NCBI GenBank assembly: GCA_963712115.1
Contig: CAVQGX010000003.1
Coordinates: 1-64,000 of the forward strand
Direction: 5' to 3'
DNA from: an uncultured delta proteobacterium
GTDB lineage: Bacteria > Desulfobacterota > Syntrophobacteria > BM002
DNA length: 64,000 nt
The position numbers and the translations under genes are program-made. Under the pieces are notes generated by a model. The model was not told the origin of the DNA, searched no databases, and saw nothing but the letters and a program-made list of their open reading frames with translations. Positions 1 through 64,000 of this stretch are shown here, in pieces (position 1 is the stretch's first letter; each line of letters begins with the position of its first letter).

Positions 1-168
1 CTCTTTCTCAGCTTTCAGTTGGCGTTTGCTAAGTCCATCGATGAAACCGTGTTCGGCATGCTCCACACCCCATCACGATTCGGGCTGCAATATTAAGGTA
101 AAAGCGTCTTAAAAAACAATTAAGTTTGATTGAGCGTCCGACGGTTATTCAAAAGCTTTTGATGACAA

Positions 169-447
169 TCAGAAAAACTTGTTTTTCAAGTCGTGCATGG
201 CCTTCACAATATCTAGGATCGCCTCATGCATGCCCTCAGGGCGGGAGCTTATTTCCGATGTTCCTTTCTTCTCGATCTTGGCCTGAACCTCGGATTTAAT
301 CTTTTTCAAGTTTTGAGCGTGTTTTTCAAACTGCAGGCGATGCTCTTCTTTCATGTCTTCGATGGCATCGGAATTGATCTGTTGGATGAGTTCATCGGCC
401 TCAGCCAGTAATTGCTCGATACTCTTGGATTCTAAGTTCTTTGACAT
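169..447 (-). CDS. hypothetical coiled-coil protein
   Basis: 92-aa ORF with AGGAAAGGAAA SD-like sequence upstream; charged, helical composition. Confidence 0.7.
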   Translation of the reverse strand: MSKNLESKSIEQLLAEADELIQQINSDAIEDMKEEHRLQFEKHAQNLKKIKSEVQAKIEKKGTSEISSRPEGMHEAILDIVKAMHDLKNKFF

Positions 448-1093
448 AATGTTTCCTTTCCTATGGGTTCTTGCCCGTCATTGCATGAAATACGCGAGGC
501 GGAGACTCTCCTCACAATCACCACTGTCATTTTCCCCCGGAAACCGTGTTAACGCCCAACATTTCCTGCGTATGGCGCAGGCCCTCGTGAAACCGGAAAG
601 GACGATGATTGCCGTTTGTATAGAGCCCAAAGCAACTCCTCTCTAGCTTGCGGCTACGACCACATATTTTTTGAATTGGTAGGAAACTGAAGGTTTGTGA
701 GCCCAAACTTCAATATCCTGCTCTCCATACGCACCCCAATAGGGTGTGATTGCTTGAACCTGCCATCAGCCTATGACTGCTTGCCATAGTCCTCGCCTTC
801 GACCTTTTTAGAATTCTAAAGGTATTCTTCAATATTGGCAATGTGTGAACTTCATGGATATTCAAGATATGAGAAGAAGATGTGACTTTGATTAAAATCG
901 AGAAATTGATAATCCTATCCATCTGCTGGAGAACTTCATTTAATATCCCCGGCCAAAGACTAGAGATTGTGTGCACTCAACTATATCTTGAGAAACCAGT
1001 TCAGAAAGTGAGATAATCGGCCAGTGGAGATACTCCTCTTCTAGTACAAACCCCAAATTTTCCCCAATAAATTCCTACAACAGGAGGTGAACC

Positions 1094-1930
1094 ATGAAAG
1101 TCCCACAAGCAGTGGATGCATGTCTGGAATATCACCAGGCCAATTCGGAAAAAAATACGGCCATTACCTACAGGTTCGTGCTTGGCCGATTCAGAAATGA
1201 ATTTGAAAAAGCGCGAGTTGATAAGCTCACCTCGGAAGAGATTTTCTCATTTCTCGCTGGCTTCACCGAGGGGAAAAAGCAGAGCACCAAGTACACCTGG
1301 TGTGCCGTCCTTCGAGCCTTTTTTAACCACATCATCTACCGTTATCAGTCCTCCTTCCAAAATCCCTGTGACAATCGAATAATAAGACACGTATTTCGGC
1401 CTCCTCGAATCGGTGCCATTGATATCATCGACCGGGAAACAGTAGACGAAATTATCTATACCACGAAGCTTATGAGGGATCGGCTCATTCTGGAGCTGCT
1501 AGCACGAGGTGGAATGCGCATCGGTGAGGTTCTCAAACTCACACCTGCGGACATTGACGGTATTAAAATTATTCTTCTTCAGCCGAAAAGCGGCTGGGAG
1601 AAGGAGGTTGTTTTCATTCCGAAACGGATTTCAGAAAGATTGCGGAATTACGTCAGAGATGATGGAATCCGTTCTCATGAGAACATCTTCCCTTTGACTT
1701 ACGGAGGAGCCAGACACGTTGTCAAAAGGGCCGGCAAGAGACTCGGTGTACGTTTGAGACCGCATGACCTTCGCCGCTACGCTGCAACTTATGCCTCGAG
1801 GTCAGGAGTACCTCTGGAGGTGGTCTCCAAGGTGATTCTGCGCCACAAGAATCTGTCGACTACACAGAGGTATCTGGGCAAGGTGAGTGAGGCGAAAGCA
1901 GCGAGATGGATTGACCGGATCTATGAATAG
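1094..1930 (+). CDS. tyrosine recombinase/integrase (XerC/D-like)
   Basis: GMRIGE, PHDLRR, LRH and TQRYL catalytic motifs; strong AGGAGGT SD. Confidence 0.92.
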   Translation: MKVPQAVDACLEYHQANSEKNTAITYRFVLGRFRNEFEKARVDKLTSEEIFSFLAGFTEGKKQSTKYTWCAVLRAFFNHIIYRYQSSFQNPCDNRIIRHVFRPPRIGAIDIIDRETVDEIIYTTKLMRDRLILELLARGGMRIGEVLKLTPADIDGIKIILLQPKSGWEKEVVFIPKRISERLRNYVRDDGIRSHENIFPLTYGGARHVVKRAGKRLGVRLRPHDLRRYAATYASRSGVPLEVVSKVILRHKNLSTTQRYLGKVSEAKAARWIDRIYE

Positions 1931-1948
1931 AATCAAGCACAAAATCTT

Positions 1949-1971
1949 GGGGCTGAGTAAATCTCAGCCCC
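1949..1971. terminator. hairpin downstream of integrase
   Basis: GGGGCTGAG-taaat-CTCAGCCCC perfect stem between convergent genes; no clear U-tract. Confidence 0.45.
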
Positions 1972-2102
1972 GGCACCACCCAGTATGTTAAATTAACTCC
2001 CAGCTAGTCGCTGGGACATTCCTGTTTGTAACGCTTTAATTAGAATCAGGACAATTACATATTCAAAATAATAAGTATTGCACACCTCAATAAGTCTGGA
2101 TC

Positions 2103-2516
2103 TCAAGATTTCCTCTTCTCTGTGCCCAGGGCGATTTCAATTGTATCCATGTCGGGTTTAATCCCTTCCAAATCAAGCTTCTTCATAACCGCCTGAGCTA
2201 TTACTTTTCGATCCTCTCCAGAAATTTTCACGAATCGTACTCCCATGCCGCGCGGGGTGGTTTCGTCATCAGGTCCATAGATATTTGACCATACGACTTC
2301 AGCGCGAGCTTTCAGAATCTTATTAGACTCAGGAGATTTAATGAGCATATCAAACACTTCACTAAGCCTCAGTGGCCTCGAACATCTTATGTAGATACCA
2401 GCAGCACTGATGTTGTGAGTTACCCCCTCCATCTTATTACCTTTGGCTGTCCGAATGCTTACAGGCCATTTAATCCTTGCTCTGGCATTTTTGCGATTCT
2501 CATCCGGCAGAGCCAT
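2103..2516 (-). CDS. PilZ domain protein
   Basis: RKNAR (RxxxR) and NISAAG (D/NxSxxG) motifs; GMGVRF C-terminal strand. Confidence 0.9.
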   Translation of the reverse strand: MALPDENRKNARARIKWPVSIRTAKGNKMEGVTHNISAAGIYIRCSRPLRLSEVFDMLIKSPESNKILKARAEVVWSNIYGPDDETTPRGMGVRFVKISGEDRKVIAQAVMKKLDLEGIKPDMDTIEIALGTEKRKS

Positions 2517-2808
2517 TTAGTTTCCTCTCCGTCTTCAGAAACTGAGTTTAAGACTGGTTTAATGACATAAGTAGGACTCTTATGGGGCAGGATGCAACAC
2601 CATCAAAGAAGACTTTGTTAGCAGCATTCATAAGTCGCCCTTTACAACGCGGTGGCCTCCACTCTCACAGTTATTCCATGGACAATAGGATTCTTTTCAT
2701 TGTTTGTAAAACAAACGTACCAGTTTGGGTGAATATAAATCGAGTAATAGACAACGTACTATAGAGAGATGGAGGCGCTCAAGGACTCGGCCAGAATCTC
2801 AAGGCTTT

Positions 2809-3174
2809 TCATTTGAATTTCGAAACAGTGCCATCAAACAGCCCTCCAGATTCTATTGACAGTGTTCCATAAGAGACGTTTCCTTTCACTTTTCCTGTGC
2901 GAAAAAAGGTTAACTTGCCCTTGCAAAGCATTTCGCCCTCAAAGGTACCTGCCACCATCGCGGTTTCGGCTTCAACATTGGCATCGACATCGCCATCTTC
3001 CATAATCCCCAAGGAACCACACTTTATAGTCCCTGTCACAGAACCTTCTATTATTAAGGCTCCATCTGTTTCAATACTTCCTTCCAGCTTACTGCTGGGT
3101 GAGATGACCGTAGTTTTAGAGAGTATTGATTTGGTGTTGTGTTTGCCGGGTTTTCCATTTTTTGTCTGCCACAC
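2809..3174 (-). CDS. bactofilin (polymer-forming cytoskeletal protein)
   Basis: Repeated beta-helix pattern: LEGSI, IEGSVTGTI, VKGNVSYGTLSIESGGLFDG. Confidence 0.88.
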   Translation of the reverse strand: MWQTKNGKPGKHNTKSILSKTTVISPSSKLEGSIETDGALIIEGSVTGTIKCGSLGIMEDGDVDANVEAETAMVAGTFEGEMLCKGKLTFFRTGKVKGNVSYGTLSIESGGLFDGTVSKFK

Positions 3175-3227
3175 GGTAAATCCTCTTTTTGGTGTGAGAA
3201 GGCTATCAGGTTACAGCCATGGCAAAT

Positions 3228-3243
3228 TGCAAAGTTTATGCCC
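3228..3243 (-). promoter_or_regulatory. sigma54 -24/-12 promoter for the bactofilin gene
   Basis: Minus strand GGGCATAAACTTTGCA (GG-N10-GC). Confidence 0.6.
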
Positions 3244-3254
3244 TGCTCATCTGA

Positions 3255-3614
3255 TCAGGAAGGCAGCATGACAAAATCATGGAGAAATTGGAGTTCTTTA
3301 TCGGGGACTTCAATGAAGCGCAAACCTATTCCAAGTAGTGTATTCTTCTCATCAGAACTCAGAATGTTGAACCATATCACCTCTGCGCAAATAAAAAGAG
3401 GTGCTACACTGGGAGCTTGAATGATGAGGTCAACCACCTTATGCAGTTGTAGTGGTCGATCATCCCCGTGAGGCCGAAAGTAGTAGATGAATGCGCCTTG
3501 GGGACTGATGTTTCTCGTTGTCCCATCTATTGACTTGTCTTTGATGATAATCTTCGCAGGCCAATTTATTAATTTAACCCTTTTAAATGCCCGTCTTTCA
3601 ATCTTTGGTTCCAT
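3255..3614 (-). CDS. PilZ domain protein
   Basis: RAFKR and NISPQG motifs, GIGLRF. Confidence 0.88.
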   Translation of the reverse strand: MEPKIERRAFKRVKLINWPAKIIIKDKSIDGTTRNISPQGAFIYYFRPHGDDRPLQLHKVVDLIIQAPSVAPLFICAEVIWFNILSSDEKNTLLGIGLRFIEVPDKELQFLHDFVMLPS

Positions 3615-3730
3615 GGTTGAAGCTTGTGATTATTCCTTTGATTTTTCTTCCTCTCTCCAGTCGATGCCGTGGTTCTTCATGGCCCTTGTGAACTGTTATA
3701 AGATTACAGAAAAGCCTGACAAGTGGCAAT

Positions 3731-3768
3731 AAAAAAGCCCCCCACTGGCCATCAAGGCCAATGGGGGC
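3731..3768 (-). terminator. rho-independent terminator after the pilin gene
   Basis: Minus strand GCCCCCATTGGCC-loop-GGCCAGTGGGGGGC followed by T6. Confidence 0.8.
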
Positions 3769-3807
3769 TATGTTTATCTACTTCGGTGGTCTTTTGATCA
3801 GACGGAG

Positions 3808-4011
3808 CTAGGGAAAGTGTTGGTGCTCTTGGTAGTAGGCTTCTAGATTGGTTTTCACGTTACGCAAATCACTCAGTGCTGCAGAGTTGTAACTCTTTTG
3901 CCGGTAGGTGGCAAACTGTGGAATTGCGACTGCTACCAAAATACCAATGATGGCGATTACGACCATGATTTCGACAAGGGTAAATCCAACACTAAATAAT
4001 CTTTTCGGCAC
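3808..4011 (-). CDS. pilA: short type IVa pilin (Geobacter PilA-N-like)
   Basis: G|FTLVE prepilin cleavage site; 58-aa mature chain with IPQFATYRQKSYNSAALSDLRN. Confidence 0.85.
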   Translation of the reverse strand: MPKRLFSVGFTLVEIMVVIAIIGILVAVAIPQFATYRQKSYNSAALSDLRNVKTNLEAYYQEHQHFP

Positions 4012-4079
4012 GGTTCTTCCTATTTTCGTTAAGCAAGTATCAGGAGTAATGATTATGCTAGATTAAACGTTTTTTTTGA

Positions 4080-4095
4080 TGCAAACCCGATACCA
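4080..4095 (-). promoter_or_regulatory. sigma54 promoter for the pilin gene
   Basis: Minus strand TGGTATCGGGTTTGCA. Confidence 0.7.
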
Positions 4096-4197
4096 ATAAA
4101 AAGGCGGAACCAGTGACTTCGCTGTGGTGTTTTACTAAGTGCATAGACGTGGCAATGAAGAAATGGGGAGAGTCTCTTTTTAACCCCGGCCTTGCTC

Positions 4198-4581
4198 TTA
4201 GAGTTTATCTAATGTTCGTTCAATTGTGCTGAGCACAGCAGATTCGTCGTAATCTCCTTCGGTTACAGCTGATGCCCTTTTCTTTATAGCGAAGGTGATC
4301 ACTTTGATGTTGAGTTCGTTGCCAAACTTGACAATGTCCTCGTCATTTAGCTCAGCGGATTGCACTCTTATTCCGTTCACAAAGTTGCCGTTTCTGCTTT
4401 CTTTATCTAGGACGATCAGTTTTTCGTCTTTTCTTTCAATAACCGCATGGTGGTTAGAGACGGCTGCATCTTTGGGTACAATGTCATTGTCGGGATGCCG
4501 ACCAATTGTTAATCTACCCCCCTCTTTGAGAGTGTACTCTTTTAAGACAAGTTGTTTAAACCGTAATTCTAGTATAACCAT
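4198..4581 (-). CDS. stand-alone FHA domain protein
   Basis: IGR, VSNHHA and SRNG..VNG FHA motifs. Confidence 0.9.
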   Translation of the reverse strand: MVILELRFKQLVLKEYTLKEGGRLTIGRHPDNDIVPKDAAVSNHHAVIERKDEKLIVLDKESRNGNFVNGIRVQSAELNDEDIVKFGNELNIKVITFAIKKRASAVTEGDYDESAVLSTIERTLDKL

Positions 4582-4622
4582 GTTTCCCTCAGTTGATCCT
4601 AATTACCCCATGTAAGGACAAA

Positions 4623-4638
4623 TGCACCGTTCATGCCA
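4623..4638 (-). promoter_or_regulatory. sigma54 promoter for the FHA gene
   Basis: Minus strand TGGCATGAACGGTGCA. Confidence 0.6.
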
Positions 4639-4879
4639 GTTCGACTTACTGTAAAACTTCACATAACATCCCTTTCACAGTTTTGGCTCTAGGAAGGATA
4701 CTACTACATGTGGGTGCGAACCAGAAAGAGCAAAAGTGTATTAAAGTATGAGATACAAATTCCCAGGAAAATGGCAGGAGAGTTTACATACTGACAATGA
4801 ATGTGAATTGGACATAAGCAAACGGAGTTGAAACTCCTCAGTGTTCTTGAAAAACTGCCTGACACTTTTCACTAAAGCT

Positions 4880-6079
4880 TCATGCGATTATGTGAGTCTG
4901 GCCATACAGAAAGTCCTGTAGTTTTTTATTATCCTCGGCTGAAGGATTGAAAAAGTCTACTCCAAGTTGAGCAGTGTGCTTACCGTAATCTACGTGGCGA
5001 ATAGTAGCCAAAGTGGAGACTTCCCCCCAAGATTCAGGGAGTTCGATTTTCAACTGAAGCTGGCAGCCGGGACGAAAGGCCTCCATGGCCGGTCCCATCA
5101 CCACTAGGAGCGTACCAGAGGGTGAAATATCCAAGGAGGTTGCCTTATAGGTGTGGTTGATCATCGCCTCTGGAAGAGTTTCCTCAGGCCAGACGGTAAA
5201 TGTCACTATAAGCCTTTCGTTTATGCGTGCATCGGACCTCCGCTCCTGTATATTGGCCTCAGTCCGCTTCTTTCCGGAATCCCTCACACGCTCGCGAAAA
5301 TACTCGAGGAGAACTTTTTTAATCTGTGGGTAGCGGCGCATGAGCCTCCGCATGTTGTTATAGCTAATCTCGCCGAGTAGACTTTCCTCAAGTGTTGCCA
5401 CTGAGCCTGATCGTGGTTTTCCTGTAAGAAATGCCATCTCCCCGAAAAATTGATTGGGTGCCAATGTGGCTAGCTCAAATTCATTACCATCGTTGTCTTT
5501 TGTAAATATCTTCACTCTGCCATCAAGGACAATGTAGATGGAGCGACCAGGATCACCCTCGCTGAGGATTAGCTGGCTAGCACTGAAAAGGTGCAAGTTT
5601 GCGATGTCTTCCAGTTCTCTAAGTTCATTTTTTCCAAGCGAATTGAAGATGGGTGTAGACAGAAGGGCTCCTTGCAGACGCATAAACCCGGGATTAGTGC
5701 GATTAGGGTTGGTAAGAGGGAACTGGTATTTGATCATCGCCTCAAACACTTTCATTGTCTCAGTTAGTTTCCCTGAGTTTTCCAGAGCATTTTCTTCCAT
5801 AAAATGAAGTGTAACTCCTCCAACCTGAAAACTATCCCCGGATTTAAGAGCTTTCTTGATCACACGTTCACCAGAAAAGATAATTCCATTGGCGCTTCCC
5901 AGATCTTCGATGACGTAGGTGCTCTTCTGTAAGCTTATTCTGGCATGCGAGCGGGAGACCTCCCAGTCGAAAAGAGTGATGTCATTCTCCGAACTGCGAC
6001 CAATGGTCATAGATCCATCCAGGGGATAGATGCTTTTCTGCAACTCTCCTTTCTCTTGGCAAAGATAAAATCGCTTCAT
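4880..6079 (-). CDS. FHA-cNMP-binding-PilZ protein
   Basis: IGRS/VSRSHA/SANG (FHA); FFGEMAFLTGKPRS (cNMP); RRSDAR and DISPSG (PilZ). Confidence 0.9.
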   Translation of the reverse strand: MKRFYLCQEKGELQKSIYPLDGSMTIGRSSENDITLFDWEVSRSHARISLQKSTYVIEDLGSANGIIFSGERVIKKALKSGDSFQVGGVTLHFMEENALENSGKLTETMKVFEAMIKYQFPLTNPNRTNPGFMRLQGALLSTPIFNSLGKNELRELEDIANLHLFSASQLILSEGDPGRSIYIVLDGRVKIFTKDNDGNEFELATLAPNQFFGEMAFLTGKPRSGSVATLEESLLGEISYNNMRRLMRRYPQIKKVLLEYFRERVRDSGKKRTEANIQERRSDARINERLIVTFTVWPEETLPEAMINHTYKATSLDISPSGTLLVVMGPAMEAFRPGCQLQLKIELPESWGEVSTLATIRHVDYGKHTAQLGVDFFNPSAEDNKKLQDFLYGQTHIIA

Positions 6080-6145
6080 CCTGTGAATCCAAAAGTTTTG
6101 AGGTCAGGCGCTCTGAAAAACTTCAGATCAGCAGTGTCCTTCTGA

Positions 6146-6161
6146 TGCAATTTTCAGGCCT
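6146..6161 (-). promoter_or_regulatory. sigma54 promoter for the FHA-cNMP-PilZ gene
   Basis: Minus strand AGGCCTGAAAATTGCA. Confidence 0.5.
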
Positions 6162-6277
6162 GTATGGCCAACGATATTGTGATATCCGGGTCAAACCTGA
6201 TAGGCTTTTGAGCAGGGCTGAAAATGGTGCATATAATGATGAAGGTAAACTAACCTCGATCAAGGCAAAAGGTTAGA

Positions 6278-6367
6278 TAACATCCCTCAATCCACACTCT
6301 TCTGGGAGTTGCTCAGGCACAAGATGTTGACAAGAAAAAAGCGGGGCCAAGGACTCCGCATTTTCTT
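6278..6367. repeat. bipartite intergenic repeat copy A plus minus-strand terminator
   Basis: ACATCCCT...AGGCACAAGATGTTGA; similar to 15032-15120, 15963-16015 and 16929-16983. Confidence 0.75.
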
Positions 6368-6503
6368 AGTTTAAACCAAGATATTGTAGCTTGGTCTTAA
6401 GAGGAAAAGTGGGGATTATGCAATCTTCACTCCAGGTAGGCTAATAGAGATGAGTTGAGGACACTGATGTTGTTGTGAGGGGGACTTGTTTATAGTTAAC
6501 TGT

Positions 6504-6911
6504 TTAGCTGGCACTTGACTTAATATCCTCAACTGTTGTGTTTAGGGTTTTCAGATAATCTTCAGCCACTTTTTTCACGCCTTGGCCTTCTAGCTCGGAA
6601 GCGATAAACAAGCGGTTTTGACTTGAGATTTTAAGAAACCGAACACGCATCCCCCGTGGTATAATTTCATCAGCCCGACTGTAGATATTTGGCCAGACGA
6701 CTAGAGCCTTGGCTTCAAAGGACCGGCTGGGAGCATTAATGGTCATCCAACAAACTTCATTTAGCTTTAGGGGTCTTGAACAGAGGATAAGGACACCATT
6801 AGGGTTTACCAGTGTGATTAGCCCATCCATCTCCCCTTTGGGATGCTTCACGGTTACAGGCCAACTGGTTTTGGCGCTGGTAACCTTGCGACTTCGTTCA
6901 CTCATAGTCAC
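6504..6911 (-). CDS. degenerate PilZ domain protein
   Basis: Paralog of 2103 and 6979 (PRGMRVRF) but lacks both RxxxR and DxSxxG. Confidence 0.8.
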   Translation of the reverse strand: MTMSERSRKVTSAKTSWPVTVKHPKGEMDGLITLVNPNGVLILCSRPLKLNEVCWMTINAPSRSFEAKALVVWPNIYSRADEIIPRGMRVRFLKISSQNRLFIASELEGQGVKKVAEDYLKTLNTTVEDIKSSAS

Positions 6912-6978
6912 CTTCCTGCGAAACTGTCGGAATGCCTGGATGTAAAAGTGTAGGCTGAGAAGGCACAGACCAATGAGC

Positions 6979-7413
6979 TTAGGAAGCTAGTGAGTCGGCC
7001 TTCTGGGGAATTTGGTCTTTTTCAATGATTATGGTCTCCAGTGTTTGCAGAAGTTTCGGGTCCATCTCCTCTTTGTCCGATTTCAGATGTTGCATGACCG
7101 CTTTAGCTATGACTTTTCGGTCTTCTCCAGAGATGGCGAGAAATCGAACTCCCATACCACGTGGATTAATATTGTCATCAGGACCATGGATATTAGACCA
7201 GACCACTTCGGCTTTCACACTCAGTGATTTATCTGGAGCTTTTATGACCATATCGAGTAACAGGTTGAATTTTAGCGGTTTGGCGCAACACACGTATGCT
7301 CCACTTACGCTAATGTCCTTGGTTACTCCCTCGATGACTTTACCATCAACCTTGACGGAAACAGCCCATCTGAGCCTTGCTCTAGGATATACTCGGTTCT
7401 CTTCTACTGCCAT
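6979..7413 (-). CDS. PilZ domain protein
   Basis: RVYPR, DISVSG and PRGMGVRF; ATG at 7413 chosen for the upstream GAAAGGAA SD. Confidence 0.9.
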   Translation of the reverse strand: MAVEENRVYPRARLRWAVSVKVDGKVIEGVTKDISVSGAYVCCAKPLKFNLLLDMVIKAPDKSLSVKAEVVWSNIHGPDDNINPRGMGVRFLAISGEDRKVIAKAVMQHLKSDKEEMDPKLLQTLETIIIEKDQIPQKADSLAS

Positions 7414-7486
7414 CGTGGATTCCTTTCTCAAAACTTGTCCCCACACCCGAAATGTTGGCGGGGGCAGCGCTGCAACCCTGGCACTG

Positions 7487-7843
7487 CTAGCCTACTAAGG
7501 TGACTATATTGTCCTGTTCACCAGTTACGGTAGATTCTCTTTTCTTTGTTGAGGTGATGAACGCCTTGATGCTGAGCTTTGTACCAACCTTGATAAGGTC
7601 TCCGTGATATACTTGGGCTGACTGTACTTTTTTCCCGTTTACAAATGTCCCGTTTCTGCTTCCTTTATCATGGACTACCAGATTCTCACCCTTTCTTTCA
7701 AAGTATGCATGATGACGGGAAGCACTCCTGTCTTTGACCACAATGTCATTGTCAGAATGTCGACCAATTGTCAGTCTACTTCCATCTTGGAGCGTGTACT
7801 CCTTCAGGGCGAGGCCTTGAAAGTTCAATTCAAGTTTAACCAT
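7487..7843 (-). CDS. stand-alone FHA domain protein
   Basis: IGRHSDNDI, SRHHA, SRNGTFVNG; paralog of 4198. Confidence 0.9.
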   Translation of the reverse strand: MVKLELNFQGLALKEYTLQDGSRLTIGRHSDNDIVVKDRSASRHHAYFERKGENLVVHDKGSRNGTFVNGKKVQSAQVYHGDLIKVGTKLSIKAFITSTKKRESTVTGEQDNIVTLVG

Positions 7844-7888
7844 GCTTTACTTCCATTTGATATTGCCGAACTGATGTTTTTTTTAAAG

Positions 7889-7904
7889 TGCAAAGCCTAT
7901 GCCA
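7889..7904 (-). promoter_or_regulatory. sigma54 promoter for the FHA-PilZ-PilZ unit
   Basis: Minus strand TGGCATAGGCTTTGCA. Confidence 0.7.
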
Positions 7905-7939
7905 GCCTACTTCGGTTAGTGGGCAGCATGGAGGGATGG

Positions 7940-8046
7940 AAAAAGAAAGCCCCCACTGGCACGGGGCACCATAGCCAGTGAGGGCAAACCAGGATCAGGT
8001 AGGGTAAAGGTAGGAGCCCTACCCGGTTCACAGATAAGCAAAAGGA
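7940..8046 (-). ncRNA. candidate sRNA, copy 1
   Basis: Two hairpins (loops CCUACCUUU and GGUGCCCC) ending in a U-tract; homologous to 16034-16153. Confidence 0.5.
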
Positions 8047-8091
8047 AAATATATGCTGCAACCCTCTTGCTCACCGTCCACTCATTAAATA

Positions 8092-8313
8092 TCAAGCTTG
8101 TCTAAGACGTGCAAGAACCTTCTCAGGGTGATCAGAGGAAAGGCTTTCCTTGGTGCAGCATTGGCTTCTGCAAATTTTCTCAATTTCTTCAATAGTAGAT
8201 AGTTGGGGAAATAGATAGAGTTTTTCTATTTGTTGCTGTTGTGGGCATTTACCCTCAGCGAAAAGCGGACATGCTCTAATCAGACTTTCTATCATTGCTC
8301 TGGCTCGTCTCAA
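8092..8313 (-). CDS. small hypothetical Cys-containing protein
   Basis: ORF with CPLFAEGKCP and CRSQCC; start uncertain. Confidence 0.4.
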   Translation of the reverse strand: MRRARAMIESLIRACPLFAEGKCPQQQQIEKLYLFPQLSTIEEIEKICRSQCCTKESLSSDHPEKVLARLRQA

Positions 8314-9009
8314 ACTGGAAGGGACAAAAAATCAAATAGAGGGTAGTGTAGATTATTAGCCGGAAAATTTCTAGCAATGAATACGAAAACCACCATTTTA
8401 TAGATTAATCGTCTGGCTCAAAGGGGAGAAGGCAAACTTTGGATTACATCACTTAATCGCCACTTTCTGCTCTGGAGGGCTTAACATTAGATGTTGGGGT
8501 GGTTAAAAAGGAGTCCGTTATTTCCTCAGATCGAGTAAGTAAATATCCGACCAGGTCAATAGGCGACTGCATATAACATCGGGTGGTAGGGATTCTCTGG
8601 ATTAAAATTACCACAAAATCTGTGAGAGGAGCAAAACGAAATCACCCGTCTCAAAATCTTCGAGGATCGAGGGCGGGCGACAAAAATGTCGGAAAGGTGT
8701 TATATGCACCGCGGGCTAGAGGCACAGGACTTTGACTTATAACGCTCGATGTAAATTCTCCTGAGTAATATTCTTATTTCTTTGCAGTTGCTCATTACAG
8801 ATACAGCGTTTTCCTTTAAGAGACATCAGTTTTTCTTGCAACTCTTTAGTGTGCCTGCTAATTTACTAGGTTGAAAAATTCCTCTGTTTTCGTCTCTTTC
8901 GCCACAACAGGTTTTTCCAGACATTAATGGATAACCGCTGTAGGGGAAATTGCCAGCCGAGAGCAGGAATCCGGTGAGGGCTTGCTCACCCTTCATTGAG
9001 GCAAAGAAG

Positions 9010-10821
9010 ATGCAAGACGACACTAAACGCAAAGAACAGTCCATTAGCGAGTTAATGCAATTGCGCCAGAAAATTGACGCACTTCAGACCAGTGAATCTC
9101 AGACGAGACGATCTGTGGACAGGTTAGAGGAGAGCGAGGCGAGCTTTCGCAATCTGCTGGATTCCATTCCGGGAATATCTATACAGGGATACACGACAGA
9201 CGGAACTGTCCGTTACTGGAACAAGGCAAGCGAGAAGGTATATGGCTACACTGAGAAGGAAGCTATAGGCCGGAACTTGGGAGATTTAATAATCCCGCCA
9301 GACGTCAAGCCACACTTTAGAGAGGCTCTCAAGCTTGGGGCAAAAGCCAAACAGTCTGGCGAATTAATGCCATCCGGTGAACTCATGCTATTGCATAAGA
9401 ACGGCTCTCTCGTTCCAGTTTGTTCCATTCACACGGTGGTTTGTCTCGAAAACAAGTCCCCTTTGATGTTTTGCATAGACGTTGACCTTTCAGAGCGCAA
9501 ACAAACAGAGGAAGCACTACGGGAAAGCAATGAAACCCTGCAAGCCTTAATTAGTTCGTCACCTCTGGCGATTTTTGCCATTGACCCAGAAAGTAAGGTG
9601 ACAATGTGGAATCCTGCTGCCAAAAATATCTTCGGTTGGACTGAAGGCGAGGTTCTGGGCCAATACCTTCCAATCGTCCCGCCGGACAAAACGGCAGAGC
9701 ATCACAAGCTGCGCGAGCGTGCTTTCAGTGGCAACACTTTTACGGGTGTTGAGGTATCCCGCCAGAGAAAGGACGGCACACTCATCGATGTCAGCCTGTC
9801 GACCGCCCCGATTTATGATTCACGCGGTCGTGTCAAGAGCATCATGGCCGTGTTAGAAGACATCAGCGAGCGAAAACGGGCGGAGGAGGCCCTGAGAGAG
9901 AGCGAAGAGCGCTACAGTAGTCTTTTCAAAAACAATCATTCGGTGATGCTTCTTATCAATCCGGAAAACGCAGCCATAGTTGATGCGAATCCGGCGGCAC
10001 GCTCCTTTTATGGCTGGAGTCATGAGGAGCTCACAAGCAGGAAAATCACGGACGTTAACACGCTTACAAGGGAGCAAGTTTCCCGGGAAATGAAACGGGC
10101 ACAATCAGGAAAAGCGCAGCATTTTCTCTTCCGGCACCGTTTGGCAAACGGTGAAATTCGCGATGTAGAAGTGTATAGTGGTCCGATCACCATAGAGGGT
10201 AAGCAGCTACTCTATTCAATAATCCACGACATTTCAGAGCGTCGGCTGGCAGAAGAAAAGCTCCAGAAAGCTCACACCCGACTGGAACAGAGGGCCGTTG
10301 AACTCAGCCAGCTCAATGAGAAACTGAAACAAGAGATTGAAGAACGGAAACTGGTTGAGCAAAAGCTGAGAATGCGGGAAGCCGAACTTGAGACAAAGGC
10401 AAATGAACTCGAAGAGGTGAATGTTGCTTTGAGAGTGTTGTTGAAACGAAGGGATGAGGACAAGACTGAGCTGGGTGAAAAGATCTTGTCCAATGTAAAG
10501 GAGCTGGTTTTGCCCTATGTGGAAAGACTGAGAAAGGCAGAATTAACCTCGCAATGCGCCGCCTATGTCAACATCCTTGAATCAAATCTTAATGATATTA
10601 TTTCACCTTTTGCGCTCAAGTTGTCCTCCAAGCTTCTAGGCCTCACTCCGACCGAAATTCAGGTAGCAAATCTAATCAAGGAGGGAAAAACTACAAAAGA
10701 CATTGCTGTCATGCTTCATTTGTCCCCCAGAACAGTCGAGTTCCATAGGAATAATATCCGAAAGAAGATGGGTATCAAAAACAAAAAAGCCAACCTGAGA
10801 TCCCACCTGCAGTCGATGTAA
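9010..10821 (+). CDS. multi-PAS LuxR-family transcriptional regulator
   Basis: Three PAS/PAC repeats (YWNKASE, MWNPAA, DANPAA); C-terminal LTPTEIQVA...SPRTVEFHRNNIRKK HTH. Confidence 0.92.
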   Translation: MQDDTKRKEQSISELMQLRQKIDALQTSESQTRRSVDRLEESEASFRNLLDSIPGISIQGYTTDGTVRYWNKASEKVYGYTEKEAIGRNLGDLIIPPDVKPHFREALKLGAKAKQSGELMPSGELMLLHKNGSLVPVCSIHTVVCLENKSPLMFCIDVDLSERKQTEEALRESNETLQALISSSPLAIFAIDPESKVTMWNPAAKNIFGWTEGEVLGQYLPIVPPDKTAEHHKLRERAFSGNTFTGVEVSRQRKDGTLIDVSLSTAPIYDSRGRVKSIMAVLEDISERKRAEEALRESEERYSSLFKNNHSVMLLINPENAAIVDANPAARSFYGWSHEELTSRKITDVNTLTREQVSREMKRAQSGKAQHFLFRHRLANGEIRDVEVYSGPITIEGKQLLYSIIHDISERRLAEEKLQKAHTRLEQRAVELSQLNEKLKQEIEERKLVEQKLRMREAELETKANELEEVNVALRVLLKRRDEDKTELGEKILSNVKELVLPYVERLRKAELTSQCAAYVNILESNLNDIISPFALKLSSKLLGLTPTEIQVANLIKEGKTTKDIAVMLHLSPRTVEFHRNNIRKKMGIKNKKANLRSHLQSM

Positions 10822-11047
10822 TACTACCTAATTTTACCTAGCATTATACAAGCATTAAACTAGTTTTGCTAATTGAAGCGATTATGGGACTATTAGCACG
10901 AAAAATGCAAACCCCTTTTTACACCCAACGACATTGCGTAGGGGAATATTTCTGGGAGAAACCTGCTGACTGGCTCGATTAAGGTTTGCCAGGTACTTTG
11001 GGTTGCGATTCAACATGGATTTCTCTGGAACTACTGGTTCATCTTGG

Positions 11048-11386
11048 ATGGAAGTTTGTGAAAAGAGAAAGTTCAAAAGGGTCAGGTGTAATTTCATGTT
11101 AACGCTCTTCGATGAAAAGCTGAACCTTTTTGTCCACGGTGAGACAGTCAATTTAAGCCAGTATGGTGCCTTTGTTCGGATACAATCTCATTTTTCATTT
11201 CGAACTGGGACGCCAATAACAATTACAGTCTTTTTGCCTCCCGAGTTCACAGGACAAGAAGAAGCCATAAGGTTACAAGGAGAGGCGGTCATTTCGAGAA
11301 TTGATGAAGCGAGTAGGGGTATAGCAGTTGAATTTTGCAAAACCCTGAGACAATTCGAACGAATTGATAAGCTGGGCTTGCATTAA
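11048..11386 (+). CDS. PilZ domain protein
   Basis: RKFKR, NLSQYG and GIAVEF; start uncertain (11003 or 11048). Confidence 0.85.
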   Translation: MEVCEKRKFKRVRCNFMLTLFDEKLNLFVHGETVNLSQYGAFVRIQSHFSFRTGTPITITVFLPPEFTGQEEAIRLQGEAVISRIDEASRGIAVEFCKTLRQFERIDKLGLH

Positions 11387-11465
11387 GATATAACGTAAGA
11401 AAAAGTCTCCACTTTCTCAAGGAGGTCTTCCAAGCGGTCACTAAAGCACCAAGGGAACTCTGGCA

Positions 11466-12662
11466 ATGTCGAAATCCTTCCTCATGATCGAGAAGGGTCT
11501 TGCCGGGGAGCAGGTCTACCACCTGCAATCCCGGCTTACTATCGGAAGGGCACCGGAGAGTGATATCCACCTGCCTGACCCTTCGGTCTCCAGACAGCAC
11601 GCGCTGCTATACATAGATGACGAAAAAGCCATCCTGGAAGATGTGGGTAGCCGTAACGGCACCTATGTCAATGAGGAGCGGGTCAAGAAAGTCGTCCTCG
11701 CAAACGGTGACGTGGTTCGGATCGGAACCGTGACCACTCGATTCCTGGAGGAGGGAGAGTTTCCCAGACAGTTTACTACGAAAAAGACCCGGGAGATCAG
11801 CGGGTGGTGCGGCCATGATGCCGAAATGAACGACACCCTTCTCCAGCGTTCAGAAAGACTCCAGAAGTTCGTCTCCAATCTTCCCCTCTTTTCCTCTCTT
11901 AAGCAACATGATCTCGATCTGGTCTTCCAGGCCGCAAAATTGTTCGTCTACAATTCCGGACAACTGATTATTCGCCATGGAGACTGGGGTGACTCCCTTT
12001 ACATAATTCTGGACGGTAAAATCCGCGTCCTCACTCACGATTATCAGGGTAAAGATGTCACGCTACAACTTCTGGGTGAAAACAGTTTCTTTGGAGAAGG
12101 GCCGTTACTGACCGGGAGGCCTCACACAAGCGCATTCGAGGCAAGGGAGGAGACTCTGCTGTGCAAGTTGAGCTTTGAGACCATCCGGGACCTGGCTGAA
12201 AGGTACCCAATAATTCAAGGTTTGCTTGAGCAGAATCAAAAAGAGCATTTAAGCTATGTCGAAAGAAGGAGAAAATCATTAGGTTTTGAATGGCGGAAAC
12301 ATCCTCGCTATGAAATTCCTCTCACAATAATCTTTTCCGTCTCACCTGATTTGAATTTGTCCGATCAGCTTGAACGCAGGGTCTTTCACGGGATTTCTGC
12401 AGCCATTTCGCTTTCCGGTGTCAGGGTACGACTCAGAGACAAGTCCTTGGGACTACTCCCGATTGGGTGCAATGTCCGGCTCGAAATCGTTCTTCCTTCT
12501 CCATGGCAAAGCATCAGGTGCATCGGCATCGTCAGACACATGATGGAAGCTAATAAAGGTGATGACAGGGCACACATGGGCATAGAATTTTCTGACATGA
12601 GCTCTGCCACCCAGAAAATGCTCCAAAACTTCCTCTATAGTCGTGTGACGGCAGAAGCATAA
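11466..12662 (+). CDS. FHA-cNMP-binding-PilZ protein
   Basis: IGRAP/VSRQHA/SRNGT; FFGEGPLLTGRPH; RKHPR and ISLSG; paralog of 4880. Confidence 0.9.
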   Translation: MSKSFLMIEKGLAGEQVYHLQSRLTIGRAPESDIHLPDPSVSRQHALLYIDDEKAILEDVGSRNGTYVNEERVKKVVLANGDVVRIGTVTTRFLEEGEFPRQFTTKKTREISGWCGHDAEMNDTLLQRSERLQKFVSNLPLFSSLKQHDLDLVFQAAKLFVYNSGQLIIRHGDWGDSLYIILDGKIRVLTHDYQGKDVTLQLLGENSFFGEGPLLTGRPHTSAFEAREETLLCKLSFETIRDLAERYPIIQGLLEQNQKEHLSYVERRRKSLGFEWRKHPRYEIPLTIIFSVSPDLNLSDQLERRVFHGISAAISLSGVRVRLRDKSLGLLPIGCNVRLEIVLPSPWQSIRCIGIVRHMMEANKGDDRAHMGIEFSDMSSATQKMLQNFLYSRVTAEA

Positions 12663-12787
12663 GAATGTTAGGGGAGGAAGGGCTTGTGAAAGGTCGAACT
12701 ACCATCTTAAATCACGAGTATTGTCATCTTGTTAAGATCATAAAAGTTATCACTTTTGTTCCTGCTCTATAAGATGAGGGGGGCATA

Positions 12788-14569
12788 ATGACCAAACTCC
12801 ATGTTATTGACGGACAACTGGGAGACCAGTTTTTTGAATTTGAAGACAACGTCATCTTTCTCGGAAGAGCTTCAAATAATGATGTGCAAGTTAAGGACTA
12901 TTCCATTTCGCGCGTTCACCTAAAAATCATCAAGGAAGGCGCCAAATATCTGATTGAAGATCAAGGTAGCAGGAACGGAACCTGGGTAGATGGAGATCTG
13001 TTAGAACCTGGAAAAGAACTAGAGGTGCGAGAAGGGACTCCTATTGTCGTAGGGAATACCTTAATAACTCTAGGCGACAAGGCTCCAATAGATAACATGC
13101 TCACCCTTTACGCCGTCAGTGTCTTTTCCCCTAAAACAAAGGGTCGAGAGAATCTCATATACAAAGATAGAAGGTTTACCAGTCGTAGAAGTCTGGAATT
13201 GATTTATGAAGTGTCTACTCTCTTGATGCGGTCATCAAAAATTGAAGATGTATGTAACAAAATAATGGATAGCCTGTTTTCCTACCTCAAGAGGATCGAC
13301 AGCGGAGCTATTTTATGGATAGACGGTGAAACTGGAGAACTTACGGAAATAGCTTCCAGATCGAGAAGTAAACAGGAGAGCATCAAAATAAGTCATAGCC
13401 GAACCATAGTAAACAGAGTAATACGCGAGGGCAAGGCAGTACTGATATCGGATATCAGCAGTGAAAGTAAGGAAAACTTCTCACGAAGCATAGAAAAGAT
13501 GCTGATCAAGTCCGTAATGTGCGTTCCCTTGATCATCAAGTCGGAAATCCGAGGCGTTTTCTATATACACTCAGAGAATGTGCGGAACGGGTTCATAAAA
13601 GACGATCTTTTTCTCCTCACAGGGCTCAGCACACCAGCAGCTTTGGCAATCGAAAACGGATTACTTCACTCCAAACGAGAACAAGTGGAGGAGCAGCTGC
13701 GAAAAGCTCATCACGAACTGGAGAGACGGGTGGAAGAGCGCACTGCCGAGCTGAGGAAGACAAACGAGGATCTGGCGCGGGAGATAAATGAGCGCACGCA
13801 GGCGGAAGAGGCGCTCAAGAGTGCCTATGCTGAGCTGAAAGAGACGCAAGAAAAACTGATTCAGTCTGAGAAATTGGCTGCCCTGGGAAGGTTTTCCGCT
13901 GGAATCAGCCATGAGATCAAAAACCCGCTCGGCATTATCCTGGGAGGAATAGGATATTTAGAGAAGAAACTGGAAAGAGCCGACCAAGACGTTCAAGTAG
14001 CTATGGGAAAGATAAAAGAAGCGACTCAGAGGGCGAACAATATTCTCCTAGGTCTTCTGCAATTTGCCAGACCGTCTGAACTTAAAGTTGAGAAGACAAA
14101 GCCTGAAGAATTAATAAAAGCAACTCTTTCTCTGCTTGAATACAAAATTTTCCTAAATAATATAAAAGTAAAAACAAATTATCAGGAGGAAGATATATAT
14201 ATTCATGTTGAAAAAGATCAAATACAACAAGTGTTGTTCAACATATTATTAAACTCAGTTGAGGCAATGCCAAAGAGAGGACAGATCAAGATTGATGTTT
14301 ACCGAGAACATTCAGAGCATTCTTCAGGTAAATCAGTTTGCGTAATTAAAATAGAAGATACCGGCGAAGGAATCTCAAAAGAAAATCAATTGAAAGTCTA
14401 TGAACCTTTTTTTACAACAAAAAGAGACAAGAAAGGAACAGGCCTGGGACTGTCTATCTCGAAGACGATTGTCGAGAAGAATGAGGGTCAGTTACTAATA
14501 GACAGTGAAGAAGGAAAAGGAACAAAAATCAAACTGCTTTTCCAATTGGCAGAAGGCTATGAAGGATGA
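12788..14569 (+). CDS. FHA-GAF sensor histidine kinase
   Basis: N-terminal FHA; GAF (SVMCVPL); SHEIKNPL H-box; N, D, F and G boxes. Confidence 0.92.
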   Translation: MTKLHVIDGQLGDQFFEFEDNVIFLGRASNNDVQVKDYSISRVHLKIIKEGAKYLIEDQGSRNGTWVDGDLLEPGKELEVREGTPIVVGNTLITLGDKAPIDNMLTLYAVSVFSPKTKGRENLIYKDRRFTSRRSLELIYEVSTLLMRSSKIEDVCNKIMDSLFSYLKRIDSGAILWIDGETGELTEIASRSRSKQESIKISHSRTIVNRVIREGKAVLISDISSESKENFSRSIEKMLIKSVMCVPLIIKSEIRGVFYIHSENVRNGFIKDDLFLLTGLSTPAALAIENGLLHSKREQVEEQLRKAHHELERRVEERTAELRKTNEDLAREINERTQAEEALKSAYAELKETQEKLIQSEKLAALGRFSAGISHEIKNPLGIILGGIGYLEKKLERADQDVQVAMGKIKEATQRANNILLGLLQFARPSELKVEKTKPEELIKATLSLLEYKIFLNNIKVKTNYQEEDIYIHVEKDQIQQVLFNILLNSVEAMPKRGQIKIDVYREHSEHSSGKSVCVIKIEDTGEGISKENQLKVYEPFFTTKRDKKGTGLGLSISKTIVEKNEGQLLIDSEEGKGTKIKLLFQLAEGYEG

Positions 14570-14952
14570 ATACCATCCTGATAATTGACGACGAGGAAGA
14601 TCTCGTTTTTTTTATAAAGTCCGCCCTGGAACTACATGGCAGATATCGGGTGTTTTATTCTACCGATGGAAAATCGGGGATAGAAATCGCGCGCCGCGAG
14701 AAACCAACACTAATCCTGCTAGATATCATGATGCCTGAAATGGATGGGCTTGAAGTCTTGAAAGAGCTAAAGGAAGATACCCAGACCATGGCAATCCCCG
14801 TGGTTATGCTCACCGCCAAAAATGATGACCACTCAATGACGGAGGCTTTTGGATCCTATGCGCAATACTATATAGTCAAACCCGTCGAGATGGATGTATT
14901 GGCAGCGCAGATAGATTATGTTCTGTCTTTAACAGAGAGGAGAATTTGCTGA
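14566..14952 (+). CDS. single-domain response regulator
   Basis: IIDDE, LLDIMMP, MLTA and KP receiver motifs. Confidence 0.92.
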   Translation: MNTILIIDDEEDLVFFIKSALELHGRYRVFYSTDGKSGIEIARREKPTLILLDIMMPEMDGLEVLKELKEDTQTMAIPVVMLTAKNDDHSMTEAFGSYAQYYIVKPVEMDVLAAQIDYVLSLTERRIC

Positions 14953-15031
14953 GTTCTCGAATTAATATGCCATGCAATCCATTTATGATCGAGTTATATG
15001 AAGTTTCCTATTTGGTTACTAGGGCTTCATA

Positions 15032-15120
15032 TAACATCCCTTAATTCACAGTCTGCTGAGATTTGTTCAGGCACGAGATGTTGAGAAGAAAAAAAGCGGA
15101 GCCGAAGTTCCGCAGTTCTT
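15032..15120. repeat. bipartite intergenic repeat copy B plus terminator
   Basis: Colinear with 6278-6367, including the GCGG...CCGC hairpin. Confidence 0.75.
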
Positions 15121-15147
15121 TGAAAATGAATAGAATCTCGTTTAGGT

Positions 15148-15411
15148 CTATTGGTGGCTGCCCAATTCCTCTTTCGAGGTCTGTAGTCCCTCCCACTCGT
15201 TTTTGCACTCCCTGCTACAAAGCAAGTGAATGCCATCCTCTTCATAGTGTATCTCACAAAAATCGCTTACAGATAGGATCTTCTTACACTGAGAACAAGG
15301 CATTTTCATTGCCTCTGATTCTGGATTGTTAGGGCAACCCTCGCACAAAAGAGGCCCTTCATCCCACCAGACACAATTTCCACATTTGTCACTCGGGGGT
15401 TGATTCATCAT
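15148..15411 (-). CDS. small Cys-rich zinc-finger-like protein
   Basis: Three CxxC pairs plus LCSRECK (TRASH/MYM-like); paralog of 16207. Confidence 0.7.
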   Translation of the reverse strand: MMNQPPSDKCGNCVWWDEGPLLCEGCPNNPESEAMKMPCSQCKKILSVSDFCEIHYEEDGIHLLCSRECKNEWEGLQTSKEELGSHQ

Positions 15412-15437
15412 TTCACCTACGAAACAACCGCTGTGAA

Positions 15438-15626
15438 TTACGACAAATCCCGCTGAAGGTCAGACGGCTTCTGCTCCAAATTCAATCTGGAATCACTCGG
15501 GTACACCCATTTGTCTCGACATCTGATACTACAGAAAAAATAAATTCCTCTACCGCCGGCGATAAACATCGGGGTTTTATCCACTGAGAGCTTTCTATTG
15601 CAGCGAGTGCATGTATGGCTCAACAC
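15438..15626 (-). CDS. small TRASH/MYM-like Cys protein
   Basis: CTRC...FFCSIRC; GGAGG SD before the GTG at 15626. Confidence 0.6.
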   Translation of the reverse strand: MLSHTCTRCNRKLSVDKTPMFIAGGRGIYFFCSIRCRDKWVYPSDSRLNLEQKPSDLQRDLS

Positions 15627-15962
15627 AAGTGAACCTCCCATGACAGAGTGCTACAGGCGTTGCAACTATCTGTCGAGGAGATGGGACTTCGGCGAAACTT
15701 CCCATCAGGCTCTACCAAAACCGGATGGTGAGTCCAGAGGGCATAAGTCCCCTAGTCCTAACGGTTAAGGTATACCAAGATCCATGCCAGTGAGGTGTCG
15801 TGCTAACTTTCTATGGATTTTCAGATGCTTAGCTCATGTGCTAATGGAAAGCAAATTAGAAGTTGTAAGTAAATCAGTTACATAAACTGGAAAAAAAGTG
15901 CCATTTGTCAGAAGAAGTTTAGGTGAGATTAACAGCATGGAGGGGTGGGAGAGAACTTTATA

Positions 15963-16015
15963 TTACATCCCTTAATCTAAACTTTGACTGGTATTGACTC
16001 AGGCACAAGATGTGG
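15963..16015. repeat. bipartite intergenic repeat copy C
   Basis: TTACATCCCTTAATCTAAACTTT...AGGCACAAGATGTGG. Confidence 0.7.
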
Positions 16016-16033
16016 TTTCCTGTGAACGGAAAC

Positions 16034-16153
16034 AAGAAAAAGCCCCCACCGATCGGGGGGCACCCGCTGACCGTGAGGGCAAAGCCTAGAGCGACAGGGC
16101 AAAGGTAGGGTGCCCCGTCCGTTGAGTAAGTTACCACGACTAACGTGGATGCT
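16034..16153 (-). ncRNA. candidate sigma54-dependent sRNA, copy 2
   Basis: Same loops as copy 1 with altered but still paired stems; GG-N10-GC motif at 16164-16179. Confidence 0.5.
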
Positions 16154-16163
16154 ACAATAAAAA

Positions 16164-16179
16164 AGCAAGGCTAATGCCC
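16164..16179 (-). promoter_or_regulatory. sigma54 promoter upstream of the candidate sRNA
   Basis: Minus strand GGGCATTAGCCTTGCT; no credible ORF before the terminator. Confidence 0.55.
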
Positions 16180-16206
16180 CGCTCGTTCTTTGGAAGATGA
16201 ATAGCC

Positions 16207-16479
16207 TTATTTCAAGGACCACTCTAGTTTGCGGGAGTCTTTATCTGGGGCAGCATCATAGTCCCATCTATCCTTGCACTCTTTGCTACAAAACAAGAAA
16301 AGGCCCTTCATTTCAAAAATTATCTGATAAAGCCGGCTCACAAAGACAAACTGTTTGCATTGAGAACAAGGCAAAACCCATCTATCTGATTCTGGATAAT
16401 TATGACAATCTAAGCACATGATGGGGCCTGAATGCGACCAGAGGCAATCACGGCATCTATTACTTGGAGGATTGTGCAT
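16207..16479 (-). CDS. small Cys-rich zinc-finger-like protein
   Basis: CRDC, CLDC, CSQC and FCSKEC; paralog of 15148. Confidence 0.7.
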   Translation of the reverse strand: MHNPPSNRCRDCLWSHSGPIMCLDCHNYPESDRWVLPCSQCKQFVFVSRLYQIIFEMKGLFLFCSKECKDRWDYDAAPDKDSRKLEWSLK

Positions 16480-16523
16480 AACCTTTTTGTGTTAGTAGTA
16501 TCTAGAGATTGTTTGGCTAATAT

Positions 16524-16570
16524 TGGTGGTGGCGGTAAGAGTTGAACCCACGACCTCAGCGCTGCAAACT
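16524..16570 (-). pseudogene. degenerate 3' half of a tRNA (Ala-like)
   Basis: Minus strand GAGGTC-GTGGG-TTCAACT-CTTAC-CGCCACC-A-CCA; no 5' half seen. Confidence 0.55.
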
Positions 16571-16660
16571 CCCATCGATGAGAATTAGTTTATCAAATGA
16601 GGTCAAGTCAGAAGAAATCTTGCCAGGCCGGCAAGGACATATGTATCTCTTCACATATAG

Positions 16661-16676
16661 TGCAGACTTCGTACCA
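16661..16676 (-). promoter_or_regulatory. sigma54 promoter
   Basis: Minus strand TGGTACGAAGTCTGCA. Confidence 0.55.
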
Positions 16677-16928
16677 AGTTAGGTATTTAATGTCTTTACC
16701 TTTAAATATCTAATAGTTAGATAATAAGAGTCGATCGACACTAACTGCGAGAGGAGGGCAAAACGTAAAGATTCCCGACAATCATTTCCTATTGTGAAAA
16801 TAGTATATTTTACGGAAATCTTAAGATAATAATGTGTTGAGAGATAATAATAAAGCTTCGAGGTAAACTGTAAAAAATTCCGACGATTTTACAAGAATGG
16901 GTATTCGGGGGCGTGCTTAAACTGAAGA

Positions 16929-16983
16929 TTACATCCCTTAATCTAAACTTTATTCCTCTGTAACCAAGGCACAAAATATTGAG
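16929..16983. repeat. bipartite intergenic repeat copy D
   Basis: TTACATCCCTTAATCTAAACTTT...AGGCACAAAATATTGAG. Confidence 0.7.
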
Positions 16984-17051
16984 TATAACCTTCTCAAAAA
17001 ATTGCACCAATGCAGTGTAGTTAGGCAAATACAGTTTTTGAAACTGTATTT

Positions 17052-18179
17052 TCAATCTCGCCAAATCTCTAATATGGTTAAATCGTCATTTGCAGATGAA
17101 TTACCCCGCCAGTCACTTATGAAGTCCAAAAGTCCCTTACCCCAGGGCGGGCCTTTCGCATCCCTTATATAGCTGACCAGGCGATCATTACCAAATAGCT
17201 CGTTATCTTCATTCTCTGCTTCGACAACTCCATCTGTAAAAAACAGAATCGATTCTCCAGGAGACAGTAAGATTTCCTTTATCCCGTATTGAACATCCGG
17301 GGTGACTCCCAATGATATTCCCTCTATTTGCGGTAGGTTTCTAATATCCCCTTCTGCGATCCACAAAGGCGATAAATGGCCACCCACGGCAAGTTGCATT
17401 TTTCCACTTGATGGCCAATACCTGGCAACAGCAATGGTGGCAAAAAATCCTTCTTCGGACGTCAGGCTATACATGCTGTTGTTTACGGTTTCAAGAAGCT
17501 CGTCCACTTCACTTCGAACTTGTGCTTCGCTACGGATTTTAGTTGACAATGCAGCCATGATCAGAGCAGCAGGAACGCCTTTATCCGAAACATCGGCTAC
17601 ATATACTAATAGGCTGTCGTCTGACAAAGGAATCACATCGTATAAATCGCCGCCCACATAGGTGGCAGGAACAGATACAGCCCAGATACGGCCTCCCCCT
17701 TTCAGCTCCGGCATTCGCGGCCAGAACAGAGATTGAATCTTGGTTGCCGTTTCGAGTTGGCCTCTGAGCTGGGCCGACTGCTCAAGGACGGTGTCATGCA
17801 GTTCCTTGATCCGCAGCATCGACTTGACCCTGGCAACCAGCGCCGCATGGTCCACGGGCTTGGTCAGGTATTCGTCACCACCTGCCTCCAGGCCCGCCAC
17901 CACGTCTTTTGAATCGGCCTTGGCAGTCACCATGATGATCGGCATGAATGGCAGGGAAGGGTCCTCTTTGATCCGCCGACAAACCTCAATGCCGTCCATC
18001 TTGGGCATCATAATGTCAAGCAGCATCAGGTCCGGTTGCTTCTCTCTGGCCATGGCCAGCCCTGCCTCTCCGTCAGCCGCTGTGACGACCTCGTAGTTGT
18101 GGGCCCTCAGGCGAGTCTGGAGGATATCCAGGTTCGTGGGGTTGTCGTCCACAATGAGAATCAGTGGTGGCGTTCTCAC
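17052..18179 (-). CDS. response regulator-SpoIIE/PP2C phosphatase (RsbU-like)
   Basis: Receiver domain; GGDLYD, ADVSDKG, FTDGVVEA and DDLT. Confidence 0.92.
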   Translation of the reverse strand: MRTPPLILIVDDNPTNLDILQTRLRAHNYEVVTAADGEAGLAMAREKQPDLMLLDIMMPKMDGIEVCRRIKEDPSLPFMPIIMVTAKADSKDVVAGLEAGGDEYLTKPVDHAALVARVKSMLRIKELHDTVLEQSAQLRGQLETATKIQSLFWPRMPELKGGGRIWAVSVPATYVGGDLYDVIPLSDDSLLVYVADVSDKGVPAALIMAALSTKIRSEAQVRSEVDELLETVNNSMYSLTSEEGFFATIAVARYWPSSGKMQLAVGGHLSPLWIAEGDIRNLPQIEGISLGVTPDVQYGIKEILLSPGESILFFTDGVVEAENEDNELFGNDRLVSYIRDAKGPPWGKGLLDFISDWRGNSSANDDLTILEIWRD

Positions 18180-18206
18180 AATTTTCCCTCTGTGGTTAAC
18201 TATTGG

Positions 18207-18572
18207 CTATTCCACGTATTCGCGGATCTTTGCAAGCAACTCACGGGGACTAAAGGGTTTCGATACATAATCATCGCAGCCAGCCTCATAGGCCTTTACA
18301 TCATCACCGCTAAGGGCGTAGGAAGTAACCACGATGATCGGAATGTGTTGGAGGTCTGGGCTGGCCTTGATTCGGCGCGTGGCCTCGTATCCGTCGAAAC
18401 CGGGAAGCTGGATGTCCATGAGTATCAGTTCAGGGCGATGGGTCTCAGCCGCGGCCACCCCCTCTTCCCCGCTGACGGCCTCGATCACTTCATAGCCGGC
18501 GCTGGTGAGGAGATCGCGCATGATGCGCCGGTTATCCTCCTGGTCTTCTACCACCAAAATCAACTTGCTCAT
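18207..18572 (-). CDS. DivK-like single-domain response regulator
   Basis: [19 protein letters not shown] and KP. Confidence 0.92.
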
Positions 18573-20605
18573 CTTTGCTCCCTTTGCCTCTCAACTCGAA
18601 CCGGTAGGGTGAAAGAGAAAGTTGAACCTTTGCCCAGGGTCGATTCAACCCAAATGCGGCCCCCGTGCATTTCAACAATTCTTTTGGCAATGGAAAGCCC
18701 GAGGCCGGTTCCACCCTTTTTTCTAGTGCTGGAAGCATCCACCTGGTGGAACTCTTCAAAGATCCTCTGCTGATCTCCCTCTGAGAGTCCGGGACCTGTG
18801 TCAGACACGGAGACCAAAAAAATGTCGTTGGAAGCTGTCGCCTCAACCTCGACTTCACCCGCCTCAGTGAACTTGATCGCGTTTCCCACAAGATTCATGA
18901 GCACCTGGGATATACGCTGTTCGTCGCCCTTACCGCAATCCACCTCTGGAGATATTCTAACCTTCAATTCGAGATTTTTCTCCGCAGCCAGGGACTCGAC
19001 CGCAGTAACCACCGTCTGAACGACTTCTTTCATGGAGTAATCATTGAGAGAAAGGGTAAGTTGACCCGCCTCGATCTTGGAAAGGTCTAAAACGTCGTTG
19101 ATCAAGCTCAGGAGATGGCGCCCATTTTGTTCCACCCGCTCCAAGACCTCTTGAATCTGCTCGGGCACATTGCCGTAGATCTTGTCAAGGATCAGCTCCG
19201 TGTAGCCCAAGATAGCGTTGAGGGGTGTTCTAAGCTCGTGGCTCATGTTGGCGAGGAACTCGGACTTGTGCTTGCTGGCAATCGCCAGCTCCTGTCCCTT
19301 TTCCTCGATTTCCCGGAAAAGCCTCGCATTCTGGATTGCCAGGGCTGACTGAGTGGCGAAATTCTGCAGGAGGTCGACCGTTTCCTTAGCAAACTGCCCT
19401 ACCGCTCTGCGCCGAACCACCAGCCCACCAATGAGCCTGTCCTCGCGAAGAAGTGGAACGGCGAGCAATGCTCGGAGTCCATCCCGCTCGATGATCTGGC
19501 GAAGGGGGTAATTTGGTTCTTCCAGGATGTCCGGAATTTGTACCGCTTCACGCTTAACCCCCGCCCGGCCCAGGGCAGTCTCGCCCAAGTGGACCGGAGA
19601 CTGCCGGATCGCCCGGATGAGTTCCTCACTCATCCGGTGTGTTGCCCTGAGCTCGAACTGCTCGTTTGCCTCATCGAACTCATATATTGCCCCGGACTCC
19701 GTCTCTGAAAGTTCTACAGCGTGGGCAACTATGGTGGCGAGAACTTTCTTGAGGTCCAGGGTGGAGCTCACCGCCTGGCTGACTTCCCCCAGGGCTTGCA
19801 GTTCTTCTACCGACCGGGCCAGCTCCCGGGTGCGCACCTCTACCTTCTCCTCCAGAGTCCGGCTGTAGTCTTCCAGTTTATCCTTGCTCTCGCTCAGTTC
19901 TCCAAATAAGTGTTTGATCGATTCTCGCATGACATTGAGATCCTTCGCCAGGCTTCCGATCTCATCCTTACCAGTCGCATCAATGAAGGTATCTAAATCT
20001 CCTTGAGCAATAGACGTGGCCGAGATTTGCAGTTCTGATAAAGGGCGAGAAATATAGCGTCTTGTAATGCGAATGGTTGTTACTGAAATGCCTATAATTA
20101 TGAAAAGCGTTAAGTTAACAATTACACTTATATTTAAAATGAGTTGTTTTTTTATTATCTCACGCGACATGACGAGTTGTATCGTGCCTACTTTCTGTTC
20201 TTGGTAAATAATATCAGATGTTTTGGCGATGAATTTTTGAGAGGATTCAAAATATGCAAAATCTTTTTCTTGAAATTTATCACGCTTTTTTTCAGTAATG
20301 ACCAGATTTCCCCACAAAACTTTAGCATATACGATGGATTTATCTAAAAACAATGATTTAACAAAATCTTTTACAACATCGTGGTCAATATTCCAGAGTG
20401 GTAAGGGCAAACTTATCTCGGCGAGTTTCAAAGAGTTGTTCAACCTTTCTTCTAATTCACCTTCCGTCTTGGAAACATTGAAAAATATGGCGAAGGCGGC
20501 AAATGCCACCAACATCAAGGTCACTACGCCAATCAAGGCATAACTGAAACGACGGCTGATGCTTCTGACTTTTGGAGTAGATGGGGAACCGTTCTGCATG
20601 GACAC
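18569..20605 (-). CDS. membrane HAMP-GAF histidine kinase
   Basis: 2 TM segments, HAMP (DEIGSLA), [15 protein letters not shown]-box, GGTGLGL. Confidence 0.92.
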
Positions 20606-20665
20606 AATCCTGTTGCTCTGGCCACAAATTGGCGAGGTCTTGGTTCAGCTATTGGTGGGTTGGTT

Positions 20666-21436
20666 TTAAAGTTTGTCTTCAAGCTCTGGAAATGGATGGT
20701 CTGGTAATTTCTTATTCCATTCCTTACGAATTTTCATCAATGTTCCATCGGCTAACATTTCATTAAAAGCATTTCTCCACTTTTCTACAATTGAATCCGA
20801 GGTTTTTTTCGAAAAAGCAATATCGAGGTTAATTTCCCGGAGATTGTAGACCTCTTCTATTTCGTTATAATCGACCCCGCCCAAATCACAAACAGTTCTC
20901 AATCCCGGTATTTTGTATGCCCACAGGTCTATCCGCCCGAGAACAAGCTTTTTGGCATTAAATTGTTCATCAGAAACAGGTTCGAGGTTGGTAAACCCCA
21001 GGCTTTTGAGCAAGCGCTCTCTTGTATCATCTCGAAGCGTGCCAATGCTTTTTACTTTCTTAGCATCTTCCAGACTGTTAATTTTTATACCTGATCCCTT
21101 TTTGGCCACAAGAATATCTCTTTTCGTTGCTAAAGGGCCAATCCATTTAAATTGATCATGACGCACTTCAGTATGAGTCATACCAAACAATACAACATTT
21201 TCTTGTTCCAAAGACATTTTGTAGGCTCTTGCCCAGGGGTAAACTTTGATCTCCTCATTAGACCCCACCCTTCTTTGAATTTCTCTTACTGTTTCAACTG
21301 ACGGCCCCACCAGTACTCCATTTTCTACATAATTCAAGGGGGGCATATTTTCTGTCAAAATAGTTAGTTCTTGCGACAGTGCAGGGTTAACTGAAATTAA
21401 AAAAGCCGACGCTGTCATCACAAATAGCTTTTTCAT
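20666..21436 (-). CDS. family 3 extracellular solute-binding protein
   Basis: Signal peptide; TENMPPLNY, YPWARA and FKWIGP; start chosen after a G-rich SD. Confidence 0.85.
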   Translation of the reverse strand: MKKLFVMTASAFLISVNPALSQELTILTENMPPLNYVENGVLVGPSVETVREIQRRVGSNEEIKVYPWARAYKMSLEQENVVLFGMTHTEVRHDQFKWIGPLATKRDILVAKKGSGIKINSLEDAKKVKSIGTLRDDTRERLLKSLGFTNLEPVSDEQFNAKKLVLGRIDLWAYKIPGLRTVCDLGGVDYNEIEEVYNLREINLDIAFSKKTSDSIVEKWRNAFNEMLADGTLMKIRKEWNKKLPDHPFPELEDKL

Positions 21437-21947
21437 TGGAGACCCCCCTTTTTTGGATCTGCATTTTATTCCTATAAATCCGAGATTCGAAATCCAAGCC
21501 ATAGGTGGTCCTGAAGCCTTGTCGGAACAGTGCACAACTAAAGGTATGTTCTCTCGAAAGTGAGGTAGAACGACAAATTGCAACTATTTTCAGGTTAATG
21601 CAACCGTATATTTCATGTCAATGAGAAAGGGTGGTGCTGTGGGTTGAAGCTCTGGGTTGAATTGGAAGGGGGACTTACATTTCGGCTGGACGTTTATCAA
21701 ATCAGCTCAGATATTATTAATTTCATTAATTAGCGAATATAGCTAAACTATACTATCTCGTCGTCGGGATGGGTTTTGAAAGTACTAGGCAGGTCAACCA
21801 GAAAAAATCCGGCACACTGGGTTTTTCAACCTTGCGGCTCGCACCTTCTTGGTGGGCCAGTGTGCAGGATAAAAAAGTGACTTCGGGTGATGAGATAATG
21901 GATTTTTTGACCTCTGCTTCTCACCCAGGGCTGCCGGAGATAAAGTT

Positions 21948-22400
21948 GTGCTAATCAGAGAAGAGATTGAGATCGCAGCCCCCATGCCCTTTGTCTGGGC
22001 TGTCTTTTCCGCTCTGGAAGAATGGGACGACTGGAATACCGCCTGTCAAAGCTGTCACCTCATCGAAGGCGAGAAAATGGCGGCGGGAGCATGTTTCTCC
22101 TTCGTGGTTAGGCCATTTACTTTGCCAATCAAAGTAAAGCCGCGCATCACCGAGTGCGAACCGGGACAGAAGGTCGTCTGGGAGGGAGAACGTCTCGGGA
22201 TTCACGCAGTCCACACCTGGACCTTTCGAGAGACTAATGGCAGGGTGACACTCATCAGCCACGAAGAGTTCAGCGGACCCCTTATCTGGCTGGCGAGATT
22301 AATCCTGGTTCCCAGACGTCTTCACCGTCTCACCAAGCAGCTCCTTGCCTCCGTCAAGCAAGAGGCTGAGGCCCGTTACCAAGCCCAAAAGGTATCCTGA
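21948..22400 (+). CDS. SRPBCC/polyketide cyclase family protein
   Basis: IEIAAP..VW..WDDWN pattern, HEEFSG. Confidence 0.8.
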   Translation: MLIREEIEIAAPMPFVWAVFSALEEWDDWNTACQSCHLIEGEKMAAGACFSFVVRPFTLPIKVKPRITECEPGQKVVWEGERLGIHAVHTWTFRETNGRVTLISHEEFSGPLIWLARLILVPRRLHRLTKQLLASVKQEAEARYQAQKVS

Positions 22401-22517
22401 CCAAGATTGTCTGGCTAGTAAGGCCATGGAAATTGGATTATTTTGACTGGGAGAGAGGGCTGCAGTTGAAGAAGTCCAAAAAAGCTCACTAGTTTTAAAG
22501 TATTCTCGCTATAGATT

Positions 22518-22700
22518 TTAGTCTACAACCTTGATATCCCCGGCGTATCTGCCCACCGTGGCATCATCAACACAGCTATTGAGCTCTTCTTCGCTGGCAT
22601 CTTTCGGGTGCATCAAGGAATCTAATGGACATAGCCAATCATTTCCAGCCGCATCCTTAACCCGTACGAAAGGTTTTCCCCGAACTGATTCGTCTGACAT
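22518..22700 (-). CDS. small hypothetical protein
   Basis: 60-aa ORF with strong AAAGGAGAG SD; DAAGNDWLCP..CVDD. Confidence 0.7.
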   Translation of the reverse strand: MSDESVRGKPFVRVKDAAGNDWLCPLDSLMHPKDASEEELNSCVDDATVGRYAGDIKVVD

Positions 22701-23044
22701 TTTTCTCTCCTTTCTCTAAACCTCTAGCTACCGAATAATCTGAAAAAAGATTTTTTTTGTTTTCCCAGATATCTAGGTTAAAAGTGCCCAAGAAACTAAC
22801 CTAACTCGATGCTTAAGTTGAAATCGTAAAATTTTCCATTTAGGTTAGGTTTAAGCTAAGTCACGCGATCTCTGCTGTCAACACAACTCATCAGCTCAGC
22901 CAATTTTATTTTCCTTTTCGTAACCTGAGCTGGCAGAATGCATCTGATGATTTAGTAAAGTAATCTCTCCAAAATCAACAAGTTCATTGCAAGCTCCTTT
23001 GTGAGTTCTTAGATTAGGTTTTACCCATAAAAAGGAAAATTATT

Positions 23045-24580
23045 ATGTCAAGAATAGTTATTCACTACATTTTTGCTGTGACAGTCTTGACTCTCTACGG
23101 CGGGCAGGTCTGACCCTTCATGGAAACACTACCCCCCGTGCTTTTGGGGGTAAGCCTTCTCATTCCCTTCATGGCGGCTCTGGCTGTGCGCAGGCCCCTT
23201 GAGAACCGCTTCGTAGTCTCCCAACCCCGGATTGTCCAGCCCAGAAAGCAGTTTTACCTTGATTTTACCCTGTGCCTGGCAGCTGGCTCTACGGTAGCAG
23301 TTTACAACTCGCTAGCTCATGGCTTCCCTGCTCCCAGTGGTATCAGCCTATTGTTGGGTTGTACCGTCGTCGGCTTCTTCACTGGTATGGATATGGCCTT
23401 AGCCAGAGAGCGCTCAGTCATACACGCTGCCCTTGCTGAAGACAAGGTACTACCGCCTCCAAAGCGGCTGTATTCCATGACTCGTAAATTCTCCCTGGTT
23501 GCCCTGACCGCCACCTTATTCGTTTCTCTAATCCTCGGGATGGTAATTGCCAGAGATGTAGTCTGGCTTGCCGAGATCGAACAGAGCGGTATGTCGGTCA
23601 TCCAGGCCCAATTGTCTGTCATGCGTGAAGTCCTCTTCATTATGGCCGTGCTCCTGGTGGCAATCGTAAATTTGATAATTTCCTATTCCAAAAATCTTAA
23701 GCTCCTATTTCAGAACGAAACCACCGTCCTGGAGAGGGTTAGCCAGGGAGACCTTTCCAAATTGGTGCCGGTGGCTACTAATGACGAATTTGGCTTTATC
23801 GCCGGACACACCAATACTATGATTGAAGGGCTGAGACATCGCACTCAGTTGATAACCGCCCTCAAGTTGGCCGAGGAGGTGCAGCAGAACCTCTTGCCGA
23901 GTGAGCCCCCCTCACTCCCTGGATTTGACATTGCCGGCACAAGCAAGTATTGCGACGAAACTGGCGGTGACTATTACGATTACTTCGAGTTTTCAAACGG
24001 CCACTTGAGAATTGTGGTGGCCGACGCCTCCGAGCACGGTGTGGGCGCAGCCATGCTCATGACCACGGTTAGGGCCCTTCTGCGGCAGAGGGTGACCATG
24101 GGGGGCGACATCGCTCGAATTGTCTCAGACGTCAACCTAGAGCTTGCCAGAGATGTTGGGGGTAGCGGACGGTTCATGACCATGTTTTTCCTGGAAATCG
24201 AACCTGAAAGTAACACATTGAATTGGGTTCGCGCCGGTCACGAACCGGCAGTCCTTTATAACTCTAGAGAGGATAGTTTCCTCGAACTTACCGGGGAAGG
24301 TATGGCCCTCGGGGTAGTCGAGCACTTGGAATTCCAGAAGTATACCCACCAGGGCTGGACTCCGGGCAGCATAATTGTGGTGGGCACCGACGGCATCCGA
24401 GAAGCCCAAAATGAGGACGGAGAAATGTTCGGCTCAAATCGATTCCGAGAGGCCATACGTAGTCATGCCACCGAGTCTGCCGAAGAGATCCAGAACCGTA
24501 TTATAGAGGAGCTCCAAATCTTTCAGGGAGAGGCGCCTCAAGAAGACGACATAACCCTGGTTGTGGTGAAACTTTTATAG
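23045..24580 (+). CDS. membrane HAMP-SpoIIE/PP2C phosphatase, candidate selenoprotein (TGA at 23111-23113)
   Basis: SD and ATG at 23045 in frame with the 23120 ORF through one TGA; GGDYYD, ADASEHG, TDG and DDIT motifs. Confidence 0.8.
23130..23152 (+). promoter_or_regulatory. candidate bacterial SECIS hairpin
   Basis: TACCCCC-cgtgctttt-GGGGGTA; loop starts 23 nt after the TGA, with G at loop position 2. Confidence 0.6.
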
Positions 24581-24596
24581 AGGTTGGAGGTAACAA

Positions 24597-25007
24597 GTGA
24601 AAAGGGTTCAAGTGGGAGTTGGCGTATTCGTCAAACGGAACGAGAAGATTCTGGTGGGTAAAAGAAAAGGCTCTCACGGCGCAGGCACCTGGGCTTTGCC
24701 CGGCGGTCATCTGGAACCCGGGGAGTCATTCGAAACATGCTGCAAGAGAGAGGTCCTGGAAGAGACGGGACTCATTATCAATAACATAAGCCCGGTGGTC
24801 TTTACCAACGATGTTTTTCACGAAGAGGGGTTCCATTACATTACCCTCTTTTTCAAGGGAGAATACGAGTCTGGAGAGGCAATTGTTGCAGAGCCCCGGC
24901 ACTGCGAGGAGTGGCGGTGGGTCTCCCTGGACCATATTCCCCAGCCTATTTTCTTACCACTTAGCAACGCCCTGAAAGAGATCGAGAGAAAACATTTGGT
25001 TTTGTAG
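24597..25007 (+). CDS. NUDIX hydrolase (MutT/NUDT15-like)
   Basis: GGHLEPGESFETCCKREVLEETG Nudix box. Confidence 0.92.
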   Translation: MKRVQVGVGVFVKRNEKILVGKRKGSHGAGTWALPGGHLEPGESFETCCKREVLEETGLIINNISPVVFTNDVFHEEGFHYITLFFKGEYESGEAIVAEPRHCEEWRWVSLDHIPQPIFLPLSNALKEIERKHLVL

Positions 25008-25093
25008 TTAGGGTAGTGAGATTTAGGGGGGAAAAACACTACTATCGAAATGAAAGTGTTTTTTCTACGAGTGGGTGGCGGATTGGAGGGAGA

Positions 25094-26011
25094 TCAGGGA
25101 GAGGTGATGAACTGAGTCTCGCTGACATGAAATTCATGGACGAAATCATTGTTCTCCACCTCATCCGACACACCTATGAGAAATGGAACCATGAGCCCTT
25201 GAACACTCCTGAGGTCACGGTAATGCAAGGTTCCCTTGTATGACTCAAACAGTGATCGGAGGGTAAAGTCAATGTAATCTACATAGTAAGTTTGCTGATT
25301 TATGTAGATTAAATACTGATTGTGTTCAGGCGAAGCTGAAACCCCGCCTGAACTTGCGAAAAGGACATAGTAAGCCTCATTTTCGATATTTTTCTCGCCT
25401 GCATAGAATAATACTGGACTTTCATACAATTTGTAGGGCCATTGGAAATAGTCCCTCAAAGGTTCCAAATAAAGCCTGATTTTCGAACTGTCAGCGAATT
25501 CCCTTTCTTGGTTAATAGCTCTGTAGGTTTTTCCATTTTCAACGCCAATATACTGTCCCTTTCGCTGACCGTTTAAAAAAAGGTAGTTAATTTCGTCCCC
25601 TGCTGTTGAAAACAAAACTTCGAATTTCTGTTCTTGCTCAGTTACGGGAGTAAAAAATCTCACTAAAGTCGAATGCCATAAATCAGTGCCCTTTAGGCGG
25701 ACAGAGTCGAATGATCTGTATGTGCTATATCCACCTCTTTCGTTCAAGGATTTCTCGAAAATTCTTATAGCCTTCTCTCGCAAGTCTGGTTGTGTGTCTG
25801 GATTTTTTACTTTGTCCGTAGACAGATCAGCAGTGCTGCAGCCGATAGCGAGAATCATGGAAGTAAATACAAGCAAGAATCTGCCGCACCGTTTCTTGAA
25901 AATTTTTCCCGAAGATCGAATCTTATTCATGGGTGAAAGAACCTGCCCCTCCTTTGTTTCATTGGGCCTGAGATAAGCTCTGCTGAAAGCATTGTCAAGG
26001 ATCTGATGCAC
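25094..26011 (-). CDS. hypothetical lipoprotein
   Basis: Lipobox-like LAIGC; true start probably downstream of 26011. Confidence 0.65.
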   Translation of the reverse strand: MHQILDNAFSRAYLRPNETKEGQVLSPMNKIRSSGKIFKKRCGRFLLVFTSMILAIGCSTADLSTDKVKNPDTQPDLREKAIRIFEKSLNERGGYSTYRSFDSVRLKGTDLWHSTLVRFFTPVTEQEQKFEVLFSTAGDEINYLFLNGQRKGQYIGVENGKTYRAINQEREFADSSKIRLYLEPLRDYFQWPYKLYESPVLFYAGEKNIENEAYYVLFASSGGVSASPEHNQYLIYINQQTYYVDYIDFTLRSLFESYKGTLHYRDLRSVQGLMVPFLIGVSDEVENNDFVHEFHVSETQFITSP

Positions 26012-26157
26012 AATTGCTAATTACAGTGTTTTCATTTATTAAAGAGAAGCTGATGCTAGCGCTTGAGTATGGGTTGACTGCATGGGAGATAAGCTTACCT
26101 TTAGAAGTGAAGACCGACTTGTCGGCTACTTAAAAGTTAAATTAATCCGGATATTTC

Positions 26158-26619
26158 ATGGCGAAAAACCACCAGTTCAAAACTTCTCTGACTCTACCCT
26201 TGGGTATTGACGAGGCTTTTAGCTTTTTTGTTGATGCCTCCAATCTCGAGAAGATTACGCCATCTGAATTGTGTTTTCACATTCTGACGCCACAGCCCAT
26301 TGAAATCACTGAAGGTACAGAGATCGATTACCGGCTGCGTCTGTATGGTGTGCCGCTTAACTGGCGCTCTAGGATAACCAACTGGTCTCCCCCACACCGC
26401 TTTGTTGACGAGCAGATTCAGGGTCCCTACAGGCTCTGGGTCCACCTGCATCGATTTTACCAGCAGAACGGTAGTACAAAGATTGTAGACGAGGTCCGGT
26501 ACCAGCTTCCCCTTTGGCCTTTAGGGGAGCTTGCTTATCCTCTTATTGCCGCCCAGCTCAGTAGGATTTTTCGCTTCAGAAAACAAGCCATAGGGGAGGC
26601 CATTCAAAAACAGTTGTAA
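26158..26619 (+). CDS. SRPBCC family protein
   Basis: NLEKITP and FVDEQIQGPYRLWVHLHRF. Confidence 0.85.
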   Translation: MAKNHQFKTSLTLPLGIDEAFSFFVDASNLEKITPSELCFHILTPQPIEITEGTEIDYRLRLYGVPLNWRSRITNWSPPHRFVDEQIQGPYRLWVHLHRFYQQNGSTKIVDEVRYQLPLWPLGELAYPLIAAQLSRIFRFRKQAIGEAIQKQL

Positions 26620-26656
26620 AAATTCTGGCTGGATTATCTAGAAAGGGTGAGAACAA

Positions 26657-27097
26657 ATGAAAAGGAGATATTTTTTTATGCTTGCCTTGACCTTTGTTTT
26701 GACGGCGTGCTCCACTGATCAAAGCATAAAAACCGTAGCAACTGGCGACAGGCTGTCACCCTGTCCCAAGTCTCCCAACTGCGTCTCCTCTTTGAGCGAG
26801 GATAAATCTCAACAGGTGGAACCCTTGACATACAGTGCTCCTCTTGATGAGGCGAGAGAAAAGCTCATCTCTGTGATCAACTCAATGAAGCGCTCTGAGA
26901 TTGTCACCGCTGAGAACAACTACCTGCATGCAACCTTTAAATCTTTTCTTTTCCGCTTTGTGGATGATGTGGAATTTTCTTTTGATGACGAAAGAAAGAT
27001 TATAGATGTGAGGTCGGCATCGAGGACGGGATATTCTGATTTTGGCGTAAACCGCAGTAGGGTAGAGGAAATAAGAAGAAGGTTTATGGCTCCGTAA
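26657..27097 (+). CDS. DUF1499 family lipoprotein
   Basis: CPKSPNCVSS, FVDDVEF and RSASRTGYSDFGVNR. Confidence 0.9.
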   Translation: MKRRYFFMLALTFVLTACSTDQSIKTVATGDRLSPCPKSPNCVSSLSEDKSQQVEPLTYSAPLDEAREKLISVINSMKRSEIVTAENNYLHATFKSFLFRFVDDVEFSFDDERKIIDVRSASRTGYSDFGVNRSRVEEIRRRFMAP

Positions 27098-27146
27098 ATG
27101 ACCAAAACGACCTTATATTCCAGTTCCAGTTGGACCCGCATTTTGC

Positions 27147-27422
27147 CTAGCCGGCCGGTGGGGCCCAGAAAGCTATTTCCGGTGCTTTGCCTGATACAAG
27201 CCAGGGAAACCGCCTCTCAAAATCTTCCAACCTTCTTTTGTAGTGATGCACCCTAACCCGCATGTCGCCATCATCGGGATCAGCTCGGAGGGCGGCCTCA
27301 GCATCACGCAAAAGTACCCTGAGCTCAAGGTACTCCCTCTCCACGTCTCGGACTTCCTTACGAAACTTGTGAATACGCTCTAGAAGCCATTCAGGATCAC
27401 TGTAATCTATGGGAACGGTCAT
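27147..27422 (-). CDS. hypothetical protein
   Basis: 91-aa ORF with AGGAGAAGG SD; helical composition. Confidence 0.7.
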   Translation of the reverse strand: MTVPIDYSDPEWLLERIHKFRKEVRDVEREYLELRVLLRDAEAALRADPDDGDMRVRVHHYKRRLEDFERRFPWLVSGKAPEIAFWAPPAG

Positions 27423-27587
27423 AACCTTCTCCTGATTTAATCACCTGCCCACCTGCTGGGGCGGTTGGCTAACTGCAATGCTGACTCTGTTGCAAGCCAA
27501 TCTTACTCCTATCCAGTTTATTACACCTGGTCATGTAGGAGCAACCTTTGGTTGCGATAAGAGAGATCGCAGAGCGCAAAGTGTTTG

Positions 27588-27753
27588 GTAAACAGTGAAC
27601 GGTAAATTGATTATGCGCTGGCTCCGCAACTGTTCACCTTTTACCATTTACTGTTTACTCTTTTCTTCGCTATGCGCCATGCCCTATGCTCTATGCGATC
27701 TCACCTGGCCCATCGAAGATTTCGCTATGCGGGGGAGGACCAGGTTTTCTATG
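27588..27753. repeat. heptamer-array inverted repeat plus CCTGGCCC/GGACCAGG element
   Basis: GTAAACAG...CTGTTTAC arms, tandem CTATGCG-like units, GGACCAGGTTTTCTATG. Confidence 0.6.
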
Positions 27754-27909
27754 ATTAAACAAAAAGCTCCCGTGACTGGTCAAGCAGCCTTGGGGAGCTT
27801 AAAAGGACTCGTGATTGGCGAAAAGTTGCCACTCTGGTTTTCTCGGCGTAAAGTGATTACTATGATTTTCAAGGGTGAAATTATCAGGTTTGTTTGAGGT
27901 GGAGGGAGA

Positions 27910-28824
27910 ATGGCTGAGAATCTCTTGTTTGCTGAAGATCTATGCAAAACCTTTAATGGCTTGAAGGCAGTGGATGGTATATCTCTGCAGATGTCCAGGG
28001 GAGAGTGCTTCGGCATCCTCGGTCCCAACGGCGCCGGAAAAACAACCACTGTTCGCATGATCTACGGGTTCAGCCCGGTCAGTTCCGGAACTCTCAAGGT
28101 CTTTGGCATGGACATTCAGAAGCACGCCCGGCTTATTAAGGCAAAAAGCGGTGTGTGCCAGCAAGAGAACAATTTGGATCCAGACCTCACCGTTTTTCAA
28201 AATTTGGTCACTTTTGCCAGCTATTTCGACATACCGCGAGCTACAGCCAGGCAGCGAGCCTCCGAATTGCTGCGTTTCATGCGCTTGGAGCATAAACAGC
28301 ACGCCAAAATATTGGAGCTCTCCGGTGGTATGCAGCGGCGACTGGTTATCGCCCGCGCCCTGATAAACAAACCTGAACTCCTTATTCTTGATGAGCCTAC
28401 CACCGGTCTAGATCCTCAATCCCGACATCAGGTGTGGGGGCGGCTGGCAGAGCTAAAGGCTCAGGGACTGGGTATTCTCCTCACCACTCATTATATGGAA
28501 GAGGCGGCACACCTTTGCGATAGATTAGTAATCATGGATCATGGGCGTATCTTAGTTGAGGGTGGACCACTGGATCTGATCCACCAAAATGTCGGAGCCA
28601 ATGTAATCGAGGTTGAGTCACCTAGTGAATCACTCCTGAATTTTGTCAAAGAGAGCGATCTGGACCACGAGGAGCTTTCCCATAGGTTGCTCATCTACAC
28701 CAGGGATGGTGAGACTCTCTTTCGCAAGATCTCTGAGGGTTTCTGCGATCGGGGTTGCAGCCTGAGAATGGCAACCCTTGAGGACGTCTTTCTAAAGCTG
28801 ACGGGAAGGGAATTGAGAGATTAA
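27910..28824 (+). CDS. ABC transporter ATP-binding protein (NodI-like)
   Basis: GPNGAGKT, LSGGM, ILDEPT and THYMEEA. Confidence 0.92.
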   Translation: MAENLLFAEDLCKTFNGLKAVDGISLQMSRGECFGILGPNGAGKTTTVRMIYGFSPVSSGTLKVFGMDIQKHARLIKAKSGVCQQENNLDPDLTVFQNLVTFASYFDIPRATARQRASELLRFMRLEHKQHAKILELSGGMQRRLVIARALINKPELLILDEPTTGLDPQSRHQVWGRLAELKAQGLGILLTTHYMEEAAHLCDRLVIMDHGRILVEGGPLDLIHQNVGANVIEVESPSESLLNFVKESDLDHEELSHRLLIYTRDGETLFRKISEGFCDRGCSLRMATLEDVFLKLTGRELRD

Positions 28825-29624
28825 TGGCTGTTAGAGAAATGAACTGGCTACCACAGATATCACCAAGATTTCGCCGCATACTGCAGCGAAACTCCCAGGT
28901 GCTTCGACGTACTTGGAAGGTAAACTTTTTGCCGCCAATCCTGGAGCCTGTCCTGTATTTGCTCGCTTTTGGAGCCGGATTGGGGCTACTGGTTGGGGAG
29001 ATGTCTTACCGAGGGGAACCTGTGAGCTACGTTGCCTACATCGCACCAGCACTCATTGCAATAAACATTATGTATAACGCCTTTTTTGAAAATACTTTCG
29101 CTTCATACGTGCGAATGTACTACCAGAAGACTTACGATGCCATCATGGCTACGCCACTCAACTTGGATGAGATCATCACCGGTGAAATTGTCTGGGGTGC
29201 AGTAAAATCACTAATTGCAACGATGCTCATGGTGGCGGTAATAAGTTTTTTTAGACTCCTCGTCTACCCCCAGGCCCTGTTGATCGTACCCCTTGCTTTT
29301 CTTGGAGGATTGGCTTTTGGCTCTGTGGCCATGTGCTTTACCGCCTTGGTGCCCCAAATTGAGGTATTCAACTTTCCCATCTTTCTTTTCATCACGCCCA
29401 TGTTCCTATTTAGTGGTACCTTCTTCCCCCTGGAGACCCTACCTCGCTGGGCTCAAGTTCTGGCCCAAGTTCTTCCCCTCACTCACCTTGTCGCCCTAGT
29501 GCGGGCTCTGGCCATGGGCAAACTGCAGGGTCAGCTCTTGCTGAGTCTTCTCTACTTGGTTCTCTTCTCGGCTGTCACTTTTATCCTGGCGATTACGCTC
29601 ATGAGAAGGCGGCTGATTATTTAG
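28824..29624 (+). CDS. ABC-2 permease (NodJ-like)
   Basis: EPVLYL and MFLFSGTFFP; multiple TM segments. Confidence 0.9.
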   Translation: MAVREMNWLPQISPRFRRILQRNSQVLRRTWKVNFLPPILEPVLYLLAFGAGLGLLVGEMSYRGEPVSYVAYIAPALIAINIMYNAFFENTFASYVRMYYQKTYDAIMATPLNLDEIITGEIVWGAVKSLIATMLMVAVISFFRLLVYPQALLIVPLAFLGGLAFGSVAMCFTALVPQIEVFNFPIFLFITPMFLFSGTFFPLETLPRWAQVLAQVLPLTHLVALVRALAMGKLQGQLLLSLLYLVLFSAVTFILAITLMRRRLII

Positions 29625-30013
29625 TGTCGGGCAAGAAAACCCCAGTAAAGGTTTAGTCTCCCGAACCCCCTGTTTTTACTTCATTTGACTATAATTAATC
29701 TGATGGTTACCATCTTTACATGCTTGGTAGTTAGATTAGCCGATTGGTGAGATAAGGAGGAGAATAGAGGTAACCTCTCATTATCTTGCCCTCCAACGAG
29801 ATGTTACTAAGTAAAGAATCCAGTCCCGGGGGACCTGACTTTGATTGAGAAGGAATCAGGAGTCAAATCCCGTGGGCCAAGAGCATAGAGCGAAAGATTT
29901 TGAATTATCCCTATGCCCCTTGCCCTATGCCCCATGCGCTATGCTATCTGACCTGGCCCCACGGACCAATTTTCCGAGATCCTAACCAAGAGATAGTTCG
30001 GTGTAGCCCACAA

Positions 30014-30622
30014 ATGATAAAAGCCATAATCTTTGACTTCGGCCGGGTCATTTCAGCGCAAAAGCCCGCCTCATTGTTTAGCAGTTACGAGAATGACCTG
30101 GGACTGGAGCCAGGCACGATCAACTCAATAATGTTCAATAGCAAAGCCTGGGAGGACGCCCTTATTGGTAGCAAAACGGTGGAAGAATTCTGGCAGGAAA
30201 TGGGACCGCAGCTTAATCTTAACACCCCAACTGAAATTGATGCTTTCCGCCGCCGTTATCATTCAGATGAGGCAATTAATCACTCAGTAGTGGAGCTGGT
30301 GCAAAGGTTACACGGCCGCCGCAAACTGGCGGTTCTATCGAATTCACCGCCTGGCCTTTCCCAATGGCTTGCTGACTGGAACTTGCTCGACCTGTTCGAC
30401 ACGGTTTTCTGCTCTGGTGATGAGGGCGTGGTCAAGCCCGAGCCGACTGCATTCGAAATCACACTTCAGCGATTGGAAGTTGGGCCCGAGGAAGCGGTGT
30501 TCATCGACGATACTATGGAACACGTGGAGGCATCCCGCAAGATGGGACTCCAAGCGATTCTCTTCACCACCGCCGAAGCGCTCGAGGAAGAGCTAGCTGA
30601 TTTGTTGCGCGAAGATTTCTAA
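30014..30622 (+). CDS. HAD family phosphatase
   Basis: IFDFGRV, LSN, KP and FIDD motifs; upstream ORF extension is repeat DNA. Confidence 0.88.
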   Translation: MIKAIIFDFGRVISAQKPASLFSSYENDLGLEPGTINSIMFNSKAWEDALIGSKTVEEFWQEMGPQLNLNTPTEIDAFRRRYHSDEAINHSVVELVQRLHGRRKLAVLSNSPPGLSQWLADWNLLDLFDTVFCSGDEGVVKPEPTAFEITLQRLEVGPEEAVFIDDTMEHVEASRKMGLQAILFTTAEALEEELADLLREDF

Positions 30623-30649
30623 TCGCAACCACAGATTACTCTCGAAGAT

Positions 30650-30957
30650 AAAGAATTCAGGAGTCAGAATTCAGAATCCGGTTAGCATAGAGCATAGAGC
30701 ATGGGGCATAGAGCAAGAAGCCAGAACTCAGAGTCTAGGTTTCAGGTTTCAGTTTTTGTCTTTCTCTTCCCTGACACCTGACACCCGAAACCTGACACCC
30801 TGAGATTTGTTGCTTGTGATTTGGAATTGCGGATTTCTAATTTCGAAATTATTGAACTGTGATTTGAATGCTTTTTTCGATTGCAACGATTTGAACGGCT
30901 TGAACGATTTGAACGGTTTCTAAACACTTTAGACATTTTAGTTCATTTTAGGCATTC
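30650..30957. repeat. composite heptamer/nonamer tandem repeat spacer
   Basis: TCAGAAT, GCATAGA, GACACCT, GAACGATTT and TTAGRCAYT units. Confidence 0.8.
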
Positions 30958-30976
30958 GAAATGATAAGGGAGAGAA

Positions 30977-31615
30977 ATGACGATAGTTGTCAAAAACGAT
31001 CAAATTCAAATTTACCGACTCGAGCTGGGGCCCTATAGCACCAATAGTTACATCCTAACCTGCAGAAAGACAAATGAGAGCGTGGTTGTAGATGCCCCTG
31101 GGGATGTGGACCTGGTTTTGGCCCAATTGAATAAGACTCGCCCTCAGTACATCCTGATGACCCACGGCCATTTTGACCATATAGGCGGACTGGCCGAACT
31201 GAAATCGGCCTTAGATATCCCGGTTGCAGCTCATCTTGCAGATGCCAGCGATTTGCCGCTTAAGCCCGATTTATTCCTTAATGACGAGGATGAGATCTCT
31301 GTGGGAGCTATCAAACTAAGGGTGCTATGCACGCCGGGACACACGCTGGGGAGCATATGTTTTCTCACAGGTAATTATCTGATTGCAGGAGATACTCTAT
31401 TTCCCGGCGGTCCGGGAAGAACTCAGTCACCCAGCGACTTTCGCCAAATCGTTAAATCAATCACTGAAAAGCTATTTGGATTAGCGGACTCCATTGAGGT
31501 TTATCCTGGGCATGGGGAGGCTACGACAATAGGCAGGGAAAAGAAGTTATTCCAACTCTTTTCTGCTCGGCCACAAGATCCAAATCTCTGCGGGGACGTG
31601 CTGTGGGCGCCCTAG
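30977..31615 (+). CDS. MBL-fold metallo-hydrolase (glyoxalase II-like)
   Basis: THGHFDH, TPGHT, GDTLF and PGHG. Confidence 0.92.
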   Translation: MTIVVKNDQIQIYRLELGPYSTNSYILTCRKTNESVVVDAPGDVDLVLAQLNKTRPQYILMTHGHFDHIGGLAELKSALDIPVAAHLADASDLPLKPDLFLNDEDEISVGAIKLRVLCTPGHTLGSICFLTGNYLIAGDTLFPGGPGRTQSPSDFRQIVKSITEKLFGLADSIEVYPGHGEATTIGREKKLFQLFSARPQDPNLCGDVLWAP

Positions 31616-31651
31616 AACGCACAGCCAACATGTTCAACCAAGCAGCCATCG

Positions 31652-31698
31652 GTCATTACGCTCCGCTGTCATTTGTAGTCATTACGCTCCGCTGTCAT
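31652..31698. repeat. two 21-bp direct repeats, left arm of the four-helix cassette
   Basis: GTCATTACGCTCCGCTGTCAT at 31652 and 31678; inverted copy (19/21) at 32101-32121. Confidence 0.85.
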
Positions 31699-31705
31699 GG
31701 ATAGT

Positions 31706-32071
31706 TTATTGCTGTTTGTGTTTCTTTCCGATCGAACTTATGTAGTTATTCAGCTTCACACTGGTGATCTCTATCTCCTTACGGATAGGCTCAAAATTGC
31801 CAACCACGATCAAGCCTCTGTCCTGAGCCTTCCGCAGCCAGGTTAATGTTTCCCGGAGAGAGCCTCTACTGTAATAACAGAACTGTCTGTTTTCCTAGTA
31901 ATAATACCTCCCCCATCCTTCGCTGAGATTTGCTGCCACCGAATCTGCAGCCTTTACGAGTTGTTTACCTACCGTATCTCTTGCGAAATAATCCCACTCA
32001 AGTACGATTTCCCAGACTCGCTCGCCCATATTCATGGCAAGCTGATAGACCTGAAGATCCTCTAGTTGCAT
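31706..32071 (-). pseudogene. four helix bundle protein (23S rRNA IVP family) with in-frame TAG at codon 59
   Basis: Manual translation MQLEDLQVYQLA..QLVKAADSVAANLSEGWGRYYY*ENRQFCYYSRGSLRET; missing from the ORF track. Confidence 0.8.
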
Positions 32072-32147
32072 AATGGTGCCCCCTTTCAGTTAACAACCTA
32101 ATGACAGCGAAGCGTAGTGACGGCGAAGCGTAATGATTTAATGACAA

Positions 32148-32202
32148 ATTGGTTGGTAGCTCTCGCGCAGCGCAGGCTGCTGCTCGAGAGCTACCAACCA
32201 AT
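32148..32202. repeat. 18-bp perfect inverted repeat overlapping the deacetylase stop codon
   Basis: ATTGGTTGGTAGCTCTCG ... CGAGAGCTACCAACCAAT. Confidence 0.8.
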
Positions 32203-32889
32203 CTCTACCCGATGAAAGCCTTCTGCCAGTTCGAAATCCTCTCCCTCCGCCATGTCTTTGCACCTTTTCTTGAGCCACTCTTCCAAATTTGCTGGGTTGG
32301 GGAAGCCCGTTACCTGGCTTTCATGACACCGTAGAGCTGTTAGTTTGCGATCAAAGGTATCGGTAATATCTGATCGATGATTTATGTCCTCAGCCGCCCA
32401 GAACCATATTTCTTCCACGTTGTGAGGCTCCAGACCTTCCTCCAACAAATCAGGATATGCCAAGTGATCCCTGGCATAGGGGAATACCGCATCCAGGGTA
32501 ACCTGGCCGGCAATGCGATGGTCACGGTGCCAGAGATAACGACGGTAGGGATCGGAAGTCACAACAATCCTTGGCCGATACATCCTTATCACACGGACTA
32601 TCTGTTTCCGGAACTCTGGGGTATCCTCCAGCTCCTGGTCGGGATACCCCAGGAACACTACCTCCCGGACCCCCAAAGTCTTGGCTGCCGCCTCTTGCTC
32701 TCTTTGGCGGATCTTAGCCAAATCATCCGGTTTCAGGCTGCGATCGCTCGTACCCTTGTTGCCGTTGGTGCAAACTACGTAAACAACCTGTTTTCCTTCT
32801 CTGGTCCACCGGGCTACTGTACCGGCAACACCAAATTCTGCATCATCCGGATGAGCTGTTATAACCAATACATCAACTGCTGTGGTCAC
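32191..32889 (-). CDS. PIG-L family deacetylase (MshB/BshB-like)
   Basis: AHPDDAE and HRDH zinc motifs; GGAG SD before the GTG at 32889. Confidence 0.9.
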   Translation of the reverse strand: MTTAVDVLVITAHPDDAEFGVAGTVARWTREGKQVVYVVCTNGNKGTSDRSLKPDDLAKIRQREQEAAAKTLGVREVVFLGYPDQELEDTPEFRKQIVRVIRMYRPRIVVTSDPYRRYLWHRDHRIAGQVTLDAVFPYARDHLAYPDLLEEGLEPHNVEEIWFWAAEDINHRSDITDTFDRKLTALRCHESQVTGFPNPANLEEWLKKRCKDMAEGEDFELAEGFHRVEIGW

Positions 32890-32899
32890 AGTAAAACTC

Positions 32900-34153
32900 C
32901 TAGAGCATCGAGACTTTTCCGCAACAGCAACTGTTAAAAACACCTTCTCTTAGCACTGCCGCGTATTGGTCAATCATGGCAGACGCCACATTTGCCCAAC
33001 TGAATCGAAGAACTGAGGCTCGAACCTCATGGGCCGACAACCCATTCGAACCCGAGACAAACTTTTCTATACCCTGTGCCAGCAAACGGGGCGAGCCATT
33101 GCTCACCACATGTCCTGTCATACCCTCTATGAGTATATTCTCCATCGCTCCAACTTTGGTTGCTACCACCGGCGTACCTGAAGCCAGGGCCTCCAGCGCT
33201 ACCAGCCCGAAGCTTTCATAGTAAGAAGGCACAACTAGCACGTCTGCGGCACTGTAGTAGGCCGGCAGGTTATCTTGCTCTATCCTACCAACAAAAGTGA
33301 CCTCCTCCTGAATGCCAAAATTTCGGGCTAGTTTTTGCAGGCCTTGAAACTCAGGTGTGTCATTGCCGTCGCCACCGACAATTACCAATCGTAACCGCTG
33401 ATGGTGCTGCAAATGGCACACGGCCTCCATCAACCTGTCTATTCCCTTTAAGGGGGCGAATCTACCTACAAACAAAACAATTGATTCATCTTGAGCAAAA
33501 CCTAGCTTCTGCCGAGCCTTCGCCCTGTTCCATGGGCGAAAAAGATCCAAGTTTACCCCACAGGGAACGACGCCGATCGTCTCAGGGGATGCCCCATAGT
33601 GTCGCATCAAGTGACCTCTCTCATTATCCGTAGCCACGAGCAGGCGGTCGCAGTTTCTAGCCAAATGCTTTTCAGTAGCCGTGCGAAGTTCGGGTTCTTT
33701 CTCCGACCCGACTGTACTGTTCTTTACCGCACTAATAGTATGAAACATGAAAACATGAGGAACTTCCCACCTTTCCTGGGCCCACTTCCCCACCCTGCCG
33801 GACAACCAGTAGTGACTGTGAACGAGATCATAGTGGAGAGACTCAAGGGTTCTAAATCTTTCCAGCTCCTTAAAAAACTCATCAAGATGACCATAAAGAG
33901 CCAATTTATTCATCTCACCGTTCTTTCCGGCTCTTAGATGAATAAGCCTGACGTTCTCGTACAATTGGGCTATTTGCTTTTGCCTGGAACCGTTCAGACG
34001 GGTATAAATGTCCACCATATGACCGCGCTTCCCAAGTTCCCGGGCAAGCTCCCGGACATAAACGCTCATGCCCCCCGTGTCTTTCGTTCCCAACTCGCCC
34101 ATGGGGCTTGAATGGACGCTTAGCATTGCGATCCTTAGCTTCTCTGCTTCCAC
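32900..34153 (-). CDS. GT4 glycosyltransferase, MshA-like
   Basis: MLSVHSSP..G..DTGGMSVYV, HSHYWLSG and ESFGLVALEA. Confidence 0.88.
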   Translation of the reverse strand: MEAEKLRIAMLSVHSSPMGELGTKDTGGMSVYVRELARELGKRGHMVDIYTRLNGSRQKQIAQLYENVRLIHLRAGKNGEMNKLALYGHLDEFFKELERFRTLESLHYDLVHSHYWLSGRVGKWAQERWEVPHVFMFHTISAVKNSTVGSEKEPELRTATEKHLARNCDRLLVATDNERGHLMRHYGASPETIGVVPCGVNLDLFRPWNRAKARQKLGFAQDESIVLFVGRFAPLKGIDRLMEAVCHLQHHQRLRLVIVGGDGNDTPEFQGLQKLARNFGIQEEVTFVGRIEQDNLPAYYSAADVLVVPSYYESFGLVALEALASGTPVVATKVGAMENILIEGMTGHVVSNGSPRLLAQGIEKFVSGSNGLSAHEVRASVLRFSWANVASAMIDQYAAVLREGVFNSCCCGKVSML

Positions 34154-34236
34154 GTGAACCACCTCTCCAATTCCAACCAGCTTAAATAAGGAATTCTTTT
34201 TCGCTATGCGCTTGGCGCTATGCGCTATGCGATTCG

Positions 34237-35217
34237 TCACCCAAGTTTAACTTGACATCTGTACAAGGGAATAGGTTTACCACCTAAGCGATGTTTATAT
34301 TCTTCCGTGCCCTTTAGAAAATCGTACTTCTTCCTCCCTTTGATAATGCTGTCTTTAATGGTTAACACTTTACTTAGCAGACCTACGCTCAGCGAACTAA
34401 ATCTGCCGTCATAACCATTGTTGTAGAGATATATTGTAGAATTATAATCAAAGCACATCACCGCAGCCGCAGGTGTACCATCAAGTTCGAGAACAAAGAG
34501 TTTCAGAAGGTTTGTTTTCGCCATTGACTCTGCCAGTAAACGAAAATAAGTATTCATCTGACTGGTCATGAAGGCCGCCTTATCTGAGCGGCTTAATCCG
34601 AAGAGAGCTAAGAACGTCTCCATTTCATCCATCACCTCTTTGAAACCTTCCACCACCCGATAGTTGACCTCCCCGGCCTCTTTTAACCTCCTGAGTTTTC
34701 GTCTTACCTCATGCCTTTGCTTCCCGGTCAACTCGCCCAAGAATTTATCCCAGCTAGATGGCAGGTCCAATTCCAAAGTAAAGTCCTCCTGAGCACAAAA
34801 AATTTCGCAGCCCAGACTCTTAGCCACTGCAACAAGTTCGGTGAGCACCTTGGAGTCAGCTCGCACGGTGTTCAGGTCGAGGCTGCGGATACCTTGCTGC
34901 CGCAAGTGATTAATCATAGTTTCAAAAAACTCCCGTCCCCTCCCGGGGGCAACGATAAAATCTTGATAATCGCAAACATCCGGATCACCGATAAAGCGTG
35001 CCTCTTCTCCTTTAACCAGAAGGGGCGCAATACCAATTAGTTTTTCCTTGTCTCTGACGGCAGAGATGTAGGGGGAAGATTCGTTACTGAATACACTCCA
35101 CCACACCTTCAACCAGCTGGGCAGAACAAAAAGGCAATCCCATTCCAAAGGATGTTCACCATCCACCCAGAGGGAGTGCAAAGTTTCAAAGGTTTCTTGC
35201 GTAACGGTATATGCCAT
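34237..35217 (-). CDS. GNAT/Fem-like acyltransferase (CelD/BcsL type)
   Basis: GIAPL, CDYQD, RHEVRRKLRRL and YDFLKGTEEYK. Confidence 0.85.
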   Translation of the reverse strand: MAYTVTQETFETLHSLWVDGEHPLEWDCLFVLPSWLKVWWSVFSNESSPYISAVRDKEKLIGIAPLLVKGEEARFIGDPDVCDYQDFIVAPGRGREFFETMINHLRQQGIRSLDLNTVRADSKVLTELVAVAKSLGCEIFCAQEDFTLELDLPSSWDKFLGELTGKQRHEVRRKLRRLKEAGEVNYRVVEGFKEVMDEMETFLALFGLSRSDKAAFMTSQMNTYFRLLAESMAKTNLLKLFVLELDGTPAAAVMCFDYNSTIYLYNNGYDGRFSSLSVGLLSKVLTIKDSIIKGRKKYDFLKGTEEYKHRLGGKPIPLYRCQVKLG

Positions 35218-35226
35218 CCGAATCAC

Positions 35227-35391
35227 AAATGCCTAAAGTGTCTAAAGAGTAAATGCCTAAAATGTTCTAAAATGCCTAAAGTGCCTAAGATTTCTAAAGT
35301 GTTTAGAGGTCGTTGAAATCGTTCAAGTCGTTCAAGCCGTTCAAATCGGTGCCTAGTCCCTGGTGCTTAGTGCCTAGTTCTCCCTGCTGTC
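35227..35391 (-). repeat. composite repeat, near-identical inverted copy of 58942-59110
   Basis: Reverse complement matches GACAGCAGGGAGAACTAGGCAC...GAACGACTT...TTAGGCATTT. Confidence 0.9.
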
Positions 35392-35523
35392 ATCTGTCCT
35401 CTACCGCTTACAACAAATGACAGCGAAGCGTATTGACCCAATGACGCCGTAGGCATATGACTAGTTCCTACCCTATGCTCTATGCCTTTTCAAATCCGCA
35501 ATCCGCAATCCGAAATCCGCAAT

Positions 35524-36537
35524 CTACAATCTCACCGTTTTTCCGGTTCGTGCTGCCTCTGCCAAGCCGTCCAGAACGCGCATATTGCGCACACTCTCTT
35601 CCGGCGTTAGAGCCAATGCTTCCTTACCCAGTAGCGCATCAGCAAAATGTTCCACCATGAGTTGATACTCATCCGCACCCGGTGTTACGTGTTTCTGCCC
35701 TACCTCCTGATCTTTTCCCCTCACAGTAAAGGCCGCCTCCTTTTCCCAGGGGATAAAAGCATCGTGAGGCAGTTCGATGGCACCTTCACTACCTAAGACG
35801 GAATATGTCTGCTGCAGTGAGGTGATAAAACTAGCTTCAATAGTAGCAAGACCATTTTCAGCAAACCTCAGCGATCCCACCAGGTGCATATCGACGCCAC
35901 TTGGATGATATACAGCCTGTGCCTGCACTGCAGTCGGCTCCATGCCCATGAACCAGCGGGCCACACTTACGCTGTAGCAACCAACATCCAGCAGAGCGCC
36001 ACCGCCCATTTCTGCTTTTAACCGCGCATTGTTACCCTTTGCCAAAATTTCCTCGTCCATTCGATAACAAAAAGAAGATCTAACTAAGGCTACTGTGCCG
36101 ATTTTGCCAAGAGTCACCATATCTCTAATGAGCTGGTTGCGTGGATGGAAGCGATACATTATTCCTTCCATTAAAAGCAACTTGGCGCCCGCAGCTGCAT
36201 CTGCCATTTCTTGAGCCTCCCGACCGTTGCACGCCAGGGGTTTTTCGCACAACACGTGTTTGTTTGCCGCCAATGCCTTCAAAGTCCAAGTATGGTGCAG
36301 GTGATTGGGCAGCGGAATATATACCGCATCAATAACCGGATCAGCCAAGAGATCATCATAACGATCGTAGACCTGAGTGATGTTGTTGTCTGCCATCACC
36401 TGTCTGGCATTCTCTGGAGAGCGTGTGGCAAGTCCATGAACCGTGCCGTTTCTGGATTTCTGCATGGCAGGGATAACACACACCCGGGCAATCTCGGCAT
36501 TGCCCAAAACCCCCCATTTGATTCGCTCAGCCATCAA
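35524..36537 (-). CDS. Gfo/Idh/MocA oxidoreductase
   Basis: WGVLG, YIPLPNHLH, LCEKP and GGGALLDVGCY. Confidence 0.92.
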   Translation of the reverse strand: MMAERIKWGVLGNAEIARVCVIPAMQKSRNGTVHGLATRSPENARQVMADNNITQVYDRYDDLLADPVIDAVYIPLPNHLHHTWTLKALAANKHVLCEKPLACNGREAQEMADAAAGAKLLLMEGIMYRFHPRNQLIRDMVTLGKIGTVALVRSSFCYRMDEEILAKGNNARLKAEMGGGALLDVGCYSVSVARWFMGMEPTAVQAQAVYHPSGVDMHLVGSLRFAENGLATIEASFITSLQQTYSVLGSEGAIELPHDAFIPWEKEAAFTVRGKDQEVGQKHVTPGADEYQLMVEHFADALLGKEALALTPEESVRNMRVLDGLAEAARTGKTVRL

Positions 36538-38179
36538 GCACCTCTACCGTACCCCCCTTGGATGCTGATCTTGCGGCTGCCTCTAAAATCTCCACCACCC
36601 GAAGCGAATCTTCAAGTGGAGCTATTAATGGCTCTCCTGTCAACAGGTGATCAGCCAGGTTACGGTGAAAAAGATAATGCTCTCTTTTGGGAAGTGCCAG
36701 TTTTTGGGCAACTATCTGGCCGGTATGATGACGGCGGTGCAAAGTTAAATCCGGGACCATTTCGGTGGCAGGGATGTGGTGCTGGTGGAAGTAGAGCACA
36801 GGATCAATCTCGTAGGTGCTCACATCCCGCCAATGACCGACGATTGCGCCCTCTGTTCCCAGGAGATACCATTTTGGCTTGCCCACGGCGGCAATGTCGG
36901 AGTGAATAAACTCCGCTTCTTGTCCCCCGGCAAACCTTATTTGTATGCGTTCCTGGTCGGCATTGGTGACATCGTGCCAAACTCGGTTTTGCCGGGTGGA
37001 GATAACTGCCGAGACCTCGTGGGGGATCAAACTCACCAACCAATCCAGATAATGGGCGCCCCAATCATAAGCCGTGCCTCCTGAAATCGCATCGTGCGAA
37101 TGCCAGTAACCACAGGGATGGTTGAAGCCGCCAACAAAGGTCTCCAGATAAAAGAGTTCACCAATCAGACCTTCAGCCAGGGCTTGTCTGATCGCCAAGT
37201 AATCTACATCCCAACGCCGGTTTTGGTGGCAGCTGAGGTGTACCTGCTGTTTTTCAGCCATTTCCACCATAGCGGCTGTTTCTTTCCGATTGATTGCCAA
37301 GGGCTTTTCGCAGACCACGTGCTTGCCCGCCGCCATCATCTGCACAGACAGATTGGCATGAGTATTAGGCGGCGTGGCAACGATAACCAGATCAACCTCA
37401 GGGTCCGCCGCCAATGCTTCAGCAGAGTCATAGATCTTCACCTGGGGAAAGTCATGTTGCGCCTGTTCAAGCCTTTGCTGATCCAAATCACAAGCGGCGC
37501 CAAGACTCAAACCAGCCGTCGCCTCGATGCCCAGGCCGTGAGCCTTGCCTATAGATTGGGCGTAGCCCAAAAGCCCAACCCCTAGGGTGCGATGGCTGAA
37601 CGGTTGTCCAGCTAATTGGCTCAACAAGCGGTAGAGAATTTGTTGGAAAGCGGGATGGTCATAAGCTTGCAGTGTTGTGCAGGCAACCTGTCCGTCACCT
37701 GCAGGGCGATACACGAGTACTGGGCTGTGCTGGTATTGCCAGTCACCATAAAGGATTGTTTCTGTCTCTTCAGATGTCTTATTAAGAGCGCGGTAACACC
37801 CTTGCAGATAAATGGCATCGGCCAAACGTATTGCCAGGGGATGGTTGCTCTTCTTAAACAGAACCCGCAACTCGGCCTCAGGTCCCACTGGATTAGGCTG
37901 CGCCCCAAATATCTTTGGCAAATCCTCATCCGAGGGGCGGACCAGTCCTAACCATCCACCCCCCCGGTGAACAAACTTTGTCAGTTGCTCATCGTCCTTC
38001 GCAAAAGCTGCAGTGTTAGCAGTGGCAACAACATCATAGGGACTCAAATCGTTGGGCAATTGGGCTTCTGAGGTCAATTTGACGTGATGGATCGATCCCA
38101 AATACGACAACAAAGGCTGGAGAAATGAGTCGTGGTTATCCGCCACGAAGAGTATTCTTATAGGAGAATGGAGGATCAT
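36527..38179 (-). CDS. ThuA/GATase-like N-domain fused to a Gfo/Idh/MocA oxidoreductase
   Basis: N-terminal FVHRGGGWLG; C-terminal VCEKP, QNRRWD and DWGAH. Confidence 0.85.
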   Translation of the reverse strand: MILHSPIRILFVADNHDSFLQPLLSYLGSIHHVKLTSEAQLPNDLSPYDVVATANTAAFAKDDEQLTKFVHRGGGWLGLVRPSDEDLPKIFGAQPNPVGPEAELRVLFKKSNHPLAIRLADAIYLQGCYRALNKTSEETETILYGDWQYQHSPVLVYRPAGDGQVACTTLQAYDHPAFQQILYRLLSQLAGQPFSHRTLGVGLLGYAQSIGKAHGLGIEATAGLSLGAACDLDQQRLEQAQHDFPQVKIYDSAEALAADPEVDLVIVATPPNTHANLSVQMMAAGKHVVCEKPLAINRKETAAMVEMAEKQQVHLSCHQNRRWDVDYLAIRQALAEGLIGELFYLETFVGGFNHPCGYWHSHDAISGGTAYDWGAHYLDWLVSLIPHEVSAVISTRQNRVWHDVTNADQERIQIRFAGGQEAEFIHSDIAAVGKPKWYLLGTEGAIVGHWRDVSTYEIDPVLYFHQHHIPATEMVPDLTLHRRHHTGQIVAQKLALPKREHYLFHRNLADHLLTGEPLIAPLEDSLRVVEILEAAARSASKGGTVEVLDG

Positions 38180-38444
38180 TTGCCTTAGCCCTTATATCTG
38201 CAGTGTCTGGACTTCTCTAGGGTCTGTTATCCTTTGCTTGCGGGGTAATTGTGTCATGTGCTTCGCGTCATTTGGCTCCGCCGTCATTACGCTTTGCTGT
38301 CATTTGTTGTCACAAGGTCTTTAGGGTAAGTGAGCATCAATGACGCCGAAGGCTAACTGGGAACCCGCTTGCGGGCCTGAGCGGAGCGCAGCGAGCGCGA
38401 AGAAATGACTATAAATGACCTAATGACCATAAAGCGCCTGCGCT

Positions 38445-39698
38445 TTATGACTTGAGCCGCCAGCGGGGACCCTCTTCTGTATCTTCAATTATTACGTCCC
38501 CTCGCTCGAGGCTCTCCCTGATGGCATCGGCTTCTTCCCACTGTTTGTTGTCTCTGAATCTCTGGCGTAAGCTCAGAAGTTCACCCATGACCGGGGCCAG
38601 GCATTCAGCCTTGTCTTTTGGGGAAGTCTCGAGCTCCATCCCAAAGAGAACTATCAAATCTCGGAGTACTTCCCTTGCCTGGGAGATAAATTCCTCGTTT
38701 TCCAGCTCCTGTTTACCTTTCCATATGGCCCTGTCAAGCTCGAGAAGGGCATTTGTGGTTTTCTTTGAATCATGTTTCTCAAGACCTATACGAAACGTCT
38801 CTTCGATCCCATGAATTCTATCCCAGAAAGACTCTCCCTCCGAACCACGGGTGAGTTTGGCAGCTTCCGGCTGCGAAACTTTCTTTCTTATTCCTTCACC
38901 AACAGCTCCGCCGCGAAGAACCTCCAGAGAAAACCTATCTCCTTTCTCAAAGACGATTTCCTCTCCTCTCCGTCTCAGGCATACACTGCCGAGTCCCTTG
39001 ATCACAGCTTCCTCTTTTTCGAGATCTATAAGGCAAGCTGTGTGCTCGTCTAGACCAAAGACTGAGACATCCTCCGGCAGCATGGATTCCAGCTTGCTGA
39101 AGCGGGATTCACCCATAAAACAGAACCGGGTGTCATGAGTCCCACCTTCGGCATTGTTCCAATGGGGTATGACCACAAGATTGAAGCCGAAGTGCGCAAG
39201 GATATTTACCCCTTCTACCCAGTGCAGGTCCTGGCCCACTTTGTAAATCTCGTATACAGGGAGGGTGAAGCGCCCTACTGTCAAGGCCGCAGCACTGGCA
39301 GCCACCAGACAACCCCCTTCTTCCACCTGCCTGGTAATGATTTCCGGAATGGCTGTACCTTGCCACTGGAGAACAGCGTAAGTAGGGCTGCCCGGGCCAA
39401 TGAGAATGAAATTTGCCTGGCGCAACTTGTGAAAGGCCTGCTCTGCTTCAAATTCCGTACACCTCTCCTTCGATTTGAAAGAGGCTAAGAGCATTTGCTG
39501 CTGAACGTGCTTGCGAAAATATTCTGCAGCTCTTTCGGAAAGTTGATCCACATTGAGCTGAAACCCTGCCGGCGTGTCAAGAAATACGGCCTGAGGGGGC
39601 TGGGCCAGACTCCCCAGCAGTTCCTTGTGAACTTCAACCATAGTGGCCGTCAGTTCACCCGAACCCATCAGAGCAATAATGCCCTTTTTCGATAACAT
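38445..39698 (-). CDS. peptidase S51 (cyanophycinase-like) fused to a CysRS-type C-terminal anticodon-binding domain
   Basis: LMGSGE, GPGSP, AASAAA and IPHW; C-terminal RDNKQWEEADAIRESL..IEDTEEGPRW. Confidence 0.8.
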   Translation of the reverse strand: MLSKKGIIALMGSGELTATMVEVHKELLGSLAQPPQAVFLDTPAGFQLNVDQLSERAAEYFRKHVQQQMLLASFKSKERCTEFEAEQAFHKLRQANFILIGPGSPTYAVLQWQGTAIPEIITRQVEEGGCLVAASAAALTVGRFTLPVYEIYKVGQDLHWVEGVNILAHFGFNLVVIPHWNNAEGGTHDTRFCFMGESRFSKLESMLPEDVSVFGLDEHTACLIDLEKEEAVIKGLGSVCLRRRGEEIVFEKGDRFSLEVLRGGAVGEGIRKKVSQPEAAKLTRGSEGESFWDRIHGIEETFRIGLEKHDSKKTTNALLELDRAIWKGKQELENEEFISQAREVLRDLIVLFGMELETSPKDKAECLAPVMGELLSLRQRFRDNKQWEEADAIRESLERGDVIIEDTEEGPRWRLKS

Positions 39699-39923
39699 AT
39701 CAGTAACCTTCCTCGGCACAAAAAACATTCGAGTACACCCAAAGTTCCTTAACCCGGATGTTTCATGAATCGCTTGCTGAGGGTCAAAAAGTAGGTTGCT
39801 TTGTAAGCTAAGACACGCTATGCGGGTTTGTCAATATTTCCAAAGCACGAGGAAGGACTCACTTCTCAAACACTTTGCATTCGAGATGCGATCTCTGCCC
39901 ATTGAGTCTTGCCAATCTCAAAT

Positions 39924-39939
39924 TGGCACATCCATTGCT
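39924..39939 (+). promoter_or_regulatory. sigma54 promoter
   Basis: TGGCACATCCATTGCT, near-consensus. Confidence 0.75.
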
Positions 39940-40008
39940 TAAGAATATCCGACGAGATCTTTAAAAGCCAGTGGTCTTGATAATACATTGTTTTAACGGG
40001 AATTAGAA

Positions 40009-40224
40009 ATGACTTACATTTGCATCAAGTGTAGAAAAACGTGGGATAATGGAGGTCGTTCTAGTGAGTACTCCGGGGGATTGTGTGAGGATTGCACTTC
40101 GGAATACGTTCGAGAGAAGCAAAAAAACCAGGGATTTCACGATTGCTACAAGCGTGCGGTTGAAGTCTGTTCGAGAGACGAGTGTAGTTATTGGCAGTTA
40201 TGCAACAAAGAACTCCTAGGATAG
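40009..40224 (+). CDS. small 8-Cys hypothetical protein
   Basis: CIKC, CEDC and GFHDCY..C...C.YWQLC. Confidence 0.7.
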   Translation: MTYICIKCRKTWDNGGRSSEYSGGLCEDCTSEYVREKQKNQGFHDCYKRAVEVCSRDECSYWQLCNKELLG

Positions 40225-40272
40225 CCTGCGCTTTCTTCTCCCCGATTCTTAAGCCATGCCAATTTTTACACC

Positions 40273-41565
40273 CTACCTCCCCGTCTCTGTGAAATCGGAG
40301 TTGGAGGTCGCGATTAGGGAAGGATCGGGCAGGTGTAGAAGAACCACCTCGCCGCTTTCCCCCAGAGCCTTGAGCGGCTGGTCGTTTAGGTAGAGCTGAA
40401 GGCCAGCAGCGTTGCCGATGTGCAGCCTAAAGCCTGACATTGCCCTCCAAGTATGCTTTTCATCAGGTTTAAGCAGGTATTCGAGTTCTTGACTGTCATC
40501 TATAATCAGGTGAAGCCAGGTCCTCGCCAAGGTTTCGGCTCGTAGAACATAGACCGCCGGTGTCGAGGCTAGTCCAAAAACTTGCTGGTCTTCTTCAAGC
40601 CAAGGAGAGACGCTTTTTTCCGAAGAGGCTGAAGCTTCAACCCTGGGGGAGTAAGGCTGAGGGGTATGACCATTGAGTTCTCCTAGCTCTCCTGCCTTCG
40701 GTGTTATTGCGGCTTGGAGCTGCTTAGATGGCTCTTGGACCACCCTGGCGGATTGTTCTCGCAGTAGCTTGGAATCCAAGACAGTCTGAGAGGTGGCCTG
40801 GACTGTTCCAGACCCATAGACCTGCCCCTCGGTGACAGGTGACGGGGGCTGCGTCGGGGAACGGTTAGACCACCACACTGAGAGAATCAGAACTCCCAAT
40901 AAGGAGAGGATGCCCAATGGCACCATCTTTTTTCTCCCAGAACCCTCACGCCGCAGACCTTGGTTACCTAATAATTCTTTCCAAGAAGGCCTCTTAAGAG
41001 GCTTTAACTCCTCTTCAACTGCACACAGTCTGGCTTGAGTCTCTTCTCTTTTGTGATCACTAACGTCCGCTGCCTTGTCGAAATTCAACAGCCTTTTTTT
41101 CTGCTCTTTCTCCAGTTCCCTAAGTTTGCTCTTGGTCTCCGCCAGTTCACCGGTTTGGGTCTGTAAATTTTGCCTCAAGTCATCGAGCTCAGATTTCAAC
41201 CTCTCCAATTCCTTATGCTTCGCTTCTAGTGCTGCTGGAGGTAGACCCTGACGCTTTTTTTCAAACTGTCCGAAATGGGTCAAAGGCTCCTTGGGCCGGT
41301 CCCTCTCTGTTGAACCAGCAGCCCCCCTTTTGCGCTCACCAAGACTCCTTACCTCATCCATGTCGACGTAGATGCGGCCGTCCTCCTTTAGCCGCGTGAG
41401 CAGTCTTTTATTCAAATAGTTAATTATCGTGCCTTTGGAGACTCCAAGGGCCCTAGCCGCCACCTGGATAGTGACTCTTTCCTTCACCACAGAAGGTTCC
41501 GGGGCTGAGAGGAAAAAATGAGATACTCTCTCTAACCCTCTCTCCTGGTTTTTCCTAGCCTTCAT
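40273..41565 (-). CDS. HTH-coiled-coil-TM protein with RodZ-like (DUF4115) C-terminus
   Basis: AARALGVSKGTI HTH; coiled coil; one TM; TWLHLIID..IGNAAGLQLYLND..LGESGEV. Confidence 0.8.
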   Translation of the reverse strand: MKARKNQERGLERVSHFFLSAPEPSVVKERVTIQVAARALGVSKGTIINYLNKRLLTRLKEDGRIYVDMDEVRSLGERKRGAAGSTERDRPKEPLTHFGQFEKKRQGLPPAALEAKHKELERLKSELDDLRQNLQTQTGELAETKSKLRELEKEQKKRLLNFDKAADVSDHKREETQARLCAVEEELKPLKRPSWKELLGNQGLRREGSGRKKMVPLGILSLLGVLILSVWWSNRSPTQPPSPVTEGQVYGSGTVQATSQTVLDSKLLREQSARVVQEPSKQLQAAITPKAGELGELNGHTPQPYSPRVEASASSEKSVSPWLEEDQQVFGLASTPAVYVLRAETLARTWLHLIIDDSQELEYLLKPDEKHTWRAMSGFRLHIGNAAGLQLYLNDQPLKALGESGEVVLLHLPDPSLIATSNSDFTETGR

Positions 41566-41582
41566 AAAAGATCCAAGGTAGA

Positions 41583-42662
41583 TTACAGGCTGATGAGCGA
41601 ATTTACCCCGCCGTAAGCATCTTCAACTGTGCTGTCGTTGGCAGGATCAGCTATCCAGCGGCCATCAACCAGGTACTTATACTCATAGGATCCAGGCCTG
41701 AGGGAAATAGTCTTGTGCCAGAGCGGTCTACCCTGGGACTCGGTGAAATCCAACGATTCCGGCACCCACTCATTAAAATCTCCTGCGATCTGCACTACCG
41801 CGCCCTCAGGCGCTTCCACCCTGAACAATATTTCCCTTTCTGGTTGTAACTTCAGCCGTCCCTCAGCTGCCAAAAACGACTCCAGAGTAAAACCCCTGGC
41901 CAGCATTTCAGGCTCCTCATCCAGAATCTCCCTGGTTAAACTTCGATAATCGCGGAAGCCAGCACAGTGCTTGTCGAATTCGGCTATGGCCTTTCCCTCC
42001 CTTGCAGCTTCTCTCAATCTGGTGCAGGTCTTGATCATGGTGTCGAAACAGTTTTCGGGAAATCTAGCCCTAAGATCCTCTACTAGACTCCTGCAGAAAT
42101 TGGTCCTGAGGTCGACGTTGGTGGCTAAAATCTTGATGTTGAGCTGATGTCGGACCCTCTCTTCGATAATCCGGATAGTATCTAGAAGCTTTCCGAGACC
42201 GTGAATAGAGAAAAAACTGGAGTCCACGGGAATGATCACCTCCTCAGCTGCCACCAGTCCATTAAAGGTCAAAAGACCCACGCTGGGAGGACTGTCAATG
42301 ATGAGGTAGTCGTAATTTTTTTCAACCTCCACAAGGCTCTGGGTGAGTTTGTATTCCCGCTCGCTGGCACCTGCCATGACCTGCTCAAAGGCACTCAATA
42401 CCACATCACTCAGAACAGCGTCGAGATTCTCTTTCAATGTCTGGGTGGCTTCGCTAATCGGTATTTTGCCTAGCAGGACCTCATAGATAGTCTTCTCTGC
42501 ATGGTCAACCTCTGCCCCAAGTCCAAGCCCTGCATGCCCTTGCGGATCCAGATCAATCAAGAGCACCTTCTTACCCTCACCTGCCAAGAAGTGGGCTAGA
42601 TTTATTGCTGTTGTCGTTTTGCCGCAACCGCCCTTTTGATTGACAAGAGCAATTTTTCTCAT
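41583..42662 (-). CDS. ParA/Soj family ATPase fused to a CBM48 glycogen-binding domain
   Basis: NQKGGCGKTT, DLDPQ and IDSPP; C-terminal IAGDFNEW..YEYKYLVDGRWIADP; alternative start at 42806. Confidence 0.9.
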   Translation of the reverse strand: MRKIALVNQKGGCGKTTTAINLAHFLAGEGKKVLLIDLDPQGHAGLGLGAEVDHAEKTIYEVLLGKIPISEATQTLKENLDAVLSDVVLSAFEQVMAGASEREYKLTQSLVEVEKNYDYLIIDSPPSVGLLTFNGLVAAEEVIIPVDSSFFSIHGLGKLLDTIRIIEERVRHQLNIKILATNVDLRTNFCRSLVEDLRARFPENCFDTMIKTCTRLREAAREGKAIAEFDKHCAGFRDYRSLTREILDEEPEMLARGFTLESFLAAEGRLKLQPEREILFRVEAPEGAVVQIAGDFNEWVPESLDFTESQGRPLWHKTISLRPGSYEYKYLVDGRWIADPANDSTVEDAYGGVNSLISL

Positions 42663-43436
42663 GGCTCTCCCTCCTTCCTTTCTTAAGGCAGGGAAAGAAG
42701 AGCGACTTCTCTCCCTGGTTGATTTCCCATCGAAGTCATCTAACTTCTTGAACCTATGAAATAGTCCGCTTAACAGGGCTCCAACCTTTCGAAGTAGAGA
42801 TCTCATGGTCGATATTCTCCTTGCCGGATTAATAAGGGATGTTTCTGGCTGGAAAGCTGTATTAAGTAATCTGGGGTAGTAGAAGAAAAGCTTGCTAAAT
42901 CGTGGATAAATGAAACGGCTACACCATTTGCAGACAAGGAAATTTTTGTCCACTTACGGTGCCGGTAGAGCCCGGTTCTTTCCCTTGATTGGGGAAGAGA
43001 CATGTCAATGCCAAGGCGATTCGGTGGTTTCTGTTCAATAACCAGCTCAAACATTAATGAGCCGGATAGCCTTGTCACAATCGATACATATTGTGATGAA
43101 TTATCATCAGCCTCCTGTATCCTTTAACCACCTGCTGCGACTTAAACCACAATAAATTAGACATGTCAAGTAAATAGAGGGCAAGTTTGTTTAAATAAAT
43201 GGTTTTTTTCTTTAGAAAAAAGAGAGTTTTCCGCTTCAAATTAATCTTCATCCCAGAATCTACCTTGTTCAATAGCTGAGATTTTTAGTCAATAGATTGG
43301 CACTTTCCCGTGAGATCAAACAAATCAAGAGATTGGCCAAAACGGCACTTACTTGCGATGCAAAAGAAATTCCGCAGTTTGACACAGAGATTTCGCAAAA
43401 GGCTTACTTGTGGTGGAAAGTAGTTGAATTACACCT

Positions 43437-43452
43437 TGGCATGTTTATTGCT
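43437..43452 (+). promoter_or_regulatory. sigma54 promoter
   Basis: TGGCATGTTTATTGCT. Confidence 0.7.
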
Positions 43453-43511
43453 CAACAACTGGTTTGGACTTCATTGTTAAAGAGGAATACATGGAATGAT
43501 CTAACAAGACA

Positions 43512-43937
43512 ATGGAATGTAGGCCAGAAAAAACTGAGTTGATGGAACTAACTGAAAGACAAAAGCTACTGCTGGAGTCTGCCAGCGATTGGATTCAAAA
43601 CAATTATCCAGAAGCGCGCCTAGTAGGTGTAGCTTGGTGGTTTTTTGACTGCGGTTGTATGGCTGGAATGGGCTTCTCCCTTGAATCCGGTATAGTTACT
43701 CCAGCGGTTCGAGTTGATCGGGCATTGGTAGAAGACGGAGCAGTTCCACCGTGTGAAAAGTGCTTGGAAGACAATCCTGCTAATGTAAATAGAGTGTTTA
43801 CCTTTGGGACGGCTTGGTTTAGACCAATACCGGACTCGAAAACAAGAGATCGGGTCAAAAAAGAACTATTCAGCCCGCTGCTGGAGAGGGAAACTGTCGA
43901 AATGTATCAAGAGGGCGAATTCCAAATAACGCACTAG
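43512..43937 (+). CDS. hypothetical protein with CGC and CxxC motifs
   Basis: 141-aa ORF downstream of a sigma54 motif; FDCGC and CEKC. Confidence 0.65.
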   Translation: MECRPEKTELMELTERQKLLLESASDWIQNNYPEARLVGVAWWFFDCGCMAGMGFSLESGIVTPAVRVDRALVEDGAVPPCEKCLEDNPANVNRVFTFGTAWFRPIPDSKTRDRVKKELFSPLLERETVEMYQEGEFQITH

Positions 43938-44112
43938 ACAATAAAGTGAGTCGTCAGCCAGAGAAAAGTTGGCGCCCGTTCTGCAGAAGAGTTCCCGTCC
44001 TCTCTAATTCAGTCTTTCAGTAGTGAACGAGTTACTTTCCTTTAACACTCCTATTCTTCCGGGCAAATACCACCACAGGTCATTTCCCCTGCCTTATACT
44101 GCTCCTAAAATC

Positions 44113-44400
44113 CTATACCTTCAAAATGTTGTTATGGGTACCGAAGGTGTTAGGGACAATCTGATCATTGCCGGGATCATTGTGCCATTGCCCATCCACC
44201 AGAAACTTGTACTCGTACCTCCCGGGGGCAAGAGTAACAATCTTGGTCCACCTCCCTTTATTGTCCCTTTTCATTATGTGCTTTTTTTCATCCCAACTGT
44301 TAAAGTCTCCCACCAAGATGGCCTGCTTGGCTTCGGCTGCCTCCAACTTGAAGGTAATCCTTTTTTTCTCCGCCTTGTTTTTCTGCTTTGTTCTGGACAT
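44113..44400 (-). CDS. stand-alone CBM48/AMPK-type glycogen-binding protein
   Basis: GDFNSW and YEYKFLVDGQWHNDP..NTFGTHN; GAGGAGG SD. Confidence 0.9.
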   Translation of the reverse strand: MSRTKQKNKAEKKRITFKLEAAEAKQAILVGDFNSWDEKKHIMKRDNKGRWTKIVTLAPGRYEYKFLVDGQWHNDPGNDQIVPNTFGTHNNILKV

Positions 44401-44705
44401 TGCTCACCCTCCTCGGTTTGCTTTGTATGTACGCCCGAACATCCAAGCAATGACATGATAGACCACTAAGTATATGCATGTAAATAGGAAAAACCACCAC
44501 ATTGATAGGTCATTGTCTACAGCCTGCCCATTTGCCTTGTACTCAGAGCCCGCATGTGTTATGAAACTAAAAAGTAACTCGGTAACAATCTGTGAAACAA
44601 GGGGGGCGCCGAGACATTCCTGATTTACTCCTGTTGCAAGAATCTCTTTTGTACCTGGACCTCCCGTAACTATCCCCGAGTTTTTTCCTCATTTGGTCAC
44701 GACCT

Positions 44706-44887
44706 AGCCCGGATGTTTTATGAATCAATGTCGTGAGATTATGAAGATGGGCGTGCCACCGGGCAACCGCAGGGGGTTTGATCCTAGGCGTACCTGAACG
44801 GTACGTCGCAGGAACCAACATCCGAGGACGCCCGGAAGGACGACCATATTCACGGTCGCAACAAGCTATTCATGAGACATCCGGGCT
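44706..44887. mobile_element. MITE/REP-like element with 20-bp terminal inverted repeats
   Basis: AGCCCGGATGTTTTATGAAT / ATTCATGAGACATCCGGGCT (18/20); internal GCGTAC..GTACGT hairpin; solo arm at 39751-39770. Confidence 0.65.
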
Positions 44888-44996
44888 TGAAGCAAGTCAA
44901 TTTATAGGCGAAACAAATTGAGTTTTTTGGAGACTAATATTAGGAGGATCTTTTTAGCTCAATCTTGTCTTCTCCATCTCAGGAGGGAACTTTAAT

Positions 44997-45203
44997 ATGG
45001 TTGCCAAGAATCAAGATGCCCATTATTTCACGATTGAAGTGGATCGTGACATACCGCTTTCAGAGCAACTTCACAAGGCCAACTCTCAATTGTGTTTTGA
45101 ACTCCGGGTCGAAGAGAAGGTGTTCTTGGAGGATATTCAATTCAAGAACGGTTATAAGGTCTTGCGTTATCGATTTTGGAGAGATGAACCTGCCAAGAAG
45201 TAG
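44997..45203 (+). CDS. small hypothetical protein
   Basis: 68-aa ORF with AGGAGGG SD. Confidence 0.6.
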   Translation: MVAKNQDAHYFTIEVDRDIPLSEQLHKANSQLCFELRVEEKVFLEDIQFKNGYKVLRYRFWRDEPAKK

Positions 45204-45326
45204 AAACCAGAGAGTGGCAAGTTCTTGTTTTGTTACGAAAAAAAGCCCCTCATTCTTTTTCTGTCCTGGCAGGATTGAAGCAAGGCTGAAGTATTAGTTG
45301 GCATTCGTCGAAGGCCCAAGTGAGAT

Positions 45327-45803
45327 TCAGTTCCTAGCTGCCAAGCGTTTAAGCTTCATCACGTAGTGTTGGGCGATTAAATTGCGTAACCGTTTGCGAC
45401 CGATGGTTGACAGGTGCGTAAACCGCACTACCATACCCCGCGGGCTAACCTGGTCATTATTATCTGACTCATAAAATTCCAGTCGGACCACCTCGGCCTC
45501 CACCAACAGGGTCTCATTTTCCGAAATATCTATACTTATAGTGGCAGCCTCATTTAAGCGTGGAGGCTGGTGGCAGCGAATAAGCGCTCCGCGGTTATTG
45601 ATTAGCCGCGTTTCTCCGTGCACATGCCCCTCTGAGGTTAACAAAGTAACAGGGTACCGGACTTTGATCGCTGGATAATTGTATGGTTTTTCATTCATTT
45701 TTTTATCCGAAATGATACGTCCATGAAGTGTTAAAACGGTTGCCCTTAAAAGGCAAAAAGCCCTGCTGGCCCTAGTGGAGCGATGAATGAGCTTTGTTGT
45801 CAC
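45327..45803 (-). CDS. degenerate PilZ domain protein
   Basis: VEAEVVR..PRGMVVRF like the other paralogs; no RxxxR; start may be 45698. Confidence 0.75.
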   Translation of the reverse strand: MTTKLIHRSTRASRAFCLLRATVLTLHGRIISDKKMNEKPYNYPAIKVRYPVTLLTSEGHVHGETRLINNRGALIRCHQPPRLNEAATISIDISENETLLVEAEVVRLEFYESDNNDQVSPRGMVVRFTHLSTIGRKRLRNLIAQHYVMKLKRLAARN

Positions 45804-45843
45804 TAGAACCAGAGCTTAATATATTTTTTCTCTATCGAATAAG

Positions 45844-45859
45844 TGCAACTTGTGTGCCC
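45844..45859 (-). promoter_or_regulatory. sigma54 promoter
   Basis: Minus strand GGGCACACAAGTTGCA. Confidence 0.6.
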
Positions 45860-45965
45860 TACTCCCTCACCAATTCAGCCCCAACATAGTAAAAAATCAG
45901 GCCCAGAGGACCTTGTTTTGAGCTGCCCTTGAGCTGGTCTTTCCTTGACCCACCATTCAACCAAC

Positions 45966-46197
45966 TGGAGTGATGGAATAATGAAATCCCAAACTCCAAG
46001 CACCAAATTACAAACAAATCTCAAATTCCAGTATTCAATGACCAAAACAGGTTTGAAATTTTGAATTTTGGTCATTGTGATTTGTTTGATATTTGTGATT
46101 TGGAATTTCTGATACTCTATTACTCCAAAACCGCTAGTCATCTTTGACGGCAAAGCCATTGAAAATTGACCTGGCCCAGAGGACCAGGTTTTCTATG
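45966..46197. repeat. nested imperfect inverted heptamer arrays plus GACCTGGCCCAGAGGACCAGG element
   Basis: TGGAGT...ACTCCA outer arms and CAAATYC/GATTTG inner arrays. Confidence 0.7.
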
Positions 46198-46212
46198 TTA
46201 AAATAAATTATT

Positions 46213-47280
46213 ATGATAAGTGGAAAACTAAGCTCTATGCCTAAACATCCCTTGGCCATAGCTCTTTTAGCTGCTCTTTTGTTCGGTGCTGCGACCCCGG
46301 CAAGTAAGGCACTCTTGCAAACACTGCCAACTTTTCAGCTCGCCGGGCTGCTTTATTTGGGCGCAGCCATTGGGGTTATTCCCCTATTAATCAGGGAAAG
46401 GAGGTTTTCTTATCCCTGGGATCTCGATGTCAAAACGGGTTACCGCCTTCTTGGAGCCATTGGTTTGGGTGGTGTGGTTGGCCCCCTGCTACTGCTCTTT
46501 GGTTTGAGTTTGGCCTCGGCTGCTTCAGTATCTCTGTGGCTCAATTTGGAACTCATAGCCACTGTTATTCTCGGATTTCTCATTTTTCGCGATGAATTAC
46601 ATCTTGCCGGCTGGGGCGCAACCACGGGAATAGTGGCAGCAGCAACTTTGCTCGCTTTTTCTGAGGGACATGCCGGGGTAAAGGCCGGCTTACTTGTTGG
46701 CGCAGCTTGTTTTTGCTGGGGCTTGGACAATCATTTCACCGCCTTAATCACTGGTATTACTCCGGCCCAGACCACCTTTTGGAAAGGTTTGGTGGCGGGG
46801 ATCGTCAATCTTAGTATTGGAATACAATTGGATCCATACATTGCGACATTTTATCTTTCCACCGCGGCCATTTTGGTTGGTGCTTTCTGTTATGGTTTAA
46901 GCCTGGTGCTATATATAGCTTCGGCCCAAAGACTTGGCGCCGCCCGTAGTCAGATCATTTTCTCCAGTTCCCCGTTTTTTGGAGTCATCCTTGCTGCGGT
47001 TTTCCTGGGAGAATCCATTTACCCCGCTCAGATGATTGCAGCGCTGATTATTGCTTTCTCTTTGGCGCTGTTGTTTTTCGAAAAGCACTACCATCTGCAC
47101 CATCACAAAGCGACTGCACATGAACACTGGCATGGTCACGATGACGGACATCACCATCACCCTTTCTCAGAAATGGAGCAATCCAACTACCACGGTCACT
47201 GGCATGAACATAGGGAGACCACACACGCACACCAACACTGGCCTGACCCCCAACATAGGCACAAACACGATGAAGAGTAA
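46213..47280 (+). CDS. DMT/EamA transporter with His-rich C-terminus
   Basis: About 10 TM segments, CWGLDN, and a H-rich tail ending HWPDPQHRHKH. Confidence 0.88.
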   Translation: MISGKLSSMPKHPLAIALLAALLFGAATPASKALLQTLPTFQLAGLLYLGAAIGVIPLLIRERRFSYPWDLDVKTGYRLLGAIGLGGVVGPLLLLFGLSLASAASVSLWLNLELIATVILGFLIFRDELHLAGWGATTGIVAAATLLAFSEGHAGVKAGLLVGAACFCWGLDNHFTALITGITPAQTTFWKGLVAGIVNLSIGIQLDPYIATFYLSTAAILVGAFCYGLSLVLYIASAQRLGAARSQIIFSSSPFFGVILAAVFLGESIYPAQMIAALIIAFSLALLFFEKHYHLHHHKATAHEHWHGHDDGHHHHPFSEMEQSNYHGHWHEHRETTHAHQHWPDPQHRHKHDEE

Positions 47281-47380
47281 CGATTTCGGATTGCGGACTG
47301 CGGATTGGGGATTGGGAAAATTGGAAGCATGAAAATCCGCAATCCAAAATCCGAAATCCGAATTCCGCGATCCGGAATCG
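47281..47380. repeat. inverted heptamer array (CGGATTG / AATCCGC)
   Basis: Tandem units in opposite orientation on each side of a short spacer. Confidence 0.8.
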
Positions 47381-47476
47381 GAAATGTCCTTGACTCCAGC
47401 AGGGAAGATGGTAATAATTTCTAATAAAGGTTGGGGCGAAGCCCACAGATTAAGATAAGAATTTATTATCGACAAT

Positions 47477-47540
47477 AGGTCACGAAGGCTTATCAATGCT
47501 CCGAAGGGTTATTTGAAGATAAGCTTGTGTGACCTTTTTT
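47477..47540 (+). promoter_or_regulatory. leader hairpin plus U-tract (putative attenuator) before cbiM
   Basis: AGGTCAC..GCTTATC / GATAAGC..GTGACCT followed by a T run. Confidence 0.5.
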
Positions 47541-47566
47541 GTTAGTTTCAAATTAGAGAGTTAACT

Positions 47567-48181
47567 ATGCATATATCTGAAGGAGTTCTTTCTCCACCCG
47601 TTCTTATAGTTGGGGCAGCCCTCACGGCAGCCGGAGTCGCCATTGGGTTGAAGAAGATGGACAACGAAAAGATCCCCCGGGTGGCGGTATTGACTGCAGC
47701 TTTTTTTGTGGCCTCCCTCATCCGGGTGCCCGTCGGCCCTTCTGCTGTGCATCTGGTTCTGAACGGCCTATTGGGAATTGTGCTCGGCTGGGCTGCCTTT
47801 CCTGCCATTCTAGTGGGGCTAGCTCTCCAAGCTCTTCTCTTCCAATTTGGAGGTCTGACTACCCTGGGAGTCAATACCTTTATCATGGCCATGCCCGCCA
47901 TCCTCTGCTATTACCTTTTCGGTCGATCCATAACCTCGAAACACCCAGGTGTGGCCACAGCCCTGGCTTTTGCTTGCGGCTTTTTCGCCATTTTGCTCAG
48001 TTCTCTATTATTGGCCATGTGTCTGATATTCACCGGCGAATCGTTTATGCAAGCAGCAAAGGTTCTTGTACTGGCCCATCTTCCTGTGATGTTTCTCGAA
48101 GGATTAGTAGTAGCTTTCTGCCTGGCATTCCTCATGAAAGTCAAACCCGAGCTCTTGGGAGTGACCCATGCTGCTGGCTAG
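47567..48181 (+). CDS. cbiM: Co/Ni ECF transporter S component CbiM/NikM
   Basis: MHISEG N-terminus; QALLFQFGGLTTLGVN. Confidence 0.92.
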   Translation: MHISEGVLSPPVLIVGAALTAAGVAIGLKKMDNEKIPRVAVLTAAFFVASLIRVPVGPSAVHLVLNGLLGIVLGWAAFPAILVGLALQALLFQFGGLTTLGVNTFIMAMPAILCYYLFGRSITSKHPGVATALAFACGFFAILLSSLLLAMCLIFTGESFMQAAKVLVLAHLPVMFLEGLVVAFCLAFLMKVKPELLGVTHAAG

Positions 48182-48782
48182 TTACCCCCGTCTCATTCGG
48201 GGTGCTACCTTAGTCATATCGGCTTTGGGAATAATCGCTTTTTTGACTCTGGCCTCCCAAGTCTGGGCCCACAAGGTCAACGTTTTCGCCTGGGTTGAAG
48301 GGGACATGGTTTTAGTGGAAGGTTATTACCCCGGTGGGAAAAAGGCGCAAAACTCGCTGGTGGAGGTATACAATAGTACCGGAGCCAAGCTCTTGGAAGG
48401 CAGAACAAACCAAAAGGGTGAGTTTTCCTTCAAAATACCTGCGAGGGAAGATCTGAGGATTGTTCTTACTGCCGGCATGGGCCATAAAAATGATTTCACC
48501 ATAACAGCCGGCGACCTTGGAGGATCGGAGCCATCTTCAGAGGAATCAGTTCCAAAAACAAGAGATAAAGTTGCAGCTCCTTCCTCAACAACTGTAGACA
48601 TGGACCAGTTGGAGTTAATGATCGATCAGGCTCTGGATCGAAAGCTCGAGCCGGTGATCAAGCTTATTCGTAATACCCGAAAAGAGGGACCTGGTGTTAC
48701 GGAAATAATTGGCGGCATAGGATATATTTTGGGCCTTTTTGGGTTGGTTATGTATTTCAAGAGCAGGAACAGAAGCAAGTAG
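48168..48782 (+). CDS. Ni/Co transporter accessory subunit (CbiL/NikL-like)
   Basis: AHKVNVFAW, GMGH and C-terminal TM IIGGIGYILG; operon context. Confidence 0.75.
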   Translation: MLLASYPRLIRGATLVISALGIIAFLTLASQVWAHKVNVFAWVEGDMVLVEGYYPGGKKAQNSLVEVYNSTGAKLLEGRTNQKGEFSFKIPAREDLRIVLTAGMGHKNDFTITAGDLGGSEPSSEESVPKTRDKVAAPSSTTVDMDQLELMIDQALDRKLEPVIKLIRNTRKEGPGVTEIIGGIGYILGLFGLVMYFKSRNRSK

Positions 48783-48885
48783 TCAGTAGTCAGTAGTCAG
48801 TAGGGGGGAAGATTGTAATAATGGGTTAGGTGATACCCCCTAGTTTAGCTGAAAGCTGACGGCTGATAGCTGACAGCTAAGAAAA

Positions 48886-49644
48886 ATGCATATTGACAAC
48901 TTCGCCACGGGAGATTCCCTTCTCCACCGTCTTGACCCCCGAATTAAAATAGTCGTAGCCGTGCTTTTCTCCGTAATTGTCGCAGTAGCTGACAGGCCCC
49001 TTTGCCTGGCAGCGGCTATTTGCTTTTCCCTCGCTTTGTTGCTCATCGCCCGCCTATCCTTAAGAGAAGTTTTCTTGCGACTTTTAGTGGTCAACGCTTT
49101 TATTTTTTTCCTCTGGCTTTTTTTGCCCTTTACCTATGGTGGGGAAAAGCTTTTCAGTATCGGTCCTCTAGATGCCACCCGGGAAGGGATCATCTACGCT
49201 CTCCAAATAACGGTCAAATCTAACACCATCGTTGTCGCCCTAATCGCGCTCCTTGCCACTACCCCGATTATTACCCTGGGACATGCCTTGGGCCACCTAT
49301 ACGTGCCGCAAAAGCTGATTCATCTGCTATTTTTTACCGTCCGCTACCTCCAAGTCCTTCATTTGGAATATGATCGGCTGCGCGCCGCCATGCGGATTAG
49401 AGCTTTCAAGCCAGGCACCAATTTGCATACCTATAGAAGTTTCGCATACCTCATCGGCATGCTGTTAATCAAAAGCTTCGATCGAGCTGACCGCATCCGC
49501 AAGGCCATGCTCTGTCGAGGATTTCATGGAGAATTTTATCTCCTCAGCCATTTCGACCTGCAAAAAATCGACGTTGTCATGCTCTTGATCATGATGCTCG
49601 TCGTAGGTGGCATGGCATCGTTGCAATGGATAATTCTGAAGTAA
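48886..49644 (+). CDS. cbiQ: ECF transporter T component CbiQ
   Basis: LHRLDPRIK, AMRIRAF and AMLCRGF. Confidence 0.92.
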   Translation: MHIDNFATGDSLLHRLDPRIKIVVAVLFSVIVAVADRPLCLAAAICFSLALLLIARLSLREVFLRLLVVNAFIFFLWLFLPFTYGGEKLFSIGPLDATREGIIYALQITVKSNTIVVALIALLATTPIITLGHALGHLYVPQKLIHLLFFTVRYLQVLHLEYDRLRAAMRIRAFKPGTNLHTYRSFAYLIGMLLIKSFDRADRIRKAMLCRGFHGEFYLLSHFDLQKIDVVMLLIMMLVVGGMASLQWIILK

Positions 49645-50300
49645 TCATAGACCTAAGAGGGGTCTCCTTCGACTACCACGGCAACCAGTCCCAGTGGCCG
49701 GTGCTCGATGAGCTTAATTTGCAGATAGGCCGTGGTGACCGGGTTGGTTTAATTGGCCCCAACGGCAGTGGCAAGACCACTCTTTTTCACCTTCTTATGG
49801 GTCTGCTACGACCCACTAAGGGTGAAATAGTAGTGTTCGGCAAAAAACGTCAACAGGAAAAGGATTTTAGAGAGGTGAGGGAAAAAATCGGCTTGCTTTT
49901 TCAGGATTCCGACGATCAGCTCTTTTGCCCGACAGTAGCGGAAGACGTGGCCTTTGGTCCACTCAATCTTGGCAAGAGCCAAGAGGAGGCCCTGGAAATT
50001 ACCCGCCAGGTGCTTGAGCGTTTGGCCCTCGAGGAATTCGAGAACCGTCTGACTTATAAGTTGTCCGGGGGAGAAAAAAGGCTAATCTCACTGGCAACAG
50101 TCCTGGCCATGCAACCCGAGGTTCTAGTTCTGGACGAGCCCACTACCGGGCTGGACGAAGACACGGTGGAAAGGCTCATCCAAATACTCAGAAGTTCCGA
50201 TTTAACCTACCTGATTGCCTCCCACAATAGGGATTTCCTCTCCAAGACCACCGACATTGTCTACCATTTGGGGCGGGGCAAGCTAGAACGTAGCCCCTGA
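49626..50300 (+). CDS. cbiO: ECF transporter ATPase CbiO
   Basis: GPNGSGKT, FQDSDDQLF, DVAFGPLN and LSGGEK. Confidence 0.9.
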   Translation: MDNSEVIIDLRGVSFDYHGNQSQWPVLDELNLQIGRGDRVGLIGPNGSGKTTLFHLLMGLLRPTKGEIVVFGKKRQQEKDFREVREKIGLLFQDSDDQLFCPTVAEDVAFGPLNLGKSQEEALEITRQVLERLALEEFENRLTYKLSGGEKRLISLATVLAMQPEVLVLDEPTTGLDEDTVERLIQILRSSDLTYLIASHNRDFLSKTTDIVYHLGRGKLERSP

Positions 50301-50302
50301 TC

Positions 50303-50416
50303 CACCAGCAAGGTATCATCTGCGGCGTTGCCTTCGATCGCTCCTCCTTGCGGCGTATTGCCCCATACGCCTCAGTCGTCGCTCCTCGGCGCCTTGCATC
50401 TAATACCTTGCTGGTG
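50303..50416. mobile_element. REP/MITE-like element with 14-bp terminal inverted repeats
   Basis: CACCAGCAAGGTAT / ATACCTTGCTGGTG; internal GGCGTA..TACGCC hairpin. Confidence 0.6.
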
Positions 50417-50538
50417 ATCAGGAATACTCCATAAGCCGCTGATATCAGTCCTGATAACTAAATTAGACGGTGGATTTGGGTAGCCTGGATCTTTGATGAA
50501 TCCGACAGGTCCGTTGGGTTTGCAACATTAGGGTCCCG

Positions 50539-51636
50539 TTAAGAGATAGTTAATTCTTCTATGGGCGCGGCCTTCTGGTGCAGCCACGCCAAGAATAATT
50601 GATAGCCCACCACAAAAACGATTGCACCGATGAAGAGGCCGATGATGCCCGAGTTTATGAATCCACCGATCGCTCCAATGAAAACAATGACCATGGGCAC
50701 CTGAACACCACGGCCCAATAAGATGGGCTTCAGGAAGTTGTCACATAGACCGACAAAGACACTCCAAATTGCAAACAACACTGCAGTAACCATACTTGCA
50801 GTGGAGAATACATAGATAACAATCGGTCCCAGGACCAAGAGAGTGGGAAGCTGGGCCACGGCAACAATCAGCACCAGCAAGGCCCAAAGCCCCGCCCCTG
50901 GCACGCCGGCCGCAAGACAACCGACTCCCGCAAGAAGCGACTGGATGACGGCGACCCCTATAATACCTTTGACTACGCTGCGGAGCGTTGAGCCCGCAAG
51001 ACCGACAAGCTCTACTCCCTGCTCACCCGCAAGTCGCGTACCTATGGATTTTGCCGCCTCATAACCGGAGTCGGCTTTTGTCAGAAAAATACCTGCAATG
51101 AAGATAGAAACGATAAACTTCAGGACTCCTACCCCGGTACGCGCGGTATTCGCTAGAAGCCATTGGCTGAATGCTTTTAGTTGAGGGGTGAACCTGCTCA
51201 GGGCGGCTGCGAGGTTAACCGAGGCAAGCCTCCAGGCCTGATGCAGCGGTTTACCGATAATCGGCCAGCTCTTGACGCTTTGAGGGGCTGGCGGAACCGC
51301 CAATGTTCCTTCTTTGATTTTAAACGACAACTCCTTGGCCCCGTCAATCAGGGTTCCAGAAAGCATAACACCTACGATGATGACCAGGACCAGGGCAAAG
51401 AGTGTGATTAAGGCCGCTGCCAGCTTGCCACGACCGCCGAGGGCAGATTGTATCTTGCGGTGGATGGGACGGAGGGCAACAGCAATAATGATGCCCCAGA
51501 GGATAATCTGAATAAAGGGGCGGCCAATCTTGAAGCACCAAATTATCAGCAAGCCGACGACGCCGATACGAATGAAGGCCTCAAGCGCATTGGCAACAAA
51601 GGTTCCCTGGTTGGATGTTTGAGTGGAATTTGTCAT
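50539..51636 (-). CDS. AI-2E family transporter
   Basis: Multi-TM; DNFLKPILLGRG..GAIGG. Confidence 0.9.
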   Translation of the reverse strand: MTNSTQTSNQGTFVANALEAFIRIGVVGLLIIWCFKIGRPFIQIILWGIIIAVALRPIHRKIQSALGGRGKLAAALITLFALVLVIIVGVMLSGTLIDGAKELSFKIKEGTLAVPPAPQSVKSWPIIGKPLHQAWRLASVNLAAALSRFTPQLKAFSQWLLANTARTGVGVLKFIVSIFIAGIFLTKADSGYEAAKSIGTRLAGEQGVELVGLAGSTLRSVVKGIIGVAVIQSLLAGVGCLAAGVPGAGLWALLVLIVAVAQLPTLLVLGPIVIYVFSTASMVTAVLFAIWSVFVGLCDNFLKPILLGRGVQVPMVIVFIGAIGGFINSGIIGLFIGAIVFVVGYQLFLAWLHQKAAPIEELTIS

Positions 51637-51811
51637 GATGCCGTCCTCCCGTCTTCAATTGAAATCATCAGGCTTTTTAGCAATGCGGCTGCGAGCCCTT
51701 GGCAATCTAGTCCATGAAATCCAATATAAGGCACTATAGCTAATAGTAAATTCTATTAGGGAAAAGAGAAGAGGGTAAAGGACAGAGGGCAAGATGGGGC
51801 GTTAGATACGG

Positions 51812-52672
51812 TTAATCTAATAAAGCTGCTAAAACTTTGTCTTTCTGAGCCCATAGTGCATTTAGCCAATCCCTGAATCTCTTACGGAATTCCCTGTCTT
51901 GAAAATAATCCCCGGATACCTCTTTGTCGATTGGCAACGATTCCACTCTTACCTTGATTTCACTAACTTCACCGCAGAGGAAGGCCCAAAAACCCTTGGC
52001 ACCTTCTGGATAGGCGATGGTTACGTCCAGGATAGAGTGCAACTGCTCTCCCATGGTAGCAAGTACCAGAGCAATACCGCCGGCCTTGGGTTTTAGTAGA
52101 TGGGAATAGGGTGAATGTTGTTCACTGTGCTTTTCCATGGTGAAGCGCGTTCCCTCCACAAAGTTCATTATGGACACTGGAACTGTCCTAAATTTTTCGC
52201 ACGCTTTCTTTGTGGTTTCTATGTCTTTAAGGGTTGAGGATGAACGCTCCAGGAAAGGATAATCCAATGCCCACCAGGCAAGTCCCAGAACCGGCACCCA
52301 AAATAACTCCTTCTTCAGGAAGAATTTCAAGAAAGGGATCTTCCGAAAAAAGATTTTTTGCATAACCAGGATGTCTACCCAGGTCTGATGGTTGGCCAGC
52401 ACCAGATACCATCTGTTGGGTTCCAGCTTGTCCGTACCACTAACGTCCCAGCGGATTTCATTGAATAGCCTCGTGTTACAATTGTTGAAAAAAATCCAAA
52501 TGGTGCCTATGCCATCCATTGCTCTGCTACAGAGCTCGCGCCAACCAGTCACCGGTAATGACAGTTTCAAAAGCGCTACCACAAACAGCACCATCGACCA
52601 GAAAATTGTGTTGATCGCATAGAGAAGGAATAACAACACCCCGCGGACAGGACCTGGTAAAAAACTTAGCAT
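51812..52672 (-). CDS. PlsC-family acyltransferase (YihG-like)
   Basis: NHQTWVD, FFLKKEL, FVEGTRF and LLKPKAGG. Confidence 0.9.
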   Translation of the reverse strand: MLSFLPGPVRGVLLFLLYAINTIFWSMVLFVVALLKLSLPVTGWRELCSRAMDGIGTIWIFFNNCNTRLFNEIRWDVSGTDKLEPNRWYLVLANHQTWVDILVMQKIFFRKIPFLKFFLKKELFWVPVLGLAWWALDYPFLERSSSTLKDIETTKKACEKFRTVPVSIMNFVEGTRFTMEKHSEQHSPYSHLLKPKAGGIALVLATMGEQLHSILDVTIAYPEGAKGFWAFLCGEVSEIKVRVESLPIDKEVSGDYFQDREFRKRFRDWLNALWAQKDKVLAALLD

Positions 52673-52970
52673 TGACTCCTCGGCTAACTCTAAAAGTCAG
52701 AATGGATGGAAGGTCCAGCTATTGTCCTCCAGGATCTTCTAGATGGACACTAGCGAATTCACTTGTATCACATTCACCGGTGGCAACAAAGCAAGTTCCC
52801 CTTCACGCCCCTGCAGCGCCCATTTTAAAAAATTTACAAATATCTTCCCCGGTATAAATTTCCCCAGCTCAAGCTGTTAAAATATCATCTTTGCGCTCTT
52901 CATCAAAGGACCTTATGTGGCCGGTGGTCGGATATTGACCCGACGAGATTCTCTGTTTATGCTAATTACT

Positions 52971-53003
52971 GTCCAGCCGGAAATCGAAGATTTCCGGCTG
53001 GAG
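52971..53003. repeat. palindromic hairpin
   Basis: TCCAGCCGGAAATC-gaa-GATTTCCGGCTGGA; related hairpin near 53087-53110. Confidence 0.6.
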
Positions 53004-53166
53004 CTGTCAGTGTTCAGCAGTCAGCACTGAGCTTCAATTTTTGGATTTATTCTTATTCCGCTGAATGGTAATCGCTGATTGCGCAAGTCCGAAAAACGTC
53101 TTTTTCGGATGAGCACTAAGTACCCACCTTTTTGTTAGACTACATTTTTGGCTTAACAATCACGGG

Positions 53167-53802
53167 ATGAAGAAAATGAGCGCGAACCGAATCGTCCTTC
53201 TCAGCTTCATTTTCCTCCTGTCTACTGGCTTCACCACCCTTTCCGTCCAGCCTCCTACCATCGAACCAGATCTAAAACAACTCTTGAGCGGAGAACCTTT
53301 CATCTACAGAATCGAACCGGAAGCAAGAGGTGGCGAGGCCTACAAGCTTGTTTACATTGTGCCGGTCCCGATTGAGATTTTCTGGAGGTTCAAGACAGAT
53401 TTTCATGGCCCTTTCGTCGAGACCAACAAGTACATAAAAGAGCAAAGAGTAATCCGAGAAGACCAAAATTTGGTCATTATAGAGAACAGGTTGTCCAATA
53501 AACCAGATTCAAGATTCAGATGGCGGAACATACTCTATCCCAGTAAATATCGTCTGGATTTTGTCCTAGAAAACCCAGAACAATGCGGGCAGAGATTTCA
53601 CTACGGCCGCATCCAACTCGAACCCGTAGGCAACTACACCAAAGTCACCCACGCGGCCTACTTTGATTTCTTTGGCTCTTCCCTTTGGGCGCAATATCCG
53701 TGGGAGGGTGGGATGCAACCATTCTTGGATTACATTGCCAGGTGGGAACAGAAGACTATTCTGCAACTTAAGCAGAATTACCAGGGCAAATCCGCAGATT
53801 GA
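53167..53802 (+). CDS. exported hypothetical protein (possibly START/SRPBCC-like)
   Basis: Signal peptide; 211-aa ORF. Confidence 0.7.
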   Translation: MKKMSANRIVLLSFIFLLSTGFTTLSVQPPTIEPDLKQLLSGEPFIYRIEPEARGGEAYKLVYIVPVPIEIFWRFKTDFHGPFVETNKYIKEQRVIREDQNLVIIENRLSNKPDSRFRWRNILYPSKYRLDFVLENPEQCGQRFHYGRIQLEPVGNYTKVTHAAYFDFFGSSLWAQYPWEGGMQPFLDYIARWEQKTILQLKQNYQGKSAD

Positions 53803-54119
53803 AACCATGGATCAATATTTGTCAATACAGCCTCACCCAATCCAAGGACTTCCGGTTTTTTCTCCCTTGACATTCTCAGCCCGCCTTTGTTATTCTAATC
53901 CGAATCAAAACTATTCTAATAATTCTCAACATTTATCTACAACAATTGTCTGCTATTTATGCAGCCGTTGCAAATTATTCCAGGTGAGTTTGATCCATTC
54001 TCTGTCTTTTAAGGGCCGCAGATATTGCCTTTGAAGGTAACATGGGATATCGTTTAGTACCTCACAATTTATGCCAACCATCCTTAGTCAACTAGTCTAG
54101 TCGAGGAGCCATTTGTAAG

Positions 54120-57062
54120 GTGGACCGGAGAACCTTCCTGAAGATTGCCGGTGTTGGGGGGCTCTCGTTTGCCGCTGGTTGCACTTCTCAACCTGCGAAG
54201 ACCCTTTACTCTCTGGTACAGGCCCCGGATGACATGGTAACGGGCAAGGCCACTTGGTATGCCTCAACTTGCCGTGAGTGTCCGGCCGGTTGTGGCGTCC
54301 TGGTCAAAAACAGGGAGGGCAGGACCGTCAAGGTTGAGGGCAATCCCCTGCATCCCATCAACCATGGTAGGCTCTGCATGCGCGGCCAGGCCGCCCTCCA
54401 GGGAATTTACAACCCCGACAGAATCAAGACTCCCCTCCTGAAAGAAGGTGGCAAGTACCGCTCGATCACCTATGCCGAAGCTGAAGCTTTGTTGTACGCC
54501 AAGGCTCAAGATGCGGCCAAGAAAGGAAGGGGCAGAGTCCGCATTGTCACTGAGACTGTGGGAGCAAGCCTCCTCAAAGTAATGGGCGAGTCTCTGGACA
54601 ATTGGGGTTCCAGCGAACCGCTAATCTTTGAGCCTTACGGTTATGAAGCTTTGAAGGAAGCGAATTTGCAGGTCTTCGGCCTTGAAGGGTTGCCTTCCTA
54701 CTTACTGGACAAGGCAGATTTCCTCTTATCCTTCGGTGCGGATTTTGTGGAAACATGGCTTTCTCCAGTGGAGTATGCCCGAAAATTTAAAGAAATGCAT
54801 GGGTTGAAAGAGGGCACTAAATCCCTATTTTTCCACGTAAGCCCTTACCAGTCCACAACCGGCGCTAATGCAGATTTATGGTTCTCCTGTGCGCCCGACA
54901 GCGAATATGCAATAGCCCTCGGACTCTTGCGGGAAAGCGTGCGCCACGGCAAAGTCAGTTCATTGTCCGAGAATATTCGAGCTGCCATCGAAGAAATCTC
55001 AGCACCCTACACTAGTGACAAGGTCTCCGAGCTTTCTGGTCTACCACCGGAACTTTTGCATAAGCTTTACGTCCATCTCCACACGGCGCGGAGACCTCTC
55101 ATCCTTGGCACCTCCACAGGAGTATCTGGAGCTTCCAGCCTGCAAACCAACATTGCTGCCAATCTCCTCAATTTGGTTTTCGATCCCGCTCTCAGCCTCA
55201 TCGACTTCGGCAACCGGCAAAGAGTCGAGCTGGCGGCCAGAAGGTCGGAAGTTCAGAGATTTTTCAGCGAGCTCGACAGTGGTGACGTGCATCTCCTTTT
55301 ATTGAACAACGTCAACCCCGTTTATGCTTTACCTCAGGAAAGCGGTGTCAGGGAGGCATTGAATAGGGACAATTTATTTGTTGTTAGTTTTAGCAATTTC
55401 ATGGATGAAACCTCTGAACTGGCCGACCTTATTCTGCCGGTCCGCCTTCCCTTGGAGACCTGGGACGAGTACGGAGGGAAGGTTGGAATGGTTTCAACCT
55501 TGCAGCCAACCATGGGTAGCCTGTCCGGGGCGCCAAACTTTGGCGATTTGTTGCTTCGGGTTGGTTTTGGCCCGCAGCGGCCTTATGAAAACTTTCAGGC
55601 TTACCTTTTCGCCCAGCTCAGCCTAAATGGAACTATCCAGGATAAAAGAGATTGGCTTCAGGCCTTACAAAACGGTGGGCTATTCGACCTTGAGAGCCGA
55701 AAGGGTAAACCTGGGCTGACCCTTTCAAGCAAATTTCAGTCAGTTTTTACTGCTCCTCCCATGCCAAAAAAAGCCGAATTAGTTCTCCTTACAATTCCAT
55801 CCATCCGTTTCTTTGATGGCAGGGGTGCCAACAAACCTTGGCTTTGTGAGGTACCGGACACCTTAACTCAGGTCGCCTGGCAGACTCCCATCTTGTTGCA
55901 CCCCGAAACTTTGGCTGGAAGAGGTCTGAAACAGGGCGATATTGTCCAGGTAGAATCGCGCTGGGGCCGGCTAGAGGCTCCTGTCTATGAATCCTCTAGC
56001 GTTCATTCTACTGTGGCTGTCATGGCCATCGGGCAGGGTCATACCGCTTATGGGCGCTATGCAGAAGGCCAAGGGTTGAATCCCGTGGCCCTTTTGCCTC
56101 CCGAATTGGAACCTAGGTCCGGCGCTCCCTTCTTCACCGCCGGACCTATTGCTCTCAAAAACACTGGTCGCTCCATAAAGTTGGCCCACACCGATGGAAG
56201 TCGATTGCAACATGAAAGAAAAATTGCCCTCTCGGTGAACTTAAAAAACCTGAATTACACTGAACCTCATGAGGAGCACGGTCTGTCCATGTGGGAGTAC
56301 CCCCTGGTGCTCCCCTTGCCCGAGGCCTATGACCGAAAAACCAGGGATATCTATCCTCCTCACGAACACCAGGATTATCGCTGGGCCATGGTGGTGGATA
56401 TGGACAGATGCGTGGGCTGCTCTGCTTGCGCCGTCGCCTGTTATGCCGAAAACAATCTTGGGGTTGTAGGAGAGGATAGAGTTACTGAGGGCAGAGAAAT
56501 GGCCTGGCTCCAGATCCAGCGTTATGAAGATCCTGAGGCTCGAGAAAAACTCACCTTTATTCCCATGCTCTGCCAGCACTGCGACAATGCTCCCTGTGAG
56601 TCGGTGTGTCCCGTCTACGCCCCACACCACTCTAAGGAAGGAATTAACAACCAGATTTACAACCGCTGCATCGGCACCCGTTTTTGCTCTCAAAATTGTC
56701 CTTACAAGGTGAGGAGATTTAATTGGTACTTATGGGAATGGCCGAAGCCGCTCAACTTGCAACTCAATCCGGACGTTACCGTGCGTACTAAAGGTGTCAT
56801 GGAAAAATGTTCATTTTGTATCCAGCGAATTAAAGAGGCTCACAACAGGGCCAAAAATGAGGGAAGGAAAATATTGGACGGTGAGATTCAACCCGCCTGT
56901 CTGCAGACCTGCCCTACCGGGGTTTTTACCTTTGGAAATCTCATGGATAAGGAAAGCGAAGTAAGGAAAAAAGTCGAGGACAAGAGAGCATACCAGGTGA
57001 TGGGATATCTCAACACCAAACCTGCGGTGATCTATTTAAAGAAGGTGGTGCAGGAAATATGA
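54120..57062 (+). CDS. actB: alternative complex III ActB-like (molybdopterin oxidoreductase-like plus 4Fe-4S domain)
   Basis: Tat motif DRRTFLK; CRECPAGC; C-terminal CVGCSACAVAC, CQHCDNAPCESVCP, CIGTRFCSQNCP and GVMEKCSFC. Confidence 0.88.
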   Translation: MDRRTFLKIAGVGGLSFAAGCTSQPAKTLYSLVQAPDDMVTGKATWYASTCRECPAGCGVLVKNREGRTVKVEGNPLHPINHGRLCMRGQAALQGIYNPDRIKTPLLKEGGKYRSITYAEAEALLYAKAQDAAKKGRGRVRIVTETVGASLLKVMGESLDNWGSSEPLIFEPYGYEALKEANLQVFGLEGLPSYLLDKADFLLSFGADFVETWLSPVEYARKFKEMHGLKEGTKSLFFHVSPYQSTTGANADLWFSCAPDSEYAIALGLLRESVRHGKVSSLSENIRAAIEEISAPYTSDKVSELSGLPPELLHKLYVHLHTARRPLILGTSTGVSGASSLQTNIAANLLNLVFDPALSLIDFGNRQRVELAARRSEVQRFFSELDSGDVHLLLLNNVNPVYALPQESGVREALNRDNLFVVSFSNFMDETSELADLILPVRLPLETWDEYGGKVGMVSTLQPTMGSLSGAPNFGDLLLRVGFGPQRPYENFQAYLFAQLSLNGTIQDKRDWLQALQNGGLFDLESRKGKPGLTLSSKFQSVFTAPPMPKKAELVLLTIPSIRFFDGRGANKPWLCEVPDTLTQVAWQTPILLHPETLAGRGLKQGDIVQVESRWGRLEAPVYESSSVHSTVAVMAIGQGHTAYGRYAEGQGLNPVALLPPELEPRSGAPFFTAGPIALKNTGRSIKLAHTDGSRLQHERKIALSVNLKNLNYTEPHEEHGLSMWEYPLVLPLPEAYDRKTRDIYPPHEHQDYRWAMVVDMDRCVGCSACAVACYAENNLGVVGEDRVTEGREMAWLQIQRYEDPEAREKLTFIPMLCQHCDNAPCESVCPVYAPHHSKEGINNQIYNRCIGTRFCSQNCPYKVRRFNWYLWEWPKPLNLQLNPDVTVRTKGVMEKCSFCIQRIKEAHNRAKNEGRKILDGEIQPACLQTCPTGVFTFGNLMDKESEVRKKVEDKRAYQVMGYLNTKPAVIYLKKVVQEI

Positions 57063-58384
57063 GTGAGGCGCCCCAGCTCACATACGGCGAGATCGACCGA
57101 ACCGTACTAGACACCTTGAGGCCCCCTTCAGGAGGCTATTGGCTGGTCGTCATGGTGCTCATCCTGGGGGTGCTTGTAGGAGCTGCGTGCTGGGCCTATC
57201 AGATTTTTATCGGTATCGGCGCAGGTGGGCAGAATATTCCCGTTGCCTGGGGTACCTACCTAATCAATTTCGTATTCTGGGTAGGTATTGCCCATTCGGG
57301 AACACTCATATCCGCCATCCTCCACCTCATGCGAGCTGGATGGCGCAATCCCATAGCCAGGGCAGCGGAGACCATGACCGTCTTCGCCGTCTCCATTGCA
57401 GGCCTTTTTCCCTTCATTCACCTGGGACGTGTCTGGCTGGTGTACTACATGCTTCCCTACCCCAACCAGCGCTACCTCTGGCCCAACTTCCAATCTCCCC
57501 TGGTCTTCGACGTGGTGGCCATCAGTACCTACCTGACGGTGAGTAGTCTGTTCTGGTACACGGGTCTGCTCCCTGACCTTGCTGCAGTGCGCGATCGCGC
57601 CACAGGATTGCGCCAGAAGATTTTTACCATCCTCTCCCTGGGCTGGACCGGCAAACATGAGCAGTGGCGGCACTACACCAGAGGCTACCTCTTTTTTGCC
57701 GCTCTGGCCACCCCGCTGGTGGTCTCAGTTCACAGTGTGGTTTCCTGGGACTTTGCTCTCAGTACTGTTCCGGGTTGGCACAGTACCATCTTCGCTCCCT
57801 ACTTTGTCGCCGGCGCCATCCATTCGGGACTCGCCATGGTTTTAACCCTGATGATCCCCCTGAGGAAAATCTTCCACTACGAGAGAATCGTCACCATGAA
57901 GATACTGGAAGCCGTGGCCAAGACCATCATCTTTACCGGCCTGATTGTGGGATACGCCTATGGGATTGAATACTTTTTATCCTGGTACAGCAACAATATT
58001 GTGGAGCAGGAAGCCTTCCGTTGGCGGGCCCTTGGTGATTACAGCCTGGAATTCTGGATCATGGTGGTGTGTAACAGCATGGTTCCGCTGCTGTTTTTCT
58101 TTAAGAGAATTCGTACCAGCATCGCCTGGCTTTTCTCCATCTCGATTCTGATTAACATAGGCATGTGGTACGAGCGTTTCGTCATCATCATCGGCAGCGT
58201 GGCTCACGACTTCATCCCGCATGCGTGGGGACTGTACTGGCCGTCCGGTATTGAATGGGGAATCATGATCGGCAGCTTCTCGTTGTTTTTCCTTTTCTTT
58301 GTGCTGTTTGTCAAACACCTGCCCTCCATCTCTATGACGGAGATGAAGGAGACTCTGGATCATGGAGGGAGCCATGGCGACTGA
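57059..58384 (+). CDS. nrfD: NrfD-family quinol-oxidising subunit (ActC)
   Basis: NFVFWVGIAHSGTLISA, HLGR, SVHSVVSWDFA and GMWYERF. Confidence 0.92.
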   Translation: MSEAPQLTYGEIDRTVLDTLRPPSGGYWLVVMVLILGVLVGAACWAYQIFIGIGAGGQNIPVAWGTYLINFVFWVGIAHSGTLISAILHLMRAGWRNPIARAAETMTVFAVSIAGLFPFIHLGRVWLVYYMLPYPNQRYLWPNFQSPLVFDVVAISTYLTVSSLFWYTGLLPDLAAVRDRATGLRQKIFTILSLGWTGKHEQWRHYTRGYLFFAALATPLVVSVHSVVSWDFALSTVPGWHSTIFAPYFVAGAIHSGLAMVLTLMIPLRKIFHYERIVTMKILEAVAKTIIFTGLIVGYAYGIEYFLSWYSNNIVEQEAFRWRALGDYSLEFWIMVVCNSMVPLLFFFKRIRTSIAWLFSISILINIGMWYERFVIIIGSVAHDFIPHAWGLYWPSGIEWGIMIGSFSLFFLFFVLFVKHLPSISMTEMKETLDHGGSHGD

Positions 58385-58880
58385 CATCAGTGTTATGGCG
58401 CTCTTTCCGGATGAACAAAAGACTGCCTCAACCATTGAGGCCATGTCGGGGTATCCGTGGAAGGTTGACCGGGTTCTTAGCCCTTTTCCCAGTCACAAGA
58501 TTTTTGCCGCCCTGAAGTTGAAAAAGAGCCCTGTGGGGTGGTTTACCCTTGTCGGCGGCATATTAGGGTTTTTTACCGGCTTCAGCCTTGCCATTTACAC
58601 TGCTATTGAATGGAAACTCATTGTCTGGGGTAAACCTATAATTGCTTGGATTCCTTTTGTCATAGTCGGTTTCGAATTTACCATCTTGTTTTCTGTCTTC
58701 GCCAACGTCCTGGGTCTTATCGTTTTGGGCGGTTTGCCCGATTACCAGGGACTCAAAAGATATGATCCCCGCTGCTCCGCAGAACACTTTGGCATCCTGG
58801 CAACCTGTGCTGCGGGAGAGGAAGAAAAGGTCATTGAGTTCTTCGAGAATCAAGGAGGAGAGGCCAGGGTTTTTGAGTAA
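58374..58880 (+). CDS. actD: ActD (DUF3341)
   Basis: SPFPSH, two TM segments, FEFTIL and YDPRCS. Confidence 0.85.
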   Translation: MATDISVMALFPDEQKTASTIEAMSGYPWKVDRVLSPFPSHKIFAALKLKKSPVGWFTLVGGILGFFTGFSLAIYTAIEWKLIVWGKPIIAWIPFVIVGFEFTILFSVFANVLGLIVLGGLPDYQGLKRYDPRCSAEHFGILATCAAGEEEKVIEFFENQGGEARVFE

Positions 58881-58941
58881 ACAGTAAGCAGAAGACAGAG
58901 GACAACGGGCAGCAAGTAGAATCAGAGATCAGAGGTCAGAG

Positions 58942-59110
58942 GACAGCAGGGAGAACTAGGCACTAAGCACCAGGGACTAGGCACCGATTTGAACGGCTTG
59001 AACGACTTGAACGATTTCAACGACTTCTAAACACTTTAGAAATCTTAGGCACTTTAGACATTTTAGTACATTTTAGGCATTTTAGAACACTTTAGACACT
59101 TTAGGCATTT
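58942..59110 (+). repeat. composite heptamer/nonamer repeat inside the act operon
   Basis: Near-identical to the reverse complement of 35227-35391. Confidence 0.9.
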
Positions 59111-59117
59111 CCCAACT

Positions 59118-60317
59118 ATGGCCCGAGCAAACGCAGCGAGAAAAATCTCAAAGCCTCTTTTAGGGGTTTTTGCCCTTCTGGTATTTGTGGGGCTGACCAC
59201 CTTTTTTGTCCAACTTGCAGGTGATCATCCTGAGCGAGCCTGGCAAACCTATCACATCAATTTTCTTCTCTGGTCGGCAATTGCCCAGGGAGGACTTTTG
59301 TTTTCCATTGTTATGCATCTGGTTGGGGCCAAGTGGAGTCAGCCCATGCAGAGACTGGCTGAATCCTTTGCCGCTTTTTTCCCCCTTTCATTTGTGCTCT
59401 TCATCTTATTGTTCTTGGGCAGGGAGTATCTTTTCCCCTGGTTGCACCACGAACACGGAAAGGAAGTTTGGCTCAACCTGCCCTTCCTCTTTTCCAGGGA
59501 CCTAATAGGTCTCTTGCTTCTTTACGGGCTGGGGTTGGCTTATCTTTACTATGCCCTGCGGATCAAGCTAGACCCGGGGCAGACTCAAGGAAAAATAAGG
59601 AGTTTTCTCCTTCGAGGTAAGACGGGGAGCGAGGAAGAAGCTGAGGCCTATAAGGCAAAGATGAAAGTTCTGAGCGTGCTCTACATTCTGACCTACGCCC
59701 TTGTCCTTACTCTTTTAAGTTTCGATCTGGTCATGAGCATGGAGCCCCACTGGTTTTCAACTCTTTTTGGGGCCTTTGCCTTTGCCAAGGCCTTTTACTT
59801 GGGGCTGGCTGGACTGATGATTCTCTCTGCCATCTTCTGGGTTGGCAAGGGGGCGAAATCGAGCCTGACCTCTTCCCACTTTCATGACCTTGGCAAGCTC
59901 CTCTTCGCCTTTTGTCTGGTTTGGGCGGACTTCTTTTATGTGCAGCTCTTGGTCATCTGGTATGGCAATATCTCCGAGGAAACCACTTACGTTATCCAGC
60001 GGGTAATGCTTCTTCCCTGGCGGCCCCTTGCTTTCACTGTGCTCATTGTTGGTTTTTTGATTCCTTTCTTCGTCTTGTTGAACAAGAAGGTGAAGTCAAA
60101 ACCGATCCCCATGATCATCCTTTGTTCCGTGGTAATTATTGGCCTCTGGCTCGAGAATTTTCTCCTTTTGGGCCCTGCTTGGCATCACCATGTTTCTTCA
60201 CTGCCCATAGGTCCCACGGATTTTTTGATCACTCTGGGCTTTCTTGGCCTCATGGCCTTTTCCGTAGCTTATTTCTTGCGCTTGTTTCCTGAGTTTATTC
60301 CTGAACGGACGGGTTAA
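59118..60317 (+). CDS. actF: ActF-like membrane subunit
   Basis: DLVMSMEPHWFSTLFG, HDLGKLLFAF and IWYGNISEE. Confidence 0.85.
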   Translation: MARANAARKISKPLLGVFALLVFVGLTTFFVQLAGDHPERAWQTYHINFLLWSAIAQGGLLFSIVMHLVGAKWSQPMQRLAESFAAFFPLSFVLFILLFLGREYLFPWLHHEHGKEVWLNLPFLFSRDLIGLLLLYGLGLAYLYYALRIKLDPGQTQGKIRSFLLRGKTGSEEEAEAYKAKMKVLSVLYILTYALVLTLLSFDLVMSMEPHWFSTLFGAFAFAKAFYLGLAGLMILSAIFWVGKGAKSSLTSSHFHDLGKLLFAFCLVWADFFYVQLLVIWYGNISEETTYVIQRVMLLPWRPLAFTVLIVGFLIPFFVLLNKKVKSKPIPMIILCSVVIIGLWLENFLLLGPAWHHHVSSLPIGPTDFLITLGFLGLMAFSVAYFLRLFPEFIPERTG

Positions 60318-60862
60318 TGACCAATCATTCACAGAACAGTTTCCTTCAAACCCTCAAGCGAAACCGGGCCCCCTTGCTGCTCACCATCTTTGCAGCCCTT
60401 GGGGTCGTCCTATTTCTATATTTCTTTTATGGTTATGGTACTTACATCGGTCCGGAACAACCCATACCGTTCAGCCACCAGTTGCACGCTGGGGTAAAGC
60501 AGATCCAGTGTTTCTATTGTCATCCCTACGCGGGCTACTCCAATTTTCCAGGAATACCGCCGGTGGAAAAGTGTTTGCACTGTCACAAGTACATCATTGC
60601 CAACCATCCCTGGATTCAGAAAGAGCACTGGTATTTCAACAACAAAACGTCCACCCCGTGGCAAAAAGTATACTACATTCCGGAGCACGTACTGTTCAAT
60701 CATCAGCGGCACATAAGGAAAGAAATTGCCTGCAAGGAATGCCACGGTGCGGTGGAGAAAATGCACAGACTCAAAAGTCACCGCTTCAAGATGGGGTTCT
60801 GTGTGGACTGCCATCGGGAAAAGAAAGCCAATCTCGACTGCTGGCTAGCATGTCACAGTTAG
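60317..60862 (+). CDS. actA: membrane-anchored pentaheme cytochrome c (ActA-like)
   Basis: PEQPIPFSH; CFYCH, CLHCH, CKECH, CVDCH and CWLACH. Confidence 0.85.
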   Translation: MTNHSQNSFLQTLKRNRAPLLLTIFAALGVVLFLYFFYGYGTYIGPEQPIPFSHQLHAGVKQIQCFYCHPYAGYSNFPGIPPVEKCLHCHKYIIANHPWIQKEHWYFNNKTSTPWQKVYYIPEHVLFNHQRHIRKEIACKECHGAVEKMHRLKSHRFKMGFCVDCHREKKANLDCWLACHS

Positions 60863-60872
60863 GAGAAATTTC

Positions 60873-62246
60873 TTGATGTCTTCAACCAACCAAGAAAAGC
60901 CAAAAACCTACAAAACCGCCAAGGCCTTCTGCCTCACCTCGGCATTTTGGTTTACCATGGCCACCTCCGCCGGGATGATTGGTGCAGGATATCTTATCGC
61001 CCCTGATTTCATGGCCAATATCGAGTGGATTCATTTTGGCAGGATTCGTCCCATTCATGTGAACATCAATCTCTTTGGCTTTGTCACACCCGGTTTTCTG
61101 GCAGCGGCGTTTTATTTCCTTCCCAGGCTGTTGAAGACCGAGATTTACAGTGAGAAAATCGGGGTTCTTTCGGCAGTTCTCTGGAACATCTATGTCTTGG
61201 CCGGTGTTGTGGGAATTGCCTTGGGCTATTCTCAGGGGAGAGAATATGCCGAGTTGCCTTGGGCGGTTGACATCTTGGTGGTCATTTCTTTTGCTCTGGT
61301 GGTCTTCAACCTACTGATGACTGTCAGGCAGCGCCAGGAGCCTATTCTTTACGTTTCCATTTGGTACGTCTGTGCCGCAGTGCTCCTCACAGCTACTACC
61401 TACTGCATCGGCAACGTAATCTGGCGGCCGGACACCGGCGCCTTGCTCGGCATACCCGATGCTATTATTCTCTGGTTTTATGGTCACAACGTTTTTGGCC
61501 TCCTCCTCACCCCAATGGGCTTGGCCGTTGCCTACTACGTCCTCCCCTTGGTCAGCCGCAGCCCATTGTACAGTCACACCTTATCGCTCATCGGCTTCTG
61601 GTCCCTCCTGGTGGTGTACACTCACATCGGTACCCACCATCTGCTGCAGGTTCCTGTCCCCACCTGGCTCAAGGTAATCGCCATTGTGGACAGCGTGGCC
61701 ATGGTCATACCGGTAATGCTTTTTCTCATAAACATCTGGTACACGGTCAAGGGTAAACTGGGGGTGATTTATGCCGACATCGCCGGCAAATTCATTTTTA
61801 CCGGTACGATAATGTACTTCTTCGTCAACATCCAGGGTTCTATTATGGCATTACCCCAGGTGCAACGGGTGACCCACTTCAATAACTGGGTGGTGGCACA
61901 CGCCCATCTGGGAGTCCTTGGCTTTGCTGGAATGACCGCTTTGGGAGGGCTCTACTACGTCCTGCCAAAAATTACCGGCAAGCCCCTCTACAGCCGATTC
62001 TTAGCGGATCTGCAATACTGGTTGGTTCTCATAGGTGTTATCGGCTTTACTATCGGGCTCACAATCGCCGGTCTGATTCAGGGTAACGCCTGGATTATCG
62101 GTGAGGCCCTATACCGGACGCTACCCGAAATCCACATATATTATGTGGCCAGGGCCTCAACCGGAGTCCTGGTTGCAACTGGGGCCTACTTAGGTCTTTA
62201 CAACATAGTTAGAACGCTATTTTTCAATCCCGGAGTATCAAAATGA
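60873..62246 (+). CDS. ccoN: cbb3-type cytochrome c oxidase subunit I
   Basis: GRIRPIH, EYAEL, WFYGHN, Y..IGTHH and AHAH. Confidence 0.9.
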   Translation: MMSSTNQEKPKTYKTAKAFCLTSAFWFTMATSAGMIGAGYLIAPDFMANIEWIHFGRIRPIHVNINLFGFVTPGFLAAAFYFLPRLLKTEIYSEKIGVLSAVLWNIYVLAGVVGIALGYSQGREYAELPWAVDILVVISFALVVFNLLMTVRQRQEPILYVSIWYVCAAVLLTATTYCIGNVIWRPDTGALLGIPDAIILWFYGHNVFGLLLTPMGLAVAYYVLPLVSRSPLYSHTLSLIGFWSLLVVYTHIGTHHLLQVPVPTWLKVIAIVDSVAMVIPVMLFLINIWYTVKGKLGVIYADIAGKFIFTGTIMYFFVNIQGSIMALPQVQRVTHFNNWVVAHAHLGVLGFAGMTALGGLYYVLPKITGKPLYSRFLADLQYWLVLIGVIGFTIGLTIAGLIQGNAWIIGEALYRTLPEIHIYYVARASTGVLVATGAYLGLYNIVRTLFFNPGVSK

Positions 62247-63175
62247 GAATGACTCCGAAGGTGGTGGTGGCAGGTAGCTTGGCAATCCTTGCCGCCGTAG
62301 TCTTTGTGATGGTTTGCTGGCCGTACGCCAAGAGAGATATGACTCCTTCTAAGATATATCGAACACGAACCCCGGTTGAGGTCGAAGGCAGGGCTATCTA
62401 CATTCAAAACGGCTGCGTTTACTGTCACAGCCAGTCTATCCGTGCAATCGACTGGGGCCTCGGCGCGGAAAGAATTGCCCAGTCGGGGGATTACGTAGGT
62501 GACCGCCCCATCCTTCTTGGCTCCCAGCGCACCGGAGTTGATCTCTCCCAAGAGGGAGGAGAACATCCGGACGACTGGCACATTGCTCATTTTGTCAACC
62601 CACGTTATGCCCGACCAAACTCGATTATGGTTCCTTTCAAATGGCTGGGTGTGGAGAGGATCAACACCCTAACCCAGTATGTTCAGAGTTTGGGCTTGAA
62701 AGATGCTGATGTGCGCATGGCGCGACAACGGTATTGGAAAAAGCAGGCCATCAAGGCCTATGAGGCAGGGGTTGATCGTAACGCCAAGTGGCTCGCCGAG
62801 ATTGTGCCCGAGGGTTGGCGAAACATTCCCAATCCCTACCCCACCACACCGGCAGGACTGGAGCGGGGACACCTTATTTATCAACAATTTTGTATCGGCT
62901 GCCACGGCCCGGTTGGAGATGGCATGGGTCCGGCTCAGCCGTATATCTATCCACCGCCCCTCAATTTCACCATTCTCAAGGGAAGGGGGATTTCCGGCGG
63001 CATTCTTTACTACCAGATTATGAACGGCATCACCGGCACCGCCATGCCTTATTTCAAGCGAGAACTTGAATCTCAAAAGATCTGGGAAGTGGGGAACTAT
63101 GTGGCGGTATACTTCATAAACCAGAGCGATGCCAATAAGGATCCTCGAGGAATTGACGCCTCGTGGGAACCGTAG
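62243..63175 (+). CDS. ccoO: cbb3 oxidase subunit II fused to a second cytochrome c domain
   Basis: GCVYCHSQSIR, GSQRTG.DL and second motif CIGCH. Confidence 0.88.
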   Translation: MRMTPKVVVAGSLAILAAVVFVMVCWPYAKRDMTPSKIYRTRTPVEVEGRAIYIQNGCVYCHSQSIRAIDWGLGAERIAQSGDYVGDRPILLGSQRTGVDLSQEGGEHPDDWHIAHFVNPRYARPNSIMVPFKWLGVERINTLTQYVQSLGLKDADVRMARQRYWKKQAIKAYEAGVDRNAKWLAEIVPEGWRNIPNPYPTTPAGLERGHLIYQQFCIGCHGPVGDGMGPAQPYIYPPPLNFTILKGRGISGGILYYQIMNGITGTAMPYFKRELESQKIWEVGNYVAVYFINQSDANKDPRGIDASWEP

Positions 63176-63381
63176 GGAGGTGGCAGCGGACAGCCGGCAG
63201 CTGGCAGGTTGGTCAATTTGAGAACTAGGGAATTGGAGAATTAGAAAATTAGAAAATTAGTCAAATAGTAAAGTCGGGTACGGTTCACCGTTTACGATTT
63301 GCCTAATCCACTAATCGACCATTTAACGATTTGAACCATTTCTAAACATTTTAGGCATTTTAGACACTTTAGGCATTTGCC

Positions 63382-63642
63382 ATGTATTACCCTTACTTTT
63401 TGACCTACATGCTCAGCGGCTTTGTTATCAGCCTTGTTGTCTTGTTCTGGGCTCTGCGAAATGGTCAATTTAAGGATCAGCAGCGAGCACGTTTTCTGCC
63501 TCTAGAAGAAGGGCTGGAGACAGAACCGGTCAAAGTGTCCAAGATAGGTCGAATTGAGGCTTATGCCCTGATAGTTCTCGCTTGTTTAGGACTGTTCGGA
63601 ACAGCTGCAACTTTGATTTTCTCTTTGCTGACCAACGGGTAG
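63382..63642 (+). CDS. ccoS: cbb3 oxidase assembly protein CcoS-like
   Basis: FWALRNGQFKD motif. Confidence 0.8.
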   Translation: MYYPYFLTYMLSGFVISLVVLFWALRNGQFKDQQRARFLPLEEGLETEPVKVSKIGRIEAYALIVLACLGLFGTAATLIFSLLTNG

Positions 63643-63733
63643 TAAAGCCGAACCGGTAACGACCACAAAAACTTTAATTTTAGGCATTTTAGACACTTTA
63701 GACATTTTAGGCATTTGTTTCGGAGGAACCAAC

Positions 63734-64000
63734 TTGCACTTTTTTGAACTGCGAGATATCCAGCATTTCGTGCTCTATTTTTTCCCGGCCTTTATTTTCA
63801 TCCTTCTCTTTGGTGCGGCTCTCGCCTTTACCATCTTTTACAGGAAGGATGCGGAAGAGAGAAAAAAGAGGGTAATCGAAACCTACTTGGGAGAAATAGA
63901 GGAGAGGAATGCACCCTTTCCCCTCATAGCATTCCTCACTATATTAGGAACCGTTTTGTGGCTCTTCTTCTACATACTTTTTACTGGTGTATTGGGGGTA
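63734..64000 (+). CDS. small membrane protein, CcoP N-terminus-like (runs off the window)
   Basis: GGAGG SD and TTG; manual translation has two TMs and GEIEERNAPFP. Confidence 0.6.
   Translation, partial: MHFFELRDIQHFVLYFFPAFIFILLFGAALAFTIFYRKDAEERKKRVIETYLGEIEERNAPFPLIAFLTILGTVLWLFFYILFTGVLGV

Follow-up and report, generated by a model that had tools for sequence, protein, structure and literature searches.

We analysed a stretch of DNA of 64,000 nucleotides (the window) and propose that the in-frame TGA at codon 23 of one of its genes almost certainly encodes selenocysteine (Sec), at the one position of the sensor domain where related proteins have an invariant cysteine. Comparison of sequences shows the reading frame, the pairing of Sec with Cys, the constraint on the RNA, the outward topology, and that SelA, SelB and SelD are present. 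The best explanation of the whole is that the gene encodes a 511-residue membrane sensor phosphatase with Sec at residue 23, a reading to which we give a probability of about 0.92; the selenol of this residue may then sense a signal and switch the output. A sequence-only reading of the window had proposed a hidden selenoprotein with Sec just past the first transmembrane (TM) helix of a sensor phosphatase, and this proposal is supported by the TGA/Cys column, the upstream peptide, a hairpin and SelA, SelB and SelD. The gene runs on the + strand from the ATG at 23045 to the stop that ends at 24580 (511 codons plus the stop), with the TGA of codon 23 at 23111–23113, and has the following features.

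23032–23036, + strand: Shine–Dalgarno-like AAGGA, 8 nt upstream of the ATG at 23045 (read from the sequence).
23045–24580, + strand: complete coding sequence of 511 codons and a stop, with predicted Sec at codon 23 (translation with TGA as U, and read-through profile search).
23045–23110, + strand: codons 1–22, a cytoplasmic MSR followed by TM helix 1 with YGGQV at its end (conserved in 20 copies; helix 2–22 in the models).
23111–23113, + strand: TGA, putative selenocysteine U23 (TGA column in 26 copies, Cys in homologues).
23120–23122, + strand: ATG of codon 26, apparently an internal Met and the wrong start of gene callers (start-codon comparison in 20 copies).
23130–23152, + strand: putative SECIS hairpin, with 5' arm 23130–23136, loop 23137–23145 (CGUGCUUUU) and 3' arm 23146–23152 (bSECIS constraints, cross-genome pairing).
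23063–23638, + strand: MASE10 six-helix membrane sensor, residues 7–198 (PF20970, AlphaFold2 models).
23723–23836, + strand: HAMP-like linker, residues 227–264 (PF00672 below cut-off; model helices).
23996–24574, + strand: PP2C/SpoIIE serine phosphatase domain, residues 318–510 (PF07228).

With TGA read as U, the translation begins MSRIVIHYIFAVTVLTLYGGQV-U-PFMETL...; the TGA is followed by CCC TTC and then by the ATG at 23120, in frame with an open reading frame of 486 amino acids (aa) (23120–24580), and no other in-frame stop occurs within the 511 codons. The arrangement described earlier, with AAGGA, the ATG at 23045, TGA as codon 23 and then PF in frame with the 486-aa open reading frame, is confirmed from the sequence.

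The same TGA column, within YGGQV-TGA-PF, is present in 20 copies from 16 of the 22 genomes of the order, at 56–100% identity. These copies are 19 full-length matches and one fragment at a contig end, each with exactly one TGA; a scrambled fragment with two TGAs (L025) was set aside from the count, and no stop-free full-length copy was found among the 22 genomes of the order. Six further TGA copies lie in six more distant genomes, in other families of the phylum, giving a total of 26 copies from 22 genomes. At this column 99 of the 100 other MASE10 representatives that cover it have Cys, the remaining one (P0132) having Asp, and the four stop-free genomic copies all have TGT or TGC. Homologues thus have the Cys or TGA that the selenoprotein proposal called for, and not Trp or Arg, and the TGA/Cys column is invariant in two alignments (A1, 64 sequences; A3, 40 sequences). 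The TGA copies occur with PP2C outputs and with class III cyclase outputs, in two separate clades, and the occurrence of Sec also in MASE10-cyclase proteins indicates that it belongs to the sensor domain. Upstream of the TGA, synonymous change in codons 2–20 is mostly normal (0.33–0.75, with 0.12 at codon 10) and the residues are conserved, which indicates that these codons are translated under purifying selection; such selection is detected on both sides of the TGA.

The hairpin at 23130–23152 (UACCCCC / CGUGCUUUU / GGGGGUA) has a stem of 7 bp and a 9-nt loop that starts with CGU, with G at loop position 2; it begins 16 nt past the UGA, with a UGA-to-loop spacing of 23 nt, and has a folding energy of -10.6 kcal/mol. 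The constraints published for bacterial SECIS elements are a loop of 3–9 nt, a stem of 4–16 bp, a G in the first two loop positions, a distance from the UGA of 16–37 nt and an energy of at most -7.5 kcal/mol (PMC13188914, Fig. 2 legend). In our own strict scan with the PMC13188914 limits the hairpin of the window lies within all of them, which upholds the fit to the bacterial SECIS model that had been seen in its 7-bp stem, loop position and early loop G; compared with the consensus, its 9-nt loop is as large as the model allows. The scan is passed by 22 of the 23 phosphatase-type TGA copies, the sole failure (L015) being a narrow one at -6.8 kcal/mol, and by none of the four Cys copies. None of the three cyclase-type TGA copies passes; their predicted hairpins differ from one another, with z-scores near 0, and the different hairpin of these relatives needs a bulge or an 11-nt loop. 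Over 22 distinct sequences the stem is paired in 98.1% of cells, and because it is nearly invariant only one pair covaries (AU 10, GC 6, GU 6). Codons 30–37 have the lowest synonymous change of all 8-codon intervals (0.136, compared with 0.516 gene-wide), with no synonymous difference at codons 30, 31, 32 and 35 in 120–153 pairs, and this lowest interval of the whole gene coincides with the hairpin. The single-sequence folding energy of the window's hairpin is no better than that of shuffled sequences (z -0.42), a kind of score that is uninformative here; what supports the putative SECIS element is comparison across genomes, not folding energy.

Among the sel genes that the sequence-only reading expected in the genome, those for SelA (PF03841, 518.2 bits), SelB (TIGR00475, 395.4 bits) and SelD (TIGR00476, 381.8 bits) were found, all above cut-off, SelD having one in-frame TGA of its own. 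As for selC, tRNA-Sec was not found in the assembly, which is 94.4% complete in 70 contigs, as the best Rfam matches (45.8 and 44.3 bits, cut-off 47) are tRNA-Ser, ARAGORN called no tRNA-SeC among the 43 tRNAs of the assembly, and blastn with the tRNA-Sec of a relative gave no match. Of five relatives with the same TGA, four have a tRNA-Sec of about 75 bits, one of which is called tRNA-SeC with anticodon tca by ARAGORN, and in the fifth (G014) none was found. SelA is present in six out of six other genomes with TGA copies; it is also present in three Cys-copy genomes, and therefore the machinery does not predict which form, Sec or Cys, a genome has.

The missing canonical tRNA-Sec and the Cys of homologous proteins would both be compatible with decoding of the UGA in frame as Cys or as another standard residue, by a Cys-charged tRNA-Sec-like tRNA or by near-cognate read-through, and Sec-to-Cys recoding in Deltaproteobacteria was reportedly described by Mukai et al. 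in 2016. We nevertheless regard such decoding as very unlikely, given that SelA and SelD, which serve Sec-tRNA synthesis, are present and SelD itself contains a TGA, that most of the relatives searched that share the TGA have a canonical tRNA-Sec, and that the assembly is incomplete.

Gene callers take the TGA for a true stop. The databases give the window's protein as 486 aa from 23120, and among the matches listed 120 of 120 homologues lack the upstream part (query coverage ≤95%), most being 486 or 480 aa long and those with names being labelled SpoIIE-family or RsbU phosphatases. Of the best 150 family representatives, 22 begin exactly at query residue 26, and 31 (about a fifth) begin just past the Sec column. 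Under this alternative the first 22 codons would make a leader peptide, and the sensor would be made separately from the ATG at 23120, which is in frame and 6 nt past the TGA, as a 486-aa protein without helix 1. However, of 20 related copies 16 have a Shine–Dalgarno-like motif 3–12 nt ahead of the upstream start, and none has one ahead of codon 26, bearing out the earlier remark that the ATG at 23120 has no clear Shine–Dalgarno sequence. Codon 26 is ATG in 11 of these copies and Leu in the other nine (CTC 3, CTG 5, TTA 1). Because of this Leu and of the lack of the motif, the ATG at 23120 does not appear to be a conserved start. In addition, Cys-form homologues run continuously through the point of the TGA, and read-through raises the PF20970 score from 101.8 bits (profile 21–186) to 139 bits (profile 1–186; cut-off 27). 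Since this gain of 37 bits completes the profile, the upstream 22-residue peptide, which is conserved in the copies as had been predicted, appears to be part of the MASE10 domain, and a product starting at Met26 would be left with five helices and without the invariant residue of the family. We therefore consider a true stop extremely improbable, and prefer translation through the TGA with Sec.

That the TGA arose by faulty sequencing or assembly, or inactivates a gene in decay, which one window alone could not exclude in an assembly with 5.99% contamination and a second, 98% identical copy, can be dismissed, because 26 independent copies carry the TGA and an artefact common to all assemblies is not credible at 56–88% identity, no further stop occurs in the 511 codons, purifying selection acts on both sides, and contigs from two independent RNA-library runs span the upstream ATG and the TGA with 23111–23113 unchanged. 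These Logan contigs give a weak hint of transcription of the gene, as they show neither transcript ends nor strand and may reflect DNA carry-over; stretches uncovered in the runs are no evidence.

The sensor domain, MASE10 (PF20970), was defined by Galperin and Chou, with Vibrio cholerae VC1295 as an example (bioRxiv 10.1101/2021.11.05.467447); the accessible part of their text names HD-GYP, adenylate/guanylate cyclase and PP2C outputs, describes Cys, Ser and Trp as conserved in the loops on the periplasmic side and states that no MASE10 protein had been characterised so far. The AlphaFold2 models (pLDDT 91.1 and 89.3) have six long helices, at residues 2–22, 31–58, 62–92, 96–132, 145–181 and 185–233. 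Loops 1 and 3 contain on average 0.04 and 0.05 Lys plus Arg residues, and loops 2 and 4 contain 3.28 and 4.87; this places loops 1 and 3 outside and Sec in the periplasm. The Sec position lies where helix 1 ends on the periplasmic side, in a short turn ahead of helix 2. Conserved residues of the family are C23 (99/100), S98 (96/100) and D171 (88/91), together with P24, P95 and G99, and Sec would take the place of the single invariant MASE10 cysteine, in a motif YGGxV-C/U-PF.

The Cys residues of FTLC and LLGC in later TM helices, which had been suggested as possible partners of Sec, turn out not to be family features: the LLGC column (106) has Cys in 23 of 100 rows and every other column in less than 15%. 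With no second conserved Cys column, an intramolecular partner cysteine was rejected as a feature of the family. A lipoprotein signal peptide, in which Sec would be the lipidated residue, was also rejected: 96 of 100 rows have Val at position -1, preceded by G-Q, G-Q-V before Cys/Sec does not fit a lipobox, and helix 1, with conserved Tyr8 and Tyr18, packs with high confidence in the models. In structure searches with the MASE10 model of pLDDT 89.3, Foldseek gave no match in the PDB at E ≤ 0.001 (best E 0.14, TM ≤ 0.38), and VIA-align against 48,161 chains gave a designed helical pore as the best match (Z 8.5) and otherwise generic helical bundles, all below the level meaningful for helical proteins. 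On the basis of this model, solved structures appear to offer no mechanistic lead for MASE10, and a missing match does not make the fold new.

Beyond the sensor, HAMP (PF00672) scores 21.1–21.2 bits, below the cut-off of 25, and 30.2 bits in one relative (L041); the linker is helical in the model (helices 185–233 and 248–283). The SpoIIE/PP2C domain is clear (PF07228, 152.6–152.8 bits, cut-off 25, profile 2–191 of 192). The solved chain nearest to it in sequence is 6k4e_A, 'Putative serine phosphatase' (E 6.5e-14), which we take to be SiaA of Pseudomonas aeruginosa; the NCBIfam SiaA model NF038263 gives 56.4 bits over residues 304–508, far under its equivalog cut-off of 700. The neighbours of the gene encode an SRPBCC protein, a 60-aa open reading frame without family and a NUDIX protein, and gave no functional link. 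The partner-switching role that had been assigned to the phosphatase is not borne out by the setting of the window's gene, beside which no pair of STAS substrate and RsbW-type kinase was found; a paralogue on another contig (C30) adjoins genes for an RsbW-like kinase (HATPase_c_2) and a STAS protein, the latter at C30:50817–51146 (L056 7318–7647).

Alignment of Sec with Cys is known to mark cysteines that are reactive and, in most cases, redox-active, and residue 23 is therefore indicated as the chemistry-bearing site of MASE10. We propose that the gene product is a 511-residue inner-membrane signalling protein, made of MASE10 with its six TM helices, a HAMP-like linker and a cytoplasmic PP2C domain, and that the UGA of codon 23 would be read as Sec by SelB and tRNA-Sec under the direction of the hairpin at 23130–23152. 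The selenol may then be the sensing group of the receptor: residue 23 could respond to redox or to a soft ligand, the selenol reacting with an oxidant, electrophile, sulfur species or soft metal in the periplasm or the membrane. As no second cysteine is conserved, the likeliest mode is that the selenol acts by itself or pairs with its counterpart in the other subunit of a dimer. Such a change would be relayed through the HAMP linker and switch the phosphatase, which probably acts on a phosphorylated partner-switching protein of the STAS type encoded elsewhere in the genome.

A broader model, which we put forward tentatively and hold to be somewhat improbable as a whole, is that MASE10 is a chalcogen-based signal receptor, in which the lone outward Cys or Sec would sense chemically (through oxidation, persulfidation or metal binding, perhaps as a cross-dimer diselenide) and drive three different second-messenger or phosphatase outputs, and in which Cys would have been upgraded to Sec at least twice independently, in anaerobic sediment bacteria. 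If this model is true, it would provide the first Sec known in signal perception instead of catalysis, and a testable ligand class for orphan MASE10 proteins, including those of the Vibrio cholerae VC1295 type.

Nearly all bacterial selenoproteins are redox enzymes; Sec at the single invariant position of a transmembrane receptor domain would bring selenium into signal perception. The Sec form of MASE10 would be a selenoprotein family not listed in the literature surveyed, and one that acts in signalling instead of as an enzyme. A signalling selenoprotein is not mentioned in the main texts of PMC13188914, PMC12013277, PMC13326102, PMC1976440, PMC1794560 and bioRxiv 10.1101/2022.07.06.499078, and the deep-Sep and BSepDB lists could contain the family; in a 2026 review of the prokaryotic selenoproteome, family table included, the terms phosphatase, sensor, cyclase, signal transduction, histidine kinase and transmembrane are all absent. 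A practical consequence is that homologue records without helix 1 and the key residue could be corrected in annotation.

The protein of the window shares with SiaA and RsbU, which are HAMP-PP2C partner-switching phosphatases, the order of membrane anchor, HAMP-like linker and PP2C domain, but differs from them by its sensor domain and by having no adjoining partner genes. ArcB and RegB are thiol-based membrane redox sensors, histidine kinases whose cysteines are cytoplasmic and which lack selenocysteine; they have no homology to MASE10, and may offer a working analogy in which a dimeric membrane sensor has a single reactive cysteine per subunit, the oxidation of which switches the output. The closest relatives are the Cys-form MASE10 proteins such as VC1295, which likewise have a six-helix N-terminal sensor, followed in them by HAMP and here by a HAMP-like linker, and share the three classes of output; the window's gene has, at the site of the conserved Cys, a TGA with a putative SECIS hairpin, and the accessible part of bioRxiv 10.1101/2021.11.05.467447 does not mention selenocysteine. 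The only earlier link from Sec to PP2C-type signalling that we found in the literature is a Sec-peroxiredoxin fused to a PP2C-type phosphatase, described in the accessible part of Zhang and Gladyshev (2008; PMC2398784). As in the protein of the window, a Sec-bearing module is joined to a PP2C-type phosphatase; however, in that fusion Sec belongs to a soluble peroxiredoxin enzyme domain and the phosphatase to a distant PP2C subgroup, whereas the Sec proposed here, in a protein that has neither a thioredoxin-fold domain nor a CxxU-type motif, would lie in a loop of a transmembrane sensor.

Comparison of homologues shows a gene in which a UGA is decoded in frame at an otherwise invariant Cys position, next to an RNA element under selection, in a genome that carries most of the selenocysteine (Sec) machinery, and whose product holds this residue outside the cytoplasm. 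The features concerned are:

22518-22700, - strand, 60-aa ORF, divergent, upstream of the sensor gene
23032-23036, + strand, AAGGA Shine-Dalgarno (SD) motif
23045, + strand, upstream ATG, followed by 22 sense codons (MSRIVIHYIFAVTVLTLYGGQV)
23111-23113, + strand, in-frame TGA (codon 23), followed by CCC TTC and the ATG at 23120
23120-24580, + strand, 486-aa ORF, in frame with the upstream segment
23130-23152, + strand, hairpin UACCCCC / CGUGCUUUU / GGGGGUA

The 486-aa ORF alone matches the SpoIIE/PP2C phosphatase domain (152.8 bits) and positions 21-186 only of the profile of MASE10, a six-helix membrane sensor domain (101.8 bits), with a HAMP match (21.2 bits) under the threshold of 25. Reading through the TGA raises the MASE10 score to 139 bits and covers positions 1-186; the 22 upstream residues are therefore the absent first helix of the domain. 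The SD and upstream ATG noticed in the sequence-only reading are in place, and its remark that the ATG at 23120 lacks a clear SD extends to the relatives: an SD-like motif precedes codon 26 in none of 20 copies and the upstream start in 16 of them. Codon 26, the 'start' used by annotated homologues, is on these alignments not conserved, being ATG in 11 copies and a Leu codon in nine (CTG 5, CTC 3, TTA 1). Among the 120 homologues listed (62-93% identical) query cover is at most 95% in all, most are 486 or 480 aa long, and the named ones are annotated as SpoIIE-family or RsbU phosphatases.

A six-frame search of 22 genomes of the organism's order found 19 full-length copies and one fragment ended by a contig edge, in 16 genomes, the remaining matches being unrelated PP2C proteins alignable only from about residue 163 on. 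Identity to the query is 56-100% in the 20 copies, and each has exactly one TGA, at an identical column (L-T-x-Y-G-G-Q-V-TGA-P-F) preceded by a conserved N-terminus of 21-22 residues. Left out of this count is L025 (G017 C70:8849-9742), a family fragment of 66% identity with two TGAs and a scrambled upstream frame, which may reflect gene decay or faulty assembly. Three copies belong to the source genome itself: the one studied here, one on contig C29 (98% identical) and a paralogue on contig C30 (68% identical). The C29 copy (C29:25700-27232, L022) has near-identical flanks (SRPBCC 98.6%, small ORF 96.7%, NUDIX 100%); with assembly contamination at 5.99%, it may represent another strain caught in the same bin and not a duplication.

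If the TGA is a Sec codon, homologues should have Cys or TGA at this column, and this is what they have. Searching 401 genomes sampled across the phylum with the Pfam MASE10 model gave 14 places in 11 genomes, ten with one TGA and four with none; in all four of the latter the column is a Cys codon, TGT or TGC (YGGKVCP, YGGSVCP, YGARVCP, YGTRVCP). A HMMER scan of 1.84 billion representatives, using the 200-residue domain with TGA taken as Cys, gave 318 clusters at E <= 0.001. Among the best 150 of these, 100 span the column, with Cys in 99 and Asp in one; the other 50 lack the column, and 22 of them start exactly at query residue 26. The Asp is in P0132, a database protein of 232 aa (YGSQV-D-KMMAALPP), which may be a Sec form disguised by miscalling or a frameshift, because its downstream AALPP resembles the Sec clade. 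Residue 23, as Cys, is invariant together with E248 and N257 in a 64-sequence alignment, and together with P24 and D171 in a 40-sequence alignment of the domain.

The hairpin was proposed to fit the bacterial SECIS model. The constraints given in the legend to Fig. 2 of PMC13188914 are a stem of 4-16 bp, a loop of 3-9 nt with G within its first two positions, a distance of 16-37 nt from the UGA and an energy of at most -7.5 kcal/mol; the hairpin falls within them, with a 7-bp stem, a 9-nt loop opening CGU, a spacing of 23 nt and -10.6 kcal/mol. Under a strict scan 22 of 23 phosphatase-type TGA copies pass (the exception, L015, is at -6.8), as do none of three cyclase-type TGA copies and none of four Cys copies. 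Over 22 distinct sequences 98.1% of the cells in the arms are paired, one pair varying between AU (10), GC (6) and GU (6), and pairing falls to 40-71% when the 3' arm is slid out of register. Single-sequence folding energies showed no improvement over shuffles. The strongest support for the RNA element comes from synonymous sites: over the whole gene in 18 copies, the fraction of codon pairs for the same residue that differ is 0.516, against 0.136 at codons 30-37, which form the hairpin and are the minimum over all 8-codon windows, with zero differences at codons 30, 31, 32 and 35 (120-153 pairs). Codons 2-20 show mostly ordinary synonymous variation (0.33-0.75; codon 10, 0.12), as translated sequence should. 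Three MASE10-cyclase genes from other families of the phylum (L042, L043 and L044) likewise carry TGA at the Sec column (YGAQV-TGA-PFLEGLG), and about 11 nt past it a different, less well defined GC-rich hairpin that fails the strict scan. Contigs from two RNA-library runs (estuary and marine sediment) span the TGA, which is unchanged in them: positions 22900-23166, upstream ATG included, are covered by X15 record 1, and 23070-23179 by X17 record 12. At 23131, a stem position variable among genomes, the two contigs share an A>G change. These contigs are a weak hint of transcription, because transcript ends are invisible in contigs and DNA carry-over is possible.

The Sec machinery looked for in the source genome was recovered in part: SelA (518.2 bits), SelB (395.4) and SelD (381.8) are all above cut-offs, and tRNA-Sec (selC) was not found. 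ARAGORN gave 43 tRNAs and no tRNA-Sec. A blastn search that used the tRNA-Sec of a relative as query gave no match, and the top Rfam matches, at 45.8 and 44.3 bits against a cut-off of 47, belong to tRNA-Ser genes. The assembly has 70 contigs and is 94.4% complete, and the tRNA-Sec gene is probably unassembled; it scores about 75 bits in four of five relatives searched, among them the carrier of the closest orthologue. The SelD gene (C22:26789-27709, L048) has one in-frame TGA of its own, as is common in many Sec-rich anaerobes. SelA is present in all nine other genomes with MASE10 copies, six with TGA copies and three with Cys copies, and is therefore needed for the Sec form, yet does not discriminate between the two.

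Sec is a property of the sensor and not of the output. TGA copies end in PP2C (the copies of the order, and L038-L040) or, in L042-L044, a class III cyclase, and Cys copies in HD-GYP or a cyclase. Among the best 150 representatives, Cys forms carry a cyclase (40), HD-GYP (16), PP2C (8) or other outputs (8) or are fragments (27), and forms beginning just past the column are PP2C (12) or fragments (19). In a quick maximum-likelihood tree of 120 domain sequences, where rows starting past the column were presumed Sec from the protein alone, the clade that contains our protein is starred and has 26 Sec rows and one Cys row, and the cyclase Sec forms make a separate starred clade. Starred branches force at least two Sec/Cys switches; the minimum over the whole tree is seven.

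AlphaFold2 predicts six long helices (pLDDT 91.1 for the whole protein, 89.3 for the domain alone), with residue 23 in a short turn joining helix 1 (2-22) to helix 2 (31-58), the least confident stretch (about 64-65). Fold searches with the sensor model gave no informative solved relative. In 100 family members Lys and Arg are scarce in loops 1 and 3 (means of 0.04 and 0.05) and abundant in loops 2 and 4 (3.28 and 4.87), which places the predicted Sec on the periplasmic side, and the N-terminus, HAMP and phosphatase in the cytoplasm. Conserved residues group on the periplasmic face (Y18, G19, V22, C23, P24; F94, P95, S98, G99; D171), in agreement with the original description of MASE10, which notes conserved Cys, Ser and Trp in loops on the periplasmic side and describes all members as uncharacterised (bioRxiv 10.1101/2021.11.05.467447). 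The idea of partner cysteines in later helices did not hold, Cys being present at column 106 in 23 of 100 rows and below 15% at all other columns. We propose that the selenol of residue 23 would be the sensing group, acting singly or across a dimer because no second cysteine is conserved, and that HAMP would pass the change on to the phosphatase, for which a STAS-type protein is the probable substrate. Three STAS_2 matches and RsbW-like kinases occur in the genome. The Sec-containing C30 paralogue (C30:45343-46875; L056 1841-3373, - strand) is divergent to an adjoining operon for a fused ABC transporter, a cNMP-binding protein, an RsbW-like kinase, a STAS protein and an FHA protein, a locus that looks like a partner-switching module. 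The neighbours of the gene studied here (SRPBCC, the 60-aa ORF and NUDIX) point to no partner-switching link. The 60-aa ORF has no Pfam match and two cysteines; its protein is 90-97% identical in eight of 18 related loci searched and thus more conserved than the sensor (77-88%).

We class the MASE10 sensor phosphatase as a new family of selenoproteins. It is absent from the NCBIfam models, and the main texts of the selenoprotein papers searched describe none that acts in signalling or as a membrane sensor; their supplementary lists may hold one. Recoding follows the standard mechanism in a domain already known, and the novelty lies in the position of the Sec and its probable role. The nearest precedent joins a Sec-peroxiredoxin to a PP2C-type phosphatase (PMC2398784), an architecture unlike that of the MASE10 sensor phosphatase.
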